Part shown: piece by piece, positions 1-7,662 of the stretch | Numbering within the stretch: the first letter of the stretch is position 1 | How the letters are laid out: each line of letters begins with the position of its first letter | From: a virus | Lineage: Duplodnaviria > Heunggongvirae > Uroviricota > Caudoviricetes | Direction: 5' to 3' (one strand) | Virus record (IMG/VR): IMGVR_UViG_2690316224_000006 | Length of the DNA stretch: 7,662 nt | Program-made: the position numbers and the translations under genes | The notes under the pieces: generated by a model | What the model was told of the DNA's origin: nothing | Seen by the model: the letters and a program-made list of their open reading frames with translations, nothing else | The model's database searches: none

Positions 1-94
1 CCGTGGTTCGCTTGTGACCAGTAAGCATGAGCGAATGGCTGGCAGGTGCTACCAACACCCACCAGCCGCCCATTTTCACAGCAGGAAACCGCCA

Positions 95-298
95 TTACTG
101 GCAGCGTCTGAATTTATTCCCGTACCCGCCGTTATCCTTCGCCAGACCCGCCAGAACTAACTGAGTCAGTATTAACTGGCACCGGGCTTCGCTTACTCCG
201 GTAGTTCTCGTCATCATGCGTGGCGTTACCCACTTGTCAGCAGGTAAGAAATGAAGGACTGCGGCGGCGGTTTCTGTCATATCTTGCTGTTTTAGCAT
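95..298 (-). CDS. small hypothetical protein (67 aa from ATG at 298; the ORF extends to ATG at 322 for 75 aa); possible winged-helix fold
   Basis: Minus-strand ORF with TAA stop at 95-97. The internal ATG at 298 is preceded by AGAAGGGAAAAAGAC (SD-like, about 8 nt spacing), whereas the ATG at 322 has no convincing SD. The segment TTGVSEARCQLILTQLVLAGLAKD resembles a helix-turn-helix / winged-helix recognition region. No family is recognised with certainty. Confidence 0.35.
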   Translation of the reverse strand: MLKQQDMTETAAAVLHFLPADKWVTPRMMTRTTGVSEARCQLILTQLVLAGLAKDNGGYGNKFRRCQ

Positions 299-420
299 GT
301 CTTTTTCCCTTCTGGTTAACATGACATACCAATAACTCTTGTCTAAAAAGCCAGCAAGATAAAAAGTCAGTATTCACGGCCACCAGCGTGTTTACTGTAC
401 TGCACCAAGTTTACAGGTAC

Positions 421-446
421 AAAAAAACCGCTCAGTGGCGGGTTGC
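421..446 (-). terminator. putative rho-independent terminator downstream of the lipoprotein gene (second copy of the tR'-like motif)
   Basis: Plus strand reads AAAAAAACCGCTCAGTGGCGGGTTGC. On the minus strand this is a short GC stem (CCGC/GCGG, 6-nt loop) followed directly by TTTTTTT. It matches the 1097-1124 terminator at about 22 of 24 positions. The stem is only 4 bp, so it is weaker than copy A. Confidence 0.3.
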
Positions 447-521
447 TATCACAGCTATATATTTACTTATTATGCCGTTACTAACATTTATCTTCGACAT
501 ATAATCGAAAACAAGGTTTGC

Positions 522-947
522 TTAAAACTCTGCTTTCATTTTATCCGGGAATTTTTTATTTGCAGCATAATAACTACCAAGTACATAAGCGTTCATTTGC
601 TGCTCTACATCAACCCGACATGCCGCACTAGAACAAGCTCCACTGATAAGCCCAAAAGAACTCCCTTTAGCAGAGAGATCAGCTTTGATTTCCTCTACAG
701 TGTTTTTCCCCATAGCAACTACACACCCTGTCACAATATATCTAGCCTTCACATCATCCATGCTAAGGATAGTAGTTTTCGCAATTTTGCTGTATCCATC
801 ATTTTTATAAACATCCATGGCAAACGCACGGCAATCTGTATAATACGGACTTGCTTTAACTTGCGAATACTCAGGTAATTTCATACCTGCACAACCAACC
901 AAACAAAAACCTATCGCTGCTATTAATACCTTTTTCATTACAGTCAT
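522..947 (-). CDS. predicted lipoprotein of unknown function, moron-like (141 aa; alternative start ATG at 938 gives MKKVLIAAIGFCLVGC...)
   Basis: The N-terminus has a positively charged n-region (MKK), a hydrophobic h-region and a lipobox LVGC, with Ala rather than Asp at +2 after the lipidated Cys. The mature part contains four further Cys. The gene lies in a clearly AT-rich island (about 450-1080) between two terminator-like hairpins. TAA stop at 522-524. The SD is weak for both candidate starts. Confidence 0.6.
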   Translation of the reverse strand: MTVMKKVLIAAIGFCLVGCAGMKLPEYSQVKASPYYTDCRAFAMDVYKNDGYSKIAKTTILSMDDVKARYIVTGCVVAMGKNTVEEIKADLSAKGSSFGLISGACSSAACRVDVEQQMNAYVLGSYYAANKKFPDKMKAEF

Positions 948-1096
948 AACCTAGAAGCATCATTGAAACTAATTTATTAAATAATCATCGAGTTTCTGGA
1001 ATACAGACGTTAACCATCTCTCCAAAATCTAAAAGATAATAAGAAAAAATGTTTAACGCACCAATCCATTTCATAGTTTCATGAGACATCAGGCAC

Positions 1097-1124
1097 AAAA
1101 AAACCCGCTCAGCGGCGGGTTTTT
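1097..1124 (-). terminator. rho-independent (bidirectional) terminator, tR'-like, downstream of Q
   Basis: Plus strand reads AAAAAAA-CCCGC-TCAGCG-GCGGG-TTTTT. This is a 5-bp GC stem flanked by an A7 tract and a T5 tract, so on the minus strand the hairpin is followed by seven U. It sits about 105 nt downstream of the Q stop codon (1228). Confidence 0.6.
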
Positions 1125-1167
1125 GACATTTACCAACGGTAGACATACAAGGCCCATCGTTGAGAAA

Positions 1168-1196
1168 ATCTTATCCATATTTTTTGAAAAATGCAA
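1168..1196 (-). promoter_or_regulatory. candidate sigma70 late promoter (pR'-like) between Q and the terminator
   Basis: On the minus strand: TTGCAT (complement of 1191-1196), a 17-nt spacer, then TAAGAT (complement of 1168-1173). The match is 3/6 and 4/6 to the -35 and -10 consensus. Its position immediately after Q and before a terminator mirrors the lambda Q-pR'-tR' arrangement. Hand-scanned only, so this is weak. Confidence 0.25.
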
Positions 1197-1227
1197 GTAT
1201 CACGTCGACATCTTCGGCGAAAATTAT

Positions 1228-1980
1228 CTATCTTGTCACTTTTCTCAATTGCGATTCAGCATACGCTTCTTCCTGCCAGCACTTTGTAACCAGTTTATTA
1301 ATAACGTCTGCATATCCTTTGTACCACTGATAATCCGTCAGGTCCGGTACCAGTTTCTGGACATGATGCCGCGCCAGTGTGGTTGGTAAACGGCTAAACC
1401 GGTTGCCATTGCAACGCCCACAAATCTTATAAACAGGCACACCATGAAGCCGGGTTCTTTTTTCATCCAGGACAATACCTTTACCCTTACACCCTCTGCA
1501 CGCTGTGCTGACTTCTCCCTTACCATGGCAATGCTGACATAGTTCCTTCACCCACTCTTCCTTGATAACAGATTCCCCGCTTCTGGAGTGTTTCACCACT
1601 TCGCGCAATACATTATGAAATCCAGTACCAGCACAATGCTCACAGCGAGCCTTACTTGCCGCAGACCTGGAATAATCAGCAAAGGCAAAATTCACAAGGT
1701 AAGGGATGATCTGTAACCGGGTTTCTTCACTCAATTTGTTCAATGTCGGGTTATCCAGTGCCATCGCGTAATTGAGCAGACCTTCAATCGCAAATTGAGG
1801 ATCCTGAACACCAACTTTTGCCAGGAATAAGGCAAACCCAAGCGGTGCTTTCGACTGCACCATCCCCTGCGCAGCCATCACATCCGTAATCGTTAAACCA
1901 CCTGAGCCTGTCACCGGTGCGTCATCGCTCAATTTTGGAGATTTTGGGGAGTAATATTTTGGTAAGGCTTCAAGGTTCAT
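1228..1980 (-). CDS. late-gene antitermination protein Q (250 aa, lambdoid Q family with a Cys-rich zinc-binding region)
   Basis: ATG at 1980 is preceded by GGAGAACGAGC (SD). The ORF track's longer form begins at an upstream GTG at 2022. The N-terminus MNLEALPKYYSPKSPKLSDDAPVTGSGG... is recognised from memory as a prophage Q antiterminator. It contains four CxxCxGxx-type cysteine pairs (CEHCAGTG, CQHCHGKG, CRGCKGKG, CGRCNGNR). Synteny supports the call: rusA ... DUF968, Q, then a terminator. Confidence 0.8.
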   Translation of the reverse strand: MNLEALPKYYSPKSPKLSDDAPVTGSGGLTITDVMAAQGMVQSKAPLGFALFLAKVGVQDPQFAIEGLLNYAMALDNPTLNKLSEETRLQIIPYLVNFAFADYSRSAASKARCEHCAGTGFHNVLREVVKHSRSGESVIKEEWVKELCQHCHGKGEVSTACRGCKGKGIVLDEKRTRLHGVPVYKICGRCNGNRFSRLPTTLARHHVQKLVPDLTDYQWYKGYADVINKLVTKCWQEEAYAESQLRKVTR

Positions 1981-1993
1981 GCTCGTTCTCCAC

Positions 1994-2989
1994 TTACGCC
2001 AGTACGCCAATTGCCAGCGCACGATCGATAAAACGAAATATCAGCTCCAGCTGGGAGCCATACTTCTCTTCAAATGCCACGGTATCCGCATGCAGCTCGT
2101 CGTGATGCTTTCTGCACAAAGGCAACACAAAGAGGTCATGCGCTTTTGTACCCATTCCCCTCTGACCGTGACCTATCAGGTGGTGGGGATCATCAGCAGG
2201 CTTTCCACAACATGCACACGGCTGTGTCTTAACCCAGCGCGTGTACTTTTCATTAACCCAGCGGCGGCGTTTTGGGCGTAACATAAAAGACTCCGGCGAC
2301 TCCGGATCCACTTTCAGCGCCAGCACCTTTTTTGCCTTATCCTGGATGATGCTGGTGGCAGGAACCGAAGGCACAAGGTCACTTTCCCGGGTGACAGACG
2401 GCACAACAGGCTTTGGTAATCTCAGTGCCTTACGGGCTGCACTTTCCGGTAAGGCATCCGCCAGGTCATTACGAATCAGCCACCAGCACAGTTCCGGCAT
2501 TGTCACAACGTGACTATCATCAAAACCGAGATCCCGACGCACAACAGACAACACCCAGCGGGCACAGTTATCCGTTGCCATTGATTCCAGCCGTTCCGTG
2601 AACTGATCGCGCAGCTGGTTATCGCAGTGCCAGCACAGACGGATTGCGCCCGGAGCGTGTCGCATTGTGGTCATGTTCTCGCTGTGCCAGTCGGAATGAG
2701 GCCACTGGCAGCCTTTTTCACGACGTAACCAGCTTTCAAGACATTCCACGCCACCAGCACGACGGATCACTGCCTCATTGCGGAACACGGCCCGAACGGC
2801 AGGATCATCCGCCAGCGGTTGTGATGCCGCCGGAACGGCACCACTGGCGAAAGATGAATAACGTTCCGGCTCAGGCTCCAGCAGAACACGCCCCTGCATA
2901 AACAGGGGCATCAGCTCTGAACCTGGCCTGAACAATACGATCCCCATACGCGGGGCAATTTCAGGGGTCAGTAGTGCTCTCACGGTCAC
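1994..2989 (-). CDS. DUF968-family phage protein with a C-terminal HNH-like Cys/His motif (start uncertain; GTG at 2989 or an internal ATG)
   Basis: A 331-aa ORF directly upstream of Q, as in Qin-type prophages where a DUF968 gene precedes Q. The C-terminus CACCGKPADDPHHLIGHGQRGMGTKAHDLFVLPLCRKHHDELH resembles an HNH / zinc-finger nuclease motif. The annotated start codon is GTG, adjacent to the KilA-N stop, and no strong SD is seen for any candidate start. Confidence 0.65.
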   Translation of the reverse strand: MTVRALLTPEIAPRMGIVLFRPGSELMPLFMQGRVLLEPEPERYSSFASGAVPAASQPLADDPAVRAVFRNEAVIRRAGGVECLESWLRREKGCQWPHSDWHSENMTTMRHAPGAIRLCWHCDNQLRDQFTERLESMATDNCARWVLSVVRRDLGFDDSHVVTMPELCWWLIRNDLADALPESAARKALRLPKPVVPSVTRESDLVPSVPATSIIQDKAKKVLALKVDPESPESFMLRPKRRRWVNEKYTRWVKTQPCACCGKPADDPHHLIGHGQRGMGTKAHDLFVLPLCRKHHDELHADTVAFEEKYGSQLELIFRFIDRALAIGVLA

Positions 2990-2990
2990 C

Positions 2991-3800
2991 TCAATGAACG
3001 GTATCGAGCAGCTTTAACAGCTCAGGGAATCGGGATTCGAAGAAATGCGGCTGCGTCTCGCGCGGATTTGCAGGACTGGTGATGTTCTTGCCGAACATGC
3101 AGCCTTTCGCCGTCAGCGACCAGAATTTTTTGATGTTGTTAATCGCGGTACGGCTGTATCGTTCGCGTTGTTCAACGATCCCCAGCTTCACCATCTGGTG
3201 ATATGCCTGATTAGCCGTCAGGCGGATACCATACTGCTTCAGCAGTGCACTCAGCGACAGCGTGGGGCGACTTGAGCCATCAGGCGCGTCAGCAGGAGCA
3301 TCAATGGCATAGCGCGGTGCCAGATTCGGTAAGCCAACAGCCTCCTGAAGCTTCTGACAGGCTCCAAGCACTGATGAGTTAGACAGATTTAATTCCCGGC
3401 GCATAAAGTCCAGCAGGATCACGCCAGCCTGCATCTTGTCAGCAGCCTGTCCGGATAATTTTTCCGGTGCGCTGGTTACCATGTCGAAAGTACGGATCAC
3501 CTTCAGATGGAATGACGGGCTGATCCACATTGCATAGGCATACACCAGTTCTTTGCAGACATACGTCCCCTGGTTATTTCCGCCATTAATGACGCTAACT
3601 GGTTGATTTTGTTCCAGAGGCGGAATTCCACCCTCGGTGAAAAGTTGTTCAATCAATTCACAGGTTTGCTTATTGGAGAGCCAGTATTTCGGGCGGTTTT
3701 TTTGTTCTCCCCCGGCTGCCCTGTGCAGATCGTTCAGGCTGTAACGCCCATAAGCATCACGACGAACTTCAATACCATCAATGACCATCAGATTATTCAT
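2991..3800 (-). CDS. KilA-N domain protein (antirepressor-like, two-domain; 269 aa)
   Basis: ATG at 3800 is preceded by AGGAGAAACGAAGT (strong SD). The longer ORF-track form to 3848 is unlikely. The N-terminus MNNLMVIDGIEVRRDAYGRYSLNDLHRAAGG...PKYWL fits the KilA-N DNA-binding domain pattern. The C-terminal roughly 150 aa are unassigned. Confidence 0.75.
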   Translation of the reverse strand: MNNLMVIDGIEVRRDAYGRYSLNDLHRAAGGEQKNRPKYWLSNKQTCELIEQLFTEGGIPPLEQNQPVSVINGGNNQGTYVCKELVYAYAMWISPSFHLKVIRTFDMVTSAPEKLSGQAADKMQAGVILLDFMRRELNLSNSSVLGACQKLQEAVGLPNLAPRYAIDAPADAPDGSSRPTLSLSALLKQYGIRLTANQAYHQMVKLGIVEQRERYSRTAINNIKKFWSLTAKGCMFGKNITSPANPRETQPHFFESRFPELLKLLDTVH

Positions 3801-3819
3801 ACTTCGTTTCTCCTCTTGA

Positions 3820-4209
3820 TCAGGCGGCTGCACCCGCCGGTTTCTCATACTTACTGATAGTGATCTCGACCTTCCCTTTCTGGATAACCGGTCCCCACTC
3901 CACCAGCATTCTTTTCACCTGGCTGTCGTCTTCCCACACCCCCGCGTGGGTCAGGGCGTCAAACAGCGCCTTGTTATAGTTGTCCAGATCGCGGATCCGG
4001 TTATCCGGAGGAAACAACACGATCTCCACTGAAGCAGGTGCCGACGTTGGTTTTGGCAGACGACGTAACTGCTCAACTATTGCTGCGCACGCCGCGCTCT
4101 GGAATTTGCGCCCCGCCGCGCTTATCAGGCTTTTACCAGCAAACGCCCCTTTATTAGGGTGTCGCCAGTACGTATTCACGCTGGGCGGGAAAGGTAGGAT
4201 CAGTTTCAT
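3820..4209 (-). CDS. rusA: RusA-family Holliday junction resolvase (crossover junction endodeoxyribonuclease)
   Basis: The 129-aa protein MKLILPFPPSVNTYWRH...RDLDNYNKALFDALTHAGVWEDDSQV matches the RusA family in length and in conserved acidic motifs (DLDN, D-x-L). The ATG at 4209 overlaps the upstream stop (ATGA). Confidence 0.9.
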   Translation of the reverse strand: MKLILPFPPSVNTYWRHPNKGAFAGKSLISAAGRKFQSAACAAIVEQLRRLPKPTSAPASVEIVLFPPDNRIRDLDNYNKALFDALTHAGVWEDDSQVKRMLVEWGPVIQKGKVEITISKYEKPAGAAA

Positions 4210-4532
4210 ACTTTCAGGCCTCTCTCATGTAACCAGTGGGTGGCACGCAGCCTGGCGTTTTCCTCACCGGCAAGCAGTGAGCGGATAATCCCGACCGCCT
4301 CGCTGTCATCGTCCTTCACCGCGGTATGAAGCGTTATCCCCCGGGCCACGCCACGCTTTATCGTGATGACGCCTTTTTTCTCCAGTGCGCGAAGATGCTC
4401 CACCGCTGCATTCACTGAACGGTATCCCAGCATGGTTGCCACCTCCTGATTGGTTGGCGGGAAGCCACGTTCTTTCTGGTAAGAAATCAGCATATCCAGC
4501 ACCTGCTGCTGGCATTGAGTTAACGTCGTCAT
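4206..4532 (-). CDS. LexA N-terminal DNA-binding-domain protein (108 aa) lacking the S24 peptidase / dimerisation domain
   Basis: MTTLTQCQQQVLDMLISYQKERGFPPTNQEVATMLGYRSVNAAVEHLRALEKKGVITIKRGVARGITL aligns nearly residue-for-residue in pattern with the LexA winged-helix DNA-binding domain (PPT...E.A..LG.RS.NAA.EHL.AL..KGVI.I..G..RGI.L). The protein ends about 40 aa later, with no Ser/Lys protease domain. Start and stop both form ATGA overlaps with neighbouring genes. Confidence 0.8.
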   Translation of the reverse strand: MTTLTQCQQQVLDMLISYQKERGFPPTNQEVATMLGYRSVNAAVEHLRALEKKGVITIKRGVARGITLHTAVKDDDSEAVGIIRSLLAGEENARLRATHWLHERGLKV

Positions 4533-5182
4533 GCCGCCATCTCCCTGACCAGTTTTTCCGCCTGCTGGCGAACCTGCACCAGAAAGGCTTCACCACATGC
4601 CTCAAGTTCATCGCGCCCGATGTAGCTGATTGCCGGTCCCTTCCAGGTCTTGTCGAAAACAGCAATAGCACCAGCGAAGAAAGCGCCTGTCGGCACCTGC
4701 TTCTCATCCTTCGGGATAAACCAGGCAGGCAGTTCAAAACCAATACGCCCGCGAATAAAAGCAATATGGTCCGCATCTTCCGGCCACCACACTTCGCTGG
4801 TGGCAGCTTTGATCAGGAAAACATAGCGCCCGCCCTTATCACGCATGGCACTGGCATGTTTCATGATGTAACGCATGCCGGTGATGTATTGCCCCTCATG
4901 CTGACTGGCGCGGCTGTATGGGGGATTACCAAAGGCAGCACCTTTAAGCTCCGCAAGACGTTCTGACCAGTCATGCGCCAGCGCGTTATCTTCCGCCGTG
5001 TAATACGCGGCACATTTGGCGTTATCACCGTCAGTAAACAGATCCAGAACAAACGGGCCAAACAGGGTGTTAATTCCCCAGAAAATGTTGTCCGGCGTGC
5101 GCCACTGATCGCCCACTTCCTTCAGTTCATGGGCTGGTTTGTTCCGCAGTTCCACCAGCGCCTGGCAATATTTATTACTCAT
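4529..5182 (-). CDS. phage-type DNA N6-adenine methyltransferase (Dam family, orphan; 217 aa)
   Basis: The catalytic motif NPPY (FGNPPYS) is encoded at 4916-4927. An upstream W-R-T-P motif and the overall size match the phage Dam family. The ATG at 5182 overlaps the upstream TAA (TAATG). The ORF-track form to 5215 starts further upstream and is less likely. Confidence 0.85.
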   Translation of the reverse strand: MSNKYCQALVELRNKPAHELKEVGDQWRTPDNIFWGINTLFGPFVLDLFTDGDNAKCAAYYTAEDNALAHDWSERLAELKGAAFGNPPYSRASQHEGQYITGMRYIMKHASAMRDKGGRYVFLIKAATSEVWWPEDADHIAFIRGRIGFELPAWFIPKDEKQVPTGAFFAGAIAVFDKTWKGPAISYIGRDELEACGEAFLVQVRQQAEKLVREMAA

Positions 5183-5670
5183 TAAGCCCCCACGTAATTC
5201 CCTGACAGATACCACTCTTCACCCGATGCAGCGCGCTTGCTGCTTTTCCGTAAGCACCGCTCACGACGCGCCAGAAAATTGTTTCGTTCTGGCTGGGAGT
5301 GGCTTTCACGGAATGCCGCCATCCACACGGTTGCAGCACGACGGTATAAGCCCCTGGACTCCAGTTCTTCAGCCTGGCGGATCAGGCACAAAATCACCCG
5401 TGGATCGTTAGTGCCGACATAGAAATTGCGCACAGGTCTGGTTTCTCGAACTGGTTGTGGTTCCGGTTCCTGCGCTCTCTCAGTCAGGCGCGGGAAATGT
5501 CTGCGTGTATCTCCTTCACAACGGTGAGCCACACGCCCACTCTGACGTAACTTGCTTGCTGACTGCAGAACGCGCTGCCGTGAGTAACCTGCAAAAGCAT
5601 CCGCAATGTCTCCGGAAGTACACCCCGGATGGGCTTCAATGAATTTCTGAACTTCATTCAAAAGACTCAT
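5182..5670 (-). CDS. putative PerC-family-like transcriptional regulator with an N-terminal winged-helix-like extension (162 aa)
   Basis: ATG at 5670 is preceded by AGGGGGTGATC (SD-like) and lies 2 nt after the upstream TGA. The C-terminal segment LESRGLYRRAATVWMAAF...RRERCLRK resembles the PerC/Pch conserved core as remembered. The N-terminal 60 aa look like a small HTH, joined by a Pro/Glu-rich linker. The family call is from memory only. Confidence 0.45.
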   Translation of the reverse strand: MSLLNEVQKFIEAHPGCTSGDIADAFAGYSRQRVLQSASKLRQSGRVAHRCEGDTRRHFPRLTERAQEPEPQPVRETRPVRNFYVGTNDPRVILCLIRQAEELESRGLYRRAATVWMAAFRESHSQPERNNFLARRERCLRKSSKRAASGEEWYLSGNYVGA

Positions 5671-5672
5671 GA

Positions 5673-6089
5673 TCACCCCCTGAATCCTGCCGGGATCTGG
5701 CTGTAGTCCACGTTGTCGTAACTGGCTTTGAAGTACGGGTCCTCACGTCTGGCTGCAGATACCGCAGGAACTTCCCAGGATTCTTCGAAATGACGATCCG
5801 GACCAAAGAACGTGACAGCCTGTTTCACAAATTGTGTGCCGCTGTTACCCATCGCAGATACCCAGCCCGCGTAGCGTTTCACACCTTCCAGCATGGTTTC
5901 GGGGTTTACCCCCTCATTCAAACGGGCTTTCCAGGCTTTGAAGGCTGCAGATTTTGAATTGCCACCAGCACGTTTGGGATATACCAGCCATGCCTGCTCA
6001 AACTCCGGAGAGTATTCCGGTCGGTTTGAACGAACTCGCACGGACTCATCAACTGATGCACCAACAGCTATTGGTTCATTGACTGGTTC
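5673..6089 (-). CDS. replication initiation protein, C-terminal part (same gene as 6098-6696; broken by an assembly gap and duplicated flank)
   Basis: The open frame runs from the gap to TGA at 5673-5675. Its first 38 aa (RVRSNRPEYSPEFEQAWLVYPKRAGG...NPET) repeat the last residues of the upstream fragment, so the two fragments join in frame if one 197-bp copy plus the Ns is removed, giving about 272 aa in total. Confidence 0.6.
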   Translation of the reverse strand, partial: EPVNEPIAVGASVDESVRVRSNRPEYSPEFEQAWLVYPKRAGGNSKSAAFKAWKARLNEGVNPETMLEGVKRYAGWVSAMGNSGTQFVKQAVTFFGPDRHFEESWEVPAVSAARREDPYFKASYDNVDYSQIPAGFRG

Positions 6090-6294
6090 NNNNNNNNATG
6101 GTTTCGGGGTTTACCCCCTCATTCAAACGGGCTTTCCAGGCTTTGAAGGCTGCAGATTTTGAATTACCACCAGCACGTTTGGGATATGCCAGCCATGCCT
6201 GCTCAAACTCCGGAGAGTATTCCGGCCGGTTTGAACGAACTCGCACGGACTCATCAACTGATGCACCAACAGCTATTGGTTCATTGACTGGTTC
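5893..6294. repeat. 197-bp direct duplication (5893-6089 and 6098-6294, 3 mismatches) flanking an 8-N gap; probable scaffold-join artifact
   Basis: Directly read: the two copies are identical except for three substitutions (g/a, a/g, t/c). The N run at 6090-6097 separates them. Both copies encode the same peptide, with one V/A difference. Confidence 0.9.
6090..6097. other. assembly gap (NNNNNNNN)
   Basis: Eight ambiguous bases inside a coding region. Confidence 0.95.
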
Positions 6295-6696
6295 TTTGAC
6301 TGGTTCAAAAGAGTGACTGGTTCTGGGTGAATCTCCTGCACTACCCCCTGGTGCAACTCCTGCACTACCTGGTGAATTTGCTGCACCAGATAGTGAATTA
6401 TTTGCACTACCCCCTAGTGAATCTCCTGCACCATCCAGATGAAGGAGATAGATATTACTTGAGTTACCTTTTTCACCTTTCCGGGTGACTTTTTTTACCA
6501 GCCCGGACTCACAAAGGGCCGCAATATGATTCATCACAGAACGTTTGCTAATCTCGCACTGGTCAGCAATATGCTGGTAGCTGGGCCAGCACTCACCCTG
6601 ATCGCTGGCATTATCAGCCAGCTTGATCAGAACCAGTTTTCGCAATGGATTACCCACTCGAATTTTCATCGCTTTAACCATCAGCTCCATACTCAT
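6098..6696 (-). CDS. replication initiation protein, N-terminal part (HTH domain plus Gly/Ser/Ala-rich linker), O-like initiator
   Basis: ATG at 6696 is preceded by GGAGGTGCAGC (SD) and overlaps the upstream stop (ATGA). The N-terminus LRKLVLIKLADNASDQGECWPSYQHIADQCEISKRSVMNHIAALCESGLVKK is a typical phage replication-protein HTH of the HTH_36 type. The ORF-track stop at 6076 is an artifact of reading through the Ns. Confidence 0.65.
6285..6431. repeat. iteron-like short direct repeats inside the replication-initiator linker region (candidate origin)
   Basis: TGACTGGTTC occurs at 6285-6294, 6297-6306 and 6314-6323, and again at 6080-6089 in the duplicated copy. GTGAATCTCCTGCAC occurs at 6327-6341 and 6417-6431. 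The motif TGCACTACC(CCCT) recurs at about 6337, 6361 and 6403. A moderately AT-rich stretch follows at about 6440-6480. Confidence 0.35.
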
Positions 6697-6929
6697 GCTG
6701 CACCTCCGAGATGCTTCATGTTTTTTCCGGAGCGAAAGGCTATAAGCGGCATACTGACGCGGTAATTACGGCCAAGCGGTTCACAAATCACCTTCTGGCA
6801 TTCACGGTCAACCAGGCTAACACGTAGAACATGCCCTGCAGGTGTGGTGTACCACTGCCCAACTGTAGGAATTGATATTTTTTTACGCTGAAGTAAACGG
6901 TGAATATTGAGGATCAACGGATTAAGCAT
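6693..6929 (-). CDS. small phage protein, DUF4222-like (78 aa)
   Basis: ATG at 6929 is preceded by GGAGGGCATCGTC (SD) and overlaps the upstream gene by 8 nt. Its stop overlaps the replication gene start (ATGA). The pattern G..Y....G..L.V...(9)...V...(5)...G..Y..S.P...F resembles small prophage DUF4222 proteins as remembered. Confidence 0.5.
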   Translation of the reverse strand: MLNPLILNIHRLLQRKKISIPTVGQWYTTPAGHVLRVSLVDRECQKVICEPLGRNYRVSMPLIAFRSGKNMKHLGGAA

Positions 6930-7566
6930 GACGATGCCCTCCGCTGATATTCAGGAGACGGTGAATATGAAGATTAGCCTTATCCGCCAAACGAATACGT
7001 TCAGCCTGCAAGTTAAGAAGGGTTTCTACCAGAAGTTGATGCGCCTGCGGATCTGAAAGAGTTACCTTGCGCAGAGCACGTAGTGCTGTTGTTACATAAC
7101 TGAGTTTATGTAAGTCTTCATCATTCAGACGAGTGAGGGCTGGGACAGTAGCCATGATGGCAGCCTCCTTGATCGGTGAAATACTTCCACCACCGGAAAC
7201 GCCAATTTCGCTGGTGGTGAACTGAACGGGGTTGGCGTAACCGGTGATCAAGGAAACCGGCGCATCTTTCGATGCCCCCGCCCAGCCCACCATAACTTTG
7301 ATGTGAGCAAATGCGGACGATAAAAAAGACGCTGGCGCGTCATATATCGCCTTGATCAATTCCAGGACGCCAATCCCGGCACCCGCTTTATAAGGTGCCT
7401 GAACAGTGTAACGTCCCGGAATGGCAGAATCAATGTGCTGGTGGTCCTTCACACTCAACAAAATCACGCCTGAATTTCCACAAAGGACTAAAGCACTCAT
7501 GCGGGTAGTCTTTGCGAAGATAGATAACGCGCTGTGTTTCTGGCTCCCAACGAATAACATGAACAT
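6922..7566 (-). CDS. hypothetical phage early protein (214 aa from ATG at 7566; the ORF extends to GTG at 7623); possible Rossmann-like fold
   Basis: A long minus-strand ORF in the same operon. The ATG at 7566 is preceded by GAAGAGGACTTT (SD, about 5 nt spacing), while the GTG at 7623 has no SD. Gly-rich loops (KAGAGIGV, GVSGGGSIS) and a PVSLITGYA segment give a weak resemblance to DprA/SLOG-type nucleotide-binding folds. No confident family assignment. Confidence 0.5.
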   Translation of the reverse strand: MFMLFVGSQKHSALSIFAKTTRMSALVLCGNSGVILLSVKDHQHIDSAIPGRYTVQAPYKAGAGIGVLELIKAIYDAPASFLSSAFAHIKVMVGWAGASKDAPVSLITGYANPVQFTTSEIGVSGGGSISPIKEAAIMATVPALTRLNDEDLHKLSYVTTALRALRKVTLSDPQAHQLLVETLLNLQAERIRLADKANLHIHRLLNISGGHRHA

Positions 7567-7662
7567 AAAGTCCTCTTCCGTCACTAAACCAGCGGTTAAG
7601 TTCCTGCACAACTCGCCCCCCACAGTCAGGTAAAGTTCTCTGTGGTTACTTACAGCCAGGTG

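Follow-up and report, generated by a model that had tools for sequence, protein, structure and literature searches.

Dense Chi sites in the early-right operon of a lambdoid phage lineage probably reliant on host RecBCD

The window analysed here, the whole 7,662-nucleotide stretch of IMG/VR record IMGVR_UViG_2690316224_000006, covers the early-right operon, from ori to Q, of a lambdoid E. coli prophage belonging to the mEp460/SfV/Stx2c type. It is densely marked by the Chi octamer, and very probably belongs to a lambdoid lineage that carries neither a recombination module nor a RecBCD inhibitor and relies on the RecBCD enzyme of the host. The Chi richness is real but already known, being a published signature of recombinase-less, inhibitor-less lambda-like phages. 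Enrichment, octamer specificity, orientation with right-end clustering, and absence of Rec and anti-RecBCD genes were computed here, the last two in relatives; the action of RecBCD on these Chi sites and the resulting growth benefit are drawn from the literature on phage LLS.

Results

Gene content of the window

Identity of the window is 99% with E. coli prophages and 97–98% with Stx2c phages, mEp460 and SfV; 89% of it is covered by SfV at 97.2% identity. Of 5426 complete E. coli genomes, 3930 carry matching prophages, and in 302 the match extends over 80% or more of the window length; the E. coli-group host of the original prediction can be specified as E. coli/Shigella. The genes listed next are all on the minus strand. 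Upstream early-right genes (6693..7609) encode a hypothetical protein (6693-6929), an Ash family protein (6922-7467) and a DUF4222 protein (7430-7609). They are followed by the replication initiator gene (5673..6696; HTH_36, lambda-O-like role), which hosts four to five iterons of ~21–24 bp (6327..6431), the presumed ori. It is the sole replication gene present, no helicase or loader being found after it. The remaining early-right, nin-like operon (1228..5676) bears Chi sites and encodes PerC (5182-5676), Dam (4529-5182), a LexA-DNA-binding-domain protein (4206-4532), the Holliday-junction resolvase RusA (3820-4209), located within the Chi array, a KilA-N protein (2991-3800), a DUF968/HNH protein (1994-2983) and the Q antiterminator (1228-1980).

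The initiator gene is split by a run of 8 N, NNNNNNNN (6090..6097), a scaffold gap between two overlapping 197-nt copies (5893-6089 and 6098-6294) that are 98% identical. The copies arose where contig ends that overlap were joined in the scaffold, and do not reflect a true duplication. Removal of 5893-6097 reopens the frame and restores an intact Rep gene of 819 bp, which matches in length the Rep annotation of the closest E. coli prophage. Because of the N gap, it is even conceivable that the window joins sequence from two related prophages.

Chi sites

An exact search for GCTGGTGG identified 12 matches, 4 on the plus and 8 on the minus strand, at precisely the coordinates listed earlier from a hand scan. 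Sites 5962 and 6167 represent a single site present in two overlapping contig-end copies, as anticipated in part by the original prediction, which regarded the copies as a duplication. The unique sites are therefore 11 (7 minus, 4 plus) in 7457 bp, or ~1.5 per kb locally. The minus strand of the window corresponds to the top strand of the phage map, and the right cos end would lie ~3 kb past window position 1.

Sites in active orientation (minus strand) reside both between and within genes. Two are intergenic, in ~43% G+C DNA: 59..66, downstream of the small ORF 95-298, and 380..387, flanked by ORFs 522-947 and 95-298. The latter follows, by ~35 nt, a hairpin that resembles a terminator and has a T run. 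The DUF968/HNH gene hosts 2480..2487 (gene position 497, TGC TGG TGG, Cys-Trp-Trp) and 2751..2758 (gene position 226, GCT GGT GGC, Ala-Gly-Gly), the RusA gene 3900..3907 (gene position 303), and the Dam methyltransferase gene 5152..5159, close to its 5' end. Site 5962..5969 is in the O-like replication gene, ~150 bp right of the ori iterons in the phage map; 6167..6174 (minus strand) is its copy made by the scaffold join, and is not independent. The four sites in inactive orientation (plus strand) are all antisense to genes: 2351..2358 in DUF968/HNH (codons GCC ACC AGC, gene position 626), 4796..4803 in Dam, 7210..7217 in the Ash-family gene, and 7437..7444 where the Ash and DUF4222 genes overlap.

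Enrichment over null models and host

Chi ranks first among the octamers in the de-duplicated window, the runner-up (6 copies) overlapping Chi itself. The claim that about 11 unique sites are far above chance and host values holds against all the controls used. Dinucleotide shuffles (n=200) gave a mean of 0.37 and a maximum of 3 sites. Markov simulations of order 1 to 5 on the de-duplicated window gave means of 0.34–3.4, and 11 was never reached in 500 runs each. Synonymous-codon shuffles, in which all protein sequences and the usage of codons stay unchanged, had a mean total of 4.2–4.5 (maximum 8), inclusive of 3 sites immune to shuffling, and reached 11 in 0 of 2000 cases. The octamers one mismatch away from Chi, 24 in all, are present in 0.38 copies on average, and none exceeds 2. 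The density of E. coli K-12 (1008 sites per 4.64 Mb) predicts 1.6 sites (P(≥11) ~1e-6); at 0.22 per kb in the chromosome, the window exceeds the host ~7-fold. Sites in inactive orientation are also above every null (4 observed vs a shuffle mean of 1.1, maximum 3), an enrichment not predicted by RecBCD entry at cos.

Orientation and clustering in relatives

The original prediction held that Chi sites are biased to the coding strand. Within the window by itself, the excess on the minus strand (7:4) falls short of significance (binomial P = 0.55). Counts on the top and bottom strands are 16/4 in mEp460, 17/5 in SfV, 16/3 in Stx2c and 14/5 in the closest prophage, and the bias is significant in the first three, which are complete relatives. 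It tracks the genome strand relative to cos, favouring the strand that ends 3' at the right cos end, and not the coding strand. The early-left genes of mEp460 are transcribed leftward, and the Chi sites in them remain on the top strand, antisense to the genes (23104, 26021, 28699), and ~44 top-strand vs 2 bottom-strand sites were counted in the leftward-transcribed region of IMG/VR loci, a redundant set.

Top-strand sites are clustered as well. The right-most 25% of the genome, which is no higher in G+C, holds 10 of 16 in mEp460 (P = 0.0016) and 11 of 17 in SfV (P = 0.0006), and no Chi on either strand occurs across 22 kb of mEp460 structural genes. In 80 IMG/VR loci, top-strand Chi sites number ~1 per kb at -2 to +8 kb around Rep vs 0.13 per kb in the early-left operon. 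Chi is the top octamer genome-wide in both mEp460 and SfV. Twelve sites in active orientation lie between cos and the cII-like gene of the closest prophage. The mEp460 terminase is of the lambda GpA type, and no lambda-like or LLS-like cosN was found near terS in mEp460 or the closest prophage; it is therefore the order of the genes and the family of the terminase that point to an open right end. Bottom-strand sites are found in the ori-to-cos region in mEp460 (all 4), SfV (5 of 5), Stx2c (3 of 3), Stx2a_12E129 (5 of 5), LLS (2 of 3) and F1055 (2 of 2). A Klebsiella phage (12/0) and 716R3 (19/0) carry top-strand sites only. As controls, the LLS count obtained here (20/3) equals the published figure, and no Chi was found in lambda (right 21.5 kb only) or P22 (whole genome).

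Absence of recombination and anti-RecBCD genes

Pfam searches agree that no Gam-like gene resides in the window. A gam homologue had been suggested as something to look for elsewhere in the prophage, and none was detected in relatives: Exo, Bet, Gam, Abc, Erf and RecET are encoded in none of 90 related loci and genomes. Queries for tblastn were lambda Exo/Bet/Gam/NinB/NinG/P, P22 Abc1/Abc2/Erf/Arf/gp12 and Rac RecE/RecT. Rec and anti-RecBCD matches were found neither in 84 loci nor in 6 further relatives; the positive controls lambda and P22 were recovered. Genomes negative for these genes include the closest E. coli prophage, mEp460, SfV and a Stx2c phage (the last three as complete genomes), together with 80 IMG/VR loci sharing the replication gene. 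Early-left genes, as assessed by Pfam and PHROG, encode only YfdP, YfdQ (DUF2303), YfbR-like, DUF551, Ead and a DnaQ-like exonuclease, and LLS features the same early-left set (PMC12315714). The absence of the Rec module applies to close relatives only, and lambdoid phages are mosaic.

Conservation of individual sites

All 4 Chi sites in the DUF968 and RusA genes are kept in Salmonella phage homologues of 76–81% identity, in which only 11–27% of octamer windows survive. This conservation may be counted as purifying selection. Site 2351, in inactive orientation, is kept at 81% identity, and site 3900 in RusA at 76–78%. Site 2480 is kept as far as LLS gene 47 (52% identity); it is thus largely fixed by the Cys-Trp-Trp protein motif, and needs no selection for Chi. 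Site 2751 is kept at 81% identity, has one mismatch in both 66% homologues and two in LLS gene 47 (52%), and depends on synonymous codon choice.

Discussion

Phages of this kind have been described. In the survey of Bobay et al. 2013 (PMC3784561, supplementary file 6) SfV (NC_003444) is classified as Rec- Inh-, with 22 Chi sites vs 2.95 expected (P<0.0001); the total found here is the same (17+5 = 22), and orientation of Chi was left unanalysed in that study (PMC3784561). With its Mu-like contractile tail and a terminase of another family, SfV has only its early region in common with the lineage of the window. In Rec- phages Chi sites are concentrated between gene O/ori and cos (Bobay et al. 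2013, PMC3784561). A class with no Rec module and high Chi has been described by Zheng et al. 2025 (PMC12315714), who found at least 8 Chi sites in active orientation in 62 of 68 lambdoids devoid of the Rec module, and reported that phage LLS benefits from RecBCD, growing more poorly without RecB or RecC. The lineage of the window resembles LLS in its lambdoid layout, in Chi as top octamer, in the early-left yfdP and yfdQ (mEp460 has also yfbR-like and DnaQ-like exonuclease genes) with no Exo, Bet or Gam, in having one O-like gene for replication and neither helicase nor loader, in the prevalence of active over inactive sites (16–17 vs 3–5 per genome) with clustering in the right quarter, and in the GpA-type terminase. 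The two differ in that similarity is only 52–73% over few shared genes, the nin-region RusA is missing in LLS (PMC12315714), and sites in inactive orientation are somewhat more numerous in the window lineage, all in the ori-to-Q region.

A correctly oriented Chi improves growth of lambda red gam phages (Lam 1974, Faulds 1979, Kobayashi 1982, as cited in PMC12315714). There also RecBCD coming from the right cos end meets Chi from the 3' side, but these are laboratory mutants with one or few sites, whereas the window lineage is natural and carries ~20 per genome. Phage P1, with 50 Chi sites in 94.8 kb, needs RecA and RecBCD (as cited in PMC12315714). Unlike the phages analysed here it is not lambdoid, is packaged by the headful mode from pac, and circularises by recombining its terminal redundancy. 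Two further parallels are the polarity of Chi in the E. coli chromosome and the protection by Chi that is reported for multimers of rolling-circle plasmids (Dabert, Ehrlich & Gruss 1992; Kuzminov 1994). The octamer, the enzyme and the orientation-dependent protection of double-strand ends are the same in those systems, but chromosomal Chi sites are far sparser.

Favoured codons (CTG, GTG and GGT) are part of Chi, and coding DNA adapted to the host might gather copies of it for that reason. Higher-order Markov models and synonymous shuffles do lift the expectation from 0.37 to about 3–4.5, and one site encodes an invariant Cys-Trp-Trp motif. No type of shuffle reached 11, however; one-mismatch neighbours are not enriched (0.38 vs 11), two sites are intergenic in AT-rich DNA, lambda and P22 are devoid of Chi over the regions searched, lambda and LLS have nearly the same codon usage (Zheng et al., PMC12315714), and the density is ~7 times that of the host chromosome. 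A by-product of composition and codon usage, with no selection for Chi itself, is thus highly improbable. An old defective prophage may also drift to the Chi content and polarity of the host under selection for chromosomal repair. The window derives from a bacterial assembly, the dominant Chi strand of the closest prophage is that of the single flanking chromosomal Chi, and a concern of this type was raised by Zheng et al. about the prophage-heavy data set of Bobay et al. (PMC12315714). Drift toward 0.22 per kb cannot produce 1.5 per kb, the same sites are found in the isolated plaque-forming mEp460 and SfV and in Stx2c phage records, and the apparent disruption of Rep is an assembly artefact, all of which makes such amelioration very improbable.

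The octamer might instead be the recognition site of a phage-encoded factor, coinciding with Chi. The operon encodes candidates (LexA-like, PerC and KilA-N proteins, Dam or HNH enzymes), and enrichment in both orientations is expected if the word is bound by a protein indifferent to polarity. Against this reading, which is extremely improbable, the same octamer and polarity are enriched in relatives devoid of some candidate genes, such as LLS (no RusA, no PerC), polarity is retained in the Klebsiella phage and in 716R3, Pseudomonas phages of the class accumulate the Pseudomonas Chi-like word instead, and RecB and RecC are needed for full growth of LLS (PMC12315714). A role of the ori-near array mainly in the repair of broken forks or rolling-circle tails arising from ori in either direction, rather than of cos ends, would give the inactive sites a function, but is on the whole unlikely. 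Bobay et al. saw Chi of Rec- phages near ori, and proposed fork processing (PMC3784561); bottom-strand sites are almost confined to the ori-to-cos region, one is kept at 81% identity, and RusA is encoded inside the array. Yet no clean polarity switch occurs at ori, top and bottom sites being mixed on both sides, and two related Chi-rich phages lack any bottom-strand site. Many bottom-strand sites are inherited by descent, so independent cases are few.

Reliance on host RecBCD through dense, oriented Chi sites thus stands as the preferred reading. A double-strand end would be exposed by the terminase cut at cos, or as a rolling-circle tail or broken fork. RecBCD would enter, travel leftward and degrade DNA until, within the first few kb, a correctly oriented Chi is met (7 unique ones in the window), which would attenuate the nuclease and make RecBCD load RecA. 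The end would thereby be preserved and recombined, yielding the concatemers needed for packaging, and selection for this end-preserving role would hold Chi density well above that of the host. That Chi sites may serve to cope with RecBCD at linear or concatemeric ends, as originally proposed, is the published explanation for the class (PMC3784561; PMC12315714). By analogy with LLS, the role of Chi likely goes beyond passive protection, as recombination through RecA loading may replace the missing phage module.

Chi sites in the window

Chi, the octamer GCTGGTGG, marks the window 12 times. An exact search located it on the plus strand at 2351, 4796, 7210 and 7437, and on the minus strand at 59, 380, 2480, 2751, 3900, 5152, 5962 and 6167, the same positions that the original prediction had read by hand. 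The sites at 5962 and 6167, listed there as duplicated copies, sit in two 197-nt segments (5893–6089 and 6098–6294), 98% identical, and the residues between the segments (6090–6097) are 8 Ns. They are indeed the same site met twice, but the repetition stems from the assembly. A true tandem duplication of 205 bp within the replication gene was rejected, as the copies flank an 8-N scaffold gap; residues 5893–6294 are two overlapping contig ends in a scaffold join, not duplicated DNA. With 5893–6097 deleted, the frame is open and holds a replication gene of 819 bp, as long as its annotated counterpart in the closest E. coli prophage. The two 197-nt copies disagree at a few positions, and the two sides of the window may therefore represent a pair of related prophages merged by collapse or scaffolding. 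De-duplication leaves 7457 bp with 11 Chi, of which the minus strand has 7 and the plus strand 4, in line with the 11 or so unique sites anticipated.

Chi is the commonest octamer of the de-duplicated window (11 copies), the next words being found 5–6 times and mostly overlapping Chi. Dinucleotide-preserving shuffles (n=200) gave a mean of 0.37 sites and a maximum of 3. Markov models of orders 1–5 trained on the window gave means of 0.34–3.4, and 11 copies were reached in 0 of 500 runs at each order. Synonymous-codon shuffles within or across genes, which preserve all proteins and codon usage, yielded mean totals of 4.2–4.5 and a maximum of 8 (11 reached in 0/2000), and these totals contain 3 untouchable sites, 2 intergenic and 1 in a gene overlap. 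The 24 words differing from Chi by a single mismatch average 0.38 copies, with a maximum of 2; since such words stay rare, the excess is tied to the exact octamer and not to composition. An artefact of composition or codon usage is thus ruled out by the dinucleotide, Markov, synonymous-codon and codon-order shuffles, as by the one-mismatch neighbours. The intergenic sites at 59 and 380 reside in DNA with a local G+C content of about 43%, and no repeat was evident around them on inspection of the displayed sequence by eye. The density in E. coli K-12, 1008 Chi per 4.64 Mb (quoted in PMC12315714), corresponds to 1.6 sites in a stretch of this length, and the probability of at least 11 is about 1e-6. 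The view that Chi is far denser here than in the host chromosome or by chance is borne out by these controls.

Identity and organization of the window

Prophages matching the window were found in 3930 of 5426 complete E. coli genomes, in 302 over at least 80% of its length, and the best matches are 99% identical; the E. coli-group host suggested by the motif is hence confirmed. Among phages, identity is 98.3% to Stx2c-converting phages, 97.8% to mEp460 and 97.2% to SfV, and Ayreon also matches. Relatives infect E. coli, Shigella, Salmonella and Klebsiella.

All genes lie on the minus strand. According to the phage map, their order is DUF4222, Ash, a small ORF, the replication initiator (HTH_36), PerC, Dam methylase, a LexA-DNA-binding-domain protein, RusA, KilA-N, DUF968/HNH, the antiterminator Q and two small ORFs, and the window represents the ori-to-Q part of the early-right operon. 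mEp460 and the closest prophage have a cII-like gene, cro and cI on one side of the region, lysis and terminase genes on the other; the lysis genes and a terminase of the lambda GpA type lie beyond window position 1. The minus strand of the window therefore corresponds to the phage top strand, with its 3' end at the right cos, about 3 kb off; by homology, the window is located some 3–10.5 kb from the terminase-proximal end. A lone O-like gene makes up the replication module, with neither helicase nor loader. This poorly understood 'O only' type has been recorded in 34 of 314 lambdoid phages (Zheng et al. 2025, PMC12315714). Inside the gene, 4–5 degenerate iterons at 6327–6431, with a period of about 21–24 bp and a core like CTCCTGCACTACC, presumably mark ori, and the nearest Chi is found about 150 bp rightward on the phage map.

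Other features of the region deserve mention. The 108-aa protein encoded at 4206–4532, between Dam and RusA, consists of a LexA DNA-binding domain alone, devoid of the S24 peptidase domain, and is a possible SOS-box binder. On the minus strand, at about 421–441, visual inspection revealed a GC-rich hairpin with a T run behind it (cccgccactgagcggttttttt), which is absent from the terminator-scan list. The hairpin comes about 80 nt after a 141-aa ORF (522–947), whose transcript it may terminate, and some 35 nt before the intergenic Chi at 380. Cargo is carried at the ends of the closest prophage (L001): a defence-like pair made by a SLATT-domain protein and a reverse transcriptase (777–2676) resides beside dinI and int, and a Panacea-domain protein (33014–33586) beside a truncated tRNA-dihydrouridine synthase (dusA-like) fragment. 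The fragment suggests integration at that end.

Distribution and polarity of Chi in related genomes

Chi sites were counted on the two strands of complete relatives, drawn with the terminase at the left. Top and bottom strands carry 16 and 4 sites in mEp460, 17 and 5 in SfV, 16 and 3 in the Stx2c phage, 14 and 5 in the closest E. coli prophage; the 13.5 kb of chromosome adjoining the latter in the same record contain 1 Chi. As counting controls, LLS, an experimentally studied phage, gave the published 20/3, and both the right 21.5 kb of lambda and the whole P22 genome gave 0. In the whole mEp460 and SfV genomes Chi ranks first among octamers. No site is found in the 22 kb of mEp460 head and tail genes, and the right-most 25% of the genome, where G+C is no higher, hosts 10/16 top-strand Chi in mEp460 (P = 0.0016) and 11/17 in SfV (P = 0.0006). 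In 80 IMG/VR loci with the same replication gene, top-strand Chi occur at about 1/kb between 2 kb to the left and 8 kb to the right of the gene, at 0.13/kb in the early-left operon, and are missing from the immunity region.

The 7:4 strand bias of the window alone lacks significance (P = 0.55); complete relatives show a significant one (P = 0.004–0.017). The original prediction had linked it to the coding strand. In the window coding strand and phage top strand coincide. In the early-left operon, which is transcribed leftward, Chi keep to the top strand and are antisense to the genes, as at 23104 (dinI), 26021 (exonuclease gene) and 28699 (gp32) in mEp460; the early-left region of the IMG/VR loci, which are redundant, features about 44 top-strand vs 2 bottom-strand Chi. 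Polarity is thus relative to the genome end and not to transcription, and coding-strand bias was rejected as the primary variable. Among distant relatives polarity is absolute in Klebsiella phage 1 LV-2017 (12/0) and in Escherichia phage vB_EcoS-716R3 (19/0), the record of which includes some host flank.

Near terS, neither mEp460 nor the closest prophage has a 12-mer resembling the cosN of lambda or LLS, with up to 2 mismatches allowed, and cos is consequently placed from gene order only. Judged by gene order and the GpA-type terminase, the open end would be the right one, so that the 7 minus-strand Chi of the window would be active, and the 4 plus-strand Chi inactive, for entry from cos. Outside the window, a perfect palindrome, CCACCAGCTGGTGG, which makes two overlapping Chi in opposite orientations, is found at 19239–19252 of L001 (41705–41718 of mEp460), within the gene for a DNA methyltransferase that separates Q from the lysis genes.

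Search for recombination and anti-RecBCD genes

No Gam-like protein is encoded in the window, as originally noted. Relatives were searched by tblastn with lambda Exo, Bet, Gam, NinB, NinG and P, P22 Abc1, Abc2, Erf, Arf and gp12, and Rac RecE and RecT as queries; 51 IMG/VR loci extended at least 8 kb to the left of the replication gene. The queries found no match in 84 related loci or genomes, nor any Rec or anti-RecBCD match in six more distant relatives, and gam homologues are accordingly missing from all 84 + 6 at the level of tblastn, which recovered the positive controls (lambda, P22). For three relatives, namely the closest prophage, mEp460 and the Stx2c phage, the early-left genes were also scanned with Pfam and PHROG, and no Rec or anti-RecBCD gene was detected. 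The early-left genes in these three relatives encode YfdP, YfdQ/DUF2303, a YfbR-like phosphatase, DUF551, Ead/Ea22 and excisionase, as well as a DnaQ-like exonuclease adjoining xis. LLS has the same early-left gene set, which Zheng et al. do not call a Rec module (PMC12315714). Judging from its relatives, the lineage appears to be free of a Rec module (SSB, exonuclease, annealing protein) and of anti-RecBCD proteins of the families searched. Diverged homologues had been fetched as a Rec+ contrast (Salmonella phages 118970_sal3 and F1055, Stx2a_12E129, vB_EcoS-716R3, Klebsiella phage 1 LV-2017 and LLS); all are Rec-less and Chi-rich, and none is Rec+.

Conservation of single sites

The DUF968 and RusA genes of Salmonella phages 118970_sal3 and F1055 are 76–81% identical to those of the window. 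Only 11–27% of octamer windows are perfectly conserved in these genes, and 4/4 Chi are intact. Were they ordinary octamers, the chance of this would be about 1e-3, a value obtained by multiplying survival rates, the two Salmonella phages not being independent. One DUF968 site, TGC-TGG-TGG, encodes a Cys-Trp-Trp motif kept as far as LLS gene 47, and is accounted for by protein sequence. Another, GCT-GGT-GG (Ala-Gly-Gly), hinges on synonymous choice, and shows one mismatch in both homologues at 66% identity, two in LLS gene 47 (52%). Sites also turn over: the Chi of the replication gene reads GCAGGTGG in 118970_sal3, and a KilA-N Chi is present in the latter where the window reads GCCGGGGG. Three of the 4 plus-strand sites of the window share the frame NCC-ACC-AGC (x-Thr-Ser).

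Sites in the presumed inactive orientation

Plus-strand Chi are themselves in excess. Against the 4 observed, codon-preserving shuffles gave a mean of 1.1 and a maximum of 3, and 4 were reached in 0/2000. Neither of two earlier studies sees more than background in inactive-orientation sites (Bobay 2013, PMC3784561; Zheng 2025, PMC12315714). Selection of both orientations from ori to cos may be envisaged, the sites forming a two-way trap that rescues ends arising near the origin in either direction, in addition to cos ends; broken theta forks and rolling-circle tails of either polarity would be served. The location of 21 of the 22 bottom-strand Chi of six Chi-rich relatives in the ori-to-cos quarter fits such a trap, many of these sites being shared by descent, as does one inactive-orientation Chi that is preserved in 81%-identical homologues, in which octamers survive at a rate of about 21%. 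Speaking against it, the two related phages with 19/0 and 12/0 sites have no bottom-strand Chi. A clean, replichore-like polarity switch at ori was looked for and not seen. On balance we hold the two-way trap, taken as a whole, to be improbable. Selection of the active orientation toward cos very likely accounts for the array; entry at cos does not predict the excess of wrong-way Chi.

Proposed role of the Chi array

The route by which top-strand Chi would act can be drawn from the literature (PMC3784561, PMC12315714) and classical Chi genetics. Terminase cutting at cos would free the right end of the upstream genome unit, and rolling-circle tails and broken forks would expose further ends. 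RecBCD would enter, travel leftward and encounter top-strand Chi from the 3' side; at Chi, degradation of the 3'-ended strand would stop and RecA would be loaded. The end could then invade a sister molecule, so that DNA is preserved and concatemers are built, and junctions formed in this way could be resolved by RusA, a product of the operon that carries the array. If RecBCD recognises an individual Chi in 20–40% of encounters, 7 sites would give a 79–97% chance of recognition, and 12 sites, the number between cos and the cII-like gene in the closest prophage, 93–99.8%. The original reading of dense Chi as protection of phage DNA from RecBCD is supported, with the refinements introduced here.

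Strong Chi enrichment has been reported in lambdoid phages lacking both recombinase and RecBCD inhibitor (Bobay, Touchon and Rocha 2013, PMC3784561), in which Chi are concentrated between gene O/ori and cos. SfV (NC_003444) is listed in the supplementary table of that study with no recombinase, no inhibitor, and 22 Chi vs 2.95 expected (P<0.0001); our count (17+5) is the same, and SfV covers 89% of the window at 97% identity. A 'no Rec module, high Chi' class was later defined by Zheng, Casjens, Davidson, Amundsen and Smith (2025, PMC12315714): among 314 lambdoid phages of enterobacteria, a Rec module is missing from 68, and 62 of these carry 8 or more active and no more than 6 inactive Chi. 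Right-end clustering and orientation of Chi were demonstrated in the class, and enhancement of growth by host RecBCD was shown for LLS and three sibling isolates, LLS growing less well without RecB or RecC and normally without RecD (PMC12315714).

The lineage shares genomic traits of this class. The window genes, and the flanks in the closest prophage and mEp460, have a lambdoid layout. Chi counts of complete relatives fall within the limits set for active and inactive sites, the window alone having 7 unique sites in the presumed active and 4 in the presumed inactive orientation; active Chi lie toward the right, cos-proximal end in mEp460, SfV and the 80 loci. LLS also relies on a single O-like replication gene, with no helicase or loader. 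The sites are exact copies of the enteric octamer, in a host whose RecBCD recognises it. The observation is correct, and it concerns a phenomenon already published and a lineage already tabulated: the phenomenon itself, the ori–cos location, the link to missing Rec/Gam functions and the count for the near-identical SfV were all made known in 2013 and 2025.

The Chi array probably marks reliance of the prophage on host RecBCD-RecA recombination, rather than on functions of the Red/Gam type, for replication and packaging. In annotation, such an array predicts that a Rec module is absent, and may further be used to predict host-range or defence interactions that sense RecBCD inhibition. Since Stx2c-converting phages carry the same module, their induction and propagation may depend on RecBCD.

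Follow-up and report, generated by a model that had tools for sequence, protein, structure and literature searches.

We interpret the interval at positions 421 to 1,124 of a 7,662-nt stretch of viral DNA (the window) as a moron in the Juhala/Hendrix sense, as described for HK97 and HK022 (PMC3594210). In this reading, to which we assign a probability of about 0.78, the interval is acquired cargo in the late-operon leader of an E. coli lambdoid prophage, which would be expressed by the mechanism proposed below. The initial annotation, made from the DNA letters alone, had described an AT-rich cassette with a single lipoprotein gene, bracketed by two near-identical terminator hairpins downstream of the antiterminator gene Q. 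The features of the locus are, along the minus strand:

1228-1980, minus strand: Q antiterminator of the Qλ family, 250 aa with the ATG at 1980 as start (the mechanical ORF reaches 2022)
1168-1196, minus strand: late promoter pR', read from the sequence; -35 TTGCAT (1196-1191), 17-nt spacer, -10 TAAGAT (1173-1168)
1156-1161, minus strand: predicted transcription start (+1) and sigma-dependent pause element, AACGAT followed by GGG
1097-1124, minus strand: hairpin A, the tR' terminator, AAAAACCCGC-CGCUGA-GCGGGUUUUUUU
447-1096, no strand: AT-rich island, the cassette between the hairpins (36.0% GC), missing from empty-site relatives
1036-1064, minus strand: candidate cassette promoter, read from the sequence; TTGGTG (1064-1059), 17 nt, TATTAT (1041-1036)
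522-947, minus strand: lipoprotein gene, 141 aa, or 138 aa if translation starts at the ATG at 938; lipobox LVGC including Cys19 (902-891)
421-446, minus strand: hairpin B, the second terminator copy, AACCCGC-CACUGA-GCGGUUUUUUU, with U-tract
95-322, minus strand: orf47-like small gene, 75 aa, phrog_331, homologue of SfV orf47

All credible genes of the window lie on the minus strand. Pfam searches placed them in the early-right region of a lambdoid prophage (HTH replication-initiator-like, PerC-like, Dam, a protein with a LexA DNA-binding domain, RusA, KilA-N and DUF968), with Q as the final gene of this set. Q is followed by pR', hairpin A, the lipoprotein gene, hairpin B and the orf47-like gene; the methylase and lysis genes beyond lie outside the window, and their order was taken from relatives. 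The host phage is an E. coli lambdoid prophage of the mEp460/Ayreon/SfV kind. Two further ORFs were dropped: a plus-strand ORF of 147 aa (435-878), which is antisense to the conserved lipoprotein gene, and an ORF of 53 aa (985-1146), which traverses hairpin A.

The orf47-like gene is the first gene of a downstream module that always comes after this hairpin, and in the Stx2k phage it is annotated as a TrmB-family regulator. It does come next after the cassette, where the initial annotation had placed the next late gene, but together with the methylase it represents variable cargo and not a core late gene.

The Q protein matched PF03589 (E = 1e-53) and a DnaJ-type zinc finger in Pfam, and phrog_127 (anti-termination protein Q-like) in PHROGs; relatives label it Q or ydfT. 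PF03589 is by name the Qλ family (PMC9388147). Directly 3' of the Q stop codon on the minus strand lies pR', which was kept in SfV, 720R4 and Lys8385Vzw and was not reported by a consensus promoter scan of the window. The corresponding λ promoter reads TTGACT-17-TAAATT-6-AACGATGGG, and AACGATGGG is also found here 6 nt past the -10 hexamer, in the same register as in λ. Since both the -35/-10 layout and AACGATGGG match λ, we identified the site as a λ-type pR' with the same σ-dependent pause element. Transcription is predicted to start near 1161, and the element would act as described for λ (PMC9388147). A PF03589 Q, a promoter with a pause element and a downstream intrinsic terminator were all present, as in a Qλ-type late antitermination unit.

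Hairpin A begins 40 nt past the pR' pause region and has the G+C-rich stem-loop and U-tract of an intrinsic terminator. In context it folds with a minimum free energy of -17 kcal/mol (z = -3.55), and none of 200 shuffled sequences folded as well; the core alone reaches -10.7 kcal/mol. Because of this strong fold downstream of pR', we identified hairpin A as tR'. It is labeled as a terminator in the Ayreon and SfV records, and the transcript that it ends is predicted to measure about 65 nt (1161-1097). Rfam returned no match at the gathering score for the interval, and weak, sub-threshold, leader-like matches over the pR'-tR' transcript (1095-1165).

The Ayreon depositors annotated both terminators, hairpins A and B. 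A repeat search aligned 421-444 with 1098-1121 at 22 of 24 positions. Copy A, used as a query with 3 mismatches allowed, recovered just two sites in the window, and no match was obtained in any of 200 dinucleotide shuffles. Two near-identical hairpins are thus present where they had been described. By eye, the repeat reaches about 31 nt (414-444 versus 1091-1121), because GT[G/A]CCTG past the U-tract is common to both copies.

Folding of both hairpins had been suggested as a check; hairpin A is a strong terminator, and hairpin B is weakened in the window. There, GCGG stands in place of the GCGGG of the relatives, due to a G-to-U (G-to-T) change in the 3' arm of the stem (A at 427 of the plus strand, C in relatives), and the stem is cut to four pairs. 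The predicted fold reaches -5.7 kcal/mol, compared to -10.7 kcal/mol for the usual form, with z-scores of 0.12 for a 46-nt context (on a par with shuffled sequence) and -1.95 for the 24-mer alone. Copy B is intact in relatives, and the 71 nt around the copy in the window were matched at 99% or more in at most 2 of 205 E. coli genomes. Therefore, we consider the variant a nearly private substitution, or possibly a sequencing error beside a homopolymer. With hairpin B weak, the cassette may lack insulation from orf47 in this window.

The island between the hairpins differs strongly from its flanks, in agreement with the sharp drop in GC content noted initially. Positions 447-1096 have a GC content of 36.0%, in comparison to 51.6% in the rest of the window (chi-square P-value = 3e-14), and a z-score of -5.4 against all 650-nt windows to the right of the island. 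GC at third codon positions is 29.6% in the lipoprotein gene versus 45-64% in neighboring genes. The island contains one credible gene (522-947, minus strand), and its product carries a lipobox, so that the assignment of a single lipoprotein gene also stands.

Upstream of this gene, TTGGTG-17-TATTAT represents a candidate σ70 promoter of the cassette's own. The upstream region of a Salmonella cassette aligns with the window from the hairpin through the start codon and reads TTGGTA-18-TATCAT at the aligned site, in a spacer that is merely about 60% identical. The putative -35 element matches the consensus at 3 of 6 positions, and the site falls below the threshold of the consensus scan in the window.

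The segment from 1 to 1400 is 98% identical in mEp460, Ayreon and 16 Stx2c-converting phages, and reaches up to 99.9% identity in E. coli chromosomes. SfV and vB_EcoM-720R4 share the same Q, pR' and orf47; they carry one hairpin, and the lipoprotein gene is missing. The same insert-free arrangement of Q, pR', one hairpin and orf47 was also found in about 20 IMG/VR contigs among the matches listed. Relatives with a single terminator and no lipoprotein gene, which had been suggested as a check, therefore do exist. In 720R4, the junction consists of the left flank, a hairpin with the loop of copy B and then GTACCTGTAAACTTGG, which corresponds to the window minus 677 bp. The empty site of SfV has the copy-A form of the hairpin followed by GTGCCT(T)GATGT, which also opens the cassette side of the window.

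Among 5,426 complete E. coli genomes, the cassette was found at 95% identity or more in 215 (about 4%), always whole, and its flanks were found in about 1,900. About 460 genomes matched an empty-site query to 80% or more of its length, including filled sites in which the match bridged the insert. Junctions were counted in an IMG/VR sample together with reference loci; among the matches listed, at least 22 were of the Qλ-pR'/hairpin/orf47 type and at least 12 had the cassette.

The lipoprotein gene itself is mobile, as its homologues lie in unrelated genomic contexts. A homologue with 76% protein identity is located in a Salmonella prophage, right after another Q, of the Q21/DUF1133 type (PF06530 weak), and in front of holins. 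Another, with 66% identity, belongs to the early-left region of a prophage, close to KilR and RecE-like genes, and a 54% homologue is carried by a Buttiauxella plasmid, where it is followed by a second small lipoprotein gene. One distant homologue was found amid IS elements, a group II intron reverse transcriptase and a resolvase. None of these contexts pointed to a function of the protein.

Taken together, the interval is additional DNA separating genes that are direct neighbors in related phages, its composition is unlike that of the surrounding genes (36.0% versus 51.6% GC), and it ends in its own terminator, hairpin B, which is weakened here and intact in relatives (-10.7 kcal/mol). Morons are recognized by these features and by a promoter of their own that is active in the repressed prophage (PMC3594210). 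The moron architecture proposed by the initial annotation was confirmed on the first three, and for the fourth the cassette offers the candidate site described above.

The empty sites could also be read in the opposite direction, with the lipoprotein gene and both hairpins as ancestral sequence and the single-hairpin relatives as deletions via the direct repeats, nothing having been inserted. A direct repeat of 31 nt offers a substrate for deletion, recombination from hairpin to hairpin would yield precisely the empty site of the 720R4 type, and the SfV-type site keeps the copy-A hairpin together with the sequence found on the cassette side of the window. Individual losses of the cassette by repeat recombination are indeed likely. 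As a general account, we nevertheless consider an ancestral cassette unlikely, given an island of 36% GC (30% at third codon positions) in a background of 52% GC, the 215 genomes with the cassette versus about 1,900 with the flanks, the homologues in unrelated contexts, and the many other cargos that occupy the same slot. We favor acquisition, most likely by recombination in which the hairpin would serve as a patch of homology; loss could occur in the same way. Since the direct repeat also promotes deletion, gain versus loss is not provable for any single lineage.

The duplicated terminator had initially been taken as the footprint of insertion at or next to tR'. While the duplication is real, it is not simply a fresh insertion scar, as the same 24-mer joins many modules in many phages. 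An exact scan of viral contigs for the 24-mer recovered at least 120 stretches. Combining the matches listed with the reference loci, we counted at least 138 occurrences, with at least 36 distinct upstream and at least 31 distinct downstream contexts of 300 nt. The orf47 module is joined via the hairpin to three kinds of adjacent upstream sequence: the Qλ-type pR', the 3' end of the lipoprotein cassette, and a segment beginning ...CCACACAACTTA that is found after Q genes of the Q21 family (PF06530). The CCACACAACTTA-type segment also follows varied cargo with no assigned function, often encoded on the opposite strand. The Qλ-pR' module, in turn, has orf47, the cassette or one of at least two further sequences as its downstream partner, and the breaks in identity fall on both hairpin edges.

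Further sites of the 24-mer were found after other Q types, between tail genes, before an endolysin gene, and after small secreted proteins in front of baseplate genes. Searches of the alternative slot cargos against PADLOC and Pfam, following the idea of a defense hotspot, gave no match except DUF6731 and a Q21-family Q. Hairpin-like matches (at least 80% identity to a 30-nt query) were detected in 2,135 of 5,426 E. coli genomes, with a median of one copy. Therefore, we regard the hairpin as an accessory element and not as a core chromosomal terminator. The hairpin copy that precedes the Salmonella cassette shows 100% identity, next to the spacer of about 60% identity and a gene with dS = 1.7. 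The stem also occurs with other loops, as a structural constraint on a terminator would lead one to expect, and intra-operon terminators of unknown role have already been noted in lambdoid late operons (PMC8022706). Given its recurrence at module joins, we read the duplication as the result of modules sharing a portable terminator at their ends.

Two stronger claims could be built on this pattern. In the first, the hairpins would be the ends of an actively mobile element, recognized by a recombinase like integron attC sites, with the lipoprotein as one cargo among others. The number of contexts flanking the exact 24-mer (among the matches listed), the homology breaks at both of its edges and the perfect conservation in Salmonella beside a diverged spacer all point in this direction. 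However, no recombinase or transposase is linked to the hairpin or encoded in or beside the cassette, and target-site duplications are absent. The two copies lie in direct orientation and have the shape of a functional terminator, the duplicated unit is a complete terminator that is present at empty sites too, and the interval does not have the makeup of a transposon, IS element or integron cassette. Homologous recombination among co-resident prophages would explain the pattern as well, and both the same-stem loop variants, which are what a constraint on RNA structure predicts, and the known intra-operon terminators speak against a recombinase site. We consider such an element quite improbable. 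In the second, the 24-31-nt hairpin AACCCGCC[A/G]CTGAGCGGGTTTTTT(GTRCCTG) would be a portable, sequence-specific cassette boundary, and the lipoprotein a new envelope factor delivered by it and co-expressed with Stx2c/Stx2k on induction. This combined proposal is speculative, and we think it unlikely to be correct in full.

The initial annotation had also drawn attention to Shiga toxin genes at the same Q-tR' locus in Stx phages. In the Stx1 phage Lys8385Vzw, with a 97% identical Q and the same pR', stx1AB follows the tR', and the hairpin that sits before stx1AB is a loop variant, AACCCGC-CGATGC-GCGGGTTTTTTTGTACC. In Stx2c phages, the order is Q, tR', lipoprotein gene, hairpin, orf47, methylase, tRNA-Met, tRNA-Arg and stx2cAB, and the encoded lipoprotein is 100% identical. 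The Stx2k phage shows a similar arrangement, with the cassette upstream of stx2. In both the Stx2c and the Stx2k phages, the cassette is thus the first gene after tR' in a late unit shared with stx2. Therefore, the analogy to Stx phages is literally correct.

The product of the ORF at 522-947 starts with MTVMKKVLIAAIGFCLVGC-AG... and has a classical lipoprotein signal with the lipobox LVGC. By inspection, MKKVLIAAIGFCLVGC contains the basic N-region, the hydrophobic core and the lipobox ([LVI][ASTVI][GAS]C) of a signal peptidase II substrate. The lipobox cysteine (Cys19) and four more cysteines are invariant in 8 homologues with 54-98% identity, and a distant homologue (P0015) keeps the lipobox cysteine as LSGC. 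Comparison with the Salmonella, a second Salmonella-type and the Buttiauxella homologues gave dN/dS values of 0.08-0.18; it is therefore a real gene under purifying selection.

The sole match in PHROGs was phrog_4748, with function label unknown. Pfam, NCBIfam, PADLOC and PDB sequences, searched with the protein itself and with a profile, returned nothing or spurious matches; the latter include uL14m (E = 0.01), which we rejected. These searches gave no similarity to a toxin, in line with the earlier remark that the cargo is not a recognized toxin. A word-indexed homologue search returned 9 proteins (clusters), and an exhaustive HMMER profile search of 1.84 billion representatives returned just 8 homologues. 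The predicted structure is a helical bundle (pLDDT 79), a fold search with this model gave no meaningful match, and a literature search found no study on this lipoprotein. It belongs to a tiny orphan family without sequence or fold relatives.

According to the Lol +2 rule, the residue after the lipobox cysteine directs membrane sorting, with aspartate as the retention signal. With alanine or serine at +2 and no aspartate, the lipoprotein is predicted to be sorted to the outer membrane. The product is probably a lipid-anchored, disulfide-containing helical protein that faces the periplasm from the outer membrane. Several phage-encoded outer-membrane lipoproteins are known, namely bor of λ, cor of φ80 and N15, and llp of T5. 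By analogy, the protein may act in conversion at the level of the envelope, e.g., by masking a receptor or excluding superinfecting phages, much as Cor or Llp do, a suggestion that we offer tentatively. Neither sequence nor fold similarity to Bor, Cor, Llp or known defense systems was detected.

It is highly improbable that the lipoprotein is a regular part of the lysis cassette, such as an outer-membrane spanin or a lysis regulator: the gene precedes the lysis genes in the late transcript and encodes a predicted outer-membrane lipoprotein like Rz1, but it is missing from relatives that share the lysis module and bring an Rz and Rz1 of their own, orf47, the methylase and another terminator stand between it and the holin gene, its homologues lie far from any lysis genes, and a predicted helical protein of about 120 aa is unlike Rz1, which is short.

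For the moron reading, we propose the following mechanism. In a lysogen, RNA polymerase starting from pR' would halt at hairpin A and release the transcript of about 65 nt; any expression of the lipoprotein would come from the weak promoter of the cassette itself and end at hairpin B. On induction, Q would load at the pR' pause, enabling the polymerase to pass both hairpins and to continue through orf47 and the methylase, and through stx in phages that have it, to the lysis genes. The lipoprotein would then be the first late product after induction, as Stx is in Stx phages. As the first late gene in Stx2c and Stx2k phages, it is predicted to be co-induced with the toxin. If the lipoprotein acts in exclusion, receptor masking or envelope remodeling, this would bear on the ecology of STEC phages. 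Further, the identical terminator at many module junctions provides a concrete, testable case of how short conserved sequences can direct both mosaic recombination and the turnover of morons in lambdoid phages.

In λ, the pR'-tR' transcript measures 194 nt. The locus described here shares with the λ pR'/6S RNA/tR' unit the promoter architecture, the identical AACGATGGG, a PF03589 Q and a downstream intrinsic terminator, and differs from it in the shorter predicted transcript (about 65 nt) and in a Q of 250 aa that contains a DnaJ-type zinc finger. Like Bor, Cor and Llp, which serve as models for the proposed envelope role, the cargo is a small phage lipoprotein that is non-essential; unlike them, it has no sequence link to these proteins in Pfam, PHROG, NCBIfam or PDB, its fold is an unmatched helical bundle, and its genomic position is not that of bor or cor. 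With the stx genes of Stx phages it has in common the location after tR', i.e., the same slot and, by the proposed mechanism, the same Q-driven logic of induction. It differs from them in that the cargo is a lipoprotein without similarity to any toxin and in that a second terminator closes the cassette.

Close counterparts are the morons of HK97 and HK022 (e.g., HK97 gp15) and an already described low-GC moron that SfIV carries between Q and its lysis genes (PMC3851460). All of them are extra DNA between genes that are adjacent in relatives, with deviant GC content, a terminator at the end and a candidate promoter in front. Their gene content is different, the SfIV moron carries an IS1 transposase whereas the lipoprotein cassette has no mobility gene, and the terminator closing the cassette is a copy of tR'. 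Since this architecture is textbook, the locus is of value as a clean, well-documented example: sites with and without the cassette are available, together with both terminators, a λ-like pR' and stx1 in the same slot of a sister phage.

The hairpin that brackets the AT-rich cassette behaves in sequence comparison as a promiscuous module junction. Its exact 24-mer, AACCCGCC[A/G]CTGAGCGG[G/T]TTTTTT, has copies at the following places:

421-444, in hairpin B, the second terminator
1098-1121, in hairpin A, the tR' terminator
L011-L130, comparison loci from IMG/VR viral contigs

Among the matches listed for viral contigs, the exact 24-mer stood in at least 36 distinct upstream and at least 31 distinct downstream contexts. 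Within this same set it was found behind several Q families, between small secreted proteins and baseplate genes that follow the hairpin, between tail genes, and ahead of an endolysin gene. Across the 24-mer loci compared, both edges of the hairpin were points at which homology breaks. Hairpin-like matches were also detected in E. coli genomes (2135 of 5426).

Phages with a Q21-family Q (PF06530 type) carry other uncharacterised cargo, in many cases encoded on the opposite strand, in the gap that separates Q from the hairpin-orf47 module (L004, which is PhiR40_1; L005, the cdtI phage; and L015, L029, L049, L051 and L065). Examples include a 148-aa lipoprotein, pairs in which a protein of about 240-310 aa accompanies a multi-pass membrane protein of about 150-180 aa, and lone proteins of 214, 280 and 310 aa. 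PADLOC returned no matches for this cargo, and DUF6731 was the sole Pfam match. We regard these genes as candidate defence or conversion modules. On the Buttiauxella plasmid CP110081.1 (L010), a second small lipoprotein gene (4446-4745, 99 aa, lipobox LSGC) begins 10 nt past the homologue of the window's lipoprotein gene, and this arrangement suggests a two-lipoprotein operon in the plasmid context.

In the 3' arm of the hairpin B stem, a G has changed to U (position 427, plus strand; GCGG versus GCGGG), and this substitution halves the predicted stability of the second terminator. The window's version of hairpin B was matched at 99% identity or more by at most 2 of 205 E. coli genomes. The change may be genuine, giving a leaky terminator, or it may be an error of sequencing beside a homopolymer.

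Two further open reading frames in this region are probably spurious: one of 53 aa (985-1146, minus strand), which crosses hairpin A, and one of 147 aa (435-878, plus strand), which is antisense to the conserved lipoprotein gene. For short ORFs in the interval of the former, hypothetical proteins are annotated in Ayreon and the Stx2k phage.

The replication-initiator-like gene is split into two ORFs (5673-6041 and 6076-6696) by a 197-nt block, whose 98% identical copies flank a run of eight Ns (6090-6097; total span 5893-6294). This duplication appears to be an artefact of scaffolding or assembly, not a biological feature. Within the same gene, a 39-nt unit occurs in three imperfect copies (6327-6431, spacings of 24 and 42 nt). 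By analogy these units may be origin iterons, and λ O is the comparison case for iterons inside a replication-initiator gene.

Two Rfam matches above the gathering score overlap an ORF with an Ash-family domain (6922-7623, PF10554):

7210-7297, minus strand, C4 antisense RNA (82 bits)
7322-7398, minus strand, isrK Hfq-binding RNA (64 bits)

The region looks like an antisense-controlled immunity or anti-repressor module of the P1/P7 or Gifsy kind.

Transcription from the late promoter pR' to tR' is predicted to yield a short RNA of about 65 nt (1097-1161, minus strand), possibly a trans-acting sRNA, with one stem-loop at its 5' end besides the terminator hairpin. Rfam searches over 1097-1161 gave leader-like matches only, all of them below threshold. 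The predicted transcript is analogous to the 6S RNA of λ and to StxS, an sRNA that Stx phages encode.

What the first reader, a model, noticed from the sequence alone, without database searches (positions are those of the whole stretch)
522..947. Uncharacterised Cys-containing lipoprotein as late-expressed prophage cargo
The protein has a clean lipoprotein signal (MKKVLIAAIGFCLVG-C, with Ala at +2, which by the Lol sorting rule predicts outer-membrane sorting). The mature domain of about 120 aa has four further Cys, suggesting periplasmic disulfides. I do not recognise it as Bor, Lom, Cor or another known lambdoid moron. Candidate roles are superinfection exclusion, serum resistance or lysis modulation.
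Basis: partly seen in the sequence, partly recalled or inferred. Interest (0 to 1): 0.6.

Follow-up and report, generated by a model that had tools for sequence, protein, structure and literature searches.

The report
Orphan outer-membrane lipoprotein cargo gene in prophage
A real, well-conserved but functionally unknown outer-membrane lipoprotein gene sits as a 676-base add-on cassette just after the late-gene switch (Q) of a lambda-like E. coli prophage; it is an ordinary kind of phage cargo gene ("moron") from a family nobody has characterised.

Summary
Window 522-947 (minus strand) encodes a 141-aa protein; the start conserved in a Salmonella homologue is probably at 938, giving 138 aa. 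It has a lipobox L-V-G-C, Ala at +2, and four further Cys that are conserved across the family. The gene is under strong purifying selection (dN/dS 0.08 against Salmonella). It is 100% identical in phages mEp460, Ayreon and Stx2c phages, and occurs in 215 of 5426 complete E. coli genomes.

It belongs to PHROG 4748 (unknown function), an Enterobacterales-only family with no Pfam, NCBIfam or PADLOC match. Its predicted four-helix bundle has no specific structural relative. It is not Bor, Cor, Llp or Lom.

It is a discrete AT-rich cassette, bracketed by a 32-nt duplication of the tR'-like terminator downstream of Q. A natural empty-site allele exists. Relatives sit after three different Q families, in an early region, inside a tail operon, on phage-plasmids (paired with a second lipoprotein) and on the Serratia chromosome.

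Function is unresolved. My best guess, about one in three, is an envelope-level protective role such as phage exclusion. It is not coupled to the phage's own receptor-binding protein. Interest is modest.

The parts
522..947 (-). Lipoprotein ORF including stop codon (141 aa from the ATG at 947; probable true start is the ATG at 938, giving 138 aa)
   Evidence: ORF and translation; phrog_4748, E 7.5e-91, full length; dN/dS 0.078; start at 938 conserved and annotated in mEp460
891..947 (-). Signal peptide (residues 1-18) plus the lipobox Cys19 codon (891-893); lipobox L-V-G-C, followed by Ala at +2 and Gly at +3
   Evidence: rule-based check on all homologues; G-C invariant, no Asp at +2; aligns with the leaders of Bor, Cor and Llp
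525..890 (-). Mature domain of 122 aa after the lipidated Cys. Predicted four-helix bundle. Conserved Cys39 (831-833), Cys75 (723-725), Cys105 (633-635) and Cys110 (618-620).
   Evidence: invariant Cys; AF2 models, pLDDT 79 and 78, helices only; no specific structural neighbour
1090..1121 (-). Upstream intrinsic terminator (tR'-like): AACCCGCCGCUGAGCGGGUUUUUUU. This is the left copy of the 32-nt direct repeat.
   Evidence: -17 kcal/mol, z -3.2; repeat; 0 expected by chance; Ayreon annotators mark a terminator at the equivalent place
414..444 (-). Downstream copy of the terminator repeat (29 of 32 identical to the upstream copy, with one G lost from the stem, so a weaker hairpin here). It is intact in Stx2c phages.
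414..1089 (-). The 676-bp cargo cassette (leader, lipoprotein gene and terminator copy), absent from the empty-site allele
   Evidence: L008, NZ_CP039404.1: single 600-nt match at 99% to the in-silico deletion product; GC 38.7%, GC3 29.6%, against 48-56% and 47-64% in neighbouring genes
1168..1196 (-). Candidate late promoter pR': TTGCAT-17 nt-TAAGAT, between the Q stop codon and the terminator. Inferred only.
   Evidence: read; a similar motif lies at the same place in Salmonella locus L005. It was not picked up by the consensus scan.
1036..1064 (-). Candidate weak own promoter in the leader: TTGGTG-17 nt-TATTAT. Inferred only.
   Evidence: read; the equivalent TTGGTA-18-TATCAT in L005 was scored by the scan, but at a frequency that chance allows
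1228..2022 (-). Antitermination protein Q gene (Pfam Antiterm PF03589 plus a DnaJ-type zinc finger), directly upstream
   Evidence: annotated ydfT/antitermination protein Q in near-identical prophages
95..322 (-). Next gene of the late transcript, a small hypothetical protein (RefSeq WP_000917724.1, annotated TrmB-family in one phage). It flanks the cassette and is retained in the empty-site allele.

Best explanation
Shown. The ORF is a genuine gene for a lipoprotein precursor. It is carried on a self-contained, AT-rich 676-bp cassette (a 'moron'). The cassette is inserted at the tR'-like terminator immediately downstream of the late-gene antiterminator Q of a lambdoid E. coli prophage, and the insertion duplicates that terminator.

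Inferred from established rules.
- Lgt, LspA and Lnt lipidate Cys19 and remove the leader.
- With Ala at +2, the Lol system delivers the protein to the inner leaflet of the outer membrane.
- The 122-aa mature domain folds in the periplasm into a compact four-helix bundle locked by two DsbA-made disulfides.
- Transcription comes from pR' when Q lets RNA polymerase read through the terminators. The gene is therefore the first late ORF, and in Stx2c and Stx2k phages it lies upstream of stx2.
- A weak promoter in the gene's own leader may also express it in lysogens. Family members in non-late contexts must have a promoter of their own.

Inferred mechanism, my committed guess at about one in three. 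The tethered helical domain binds an envelope component at the periplasmic face of the outer membrane and protects the carrier cell, most likely by blocking adsorption or DNA entry of other phages. This would work like Cor and Llp but without homology to them, and without being tied to the carrier phage's own receptor.
For: Gene reality and conservation.

Lipoprotein signal and +2 rule across the whole family. The leaders of Bor, Cor and Llp align with it.

Cassette nature: flanking 32-nt terminator repeat; a natural empty site at 99% identity; deviant base composition.

Late-operon position: Q, then terminator, then this gene, then a small gene, a methylase and the lysis genes, all on one strand. 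In an Stx2c phage the order is Q, terminator, gene, terminator, stx2c.

Mobility as independent cargo: it follows three unrelated Q families, and also sits in an early region, a tail operon, phage-plasmids and plasmids, and a chromosome. Where the upstream neighbour is divergent, the gene needs its own promoter.

Helical, Cys-locked mature domain.

Prior for the role: the characterised small non-spanin phage outer-membrane lipoproteins of enterobacteria are Cor and Llp (exclusion) and Bor (serum resistance). This rests on established knowledge, not on a test here.
Against: - No experiment or homology links the protein to any function.
- PADLOC defence models do not hit it.
- The cassette is not linked to a receptor-binding protein. 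It occurs with two different J C-terminal domains, and one of these also occurs in a prophage lacking the cassette. It also occurs with unrelated virion modules.
- A stable chromosomal copy in Serratia beside an efflux operon points to a cellular rather than an anti-phage role.
- Neither promoter reaches the consensus threshold.
- The AF2 models rest on only 8 sequences, and the lower-ranked models are poor.
Confidence: 0.4

Rival explanations
1. Lysogenic-conversion fitness or virulence factor of the Bor/Iss kind. The outer-membrane lipoprotein would be expressed in the lysogen and would raise resistance of the host to complement, antimicrobial peptides, bile or other envelope stress. It would have no role in phage-phage competition.
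For: - The distribution resembles bor/iss: prophages, plasmids and a chromosome.
- It is not linked to the receptor-binding protein.
- It is found in human, animal, APEC, STEC and ST131-type isolates.
- The alternative cargo at the very same site in UTI89 is another lipoprotein.
- In Serratia it lies beside an EmrAB-like efflux operon.
Against: - The mature domain has no homology to Bor.
- No expression data exist for lysogens, and the candidate own promoter is weak.
- The gene is in only 4% of complete E. coli genomes, with no obvious pathotype restriction.
Confidence: 0.25
2. Orphan immunity or inhibitor protein. The periplasmic helical domain would neutralise a periplasm-acting toxin or cell-wall hydrolase, such as a T6SS amidase or muramidase effector, a colicin or pesticin-type bacteriocin, or a lysozyme.
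For: - It is a small, disulfide-bonded, all-helical, periplasm-facing protein.
- It is carried as stand-alone cargo on many mobile elements.
- On phage-plasmids it forms a tandem with a second small lipoprotein, as orphan immunity arrays often do. That comparison is from established knowledge and was not tested here.
Against: - No Pfam or NCBIfam hit, including known lysozyme-inhibitor families, at E up to 10 for any of 8 members.
- No cognate toxin gene lies nearby in any locus inspected.
Confidence: 0.12
3. Late-stage helper of the phage itself. It would be made at lysis time to tune lysis (holin, endolysin or spanin steps), or to stop progeny virions from adsorbing to debris of the lysed cell, as T5 Llp does.
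For: - It is the first ORF of the Q-dependent late transcript, upstream of the lysis cassette, here and in Salmonella and Hafnia prophages that have three different Q types.
Against: - The neighbouring lysis cassettes are of unrelated types: EssD/RrrD, lambda S-type, holin_8 with GH19, and M15 peptidase.
- Other family members lie far from lysis genes, in replication or early modules, or outside prophages.
- Prophages with the empty site have the same late operon.
- It is not coupled to the receptor-binding domain.
Confidence: 0.1
4. Chance ORF or decaying pseudogene in an AT-rich intergenic spacer.
For: AT-rich region, no strong Shine-Dalgarno sequence, and no known domain.
Against: dN/dS 0.078. 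Family members share 54-98% identity with this protein, apart from one distant 28% relative, across at least ten Enterobacterales genera, with about 60 columns invariant among the closer members, including the lipobox and four Cys. Full-length PHROG hit.
Confidence: 0.01

Closest known systems
PHROG family phrog_4748 (unknown function); identical proteins mEp460_051 (AFM76088.1), Ayreon SJJBTUD_0051, RefSeq WP_000217632.1
   Same: Full-length match at E 7.5e-91. 100% identical protein in phages mEp460 and Ayreon and in 15 Stx2c phages. Same position after Q.
   Different: Nothing; this is the family itself. It carries no functional annotation anywhere, and no paper in the searchable library mentions its accessions.
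Cor (HK022, phi80, N15) and Llp (T5): phage outer-membrane lipoproteins that block the FhuA receptor (superinfection exclusion)
   Same: Phage-encoded, with the same kind of lipoprotein leader, no Asp at +2, and a small Cys-containing mature domain acting from the periplasmic side of the outer membrane. The leaders align.
   Different: No similarity beyond the signal peptide (hhalign probability 18-21%). The mature part is twice as long (122 aa against about 60). The gene is not adjacent to, and does not co-vary with, the receptor-binding protein gene.
Bor (lambda) / Iss: outer-membrane lipoprotein moron conferring serum resistance
   Same: A lambdoid moron in the late and lysis neighbourhood that encodes an outer-membrane lipoprotein and is also found on plasmids. 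The leader aligns.
   Different: No homology of the mature domain. bor lies after Rz on the opposite strand, whereas this gene lies between Q and the lysis genes on the late strand.
Cargo at the Q-proximal late site of lambdoid phages (the stx position) and the classical 'moron' unit of Juhala/Hendrix
   Same: A discrete insertion with deviant GC content and its own terminator, present or absent between otherwise identical phages. The site is a hot spot: it is empty in L008, holds this cassette here, holds another lipoprotein in reverse orientation in UTI89, and holds this cassette plus tRNAs plus stx2 in Stx2c and Stx2k phages.
   Different: An own sigma-70 promoter, part of the classical definition, is not convincingly present. 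The cassette is bounded by a duplication of the resident terminator rather than by unique ends.

Membership tests
Bacterial lipoprotein (Lgt/LspA/Lnt substrate) | N-terminal positively charged n-region, a hydrophobic h-region, and a lipobox [LVI][ASTVI][GAS]-C with the Cys within residues 15-35 | tested here: met
   KK, then VLIAAIGFCLV, then L-V-G-C19 (C16 from the 938 start). G-C is invariant in all homologues. The strict PROSITE-like pattern fails only because of the non-conserved Cys15 at position -4.
Bacterial lipoprotein (Lgt/LspA/Lnt substrate) | Actual lipid modification and signal peptidase II cleavage (palmitate labelling, globomycin sensitivity); prediction by SignalP or LipoP | not testable with these tools
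   No dedicated predictor and no experiment was available.
Outer-membrane-sorted lipoprotein (Lol pathway) | No Asp at position +2 (the inner-membrane retention signal) | tested here: met
   Position +2 is Ala here, and Ala, Ser or Val in all family members.
Phage moron (Juhala et al./Hendrix definition) | Discrete extra DNA that is present in one phage and absent from close relatives | tested here: met
   Empty-site allele L008 at 99% identity, with a single 600-nt alignment across the junction. H65 is a second example.
Phage moron (Juhala et al./Hendrix definition) | Base composition different from the flanking phage genes | tested here: met
   GC 38.7% and GC3 29.6%, against 48-56% and 47-64% in neighbouring genes.
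Phage moron (Juhala et al./Hendrix definition) | Own factor-independent terminator downstream | tested here: met
   Terminator repeat at 414-444. It is weakened in this allele but intact in the Stx2c phage, and it is annotated as a terminator in Ayreon.
Phage moron (Juhala et al./Hendrix definition) | Own sigma-70 promoter allowing expression from the repressed prophage | tested here: inconclusive
   Only an 8/12 match (TTGGTG-17-TATTAT, 1036-1064). The equivalent 9/12 site in L005 occurs at a frequency that chance allows. Relatives with divergent upstream neighbours imply a promoter exists in those contexts.
Bor/Iss family | Sequence homology of the mature domain | tested here: not met
   hhalign of the family profile against lambda Bor aligns only residues 1-23, the signal peptide (probability 33%). 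No Pfam hit.
Cor superinfection-exclusion family | Sequence homology, and a location next to the tail-tip receptor-binding gene | tested here: not met
   Only the leader aligns (probability 18%). The gene lies after Q, far from J. The J receptor-binding domain type is not coupled to the cassette.
T5 Llp (lytic conversion lipoprotein) family | Sequence homology of the mature domain | tested here: not met
   Only the leader and a few following residues align (probability 21%).
Lom/Ail outer-membrane beta-barrel family | Ail/Lom Pfam domain; beta-barrel fold | tested here: not met
   No Pfam hit at E up to 10. The predicted fold is all-helical.
Known anti-phage defence systems (PADLOC-DB 2.0) | Match to any model protein | tested here: not met
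   0 families at E up to 1.
phrog_4748 | Full-length profile match | tested here: met
   E 7.5e-91, residues 1-141 against profile positions 1-141 of 141.

The most novel reading that the evidence does not exclude
The protein founds a new, Enterobacterales-specific family of mobile-element-borne outer-membrane lipoproteins. Its disulfide-locked helical fold would be unlike any solved structure. It would protect the carrier cell at the envelope by a mechanism distinct from Cor, Llp and Bor, for example by blocking a step common to many phages or toxins. On phage-plasmids it would work together with a second lipoprotein (phrog_7666). A side consequence: in Stx2c and Stx2k phages the cassette puts an extra ORF and a second intact terminator between pR' and stx2, and so could influence toxin output.
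Probability: 0.25. Interest if true: 0.55.

Novelty: new member of a known kind. Interest (0 to 1): 0.3.

Why it matters
Prophage cargo lipoproteins are a recurrent source of exclusion, serum-resistance and virulence traits, and most of them remain unassigned. This one has several features that make it a cheap and well-defined target for a cloning, exclusion and envelope-stress screen.

- It is common, occurring in 4% of complete E. coli genomes. It is also found in Salmonella, Klebsiella phage-plasmids and other Enterobacterales.
- It is highly conserved.
- It has natural isogenic 'with' and 'without' alleles.
- In Stx2c and Stx2k phages it is the first gene of the transcript that carries the Shiga toxin genes.

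If it proves to be a new exclusion or protection mechanism, it would add a family to the short list of characterised phage outer-membrane lipoproteins. As it stands, it is a normal uncharacterised moron.

Tried and rejected
1. Sequence homology. Pfam, NCBIfam and PADLOC gave nothing. Scanning all 8 family members against Pfam at E up to 10 gave only scattered single hits. A profile search of PDB sequences gave only insignificant uL14m matches.

2. Deep searches. An exhaustive HMMER profile search of 1.84 billion representatives found 8 hits, all in the same family. A second profile search of 5.8 billion clusters found 34 clusters, all Enterobacterales and all 'hypothetical'. No annotated distant relative emerged.

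4. Literature. Accessions and locus tags gave no papers. A DFI-seq hit for UTI89_C5108 (PMC5404293) looked like expression evidence. UTI89 turned out to carry a different Q and a different, reverse-oriented lipoprotein at that site, so the hit does not apply. PMC9928086 was irrelevant.

5. Coupling of the cassette to the receptor-binding domain of J was tested and not found, in a small sample of n = 6.

6. Rfam matches over the leader are sub-threshold hits to attenuator leaders, caused by the terminator hairpin only.

7. The overlapping plus-strand ORF 435-878 was disregarded: all the conservation evidence is for the minus-strand frame.

Full report
**1. What is at the coordinates**

The window carries an uninterrupted ORF at 522-947 on the minus strand, 141 aa plus stop. 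Its N-terminus is MTVMKKVLIAAIGFCLVG-C-AGM. It has two lysines, a hydrophobic stretch of about 11 residues, and a lipobox L-V-G-C with the Cys at residue 19.

A rule-based check shows the DOLOP lipobox is met. Gly-Cys is invariant in every homologue, and no family member has Asp at +2. By the Lol sorting rule (established knowledge) the mature protein should therefore go to the outer membrane.

The signal peptides of lambda Bor, HK022 Cor and a T5-type Llp align with this leader.

The ATG at 938 (MKK...) is the start that is conserved with the Salmonella homologue and used in the mEp460 record. The 947 start is the RefSeq choice.

The mature part is 122 aa, about 13.3 kDa, with pI 8.6. It contains Cys39, Cys75, Cys105 and Cys110. 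These four are invariant in eight homologues with 54-98% identity to this protein. They are retained, with the last one shifted, in the most distant relative, which has 28% identity. Cys15 in the leader is not conserved.

SignalP and LipoP were not available.

**2. It is a real gene**

- The protein matches PHROG phrog_4748 (unknown function) end to end, at E 7.5e-91.
- Against the Salmonella homologue, dN/dS is 0.078.
- The identical protein is on record from at least 1000 contigs.
- It is 100% identical in phages mEp460 and Ayreon and in 15 Stx2c-converting phages.
- The gene occurs in 215 of 5426 complete E. coli genomes, always on the chromosome, at 97.9-100% nucleotide identity.

**3. No known relatives**

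Sequence searches:
- Pfam, NCBIfam and PADLOC give no hit. Scanning eight family members individually against Pfam at E up to 10 gives nothing consistent.
- A profile search of all PDB sequences gives only insignificant matches.
- An exhaustive HMMER profile search of 1.84 billion representative proteins finds eight hits, all of the same family.
- A second profile search that included the distant member finds 34 clusters. The named sources are Escherichia, Salmonella, Citrobacter, Klebsiella, Enterobacter, Hafnia, Edwardsiella, Serratia and Buttiauxella, with Kluyvera. Every name given is 'hypothetical protein' or UniProt's automatic 'Lipoprotein'.

Structure:
- Two AlphaFold2 models were made, one of the full length and one of the mature part. 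Mean pLDDT is 79 and 78, and pTM is 0.75 and 0.77.
- They agree on an all-helical bundle with four main helices. The alignment has only 8 sequences and the lower-ranked models are poor, so the fold is provisional.
- Foldseek against viral models and against the PDB has nothing at E <= 0.001. AFDB could not be searched.

Direct comparisons:
- Profile comparisons with Bor, Cor and Llp align only the signal peptides.
- Lom is excluded by the absence of any Pfam hit and by the helical prediction.

No paper in the searchable library cites the accessions.

**4. Genetic anatomy: a cassette at the late terminator**

The upstream gene (1228-2022, minus strand) is antiterminator Q, with Pfam Antiterm PF03589 plus a DnaJ-type zinc finger. 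The rest of the window is a lambdoid early-right region: DUF968, KilA-N, RusA, a LexA-like protein, Dam, PerC and a replication protein.

About 100 nt after the Q stop codon there is a strong intrinsic terminator, AACCCGCCGCUGAGCGGGUUUUUUU, at 1090-1121. It folds at -17 kcal/mol with z -3.2. A plausible pR' (TTGCAT-17-TAAGAT, 1168-1196) lies between Q and this terminator. I read this promoter from the sequence; it is not a consensus-grade match.

The lipoprotein gene follows after a 141-nt, 30%-GC leader.

After the gene, at 414-444, the same terminator sequence recurs, with 29 of 32 positions identical. The start-to-start spacing is 676 bp, and no such pair is expected by chance. In this allele the second copy has lost one stem G and folds weakly. 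In an Stx2c phage it is intact. The annotators of Ayreon independently marked terminators on both sides of the gene.

I built the in-silico deletion product, with one terminator copy and no cassette, and searched complete E. coli genomes. Strains 377323_2f and 14EC007 match it in a single piece at 99%. The alignment shows Q, one terminator and the next gene with exactly the cassette missing.

The cassette has 38.7% GC (GC3 29.6%), against 48-56% (GC3 47-64%) in the neighbouring genes.

This is the classical signature of a moron. One element is not convincingly present: an own sigma-70 promoter. The best candidate is TTGGTG-17-TATTAT at 1036-1064. An equivalent site exists in the Salmonella locus, but at a frequency that chance allows.

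**5. Where the family sits elsewhere**

| Context | Locus / organism |
|---|---|
| Directly after Q, before the lysis genes; three unrelated Q families (PF03589; DUF1133/PF06530; PF06323) and unrelated lysis cassettes | this window; Salmonella L005; Hafnia L019 |
| Rac-like early region, after a divergent gene | L006 |
| Between the tape-measure and gpM tail genes | Enterobacter prophage L023 |
| Replication module of phage-plasmids and plasmids, followed 10 nt later by a second 99-aa lipoprotein (phrog_7666, unknown function) | Klebsiella, Buttiauxella, Edwardsiella |
| Non-prophage chromosomal position, between an EmrAB-like efflux operon and the SpoU-methylase and trxC genes | Serratia L024/L025 |
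| Transposon-rich region | distant member P0015, L004 |

Late expression is therefore a property of this particular insertion site, not of the family. Where the upstream neighbour is divergent, the gene must have a promoter of its own.

The Q-proximal site itself is a cargo hot spot:
- It is empty in L008.
- It holds this cassette in the window.
- In UTI89 it holds a different lipoprotein (phrog_3152) in reverse orientation.
- In Stx2k and Stx2c phages it holds this cassette followed by stx2AB, with tRNA genes in between in the annotated Stx2k phage.

**6. How it most likely works**

Shown:
- a conserved gene;
- a lipoprotein-type leader;
- no inner-membrane retention signal;
- four conserved Cys;
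- cassette structure;
- a position as the first ORF downstream of Q and the terminator, on the late strand.

Inferred from established pathways:
- lipidation and cleavage by Lgt, LspA and Lnt;
- Lol-mediated delivery to the inner leaflet of the outer membrane;
- DsbA-made disulfides stabilising a compact helical domain that faces the periplasm;
- transcription by Q-modified polymerase reading through both terminators, possibly supplemented by a weak own promoter.

The biochemical role is not determined by anything I could compute. I commit to an envelope-level protective function exerted by binding an outer-membrane or periplasmic partner. Phage exclusion is the single most likely outcome, at roughly one in three, because that is what the characterised small non-spanin phage outer-membrane lipoproteins (Cor, Llp) do.

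Against a Cor/Llp-type masking of the phage's own receptor:
- The cassette is not next to the tail-tip gene.
- Cassette-bearing phages carry two different J C-terminal domains. mEp460, Ayreon, Stx2k and Stx2c share 89-96% identity with one another, while PhiR47_1 has only 55-62% to them.
- The PhiR47_1-type domain also occurs, at 96% identity, in the empty-site prophage.
- The sample is small (n = 6).

Rival explanations:
- A Bor/Iss-like host-fitness role (0.25). The phage, plasmid and chromosome distribution and the Serratia context favour it.
- An orphan immunity or inhibitor protein (0.12). No toxin gene lies nearby and there is no fold match.
- A lysis or virion-release helper (0.10). There is no linkage to any lysis type, and prophages with the empty site keep the same late operon.

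**7. Novelty and verdict**

The gene is already in the databases as a hypothetical protein and a PHROG of unknown function. What is added here:
- the cassette boundaries and the terminator duplication;
- the empty-site allele;
- the breadth of contexts;
- the negative membership tests.

It is a new, uncharacterised member of a well-known kind, the prophage moron encoding an outer-membrane lipoprotein. A specialist would not be surprised.

It remains a tidy experimental target, because natural isogenic alleles exist and because it lies on the stx2 transcript path in Stx2c and Stx2k phages. Interest 0.3.

Noticed in passing
window 5893-6294 (N run at 6090-6097): Eight Ns are flanked by a 197-nt direct duplication (5893-6089 and 6098-6294, 98% identical). 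This splits the replication-protein gene into ORFs 6076-6696 and 5673-6041. It looks like a scaffold join or assembly artefact rather than biology; the equivalent gene is intact (942 nt) in strain 2EC1.
   Followed up: partly
window 7210-7297 and 7322-7398, minus strand: Rfam matches above the gathering score to C4 antisense RNA (82 bits) and to the isrK Hfq-binding sRNA (64 bits). Both lie inside or at the head of the long ORF 6922-7623, whose product has an Ash-family domain. This is a P1/P7-type c4-controlled antirepressor-like immunity element in a lambdoid prophage.
   Followed up: no
L009 (E. coli UTI89, NC_007946.1) 37984-38430, minus strand in the locus: At the same Q-proximal site, UTI89 carries a different Q and a different cargo gene in reverse orientation. 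It is a 148-aa protein with a lipobox I-S-G-C (phrog_3152, unknown function). The site seems to collect lipoprotein morons.
   Followed up: partly
L007 6446-6745; L021 5466-5765; L026 3431-3730: On Klebsiella, Buttiauxella and Edwardsiella phage-plasmids and plasmids, the family gene is followed 10 nt later by a second conserved lipoprotein of 99 aa (lipobox L-S-G-C or L-Y-G-C, phrog_7666, unknown function). This suggests a two-lipoprotein operon. The partner is absent from the window.
   Followed up: partly
L016 (Stx2c phage LC727877.1) 14666-19405; L003 (Stx2k phage) 4968-9307: In Stx2c and Stx2k phages the identical cassette, with two intact terminator copies in the Stx2c phage, lies between Q and stx2AB on the same strand. 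The toxin transcript must therefore pass through it.
   Followed up: partly
L024/L025 (Serratia) 5001-5429: A family member (56% identity) sits in a non-prophage chromosomal position between a MarR-OEP-EmrA-EmrB-like efflux operon and the SpoU-methylase and trxC genes. It may be the ancestral cellular copy of the phage-borne gene.
   Followed up: no
window 6327-6431: Three imperfect copies of a 39-nt unit (62-82% identity to the reference copy) lie inside the replication-protein ORF. They might be origin iterons of the lambda O type, or simply a low-complexity coding repeat.
   Followed up: no
L019 (Hafnia prophage) 5615-7750: Between the lipoprotein and the holin, the Hafnia prophage late region also carries a ParE-toxin/HTH pair and a full-length flagellin gene on the opposite strand. 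This is unusual cargo for that position.
   Followed up: no

Follow-up and report, generated by a model that had tools for sequence, protein, structure and literature searches.

A stand-alone LexA-type DNA-binding protein in the early operon of Stx2c-type prophages, a candidate RecA-insensitive regulator

The window analyzed here, a stretch of 7,662 nucleotides of viral DNA, shares 99.8% identity with Stx2c phages. The first-pass annotation drew attention to three linked genes, which encode an orphan Dam methyltransferase, a stand-alone LexA-type DNA-binding protein (LexA-N) and a RusA-family resolvase. All three are indeed present, all on the minus strand, and are packed tightly in one operon whose features are as follows.

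5182..5676, minus strand: PerC/YfdN-like protein of 164 aa, the conserved upstream backbone gene (PF06069, E=9.8e-9; phrog_1324)
5180..5184, minus strand: TAATG overlap of the PerC/YfdN-like stop and the Dam start, read from the sequence
5182..4529, minus strand: Dam, an orphan phage N6-adenine DNA methyltransferase of 217 aa with its ATG at 5182; a facultative cassette
4529..4532, minus strand: ATGA overlap of the Dam stop and the LexA-N start, read from the sequence
4206..4532, minus strand: LexA-N, a 108-aa stand-alone LexA-type DNA-binding protein (PF01726, phrog_362), with its stop codon at 4206-4208
4329..4532, minus strand: winged helix-turn-helix of LexA-N, residues 1-68 (AF2 helices 6-22, 28-35 and 40-52; strands 56-59 and 65-68)
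4383..4418, minus strand: recognition helix of LexA-N, residues 39-50 (SVNAAVEHLRAL), with Val44 for LexA Glu44 (hand translation and HMMER alignment)
4209..4328, minus strand: linker and two-helix C-terminal tail of LexA-N, residues 69-108 (AF2); family-specific
4206..4209, minus strand: ATGA overlap of the LexA-N stop and the RusA start, read from the sequence
3820..4209, minus strand: RusA-family Holliday junction resolvase of 129 aa (PF05866, phrog_34)
3848-2991, minus strand: KilA-N protein, downstream in the same operon (Pfam scan)
2989-1994, minus strand: DUF968/HNH protein, downstream in the same operon (Pfam scan)
2022-1228, minus strand: antiterminator Q, downstream in the same operon (Pfam scan)

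Both junctions inside the trio are the ATGA overlaps that had been described, while the TAATG overlap, assigned to the same set, joins the upstream PerC/YfdN-like gene to Dam. The span originally given to the trio, 4206-5182, leaves RusA (4209-3820) outside. The 4-nt overlap of LexA-N and RusA is also present in diverged lineages. Such overlaps are common in phage operons and unremarkable alone. A search of the minus strand from 5676 to 3820 found no sigma-70-like promoter.

LexA-N matches the LexA DNA-binding domain over its whole length (PF01726, 1-65 of 65, E=2.9e-19, 69 bits), and residues 2-69 align with residues 2-69 of E. coli LexA (PDB 1lea; HMMER, E=6.9e-16). This alignment places SVNAAVEHLRAL of LexA-N opposite SPNAAEEHLKAL of LexA, so the recognition-helix strings first quoted for the two proteins are correct. 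In a Foldseek search the top match of the AF2 model is chain B of a LexA-DNA complex (3jso_B; rmsd 1.3 Å over 68 columns, 50% identity). Beyond the winged helix, the model contains two tail helices (75-87 and 93-103, pLDDT ~88) that follow a linker with pLDDT below 50 (71-75). The match to phrog_362 includes this C-terminal tail (residues 1-108 to 1-106 of 106, E~1e-59), and the tail is conserved in relatives of 38-47% identity.

The initial description of a LexA DNA-binding domain that lacks the autocleavage and dimerization domain is borne out. LexA-N ends at residue 108 and has no PF00717 match in Pfam. Its score against the full-length lexA model TIGR00498 is 70.8 bits, under the cut-off of 110.95. 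When full-length LexA and its C-terminal domain were searched against the window with tblastn, only 4532-4263 matched (LexA 1-86), and no S24 protease was found in any frame at E<=10; therefore no cryptic downstream frame restores a full LexA, a possibility raised at the outset. Thus, E. coli LexA and LexA-N have the N-terminal winged helix in common, but LexA-N is without the S24 peptidase domain, the Ser119/Lys156 pair and the dimerization domain. Lacking the Ser/Lys protease and the RecA-responsive domain, LexA-N cannot be inactivated by DNA damage.

This prophage gene is very common in E. coli, where 2233 of the 5426 complete genomes carry it, and it has been annotated publicly before. Proteins 96-100% identical to it carry the NCBI name "LexA family transcriptional regulator," whereas the "protease LexA" annotations found in several GenBank records are wrong. 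The reading frame is intact in hundreds of loci with divergence down to 38-47% identity, and dN/dS is ~0.2 in the winged helix and in the tail alike (0.19 for the tail in the Enterobacter lineage). For these reasons the gene and its tail are functional, the tail being under purifying selection. LexA-N diverges faster than its neighbor, with 45-52% identity where RusA retains 63-79%.

Two published accounts name Ser39, Asn41, Ala42, Glu44 and Glu45 as the helix-3 contacts of LexA (PMC3091678, PMC13416735). Of the five contacts named there, LexA-N keeps four (Ser39, Asn41, Ala42 and Glu45), and Glu44 is replaced by Val. In none of the tail-bearing lineages examined is residue 44 Glu (it is V, A, T, F, L or Y), and loss of Glu44 marks every one of them. 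Nine of the 18 sequences that match best and extend C-terminally keep Glu44 (EE or ED); only a few of these were checked for the S24 domain. In the LexA-N family Ser39 and Asn41 belong to the best conserved columns, and Lys53, Arg64, Gly65 and Ile66 of the wing region, shared with LexA, are invariant. In the commonest helices (AAVE, AAAE and AAFE) residue 44 is the sole difference from LexA. Across lineages, however, positions 42-46 vary (AAVEH, TIAGH, AATDM, AVLLH, TVFIH). The hosts of these lineages are all Enterobacteriaceae, which, as far as is known, share one SOS box; therefore the family as a whole is not tuned to one fixed host site.

The DNA of the window was scanned with an SOS position weight matrix built from known sites, with a reporting threshold of 8. 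No site scores as real SOS boxes do; the top score is 9.8, whereas real sites reach 12.9 or more on this matrix. The sole exact CTGT-N8-ACAG (7640-7655) lies inside a coding region, has poor flanks and was rejected as an SOS box, as it scores under the threshold of 8 where real sites reach at least 12.9. Allowing one mismatch gives six matches in the window versus three expected, a number reached in 10 of 200 shuffles. Complete phages that carry LexA-N do have strong SOS boxes, which would be plausible targets: mEp460, 1720a-02 and SKA5 each have two in tandem at the dinI-like gene, and mEp460 and 1720a-02 have further strong boxes in cI and the late methylase. These boxes go with the cI, dinI and late-methylase modules rather than with the LexA-N gene. 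Since SKA5 carries the gene yet has only the dinI pair, no consistent association exists across the LexA-N-carrying phages scanned, and the boxes were dismissed as LexA-N-specific targets. A repeat scan for palindromes or operators near LexA-N found nothing convincing, the overlapping genes leaving no intergenic space.

Precedents exist for LexA-type proteins reduced to their DNA-binding domain. The N-terminal cleavage fragment of host LexA (1-84) has the same fold as LexA-N and ~50% identity to it. The host fragment ends in a ClpX-recognized ...VAA tail and is then degraded, whereas LexA-N runs ~24 residues further into its conserved two-helix tail and has Val at position 44. Even when free, the N-terminal domain of LexA can still bind SOS boxes and repress to some extent, hence the need for ClpXP to remove it (PMC10584840). 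Like the products of non-cleavable lexA(Ind-) alleles, LexA-N is not switched off by RecA. The closest characterized analogue is gp6 of the Bacillus thuringiensis tectivirus GIL01, a shortened homologue of LexA by which the late promoter P3 is activated (PMC6182141). Activators of the gp6 type bind close to the -35 element. The two proteins are independent truncations. They give no BLASTP alignment at E<=100, and gp6, of Bacillus-type LexA origin, has 66 aa and no helical tail in contrast to the 108 aa and two-helix tail of LexA-N. The site and activator role of gp6 have been shown experimentally, whereas those of LexA-N are putative. The searchable literature yielded no DNA-binding or reporter data for the LexA-N family. 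A preprint on phage 1720a-02, which carries the LexA-N module, puts prophage interference down to Cro, and the LexA-N gene is not its subject.

We tentatively propose LexA-N as a delayed-early, RecA-insensitive regulator with LexA-box-like DNA as its binding site, and Dam and RusA as independent cassettes of its operon. The gene lies between the replication genes and Q of an SfV/mEp460/Stx2c-type lambdoid prophage, in a region that may be compared with the nin region of phage lambda, and would be a delayed-early gene. Its position, the close packing of the genes and the lack of a promoter of its own suggest that LexA-N is most likely produced only after prophage induction or infection, on the long rightward early transcript. 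The protein appears to consist of a LexA-derived winged helix with a short two-helix tail in place of the protease/dimerization domain. It could bind LexA-box-like palindromes with two winged helices side by side, as in LexA, the tail supplying or stabilizing dimerization and the preference being changed for the base that residue 44 reads. At a time when host LexA has run low, LexA-N would then regulate SOS-box-type promoters in a RecA-insensitive manner, and might act on host SOS genes, on the dinI-like gene of its own phage or on LexA-controlled functions of rival elements.

Mimicry at SOS boxes, as originally suggested, is plausible as a hypothesis. The four helix-3 contacts kept in the protein sequence speak for a non-inducible occupation of such boxes; against it, residue 44 is not Glu in any tail-bearing lineage examined, helix 3 varies by lineage and the window is without a strong SOS box. 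The companion suggestion, interference with host LexA by heterodimerization, is unlikely because the dimerization domain is missing.

If LexA-N does bind SOS-type operators, a large share of the prophages of E. coli, Shigella and Salmonella, Shiga-toxin phages included, would possess a switch by which SOS-controlled promoters are freed from RecA in lytic growth. This would have a bearing on prophage-prophage competition and on the behavior of Stx phages after antibiotic-induced DNA damage. At present LexA-N is an abundant, small, putative regulator that was previously annotated, and the useful outcomes are negative results and clarifications: Dam, LexA-N and RusA are cassettes independent of one another, the "protease LexA" GenBank labels are wrong, and Glu44 is lost in every lineage examined.

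Somewhat less likely than the proposed regulator of LexA-box-like sites is a transcription factor specific to the phage that recognizes an operator of its own, without relation to host SOS boxes, perhaps an activator of a later promoter like GIL01 gp6, for which LexA ancestry would account for the fold only. The family-wide loss of Glu44, the variation of helix 3 among lineages within Enterobacteriaceae hosts, the faster evolution of LexA-N relative to RusA and the gp6 precedent all point in this direction. However, the commonest helices depart from LexA at residue 44 only, conservation is near its highest at Ser39 and Asn41, and no candidate operator was found among the overlapping genes that surround LexA-N. 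It seems rather improbable that LexA-N, which is found in ~40% of E. coli genomes, Stx2 phages included, mimics LexA in a RecA-proof way and re-closes SOS-box promoters after induction of its own phage. Such a mimic would turn off the SOS functions of the host and silence the LexA-controlled antirepressors, colicins and dinI-type genes of competitors, with residue 44 and the tail conferring a higher affinity or a shifted site preference.

The downstream neighbor is a member of the RusA family (PF05866, 57.7 bits against a gathering threshold of 22.8; phrog_34, E=2.9e-57). With the RusA proteins of phage 82 and the DLP12 prophage it has in common the PF05866 match and the acidic motifs DLDN and EDD, which lie at positions that we take to be catalytic in RusA. 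On the basis of only ~40% identity to phage 82 Rus and of a score of 73 bits with NF007305, the RusA model for E. coli K-12, under its cut-off of 200, it belongs to a different subfamily. RusA directly follows LexA-N with a 4-nt overlap in 80 of 80, 78 of 80 and 15 of 15 loci of three lineages, divergence of one protein tracks that of the other (Spearman 0.72), and in one further protein a LexA_DNA_bind domain is fused to a DUF968/HNH C-terminus. These observations would fit a DNA-binding accessory of a recombination or nuclease module, one that loads, targets or restrains RusA (or the DUF968 HNH protein) rather than acting in transcription. This is very unlikely, however, given that ST64B and YeP2 have the same backbone and Dam-RusA without a LexA-like gene, that 21 of 33 Klebsiella/Cedecea-type loci hold LexA-N-orf67-DUF968 without RusA, and that RusA occurs in 335 phage records as against 63 for LexA-N. 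Moreover, one contig supplies the sole sequence with the fusion, and RusA, as far as is known, acts as a homodimer without partners.

The upstream neighbor is a typical phage orphan Dam. It matches PF05869 (156 bits), TIGR01712 (255.6 bits, cut-off 97.05, 1-165 of 165) and the PADLOC MTase_II profile (1-217 of 217), and its translation contains the NPPY motif (FGNPPYS). The family targets GATC. The orphan status assigned at first holds, as Pfam and PADLOC scans found no restriction nuclease in the window and the neighbors of Dam are the PerC-like gene and LexA-N. In its full-length, above-cut-off match, NPPY motif and lack of a restriction partner it resembles the Dam proteins of HP1, T1 and Stx phages, from which it has no notable difference. 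Membership in a defense system was rejected, PADLOC giving methyltransferase matches only.

A methyltransferase lies within 350 nt upstream of LexA-N in 55 of 80, 66 of 80 and 11 of 15 loci of three lineages, as might be expected if LexA-N controlled or cooperated with it in the manner of a modification-system controller protein. Such a functional trio, highly improbable in our view, is largely refuted by presence/absence patterns. Dam is missing from 24 of 80 near-identical loci, and those 24 are without any methyltransferase; in sister lineages the slot is occupied by D12, MT-A70 or C5 methyltransferases (three unrelated families); ST64B and YeP2 retain the same Dam without a LexA-like gene; the RusA-less Klebsiella/Cedecea-type loci break the set on its other side; and the LexA-like gene lies downstream, not upstream, of the methyltransferase. 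With methyltransferases drawn from four unrelated families, an insertion hot spot fits better than a partnership. Judged by gene content, Dam and RusA are independent cassettes of the LexA-N operon and not its partners.

That LexA-N is a functionless, decaying remnant of a captured lexA gene, as its truncation relative to LexA and a "LLAGE" string might suggest, is ruled out for practical purposes by the dN/dS of ~0.2 over both domain and tail, the intact copies carried by 2233 of the 5426 complete E. coli genomes and by lineages with identity as low as 38%, and the conserved family-specific tail. HMMER aligns this "LLAGE" with "VAAGE" of the LexA cleavage-site stretch, but relatives have LLAKEE, LLANEE, LLVGEE or MIDDQP at this point; as the Ala-Gly is not conserved, the string was rejected as a cleavage-site remnant and cleavage of LexA-N is not proposed.

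The window carries a minus-strand gene run typical of the early-right operon of lambdoid prophages:

about 6696-5673, minus strand: DnaD/O-like replication gene, interrupted by an N-run
5676-5182, minus strand: PerC/YfdN-like gene
5182-4529, minus strand: Dam methyltransferase (PF05869)
4532-4206, minus strand: 108-aa LexA_DNA_bind protein (the LexA-like protein)
4209-3820, minus strand: RusA
3848-2991, minus strand: KilA-N protein
2989-1994, minus strand: DUF968/HNH protein
2022-1228, minus strand: antiterminator Q

The first-pass annotation described the Dam, LexA-like, and RusA genes as a trio linked by ATGA/TAATG overlaps. This holds in substance, although RusA lies outside the interval assigned to the trio and TAATG is the overlap of the upstream PerC/Dam junction; ATGA is the overlap at both the Dam/LexA-like and the LexA-like/RusA junctions. 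No sigma-70-like promoter was found on the minus strand of 5676-3820, and the LexA-like gene, which the operon places after the replication genes and before Q, has no promoter-like site of its own.

The arrangement is real, very common, and already annotated. Window 3820-5676 is 99.8% identical to Stx2c-converting phages and about 97% identical to Stx2a phages, mEp460, 1720a-02, and SKA5, while the LexA-like protein in SfV, SfII, SfIV, and cdtI is 97–98% identical. The gene is found in 2233 of 5426 complete E. coli genomes, in up to 4 copies per genome. PGAP names it 'LexA family transcriptional regulator', the mEp460 copy is mEp460_046 ('LexA DNA binding domain protein'), and the protein is a full-length member of phrog_362, 'transcriptional repressor'. 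GenBank/RefSeq also contain misannotations: the 108-aa gene appears as 'SOS-response repressor and protease LexA' or 'RecA-mediated autopeptidases', though it lacks the protease domain, and the Dam gene as 'phosphoadenosine phosphosulfate reductase'. The protein is an uncharacterised representative of a known class, the phage-encoded stand-alone LexA DNA-binding domain. No functional study of the enterobacterial family was found in the literature searched. In a preprint on phage 1720a-02, one of the phages with this module, Cro is credited with prophage interference and the LexA-like gene is not discussed.

The 108-aa protein matches the Pfam LexA_DNA_bind model in full (E=2.9e-19), and residues 2-69 of E. 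coli LexA align with it residue for residue. No counterpart of the LexA C-terminal domain was found anywhere in the window, confirming the proposed LexA DNA-binding domain without protease domain. Identity as LexA proper was rejected, since the protein has no S24 domain and does not reach the TIGR00498 cut-off. In an AlphaFold2 model based on 15 family sequences (mean pLDDT 79), residues 1-68 form a winged helix of three helices and two strands, followed by a linker of low confidence (71-75) and two tail helices (75-87 and 93-103). Superposition of the modelled winged helix and E. coli LexA in its DNA-bound form (3jso) gives 1.3 Å across 68 columns, and the two are 50% identical there. When 1.84 billion representatives were searched with a profile, relatives at 38–47% identity proved to keep the tail; those with a source name are from Cronobacter, Kosakonia, Enterobacter, Cedecea, Klebsiella, and Salmonella. 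Judged by these sequences, the tail characterises the LexA-like family. In the Enterobacter lineage (65 distinct alleles), the winged helix and the tail have dN/dS values of 0.20 and 0.19, respectively, which places both under purifying selection. The data show a conserved, selected gene with a LexA-type DNA-binding fold.

Within the tail, the stretch RSLLAGE (window 4263-4283, residues 84-90) pairs in HMMER with the LexA cleavage-site stretch GRVAAGE, Ala-Gly included. The stretch may be what is left of the LexA linker; relatives do not conserve the Ala-Gly. One protein, P0148, is a singleton (one sequence on one contig) that fuses LexA_DNA_bind to a C-terminal DUF968/HNH domain. Several others (P0128, P0130, P0137, P0143) contain two LexA_DNA_bind domains in tandem and may be single-chain dimers.

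Helix 3 of LexA contacts DNA through Ser39, Asn41, Ala42, Glu44, and Glu45 (PMC3091678, PMC13416735). The recognition helix reported as retained is so in part: the window protein keeps Ser39, Asn41, Ala42, and Glu45, but position 44 is Val. Throughout the tail-bearing family Ser39 is invariant, Asn41 is nearly invariant, and position 44 is V, A, T, F, L or Y and never Glu; positions 42-46 read, by lineage, AAVEH, TIAGH, AATDM, AAFEH, AVLLH, or TVFIH. In the same profile search, EE or ED occupies positions 44-45 in 9 of 18 sequences with a C-terminal extension (a few of them checked for the S24 domain) and in most shorter matches outside the tail family. Lys53, Arg64, Gly65, and Ile66 of the wing region, common to LexA, are invariant across the tail-bearing family. 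Because these contact and wing residues are kept, the window protein is, on sequence grounds, almost certainly a DNA binder of the LexA type. Its specificity need not be that of the host SOS box, and the data lower the odds that recognition of the canonical box is unchanged.

The three genes were also taken to be a unit, and comparison of related loci contradicts this. Among 80 IMG/VR loci whose LexA-like protein is 99–100% identical to that of the window, Dam is present in 55 and absent from 24 (1 is not assignable), and in the 24 Dam-less loci a PerC gene directly adjoins the LexA-like gene. RusA is directly downstream in all 80. In diverged lineages of the family, RusA is found downstream, directly or within 300 nt, in 78/80 Enterobacter-type, 15/15 Kosakonia-type, and 10/33 Klebsiella/Cedecea-type loci; the order LexA-like-orf67-DUF968 without RusA occurs in 21 of these 33. 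No trace of the LexA-like gene was found in Salmonella phage ST64B or Yersinia phage YeP2, whose backbone is otherwise the same (PerC-Dam-RusA-KilA-N-DUF968-Q; Dam 70% identical, RusA 80% and 61%) and in which Dam and RusA overlap by 4 nt. Phage records contain RusA-family genes in 335 cases and the LexA-like gene in 63. Where both are present their products co-diverge (Spearman 0.72), the LexA-like protein evolving faster (45–52% identity where RusA has 63–79%). A slot about 350 nt upstream of the LexA-like gene (related prophage loci L083-L211) harbors methyltransferases of four unrelated Pfam families: PF05869, as in the window; D12 (PF02086), in some cases as part of 600-800-aa C5+D12 fusions; MT-A70 (PF05063); and C5 (PF00145). 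This slot looks like a preferred site for methyltransferase insertion. Most simply read, the loci share a conserved backbone in which methyltransferase cassettes have such a hot spot, and the LexA-like gene is itself a dispensable cassette that is mostly inherited along with the overlapping RusA gene. The members of the trio are independent cassettes that together form a mosaic.

The LexA-like protein had been proposed to occupy SOS boxes non-inducibly. Having no protease domain, it is not subject to RecA-dependent inactivation. As a delayed-early product it would be made after induction or infection; two adjacent winged helices would bind LexA-box-type palindromes, the tail could aid self-association, and SOS-box-type promoters would be its targets while host LexA is low. 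We hold this reading tentatively, at somewhat below an even chance. It is plausible because the free LexA N-terminal domain retains some repression (PMC10584840), so that ClpXP must remove it, and because phages carrying the LexA-like gene have strong SOS boxes, for example a tandem pair at the dinI-like gene. Against it, Glu44 is lost family-wide, the helix varies among related hosts, no strong SOS box was found in the window, and no boxes were found to travel with the gene.

More doubtful, but a real candidate, is an operator specific to the phage, where the protein might activate as GIL01 gp6 does. GIL01 gp6, the closest characterised counterpart, is a truncated LexA homologue of 66 aa; it activates the late promoter P3 from a binding site near the -35 element (PMC6182141). 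In broad terms the window protein may work as gp6 does; however, it is not a member of the gp6 family (no similarity by BLASTP), derives from an enterobacterial-type LexA, and has an extra tail. A role as RusA accessory is unlikely: ST64B, YeP2, and the Klebsiella/Cedecea-type loci without RusA speak against it. Control of the methyltransferase is very improbable given the presence/absence patterns. Selection on the gene excludes, for practical purposes, a dead remnant.

Near-perfect SOS boxes are found in mEp460 (L082; 31970 and 41021) and 1720a-02 (L288; 39531 and 31556), within the cI repressor CDS and at codons 3-9 of a late-region DNA methylase gene. They are additional to the tandem pair expected at the dinI-like gene. 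Exact CTGT-N8-ACAG sites number 5 in mEp460, versus 0.7 expected.

The 8-base N-run (6090-6097) lies between direct duplicates of 197 nt (5893-6089 and 6098-6294, 98% identical), looks like a scaffolding or assembly artefact together with the duplication, and cuts the replication gene into mechanical ORFs 6076-6696 and 5673-6041. Iteron-like direct repeats of 19-39 nt (GTGAATCTCCTGCAC...) within this gene, at 6326-6434, are probably the phage origin. Upstream, two Rfam matches fall within a mechanical 233-aa ORF (6922-7623):

7210-7297, minus strand: C4 antisense RNA (82 bits)
7322-7398, minus strand: IsrK (64 bits)

Their location points to an antirepressor control module of the P1/P7 antisense-RNA type ahead of the replication genes, not one long protein. 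Downstream of Q, ORF 522-947 encodes 141 aa with a lipoprotein-like signal peptide (phrog_4748, unknown function). It is flanked by a terminator-like 24-nt repeat, AAAAAAACCGCTCAGYGGCGGGTT, at 421-444 and 1098-1121 (92% identical), and looks like a moron cassette.

Follow-up and report, generated by a model that had tools for sequence, protein, structure and literature searches.

An apparent 197-nt duplication in a lambdoid prophage replication-initiator gene is very probably an assembly artefact

The window analysed in this work is a 7662-nt stretch of a Caudoviricetes record in the IMG/VR database (IMGVR_UViG_2690316224_000006), in which a 197-nt segment of a phage replication-initiator gene is written twice, with a short run of Ns between the two copies. 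Judged from comparison with related sequences, this duplication is very probably an artefact of assembly that stands for one real copy. The feature is an un-collapsed overlap, neither a tandem duplication nor a biological element, and the underlying gene is intact, a replication initiator of the ordinary lambdoid kind. Three properties that mark a false duplication were found at this locus, with the gap lying directly between the copies, the copies corresponding to two real alleles, and the segment occurring as a single copy in finished relatives. A real duplication would have borders that are independent of the mutations and differences that are new, whereas here the borders are symmetric about the SNPs and the alleles are pre-existing. 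Nothing at the locus is biologically unusual.

The two copies, the gap and the split gene

The eight Ns are the sole ambiguous bases in the window, and the segments that flank them (copy A and copy B, Table 1) align without gaps over 197 nt each at 98.5% identity. Tandem Repeats Finder reported the pair at a period of 205. Chance is excluded by a wide margin as the source of a 197-nt repeat at this identity within a 7.6-kb window. The copies differ at three positions, all of them transitions (5961 G and 6166 A; 5983 A and 6188 G; 6021 T and 6226 C). When read as minus-strand codons, the pair 5961/6166 (GGC/GGT, Gly) and the pair 6021/6226 (CGA/CGG, Arg) are silent, while 5983/6188 (GTA/GCA) exchanges Val for Ala. 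The repeat could not be extended in either direction, with unique sequence before copy A and Ns after it, and Ns before copy B and unique sequence after it. This layout is the geometry of two overlapping contig ends. The window alignment and the codon reading agree in all details with the initial annotation of the window, which had described eight Ns, 197-bp flanks and three differences including a V/A change.

Table 1. Coordinates of the features discussed in the text; positions are those of the window except for the AR434 loci.
Feature	Position	Strand or record	Description
Phage replication-initiator gene	5673..6696	-	HTH_36 / DnaD_N N-terminal domain; yfdO / SfV orf39 / 'O-like' type
Copy A	5893-6089		Left contig's final 197 nt; G/A/T at 5961/5983/6021; minus-strand Val codon GTA
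Scaffold gap, 8 N	6090-6097		Exactly between the copies
Copy B	6098-6294		Right contig's opening 197 nt; A/G/C at 6166/6188/6226; minus-strand Ala codon GCA
12-nt tandem unit TGGTTCATTGAC	6277..6307		2.6 copies; encodes EPVN/EPVK repeats
AR434 prophage loci L124 and L125	4570363-4576559 and 4205343-4211539	NZ_CP029122.1	Alleles GAT and GGT

As written, the initiator gene carries 205 extra bases and is split into an open reading frame (ORF) of 206 aa that enters the Ns (6076..6696) and a second ORF of 122 aa (5673..6041), which bears out the earlier warning that the gene models in this region are unreliable. Removal of one copy together with the Ns (205 nt) gave one unbroken minus-strand ORF of 272 aa, whichever copy was retained, and the true gene is 819 nt in length (272 aa and a stop). 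Neither 197 nor 205 is divisible by three, so that a real insertion would cause a frameshift and leave a 206-aa stump. The collapsed protein matched Pfam HTH_36 (1.8e-11, 44.1 bits, cutoff 25), and its match to DnaD_N, at 24.3 bits, fell under the cutoff of 27 for that family. Residues 3-271 of the collapsed protein aligned to phrog_270, annotated as 'replication initiation protein', in a colinear single stretch (E 1.7e-88). In closed Escherichia coli genomes this gene is annotated as a single 819-nt CDS, and in the phages SfV, mEp460 and Ayreon the gene is annotated 'replication protein'. The neighbouring genes, all on the minus strand, comprise ash/Rha-like, a small ORF, the initiator, PerC, Dam methylase, LexA-like, RusA, KilA-N, DUF968 and antiterminator Q, which is the usual lambdoid early-right block.

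The initiator gene contains two further sets of repeats. The number of TGGTTCATTGAC units varied across more than 120 related loci, from one unit fewer than in the window to two units more. Between 6327 and 6431, about 4.6 imperfect direct repeats of 21-24 nt (consensus GTGAATCTCCTGCACTACCCCCTA) encode a low-complexity Gly/Ser/Ala linker. This array looks like an iteron array and, if it consists of iterons, would presumably represent a phage origin embedded in the initiator gene, as in lambda O. In six of the Logan and ENA assemblies (L126-L130 and L132), an N-terminal piece of 66-142 aa carrying HTH_36 was accompanied by the identical 122-aa C-terminal ORF; the gene is called there as two pieces and is thus interrupted within the repeat-rich linker, which may reflect true frameshifts, pseudogenes or errors of assembly in the putative iteron region.

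Copy number and alleles in relatives

The region 5400-6900 of the window (1501 nt) had matches in 881 closed E. coli records at 80% or more of the query length, the best of them at 99.6% identity, these finished genomes being relatives of the source of the window and not the same isolate. Among the matches listed, those of full length spanned 1294-1296 nt, which is the query minus 205. Phage records were likewise shorter by 205 over this region (Stx2c phages, Ayreon, SfV and mEp460), and the whole 7662-nt window corresponded to 7456-7457 nt in relatives. When placed on one such relative (L001), the left contig (1-6089) covered 1501-7588 and the right contig (6098-7662) covered 7392-8956, so that the two overlapped by exactly 197 nt. 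In the closed relatives nothing lies between the two contig ends. The core of the repeat was present once in each of 123 related loci (120 from IMG/VR and three from closed genomes) and once in all ten loci that were added later.

The tandem junction was also searched for directly. An N-free tandem junction was not found in IMG/VR, and across 5,426 complete E. coli genomes a 70-nt junction query yielded nothing at E<=1e-13, a threshold that only a contiguous match could pass; both searches presuppose that no unknown sequence lies between the copies. At a loose E-value the matches listed were all in two pieces, with the halves of the query on both ends of a single copy. The junction with its Ns treated as wildcards likewise had no match in IMG/VR, and an 80-nt IUPAC pattern matching either allele had none in the GTDB species-representative genomes. 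An exact-protein look-up of the 122-aa fragment returned ten contigs, none of which had an N gap or two copies and none of which was identical to the window.

Each of the two copies occurs in nature. Exact matches (100% identity) exist to copy A in many closed E. coli genomes and to copy B in five, including ETEC1721. When the three variable sites were read as haplotypes across the 123 related loci, GGT was found in 83, GAT (copy A) in 33, AGC (copy B) in six and AGT in one. Both copies are exact natural alleles, and three mutations arising after a duplication would not be expected to recreate an allele that already exists. The 197-mer occurs at 993 places in 920 closed genomes, an excess of about 7%, indicating that two copies per genome is the minority case.

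The possibility that the gap conceals an insertion sequence or another element, and that the repeat is its target-site duplication, was considered and rejected: 197 nt is too long, the copies are different natural alleles, and nothing separates the contig ends in closed relatives. Target-site duplications range from a few bases to about 14 nt.

Bubble geometry, crossed linkage and rival explanations

Counted along the 197-mer, the three variable sites fall at offsets 69, 91 and 129 and span 61 nt, leaving 68 identical bases outside the outermost SNP on each side. In a de Bruijn graph the length of a bubble arm equals the variant span plus 2(k-1), with unitigs overlapping by k-1, and for k=69 the sum is 61 + 2x68 = 197. 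Both borders are therefore placed k-1 nt beyond the outermost variant by one and the same k. Graphs built at k=69 from L002 (the ETEC1721 prophage, AGC) together with either L099 or L086 (IMG/VR prophages, GAT) contained unitigs string-identical to copy B and copy A, and graphs built from the same prophages at k=31, 55, 99 and 127 did not reproduce the copies. A single k is the best explanation for the equal 68-nt distances, although such symmetry could arise by coincidence in roughly 1 in 70 cases. No polymorphic site coincides with the left border (5892/5893). The right border (6294/6295) is the start of the second TGGTTCATTGAC unit, within the naturally polymorphic 12-nt tandem repeat, and the unrelated IMG/VR contig L017 terminates at exactly this base, so that the right border may have a cause other than k. 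Given that this 12-nt VNTR offers no explanation for the left border, it is retained as a caveat and as a rival only. On this geometry, a bubble at k=69 is the probable mechanism behind the two copies.

Under this mechanism, the read set would have contained two alleles of one stretch of the lambdoid-prophage replication-initiator gene, differing at three sites within 61 nt. These sites would open a bubble in a de Bruijn graph with a contig overlap of 68 nt, each arm being 197 nt in length. The bubble would have been left unmerged and both arms ordered in series, each arm being joined to one flank by the 68-mer shared on that side, arm A on the left and arm B on the right. With the end of A having no overlap to the start of B, a short run of Ns would then have been inserted, whereas the real molecule would hold a single 197-nt copy and an intact 819-nt gene. 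Both the serial placement of the arms and the type of assembler behind the artefact are what we infer from this layout. Where the contigs of an assembler share k-1 bases, an overlap of 68 corresponds to k=69; in SPAdes-type graphs it would need an even k of 68, which is disallowed. The run of eight Ns matches no nameable assembler default, and the naming of a specific assembler was dropped because eight Ns fit no default that could be confirmed.

The flanks of the two copies showed crossed linkage. L002, which carries AGC, matches the window without a difference over 4800-5892 and 6098-6773 and diverges strongly from it from 6774-6877 onward. Of the loci carrying GAT, L004 and L099 show no difference from the window over 6437-7458, where L086 differs solely at 6589. 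Over 5746-6089 L086 and L099 likewise match the window exactly, the sequence of L004 that was compared extending leftward no further than 5911. A mismatch to the window at 6436 is shared by all three, and L086 and L099 have others at 5745 and further left. The union of L002 and L099 contained every 69-mer of 4800-6089 and 6098-7458, and neither locus alone sufficed. The left contig is thus of type 1 and ends in a type-2 tip, and the right contig is of type 2 and begins with a type-1 tip: the left flank, arm B and the sequence to 6773 together form one known prophage type, and arm A with the right flank from 6437 another. Over 5746-5960 and 6437-6773 the ETEC1721-type and the L086/L099-type are identical to each other and to the window, and the switch of type falls within these stretches. 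The switches are either natural mosaic crossover points or jumps of the assembly path between two prophages. The crossed linkage fits a graph walk through two co-resident prophages, and the scaffold may be chimeric, with its left part from one prophage and its right part from another.

We lean towards a second, closely related co-resident prophage as the source of the second allele. A precedent exists in closed E. coli AR434, in which two prophages 365 kb apart each carry the 819-nt gene (Table 1); the pair is 97.6% identical over 3.9 kb, with exact runs of up to 475 nt and the same early-gene order. IMG genome 2909288124 likewise has two UViGs carrying the gene. The earlier suggestion that the genome may carry more than one related prophage fits both the crossed linkage and the AR434 precedent, and can be kept as plausible rather than established. 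The natural recombinant L112 (AGT) resembles both flanks of the window, so that the combination of left and right parts need not be chimeric and the second allele could have originated in a mixed culture. A mixed or heterogeneous sample, comprising two clones or a contaminating strain with a related prophage, would yield the same artefact and is a possible if rather doubtful source of the alleles. Its case is that both alleles are natural and widespread, that genomes with two copies are a minority (993 places in 920 genomes), and that in L112 both window flanks can share one phage; it is countered by the existence of co-resident pairs (AR434 and IMG genome 2909288124) and by the perfect threading of the window through two known prophage types. 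Nothing inside the window discriminates between a mixed sample and a second prophage.

Two explanations depart further from a k=69 bubble. Two contigs may have stayed unmerged owing to the three mismatches in their 197-nt overlap, as in overlap-layout assembly, reference-guided ordering or merged assemblies, in which case the symmetry would be coincidental, the right border would be set by the 12-nt repeat, and there would still be one real copy. The position of the right border at a natural VNTR where L017 also ends, the frequency with which drafts break inside this gene (L131 and L133-L135), and a run of eight Ns that fits no known default all agree with such a history; however, the left border is not a polymorphic site and yet lies 68 nt from the first SNP, mirroring the right border, and the k=69 graph gives both copies base for base, which makes it distinctly unlikely. 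The remaining explanation is a real tandem duplication of about 197 nt in the replication gene, perhaps formed by unequal exchange between the alleles of co-resident prophages, with the Ns as a short unresolved junction. If true, such a heteroallelic partial duplication would knock out the initiator of a now cryptic prophage and lock it in place. The sequence as written does have tandem copies, cryptic prophages tolerate broken replication genes, and the Ns hide the true junction. Against these points, no junction or double copy was found in the 5,426 complete genomes, the 123 loci or the ten later loci, and the junction is absent from IMG/VR; a length of 197 or 205 is not a multiple of three and leads to the 206-aa stump; the copies end at equal distances from the outermost SNPs, which is what a k-mer artefact predicts; and both copies are exact pre-existing alleles. 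Furthermore, a near-identical pair separated by a gap on one scaffold is the published hallmark of a false heterotype duplication (PMC9516828), and here the gap lies exactly between the copies. A real duplication is therefore extremely improbable.

The initial annotation had proposed a scaffold join of contigs with two alleles, which is supported by the 197-nt overlap on relatives, the natural alleles and the restored ORF. Its view that this was not a real tandem duplication agrees with the single copy in relatives and with the absence of the junction from 5,426 genomes and IMG/VR. Its alternative of a collapsed repeat did not hold, as the overlap is un-collapsed, with both bubble arms kept and borders at 68 nt.

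Consequences and comparison with known systems

The replication gene of this record is to be read as one intact 819-nt gene, and the 206-aa and 122-aa fragments, as well as any 'duplication' or 'pseudogene' call, are to be treated as artefacts. The scaffold may bridge two related prophages, being of one type up to about 5745 and of another from about 6774. Prophage boundaries, typing and counts should accordingly not rest on the join. The 68/68 symmetry test, in which the distance from each border to the outermost SNP equals k-1, offers a quick, read-free flag for serialised bubble arms beside N gaps in draft bacterial genomes. Contigs were also observed to break in or beside the replication gene in many independent drafts (L131, L133, L134 and L135 from NCBI; L004, L017, L030 and L056 from IMG/VR), where the distance from the contig start to the 122-aa ORF downstream was 12-285 nt. 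The pattern would fit a gene that, through multiple copies or its repeats, often causes difficulty in short-read assembly.

With respect to known phages, the annotated replication genes of phages with an initiator of the SfV orf39, mEp460 and E. coli yfdO type are 98-99.6% identical in DNA sequence to the collapsed gene of the window, and the gene order of this lambdoid type matches that of the window. Once the 205 extra bases are removed, no difference from the SfV/mEp460/yfdO type remains, only the written gene model being broken. With respect to assembly graphs, bubbles are usually popped or output as separate short contigs. Here, by contrast, the arms of an unmerged de Bruijn bubble would have been fused to opposite flanks and serialised with Ns. 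The closest likeness is to the false heterotype duplications described for genome assemblies (Ko et al. 2022, Genome Biol 23:205, PMC9516828; Rhie et al. 2021, PMC8081667), in which both alleles are kept side by side on one scaffold around a gap, allele-specific k-mers tell the copies apart, and false gene fragments or gains result, as in the window. Those duplications derive from the haplotypes of diploid vertebrates, whereas the present case concerns a haploid bacterium and most likely reflects two related prophages or a mixed sample. The scale differs also, the feature described here being far smaller than its vertebrate counterparts, at 197 nt and a single graph bubble.

Follow-up and report, generated by a model that had tools for sequence, protein, structure and literature searches.

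The origin of bacteriophage lambda lies inside the gene of its own initiator, where four 18-bp dyad iterons occupy O codons 117–145 at spacings of 20, 24, and 23 bp. The O-type origins of the Stx phages 933W and P27 are likewise found inside the initiator gene, in the linker right after the N-terminal DNA-binding domain; these origins contain six iterons, compared with four in lambda (PMC7466680). The initiators of P22 and phage L also have iterons within their own genes, with a distinct iteron sequence for each initiator type, and for phage L the origin in gene 18 is a proposed one (PMC8022706). In P22, the origin is annotated inside gene 18 at codons 117–165.

Iteron plasmid origins are intergenic, usually with DnaA boxes, and consist of direct-repeat iterons bound by monomers. 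In RK2 oriV, pPS10, and F/RepE, the phased iterons adjoin an opening element with short direct repeats (13-mers). The plasmid Rep protein recognizes these 13-mers sequence-specifically as single-stranded DNA, and control roles of iterons are known as well (PMC4980987). The replication modules typed as "Eru6" and "Eru5" in Shiga-toxin phages contain the same genes as the locus described here; that typing is by gene content (PMC8951638). F403 is the Eru5 type, and the HTH_36 proteins are noted in that paper. In a text search of it the word "repeats" was absent, and the passages listed with "origin" do not concern a replication origin.

The window, the whole stretch of 7,662 nucleotides analyzed here, shares 98.6% identity with Stx2a_WGPS2, the type phage of Eru6. 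Positions 6276–6432 are probably the replication origin of this SfV-type ("Eru6") temperate prophage, situated inside the linker-coding part of its own initiator gene. By its layout the element is a predicted lambda-like origin in a different initiator family. The features are collected in Table 1.

Table 1. Features of the initiator gene and putative origin in the window
Feature	Position	Strand	Remark
Initiator gene, whole	6696..6098, then 5892..5673	-	272 aa, HTH_36
Initiator gene 5' part, codons 1–199	6098..6696	-	right-hand contig; ATG 6696–6694; from translation
Initiator gene 3' part, codons 135–272 and stop	5673..6089	-	left-hand contig
HTH_36 winged-helix DNA-binding domain, residues 17–67	6496..6648	-	Pfam PF13730, E 1.8e-11
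Iteron 1, coding strand GGTGCAGGAGATTCACT	6416..6432	-	17-bp dyad
Iteron 2, AGTGCAAATAATTCACT	6392..6408	-	17-bp dyad
Iteron 3, GGTGCAGCAAATTCACC	6371..6387	-	17-bp dyad
Iteron 4, AGTGCAGGAGTTGCACC	6350..6366	-	17-bp dyad
Iteron 5, AGTGCAGGAGATTCACC	6326..6342	-	17-bp dyad; ends 1 nt ahead of invariant block
Invariant block, coding strand AGAACCAGTCAC TCTTTT GAACCAGTCAAA GAACCAGTCAAT GAACCAA	6276..6324	-	putative origin core
TGACTGGTTC copy 1 (E-P-V)	6285..6294	+	extra unit specific to SfV/ST64B lineage
TGACTGGTTC copy 2 (E-P-V)	6297..6306	+	exact match
TGACTGGTTC copy 3 (R-T-S-H)	6314..6323	+	exact match; one frame off copies 1 and 2
Scaffold gap, run of 8 N	6090..6097	.	sequence
Allele A of 197-nt segment	5893..6089	.	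assembly artefact, not biological duplication
Allele B of 197-nt segment	6098..6294	.	100% identical to Stx2c phages

The initiator gene is divided between two contigs, and a single 272-aa open reading frame is obtained once their 197-nt overlap is collapsed. The protein so reconstructed does not differ from SfV orf39 (100% identity); at the DNA level, 6098–6696 is 100% identical to Stx2c phages and 98.5% identical to SfV. The protein matches phrog_270, "replication initiation protein" (E 1.7e-88), and phrog_8540 (E 7.8e-62). The PHROG labels it receives are "replication initiation protein," "replication initiation O-like," and, for the C-terminal part, "DnaD-like helicase loader," with the C-terminal matches beginning at residues 135–155. 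Its HTH_36 N terminus together with a PHROG match places the predicted protein among the HTH_36 "O-like" phage initiators (PHROG 270, 8540, and 391). A sequence search of the Protein Data Bank gave no meaningful match. An AlphaFold2 model calculated without an alignment has a mean pLDDT of 42.6 and is usable only as a rough secondary-structure pattern. The recognition helix is presumed to lie at about residues 51–63, a position that we infer because it derives from this low-confidence secondary structure and general HTH topology.

The first-pass annotation had named repeats within the initiator gene as the likely cause of the break between the two contigs. The left contig does stop on a TGACTGGTTC copy, as the annotation described, its final base, 6089, being also that of the copy that starts at 6080, and other public assemblies often end inside such arrays (L113, L122, L138, L140, and L144; likewise L170, L171, L173, L174, and L199). 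However, the contig ends overlap by 197 nt with three mismatches, at 5961, 5983, and 6021 of allele A, and each allele reaches exactly 68 nt past the outermost of these (6021 + 68 = 6089; 6166 – 68 = 6098). The flanks of the N-run thus carry the signature of two alleles of a k-mer (de Bruijn) bubble with k – 1 = 68 and k = 69. Because the geometry is that of a bubble, the contig end on a TGACTGGTTC copy is a coincidence. The repeat units, moreover, are exact over only 10–12 nt, which is too short to confuse k-mers of 69. Both alleles occur in nature, and some E. coli genomes have two to three places matching the 197-nt segment, which is single-copy in complete phage genomes. It is therefore very improbable that the repeats caused this break, although iteron arrays may explain a recurrent break spot in short-read prophage assemblies.

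The repeats themselves are all present where the annotation had placed them, inside the minus-strand HTH initiator gene at codons 89–141 of 272, in the linker between the DNA-binding and C-terminal domains. The three exact copies of TGACTGGTTC in the element are spaced 12 and 17 nt apart, and the fourth, at 6080, is part of the duplicated contig end. With up to one mismatch allowed, TGACTGGTTC has four matches in the window against 0.45 expected, and four were reached in none of 200 shuffles. Copies of GTGAATCTCCTGCAC start at 6327 and 6417, and copies of TGCACTACC at 6337, 6361, and 6403. Tandem Repeats Finder reports a 24-nt unit repeated 4.6 times (6327–6431) and a 12-nt unit repeated 2.6 times (6277–6307).

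Five dyad-symmetric sites of 17 bp, RGTGMA-N5-TKCACY, account for the longer repeats; this pattern was derived after the sites had been seen. The sites are spaced 24, 21, 21, and 24 bp apart. Since iterons 21–24 bp apart are separated by about two helical turns, all sites would lie on one face of the DNA. Single-strand folding of the array gives a modest structure derived from the dyads (z about –2.2). The proposal of iteron-like cis elements inside the initiator gene stands, with one change in their identity: the likely initiator-binding iterons are the 17-bp dyads at 6326–6432 and not the TGACTGGTTC copies. Comparison with relatives assigns the latter to a block of their own, which hardly varies within the family even where the iteron class does.

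The comparison set comprises >100 related loci from Enterobacterales, Vibrio, Aeromonas, Shewanella, Haemophilus, and Pseudomonas. Repeats in an identical layout are present in every related gene that could be read through its linker, usually as three to eight phased dyad iterons. Over 55 loci, the spacings are 21 (78 times), 24 (60 times), 22 (17 times), and 23 bp (16 times). Without exception in these loci, the array stops 1 nt ahead of AGAACC, and the final interval preceding the block measures 24 except in L137 (25) and L139 (23). The number of iterons differs among phages, with eight in cdtI, seven in EH2085, five in SfV, and three in F403, and the sequence falls into classes such as the SfV type GTGMA..TKCAC and the F403 type GGGGCAGGAGCTGCCCC.

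Repeats in such a linker could be a by-product of replication slippage in DNA coding for disordered Gly/Ser/Ala/Pro sequence, with no function as DNA. Residues 89–141 are of low complexity and are coil in the low-confidence model, and iteron copy number differs between close relatives, in keeping with slippage. This explanation of the repeats is nevertheless scarcely credible, as the frames and orientations of the units already speak against it. Some iterons lie in another reading frame because their spacing runs as 23 + 22 pairs, inverted iterons are present in L121, L131, and L116, and the TGACTGGTTC copy at 6314 does not share the frame of the remaining two. The units also show dyad symmetry and phasing at two turns, which argue against slippage. 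The peptides encoded by the iteron classes are entirely different (GGSAGDSP, PSDRMSP, PPMPSDGT, GGAGADR, and VGPEST) despite an identical DNA layout. Conserved spacing (21/24 bp or 23 + 22 pairs), inverted units, and unrelated peptides indicate that the array is not codon repetition, which the first-pass annotation had named as a possible source. As judged across these classes, the conserved feature of the array is the DNA and not the peptide.

Iteron sequence also follows the DNA-binding domain. The distance between iteron arms correlates with the distance between presumed recognition helices (Mantel rho 0.45, p 0.0005, uncorrected for shared ancestry), whereas no correlation is seen with the 29 conserved residues at the N terminus (rho –0.04). 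By this measure the iterons co-vary with the recognition helix of the initiator, a further point against slippage. Vibrio D67 and D96a have a common C terminus, and their N termini and iterons are unlike, whereas F403, ZF40, and SfV have a common N-terminal domain and unlike C termini.

The layout resembles that of oriLambda within gene O, a parallel that the annotation had drawn and that holds. In both, dyad iterons of similar length (18 bp in lambda and 17 bp here) lie about two turns apart (20/24/23 against 21/24), and both the lambda/Stx O-type systems and the present family have a variable copy number and an exchangeable C-terminal domain (PMC7466680). In lambda, however, the iterons are followed by an AT-rich tract of 26% GC, whereas here an invariant block of about 43% GC follows at a fixed distance of 1 nt. 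A strongly AT-rich unwinding tract was not found beside the array, with a GC content of 0.43–0.47 in the adjoining 60 nt. Unlike lambda, the SfV-type module has no P-like loader gene downstream.

The initiator itself differs from lambda O and P22 gp18, both of which match Phage_rep_O (PF04492), whereas the window protein and six relatives match HTH_36 only. No N-terminal homology to lambda O or P22 gp18 was detected (hhalign probability 2%), BLASTP of the initiator against P22 gp18 was not significant (E 5.3), and Pfam gave no C-terminal family shared with either protein. A published HHpred result connects lambda O to HTH_36 (PMC5509034), a link that the present comparisons did not reproduce. 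ZF40 gp14, a family member that bears the block, aligns almost over its full length with P22 gp18 (BLASTP E 1e-6), with its repeat-bearing linker opposite the annotated P22 rep_origin, and the C terminus of mEp013 is homologous to that of P22 gp18 (BLASTP E 1e-12). The gp18 C-terminal domain is common to ZF40 gp14 and mEp013 of the present family. In contrast, P22 gp18 has a Phage_rep_O N-terminal domain, other repeats followed by an A+T-rich run, and no GAACCAGTCA block. Phage L shares with the present locus the placement of iterons inside the initiator gene (PMC8022706).

Iteron plasmids resemble the locus in that phased iterons adjoin an element with short direct repeats, but here the sites are dyads and lie inside a gene. 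Scans for DnaA boxes, IHF sites, oriC 13-mers, and GATC found nothing at the element, and within 6098–6760 there is one DnaA-box-like site with one mismatch, outside the array. The locus is thus not an intergenic origin with DnaA boxes of the RK2/pPS10 type. A promoter scan of 6100–6760 found no sigma-70-like site, so by this criterion the TTGACT within the repeats, although –35-like, does not mark a promoter. No Rfam family overlaps the region.

The dyads might instead be initiator-binding sites by which the phage regulates its own initiator, controls its copy number, or excludes its relatives, acting as a transcriptional roadblock or by titration, with the true origin elsewhere. The dyads, their phasing, and their co-variation with the recognition helix would fit this too, iterons have control roles in plasmids (PMC4980987), and an AT-rich unwinding tract is not evident beside the array. 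Two observations make such a role improbable. In lambda, P22, and L, the corresponding iterons within the initiator gene constitute the origin (PMC7466680, PMC8022706, and the P22 rep_origin annotation), and the array is coupled at a fixed 1 nt to a block constrained as DNA, a coupling that a roadblock does not need.

This invariant block contains all three TGACTGGTTC copies. Its family-wide core is the 35 nt at 6290–6324, AGAACCAGTCACTCTTTTGAACCAGTCAAnGAACC, which is almost unchanged across many bacterial genera; the window and SfV have one additional 12-nt unit. The block carries three to four GAACC(AGTCA) direct repeats, and the window has four GAACC repeats, whose starts are separated by 17, 12, and 12 nt. 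Where the amino acid is the same, codon identity in the block is 95.6% compared with 40.2% in the N-terminal domain, where no 13-codon window exceeds 52%. The exact 27-mer is found in 45 loci of species-representative genomes, with hosts including Pseudomonas, Shewanella, Haemophilus, Photobacterium, Xenorhabdus, and Proteus, and 60 distinct loci, collected solely via the N-terminal domain, retain the block. GC3 in 19 high-GC hosts is 0.30 in the block and 0.85 in the N-terminal domain, and in high-GC hosts the block forms a relative low-GC island (0.46 compared with 0.70 upstream). These comparisons show a constraint on the block at the nucleotide level. Neither strand of the block formed a structure in single-strand folding (z +0.5 and +0.8).

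Conservation may partly act at the protein level, because the block encodes a conserved peptide, PRTSHSFEPVNEP. A block without a role in initiation, serving as a homology patch for recombination of N- and C-terminal modules or encoding in PRTSHSFEPVNEP a protein-interaction motif, would agree with this conserved peptide and with the position of the block exactly at the junction of C-terminal domain swaps (D67/D96a and F403/ZF40/SfV). We consider it unlikely. A peptide motif leaves unexplained the 96% codon identity at synonymous sites and a GC3 of 0.30 in genes of 0.85, and recombination alone is unlikely to hold 27–35 nt identical among prophages of Pseudomonas, Haemophilus, Shewanella, and E. 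coli. The fixed 1-nt register with the last iteron suggests that both elements work together.

Our tentative proposal for the 35-nt block is that it may be an unrecognized, sequence-specific origin core common to temperate phages of many gammaproteobacterial orders, its role being that of a candidate. The same caution applies to the wider reading, in which a block that is the same whatever the iteron class, C-terminal domain, or helicase strategy would be preserved as a core despite the codon bias of the host. The block could serve for single-strand recognition or for helicase entry, and its reader could be either the part of the initiator that is most conserved or a conserved factor of the host. 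Rep recognition of single-stranded 13-mers offers one possible model of how the GAACC(AGTCA) repeats might work. If true, these would be two-part origins with a variable specificity array and a universal core.

Initiation at the putative origin may proceed as follows. Dimers of the N-terminal winged-helix domain would bind the five dyads, as suggested by the dyad symmetry and the recognition-helix co-variation, and an O-some-like nucleoprotein complex would then form on the regularly spaced array. The complex could destabilize the adjoining block, 1 nt past the last iteron. The block might serve for opening or for helicase entry, or a conserved factor might have its site there; our confidence in this step is low. 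Finally, annotation and domain homology suggest that the exchangeable C-terminal domain, DnaD-like in the SfV-type phage, would recruit the helicase. In relatives, the initiator gene directly follows cI/cro/cII and is itself followed by DnaB-type helicase genes, whereas no phage helicase or loader gene adjoins it in the SfV-type module. The predicted location is a target for studying how phages with an initiator but without a loader gene recruit the host helicase.

No origin is annotated at the locus in the phage records among the matches listed, and a full-text literature search found no description of an SfV-type intragenic origin; an earlier mention is possible. The 27-mer of the block would provide a simple sequence tag for finding such origins in genomes. 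The iteron class would predict groups of replication specificity, and from these it would follow which prophages residing in one host may interfere with each other. The 197-nt segment of the initiator gene is present in 920 of 5,426 complete E. coli genomes, and related genes occur in Shiga-toxin phages (including Stx2c phages, Phi24B, and Min27) and in cdtI. A scan of viral contigs with the whole initiator protein returned only near-identical E. coli copies and is uninformative on divergence. Circular elements of about 40 kb that bear the gene have been deposited as plasmids, which is no more than suggestive of initiator-dependent replication.

The initiator gene product is 100% identical to SfV orf39, annotated as 'replication protein' in this Shigella phage, and to its homologue in Stx2c-converting phages. 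Residues 17–67 match Pfam HTH_36 (E 1.8e-11); at full length the protein hits PHROG 270, 'replication initiation protein' (E 1.7e-88). Its N-terminal half is assigned to 'replication initiation O-like' PHROGs and its C-terminal half to a 'DnaD-like helicase loader' PHROG. The same-strand neighbours agree with the SfV early-right operon, with an Ash-family regulator and a 78-aa ORF upstream and PerC-like, Dam, LexA-like, RusA, KilA-N, DUF968/HNH, and Q proteins downstream; no helicase or loader gene adjoins the initiator gene in the window. The window is 98.6% identical to Stx2a_WGPS2, the Eru6 type phage, and its replication module corresponds to 'Eru6' in the Stx-phage typing scheme (PMC8951638).

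The repeats that the first-pass annotation had noticed in the linker-coding part of this gene were all recovered, both the 10-mer TGACTGGTTC and the longer units, and Tandem Repeats Finder reports two tandem arrays in the same place. For TGACTGGTTC at no more than one mismatch, 0.45 matches are expected, and four were reached in 0 of 200 shuffles. The longer repeats form five 17-bp dyad-symmetric sites of the pattern RGTGMA-N5-TKCACY, spaced by 24, 21, 21, and 24 bp; the pattern was written after the sites had been seen, so a chance figure for it is not independent. Read on the coding strand, the 10-mer becomes GAACCAGTCA; two copies encode E-P-V, and the copy at 6314, one frame off, encodes R-T-S-H.

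Positions of the repeats, the duplicated contig ends, and neighbouring features in the window
Feature	Position	Strand	Remark
Initiator gene	6696..6098 then 5892..5673	-	one 272-codon ORF once the 197-nt overlap is collapsed
N-run	6090-6097		8 N, interrupting the initiator gene
TGACTGGTTC	6285, 6297, 6314	+	exact copies; further copy at 6080 in the duplicated end
GTGAATCTCCTGCAC	6327, 6417
TGCACTACC	6337, 6361, 6403
Tandem repeat, 24-nt unit	6327-6431		4.6 copies
Tandem repeat, 12-nt unit	6277-6307		2.6 copies
17-bp dyads (starts)	6326, 6350, 6371, 6392, 6416		iterons
197-nt copy before the gap	5893-6089
197-nt copy after the gap	6098-6294
Mismatches between the copies	5961/6166, 5983/6188, 6021/6226
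Terminator-like hairpin and T-run	6473-6488	+	antisense in the initiator gene
78-aa ORF	6693-6929	-	PHROG 1153 (unknown function); 4-nt overlap with the initiator start codon (6693-6696)
ORF with Ash domain	6922-7623
C4 antisense RNA	7210-7297	-	Rfam, 82 bits
isrK Hfq-binding sRNA	7322-7398	-	Rfam, 64 bits

A tblastn search of a phage collection returned homologues from 100% down to ~30% identity, of which 17 were retrieved. Comparison with these related phages confirmed the repeats, which are present in the linker of all homologues sharing the N-terminal domain, namely SfV, cdtI, ST64B, Aeromonas AsXd-1, Vibrio D67, D68, phiV039C, the Stx phages F403 and EH2085, Klebsiella ST15-VIM1phi2.1, and Pectobacterium ZF40. 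In every one of them, a two-part linker made of an iteron array and a block directly follows that domain. The array is a tandem series of 17-bp dyads whose sequence differs among lineages: AGTGCAGGAGATTCACC in the window, SfV, and AsXd-1, GGGGCAGGAGCTGCCCC in F403, ATGCCACCAGATGGCAC in Klebsiella, AGTGAY-N5-TGTCACC in Vibrio D67, GGTGACACAGAGTCACC in Erwinia and Izhakiella, and GGGGCGGCAGATAACCC or GTAGGCCCAGAAAGCAC in two groups of Pseudomonas. The nearly identical block AGAACCAGTCACTCTTTTGAACCAGTCAAnGAACC begins 1 nt past the last dyad in relatives and holds the 10-mer twice, 17 nt apart. An extra 12-nt unit in SfV and ST64B gives rise to the third copy.

When 27 nt of the block were searched for as an exact match, with each bacterial species represented by a single genome, 45 loci came up, in Pseudomonas, Xenorhabdus, Photorhabdus, Photobacterium, Shewanella, Haemophilus, Microbulbifer, Providencia, Proteus, Erwinia, and Enterobacter, among others. 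All 45 have the block within an HTH initiator gene, read in the PRTSHSFEPV frame, and a dyad array precedes it wherever upstream sequence exists. Over 55 loci, the iteron spacings are 21 (78 times), 24 (60), 22 (17), and 23 (16); with the exception of two arrays, the interval next to the block is always 24. In the plasmid collection, the initiator is carried by ~40-kb non-mobilizable 'plasmids' (H117, H119, H122, H124, H132–H141), with E. coli, Klebsiella, Microbulbifer, Shewanella, and Arsenophonus as hosts (10 records); these probably represent phage genomes, episomal or induced, that were submitted as plasmids.

The array carries sequence evidence for selection on the DNA rather than on the encoded peptide. 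Spacings of 23 and 22 come as adjacent pairs with a sum of 45, which puts one iteron out of frame and then restores the frame. At one related locus (L105) a single DNA motif is read as PSENSAP in one unit and as VVKEFHH in another, and at three others (L121, L131, L116) some iterons run opposite to the adjoining ones. Different iteron classes encode unrelated peptides; length, symmetry, phasing, and register are constant. Distances between iteron arms correlate with distances between the presumed recognition helices (residues 51–63; Mantel rho 0.45, p 0.0005, phylogeny uncorrected), more weakly with the wing (0.15), and not with the conserved first 29 residues (-0.04), which serve as an internal control. 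Copy number differs between close relatives (8 in cdtI versus 5 in SfV, 7 in EH2085 versus 3 in F403), as it does between lambda and Stx O-type origins (4 versus 6; PMC7466680).

The block, too, is constrained at the nucleotide level. Among eight homologues chosen by protein similarity and not on block nucleotides, pairs of codons that encode a shared amino acid are identical in 95.6% of cases in the block versus 40.2% in the N-terminal domain, where the best 13-codon window reaches 52%; nucleotide identity is 0.89 and 0.63, respectively. A second unbiased set, for which the query against viral contigs was limited to the N-terminal 89 residues of a protein from Pseudomonas, gave 60 distinct loci, all of which keep the block with at most 6 mismatches in 35. 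In the 19 loci from high-GC hosts, GC3 falls from 0.85 in the N-terminal domain to 0.30 in the block, and GC content is 0.46 in the block versus 0.70 just upstream. The best-conserved positions are the two GAACCAGTCA copies; variation falls in the TCTTTT spacer and in the codon that follows the second of these copies. Distant members have a degenerate block, such as AACCAGTCA..AACCAGT in mEp013. In Pseudomonas phage PotUPM1 (gene 1216–2079), whose N-terminal domain is 34% identical, the gene contains about six CCCCCGCAG-N-TGCACC repeats and then four GAACC motifs spaced 11 to 12 nt, which look like a degenerate block and suggest that the GAACC periodicity is the ancient core. Vibrio D96a has a different N-terminal type and lacks the block, yet carries five dyads, including one that is frame-shifted.

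Iterons inside the initiator gene are a textbook principle for lambda and P22. In lambda O, four annotated 18-bp dyad iterons occupy codons 117–145 with spacings of 20/24/23 and are followed by a 26%-GC tract, and in P22 gene 18 a rep_origin is annotated at codons 117–165. Lambda, P22, and L have initiators that bind iterons in their own coding regions, with a different iteron for each (PMC8022706). Links to P22 gp18, a shared helicase neighbour, and null searches with the N-terminal domain together indicate that the present family are O-like initiators by function and genome position, with a DNA-binding domain that is different or very divergent. ZF40 gp14 and P22 gp18 can be aligned almost from end to end (E 1e-6), which places the linker with the repeats against the P22 origin; the C terminus of mEp013 matches that of gp18 (E 1e-12), and a DnaB-like helicase gene comes next in ZF40 and phiV039C, as in P22. 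In contrast, the N-terminal domain from the window has no detectable homology to P22 gp18 by BLASTP (E 5.3), hhalign against the lambda O/P22 gp18 type gives a probability of 2%, and Pfam assigns HTH_36 to the window initiator and Phage_rep_O to lambda O and gp18. C-terminal domains are exchangeable in these O-like HTH_36 initiators. In mEp013 and ZF40, the family N-terminal domain is joined to a P22 gp18-like C terminus. One point of layout sets the family apart from lambda: its variable specificity array keeps a constant register to a core of invariant sequence, which holds out against host codon bias in several bacterial orders.

Iterons and block together probably constitute a replication origin, a reading based on sequence comparison. 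Dimers of the winged-helix domain would occupy the phased dyads in an O-some-like complex, which would open or mark the adjoining block, and the C-terminal domain would then bring in the helicase. In SfV-type phages the helicase is presumably the host's, because neither a phage helicase gene nor a loader gene adjoins the initiator. The block is the same whatever the iteron class, the C-terminal domain, or the helicase strategy, which points to a strand-opening role or to some factor that all these systems share. Plasmid Rep proteins, which bind repeated 13-mers of the unwinding element sequence-specifically (PMC4980987), offer a precedent for such a role. Folding predicts no single-strand structure in the block, which fits opening and is no proof of it. 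The block also sits at the exchange junction of the C-terminal domains, since Vibrio D67 and D96a have a near-identical C-terminal half and unrelated N-terminal domains and iterons. That the block is an opening or loading core, and not a recombination patch or a feature driven by the peptide, is a tentative and somewhat doubtful assignment. Scans of the element for promoters, DnaA boxes, and IHF sites were negative, and none of the phage records listed annotates an origin for the HTH_36 family. In the accessible literature, neither the repeats nor the block are described.

On either side of the gap lies the same 197-nt segment, with three mismatches between the copies. Because the segment is single-copy in complete phage genomes, where the two window pieces map to overlapping coordinates, the duplication is an assembly artefact. 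The copies run from 68 nt before the first mismatch to 68 nt after the last (5961 - 68 = 5893 and 6021 + 68 = 6089; 6166 - 68 = 6098 and 6226 + 68 = 6294) and look like the two branches of a de Bruijn bubble with k-1 = 68 (k = 69). Stx2c phages match the right allele at 100% identity and the left contig end at 99.5%; the 197-nt allele of that left end is found without a mismatch in other E. coli genomes. Some genomes have two or three places matching the segment. The bubble geometry, the alleles matching known sequences, and the multi-site genomes suggest that the break reflects two alleles, from two related prophages or from a mixed source population. The first-pass view that the repeats caused the break was thus not borne out: the ends are set by the 68-nt geometry, and TGACTGGTTC at the contig end is a coincidence. 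The idea has general merit, as many public contigs end inside iteron arrays, especially the perfect 21-nt arrays of F403 type, and in prophages of this HTH_36 family assemblies repeatedly break at the array or block. Contigs that start or end there include L113, L122, L138, L140, L144, L170, L171, L173, L174, and L199, and the records of Salmonella phages SF10 and Si3 do the same.

The terminator-like hairpin is at chance level (1 found versus 0.5 expected). The 78-aa ORF is kept 5' of the initiator in SfV, cdtI, and Stx2c phages, and this conserved position together with the 4-nt overlap suggests that the two genes are translationally coupled. The C4 and isrK matches both lie within the long ORF bearing the Ash domain, whose PHROG matches begin only at residues 58–111; its 5' part is therefore probably not coding and consists of the RNA genes of a P1/P7-like C4-controlled antirepressor module.
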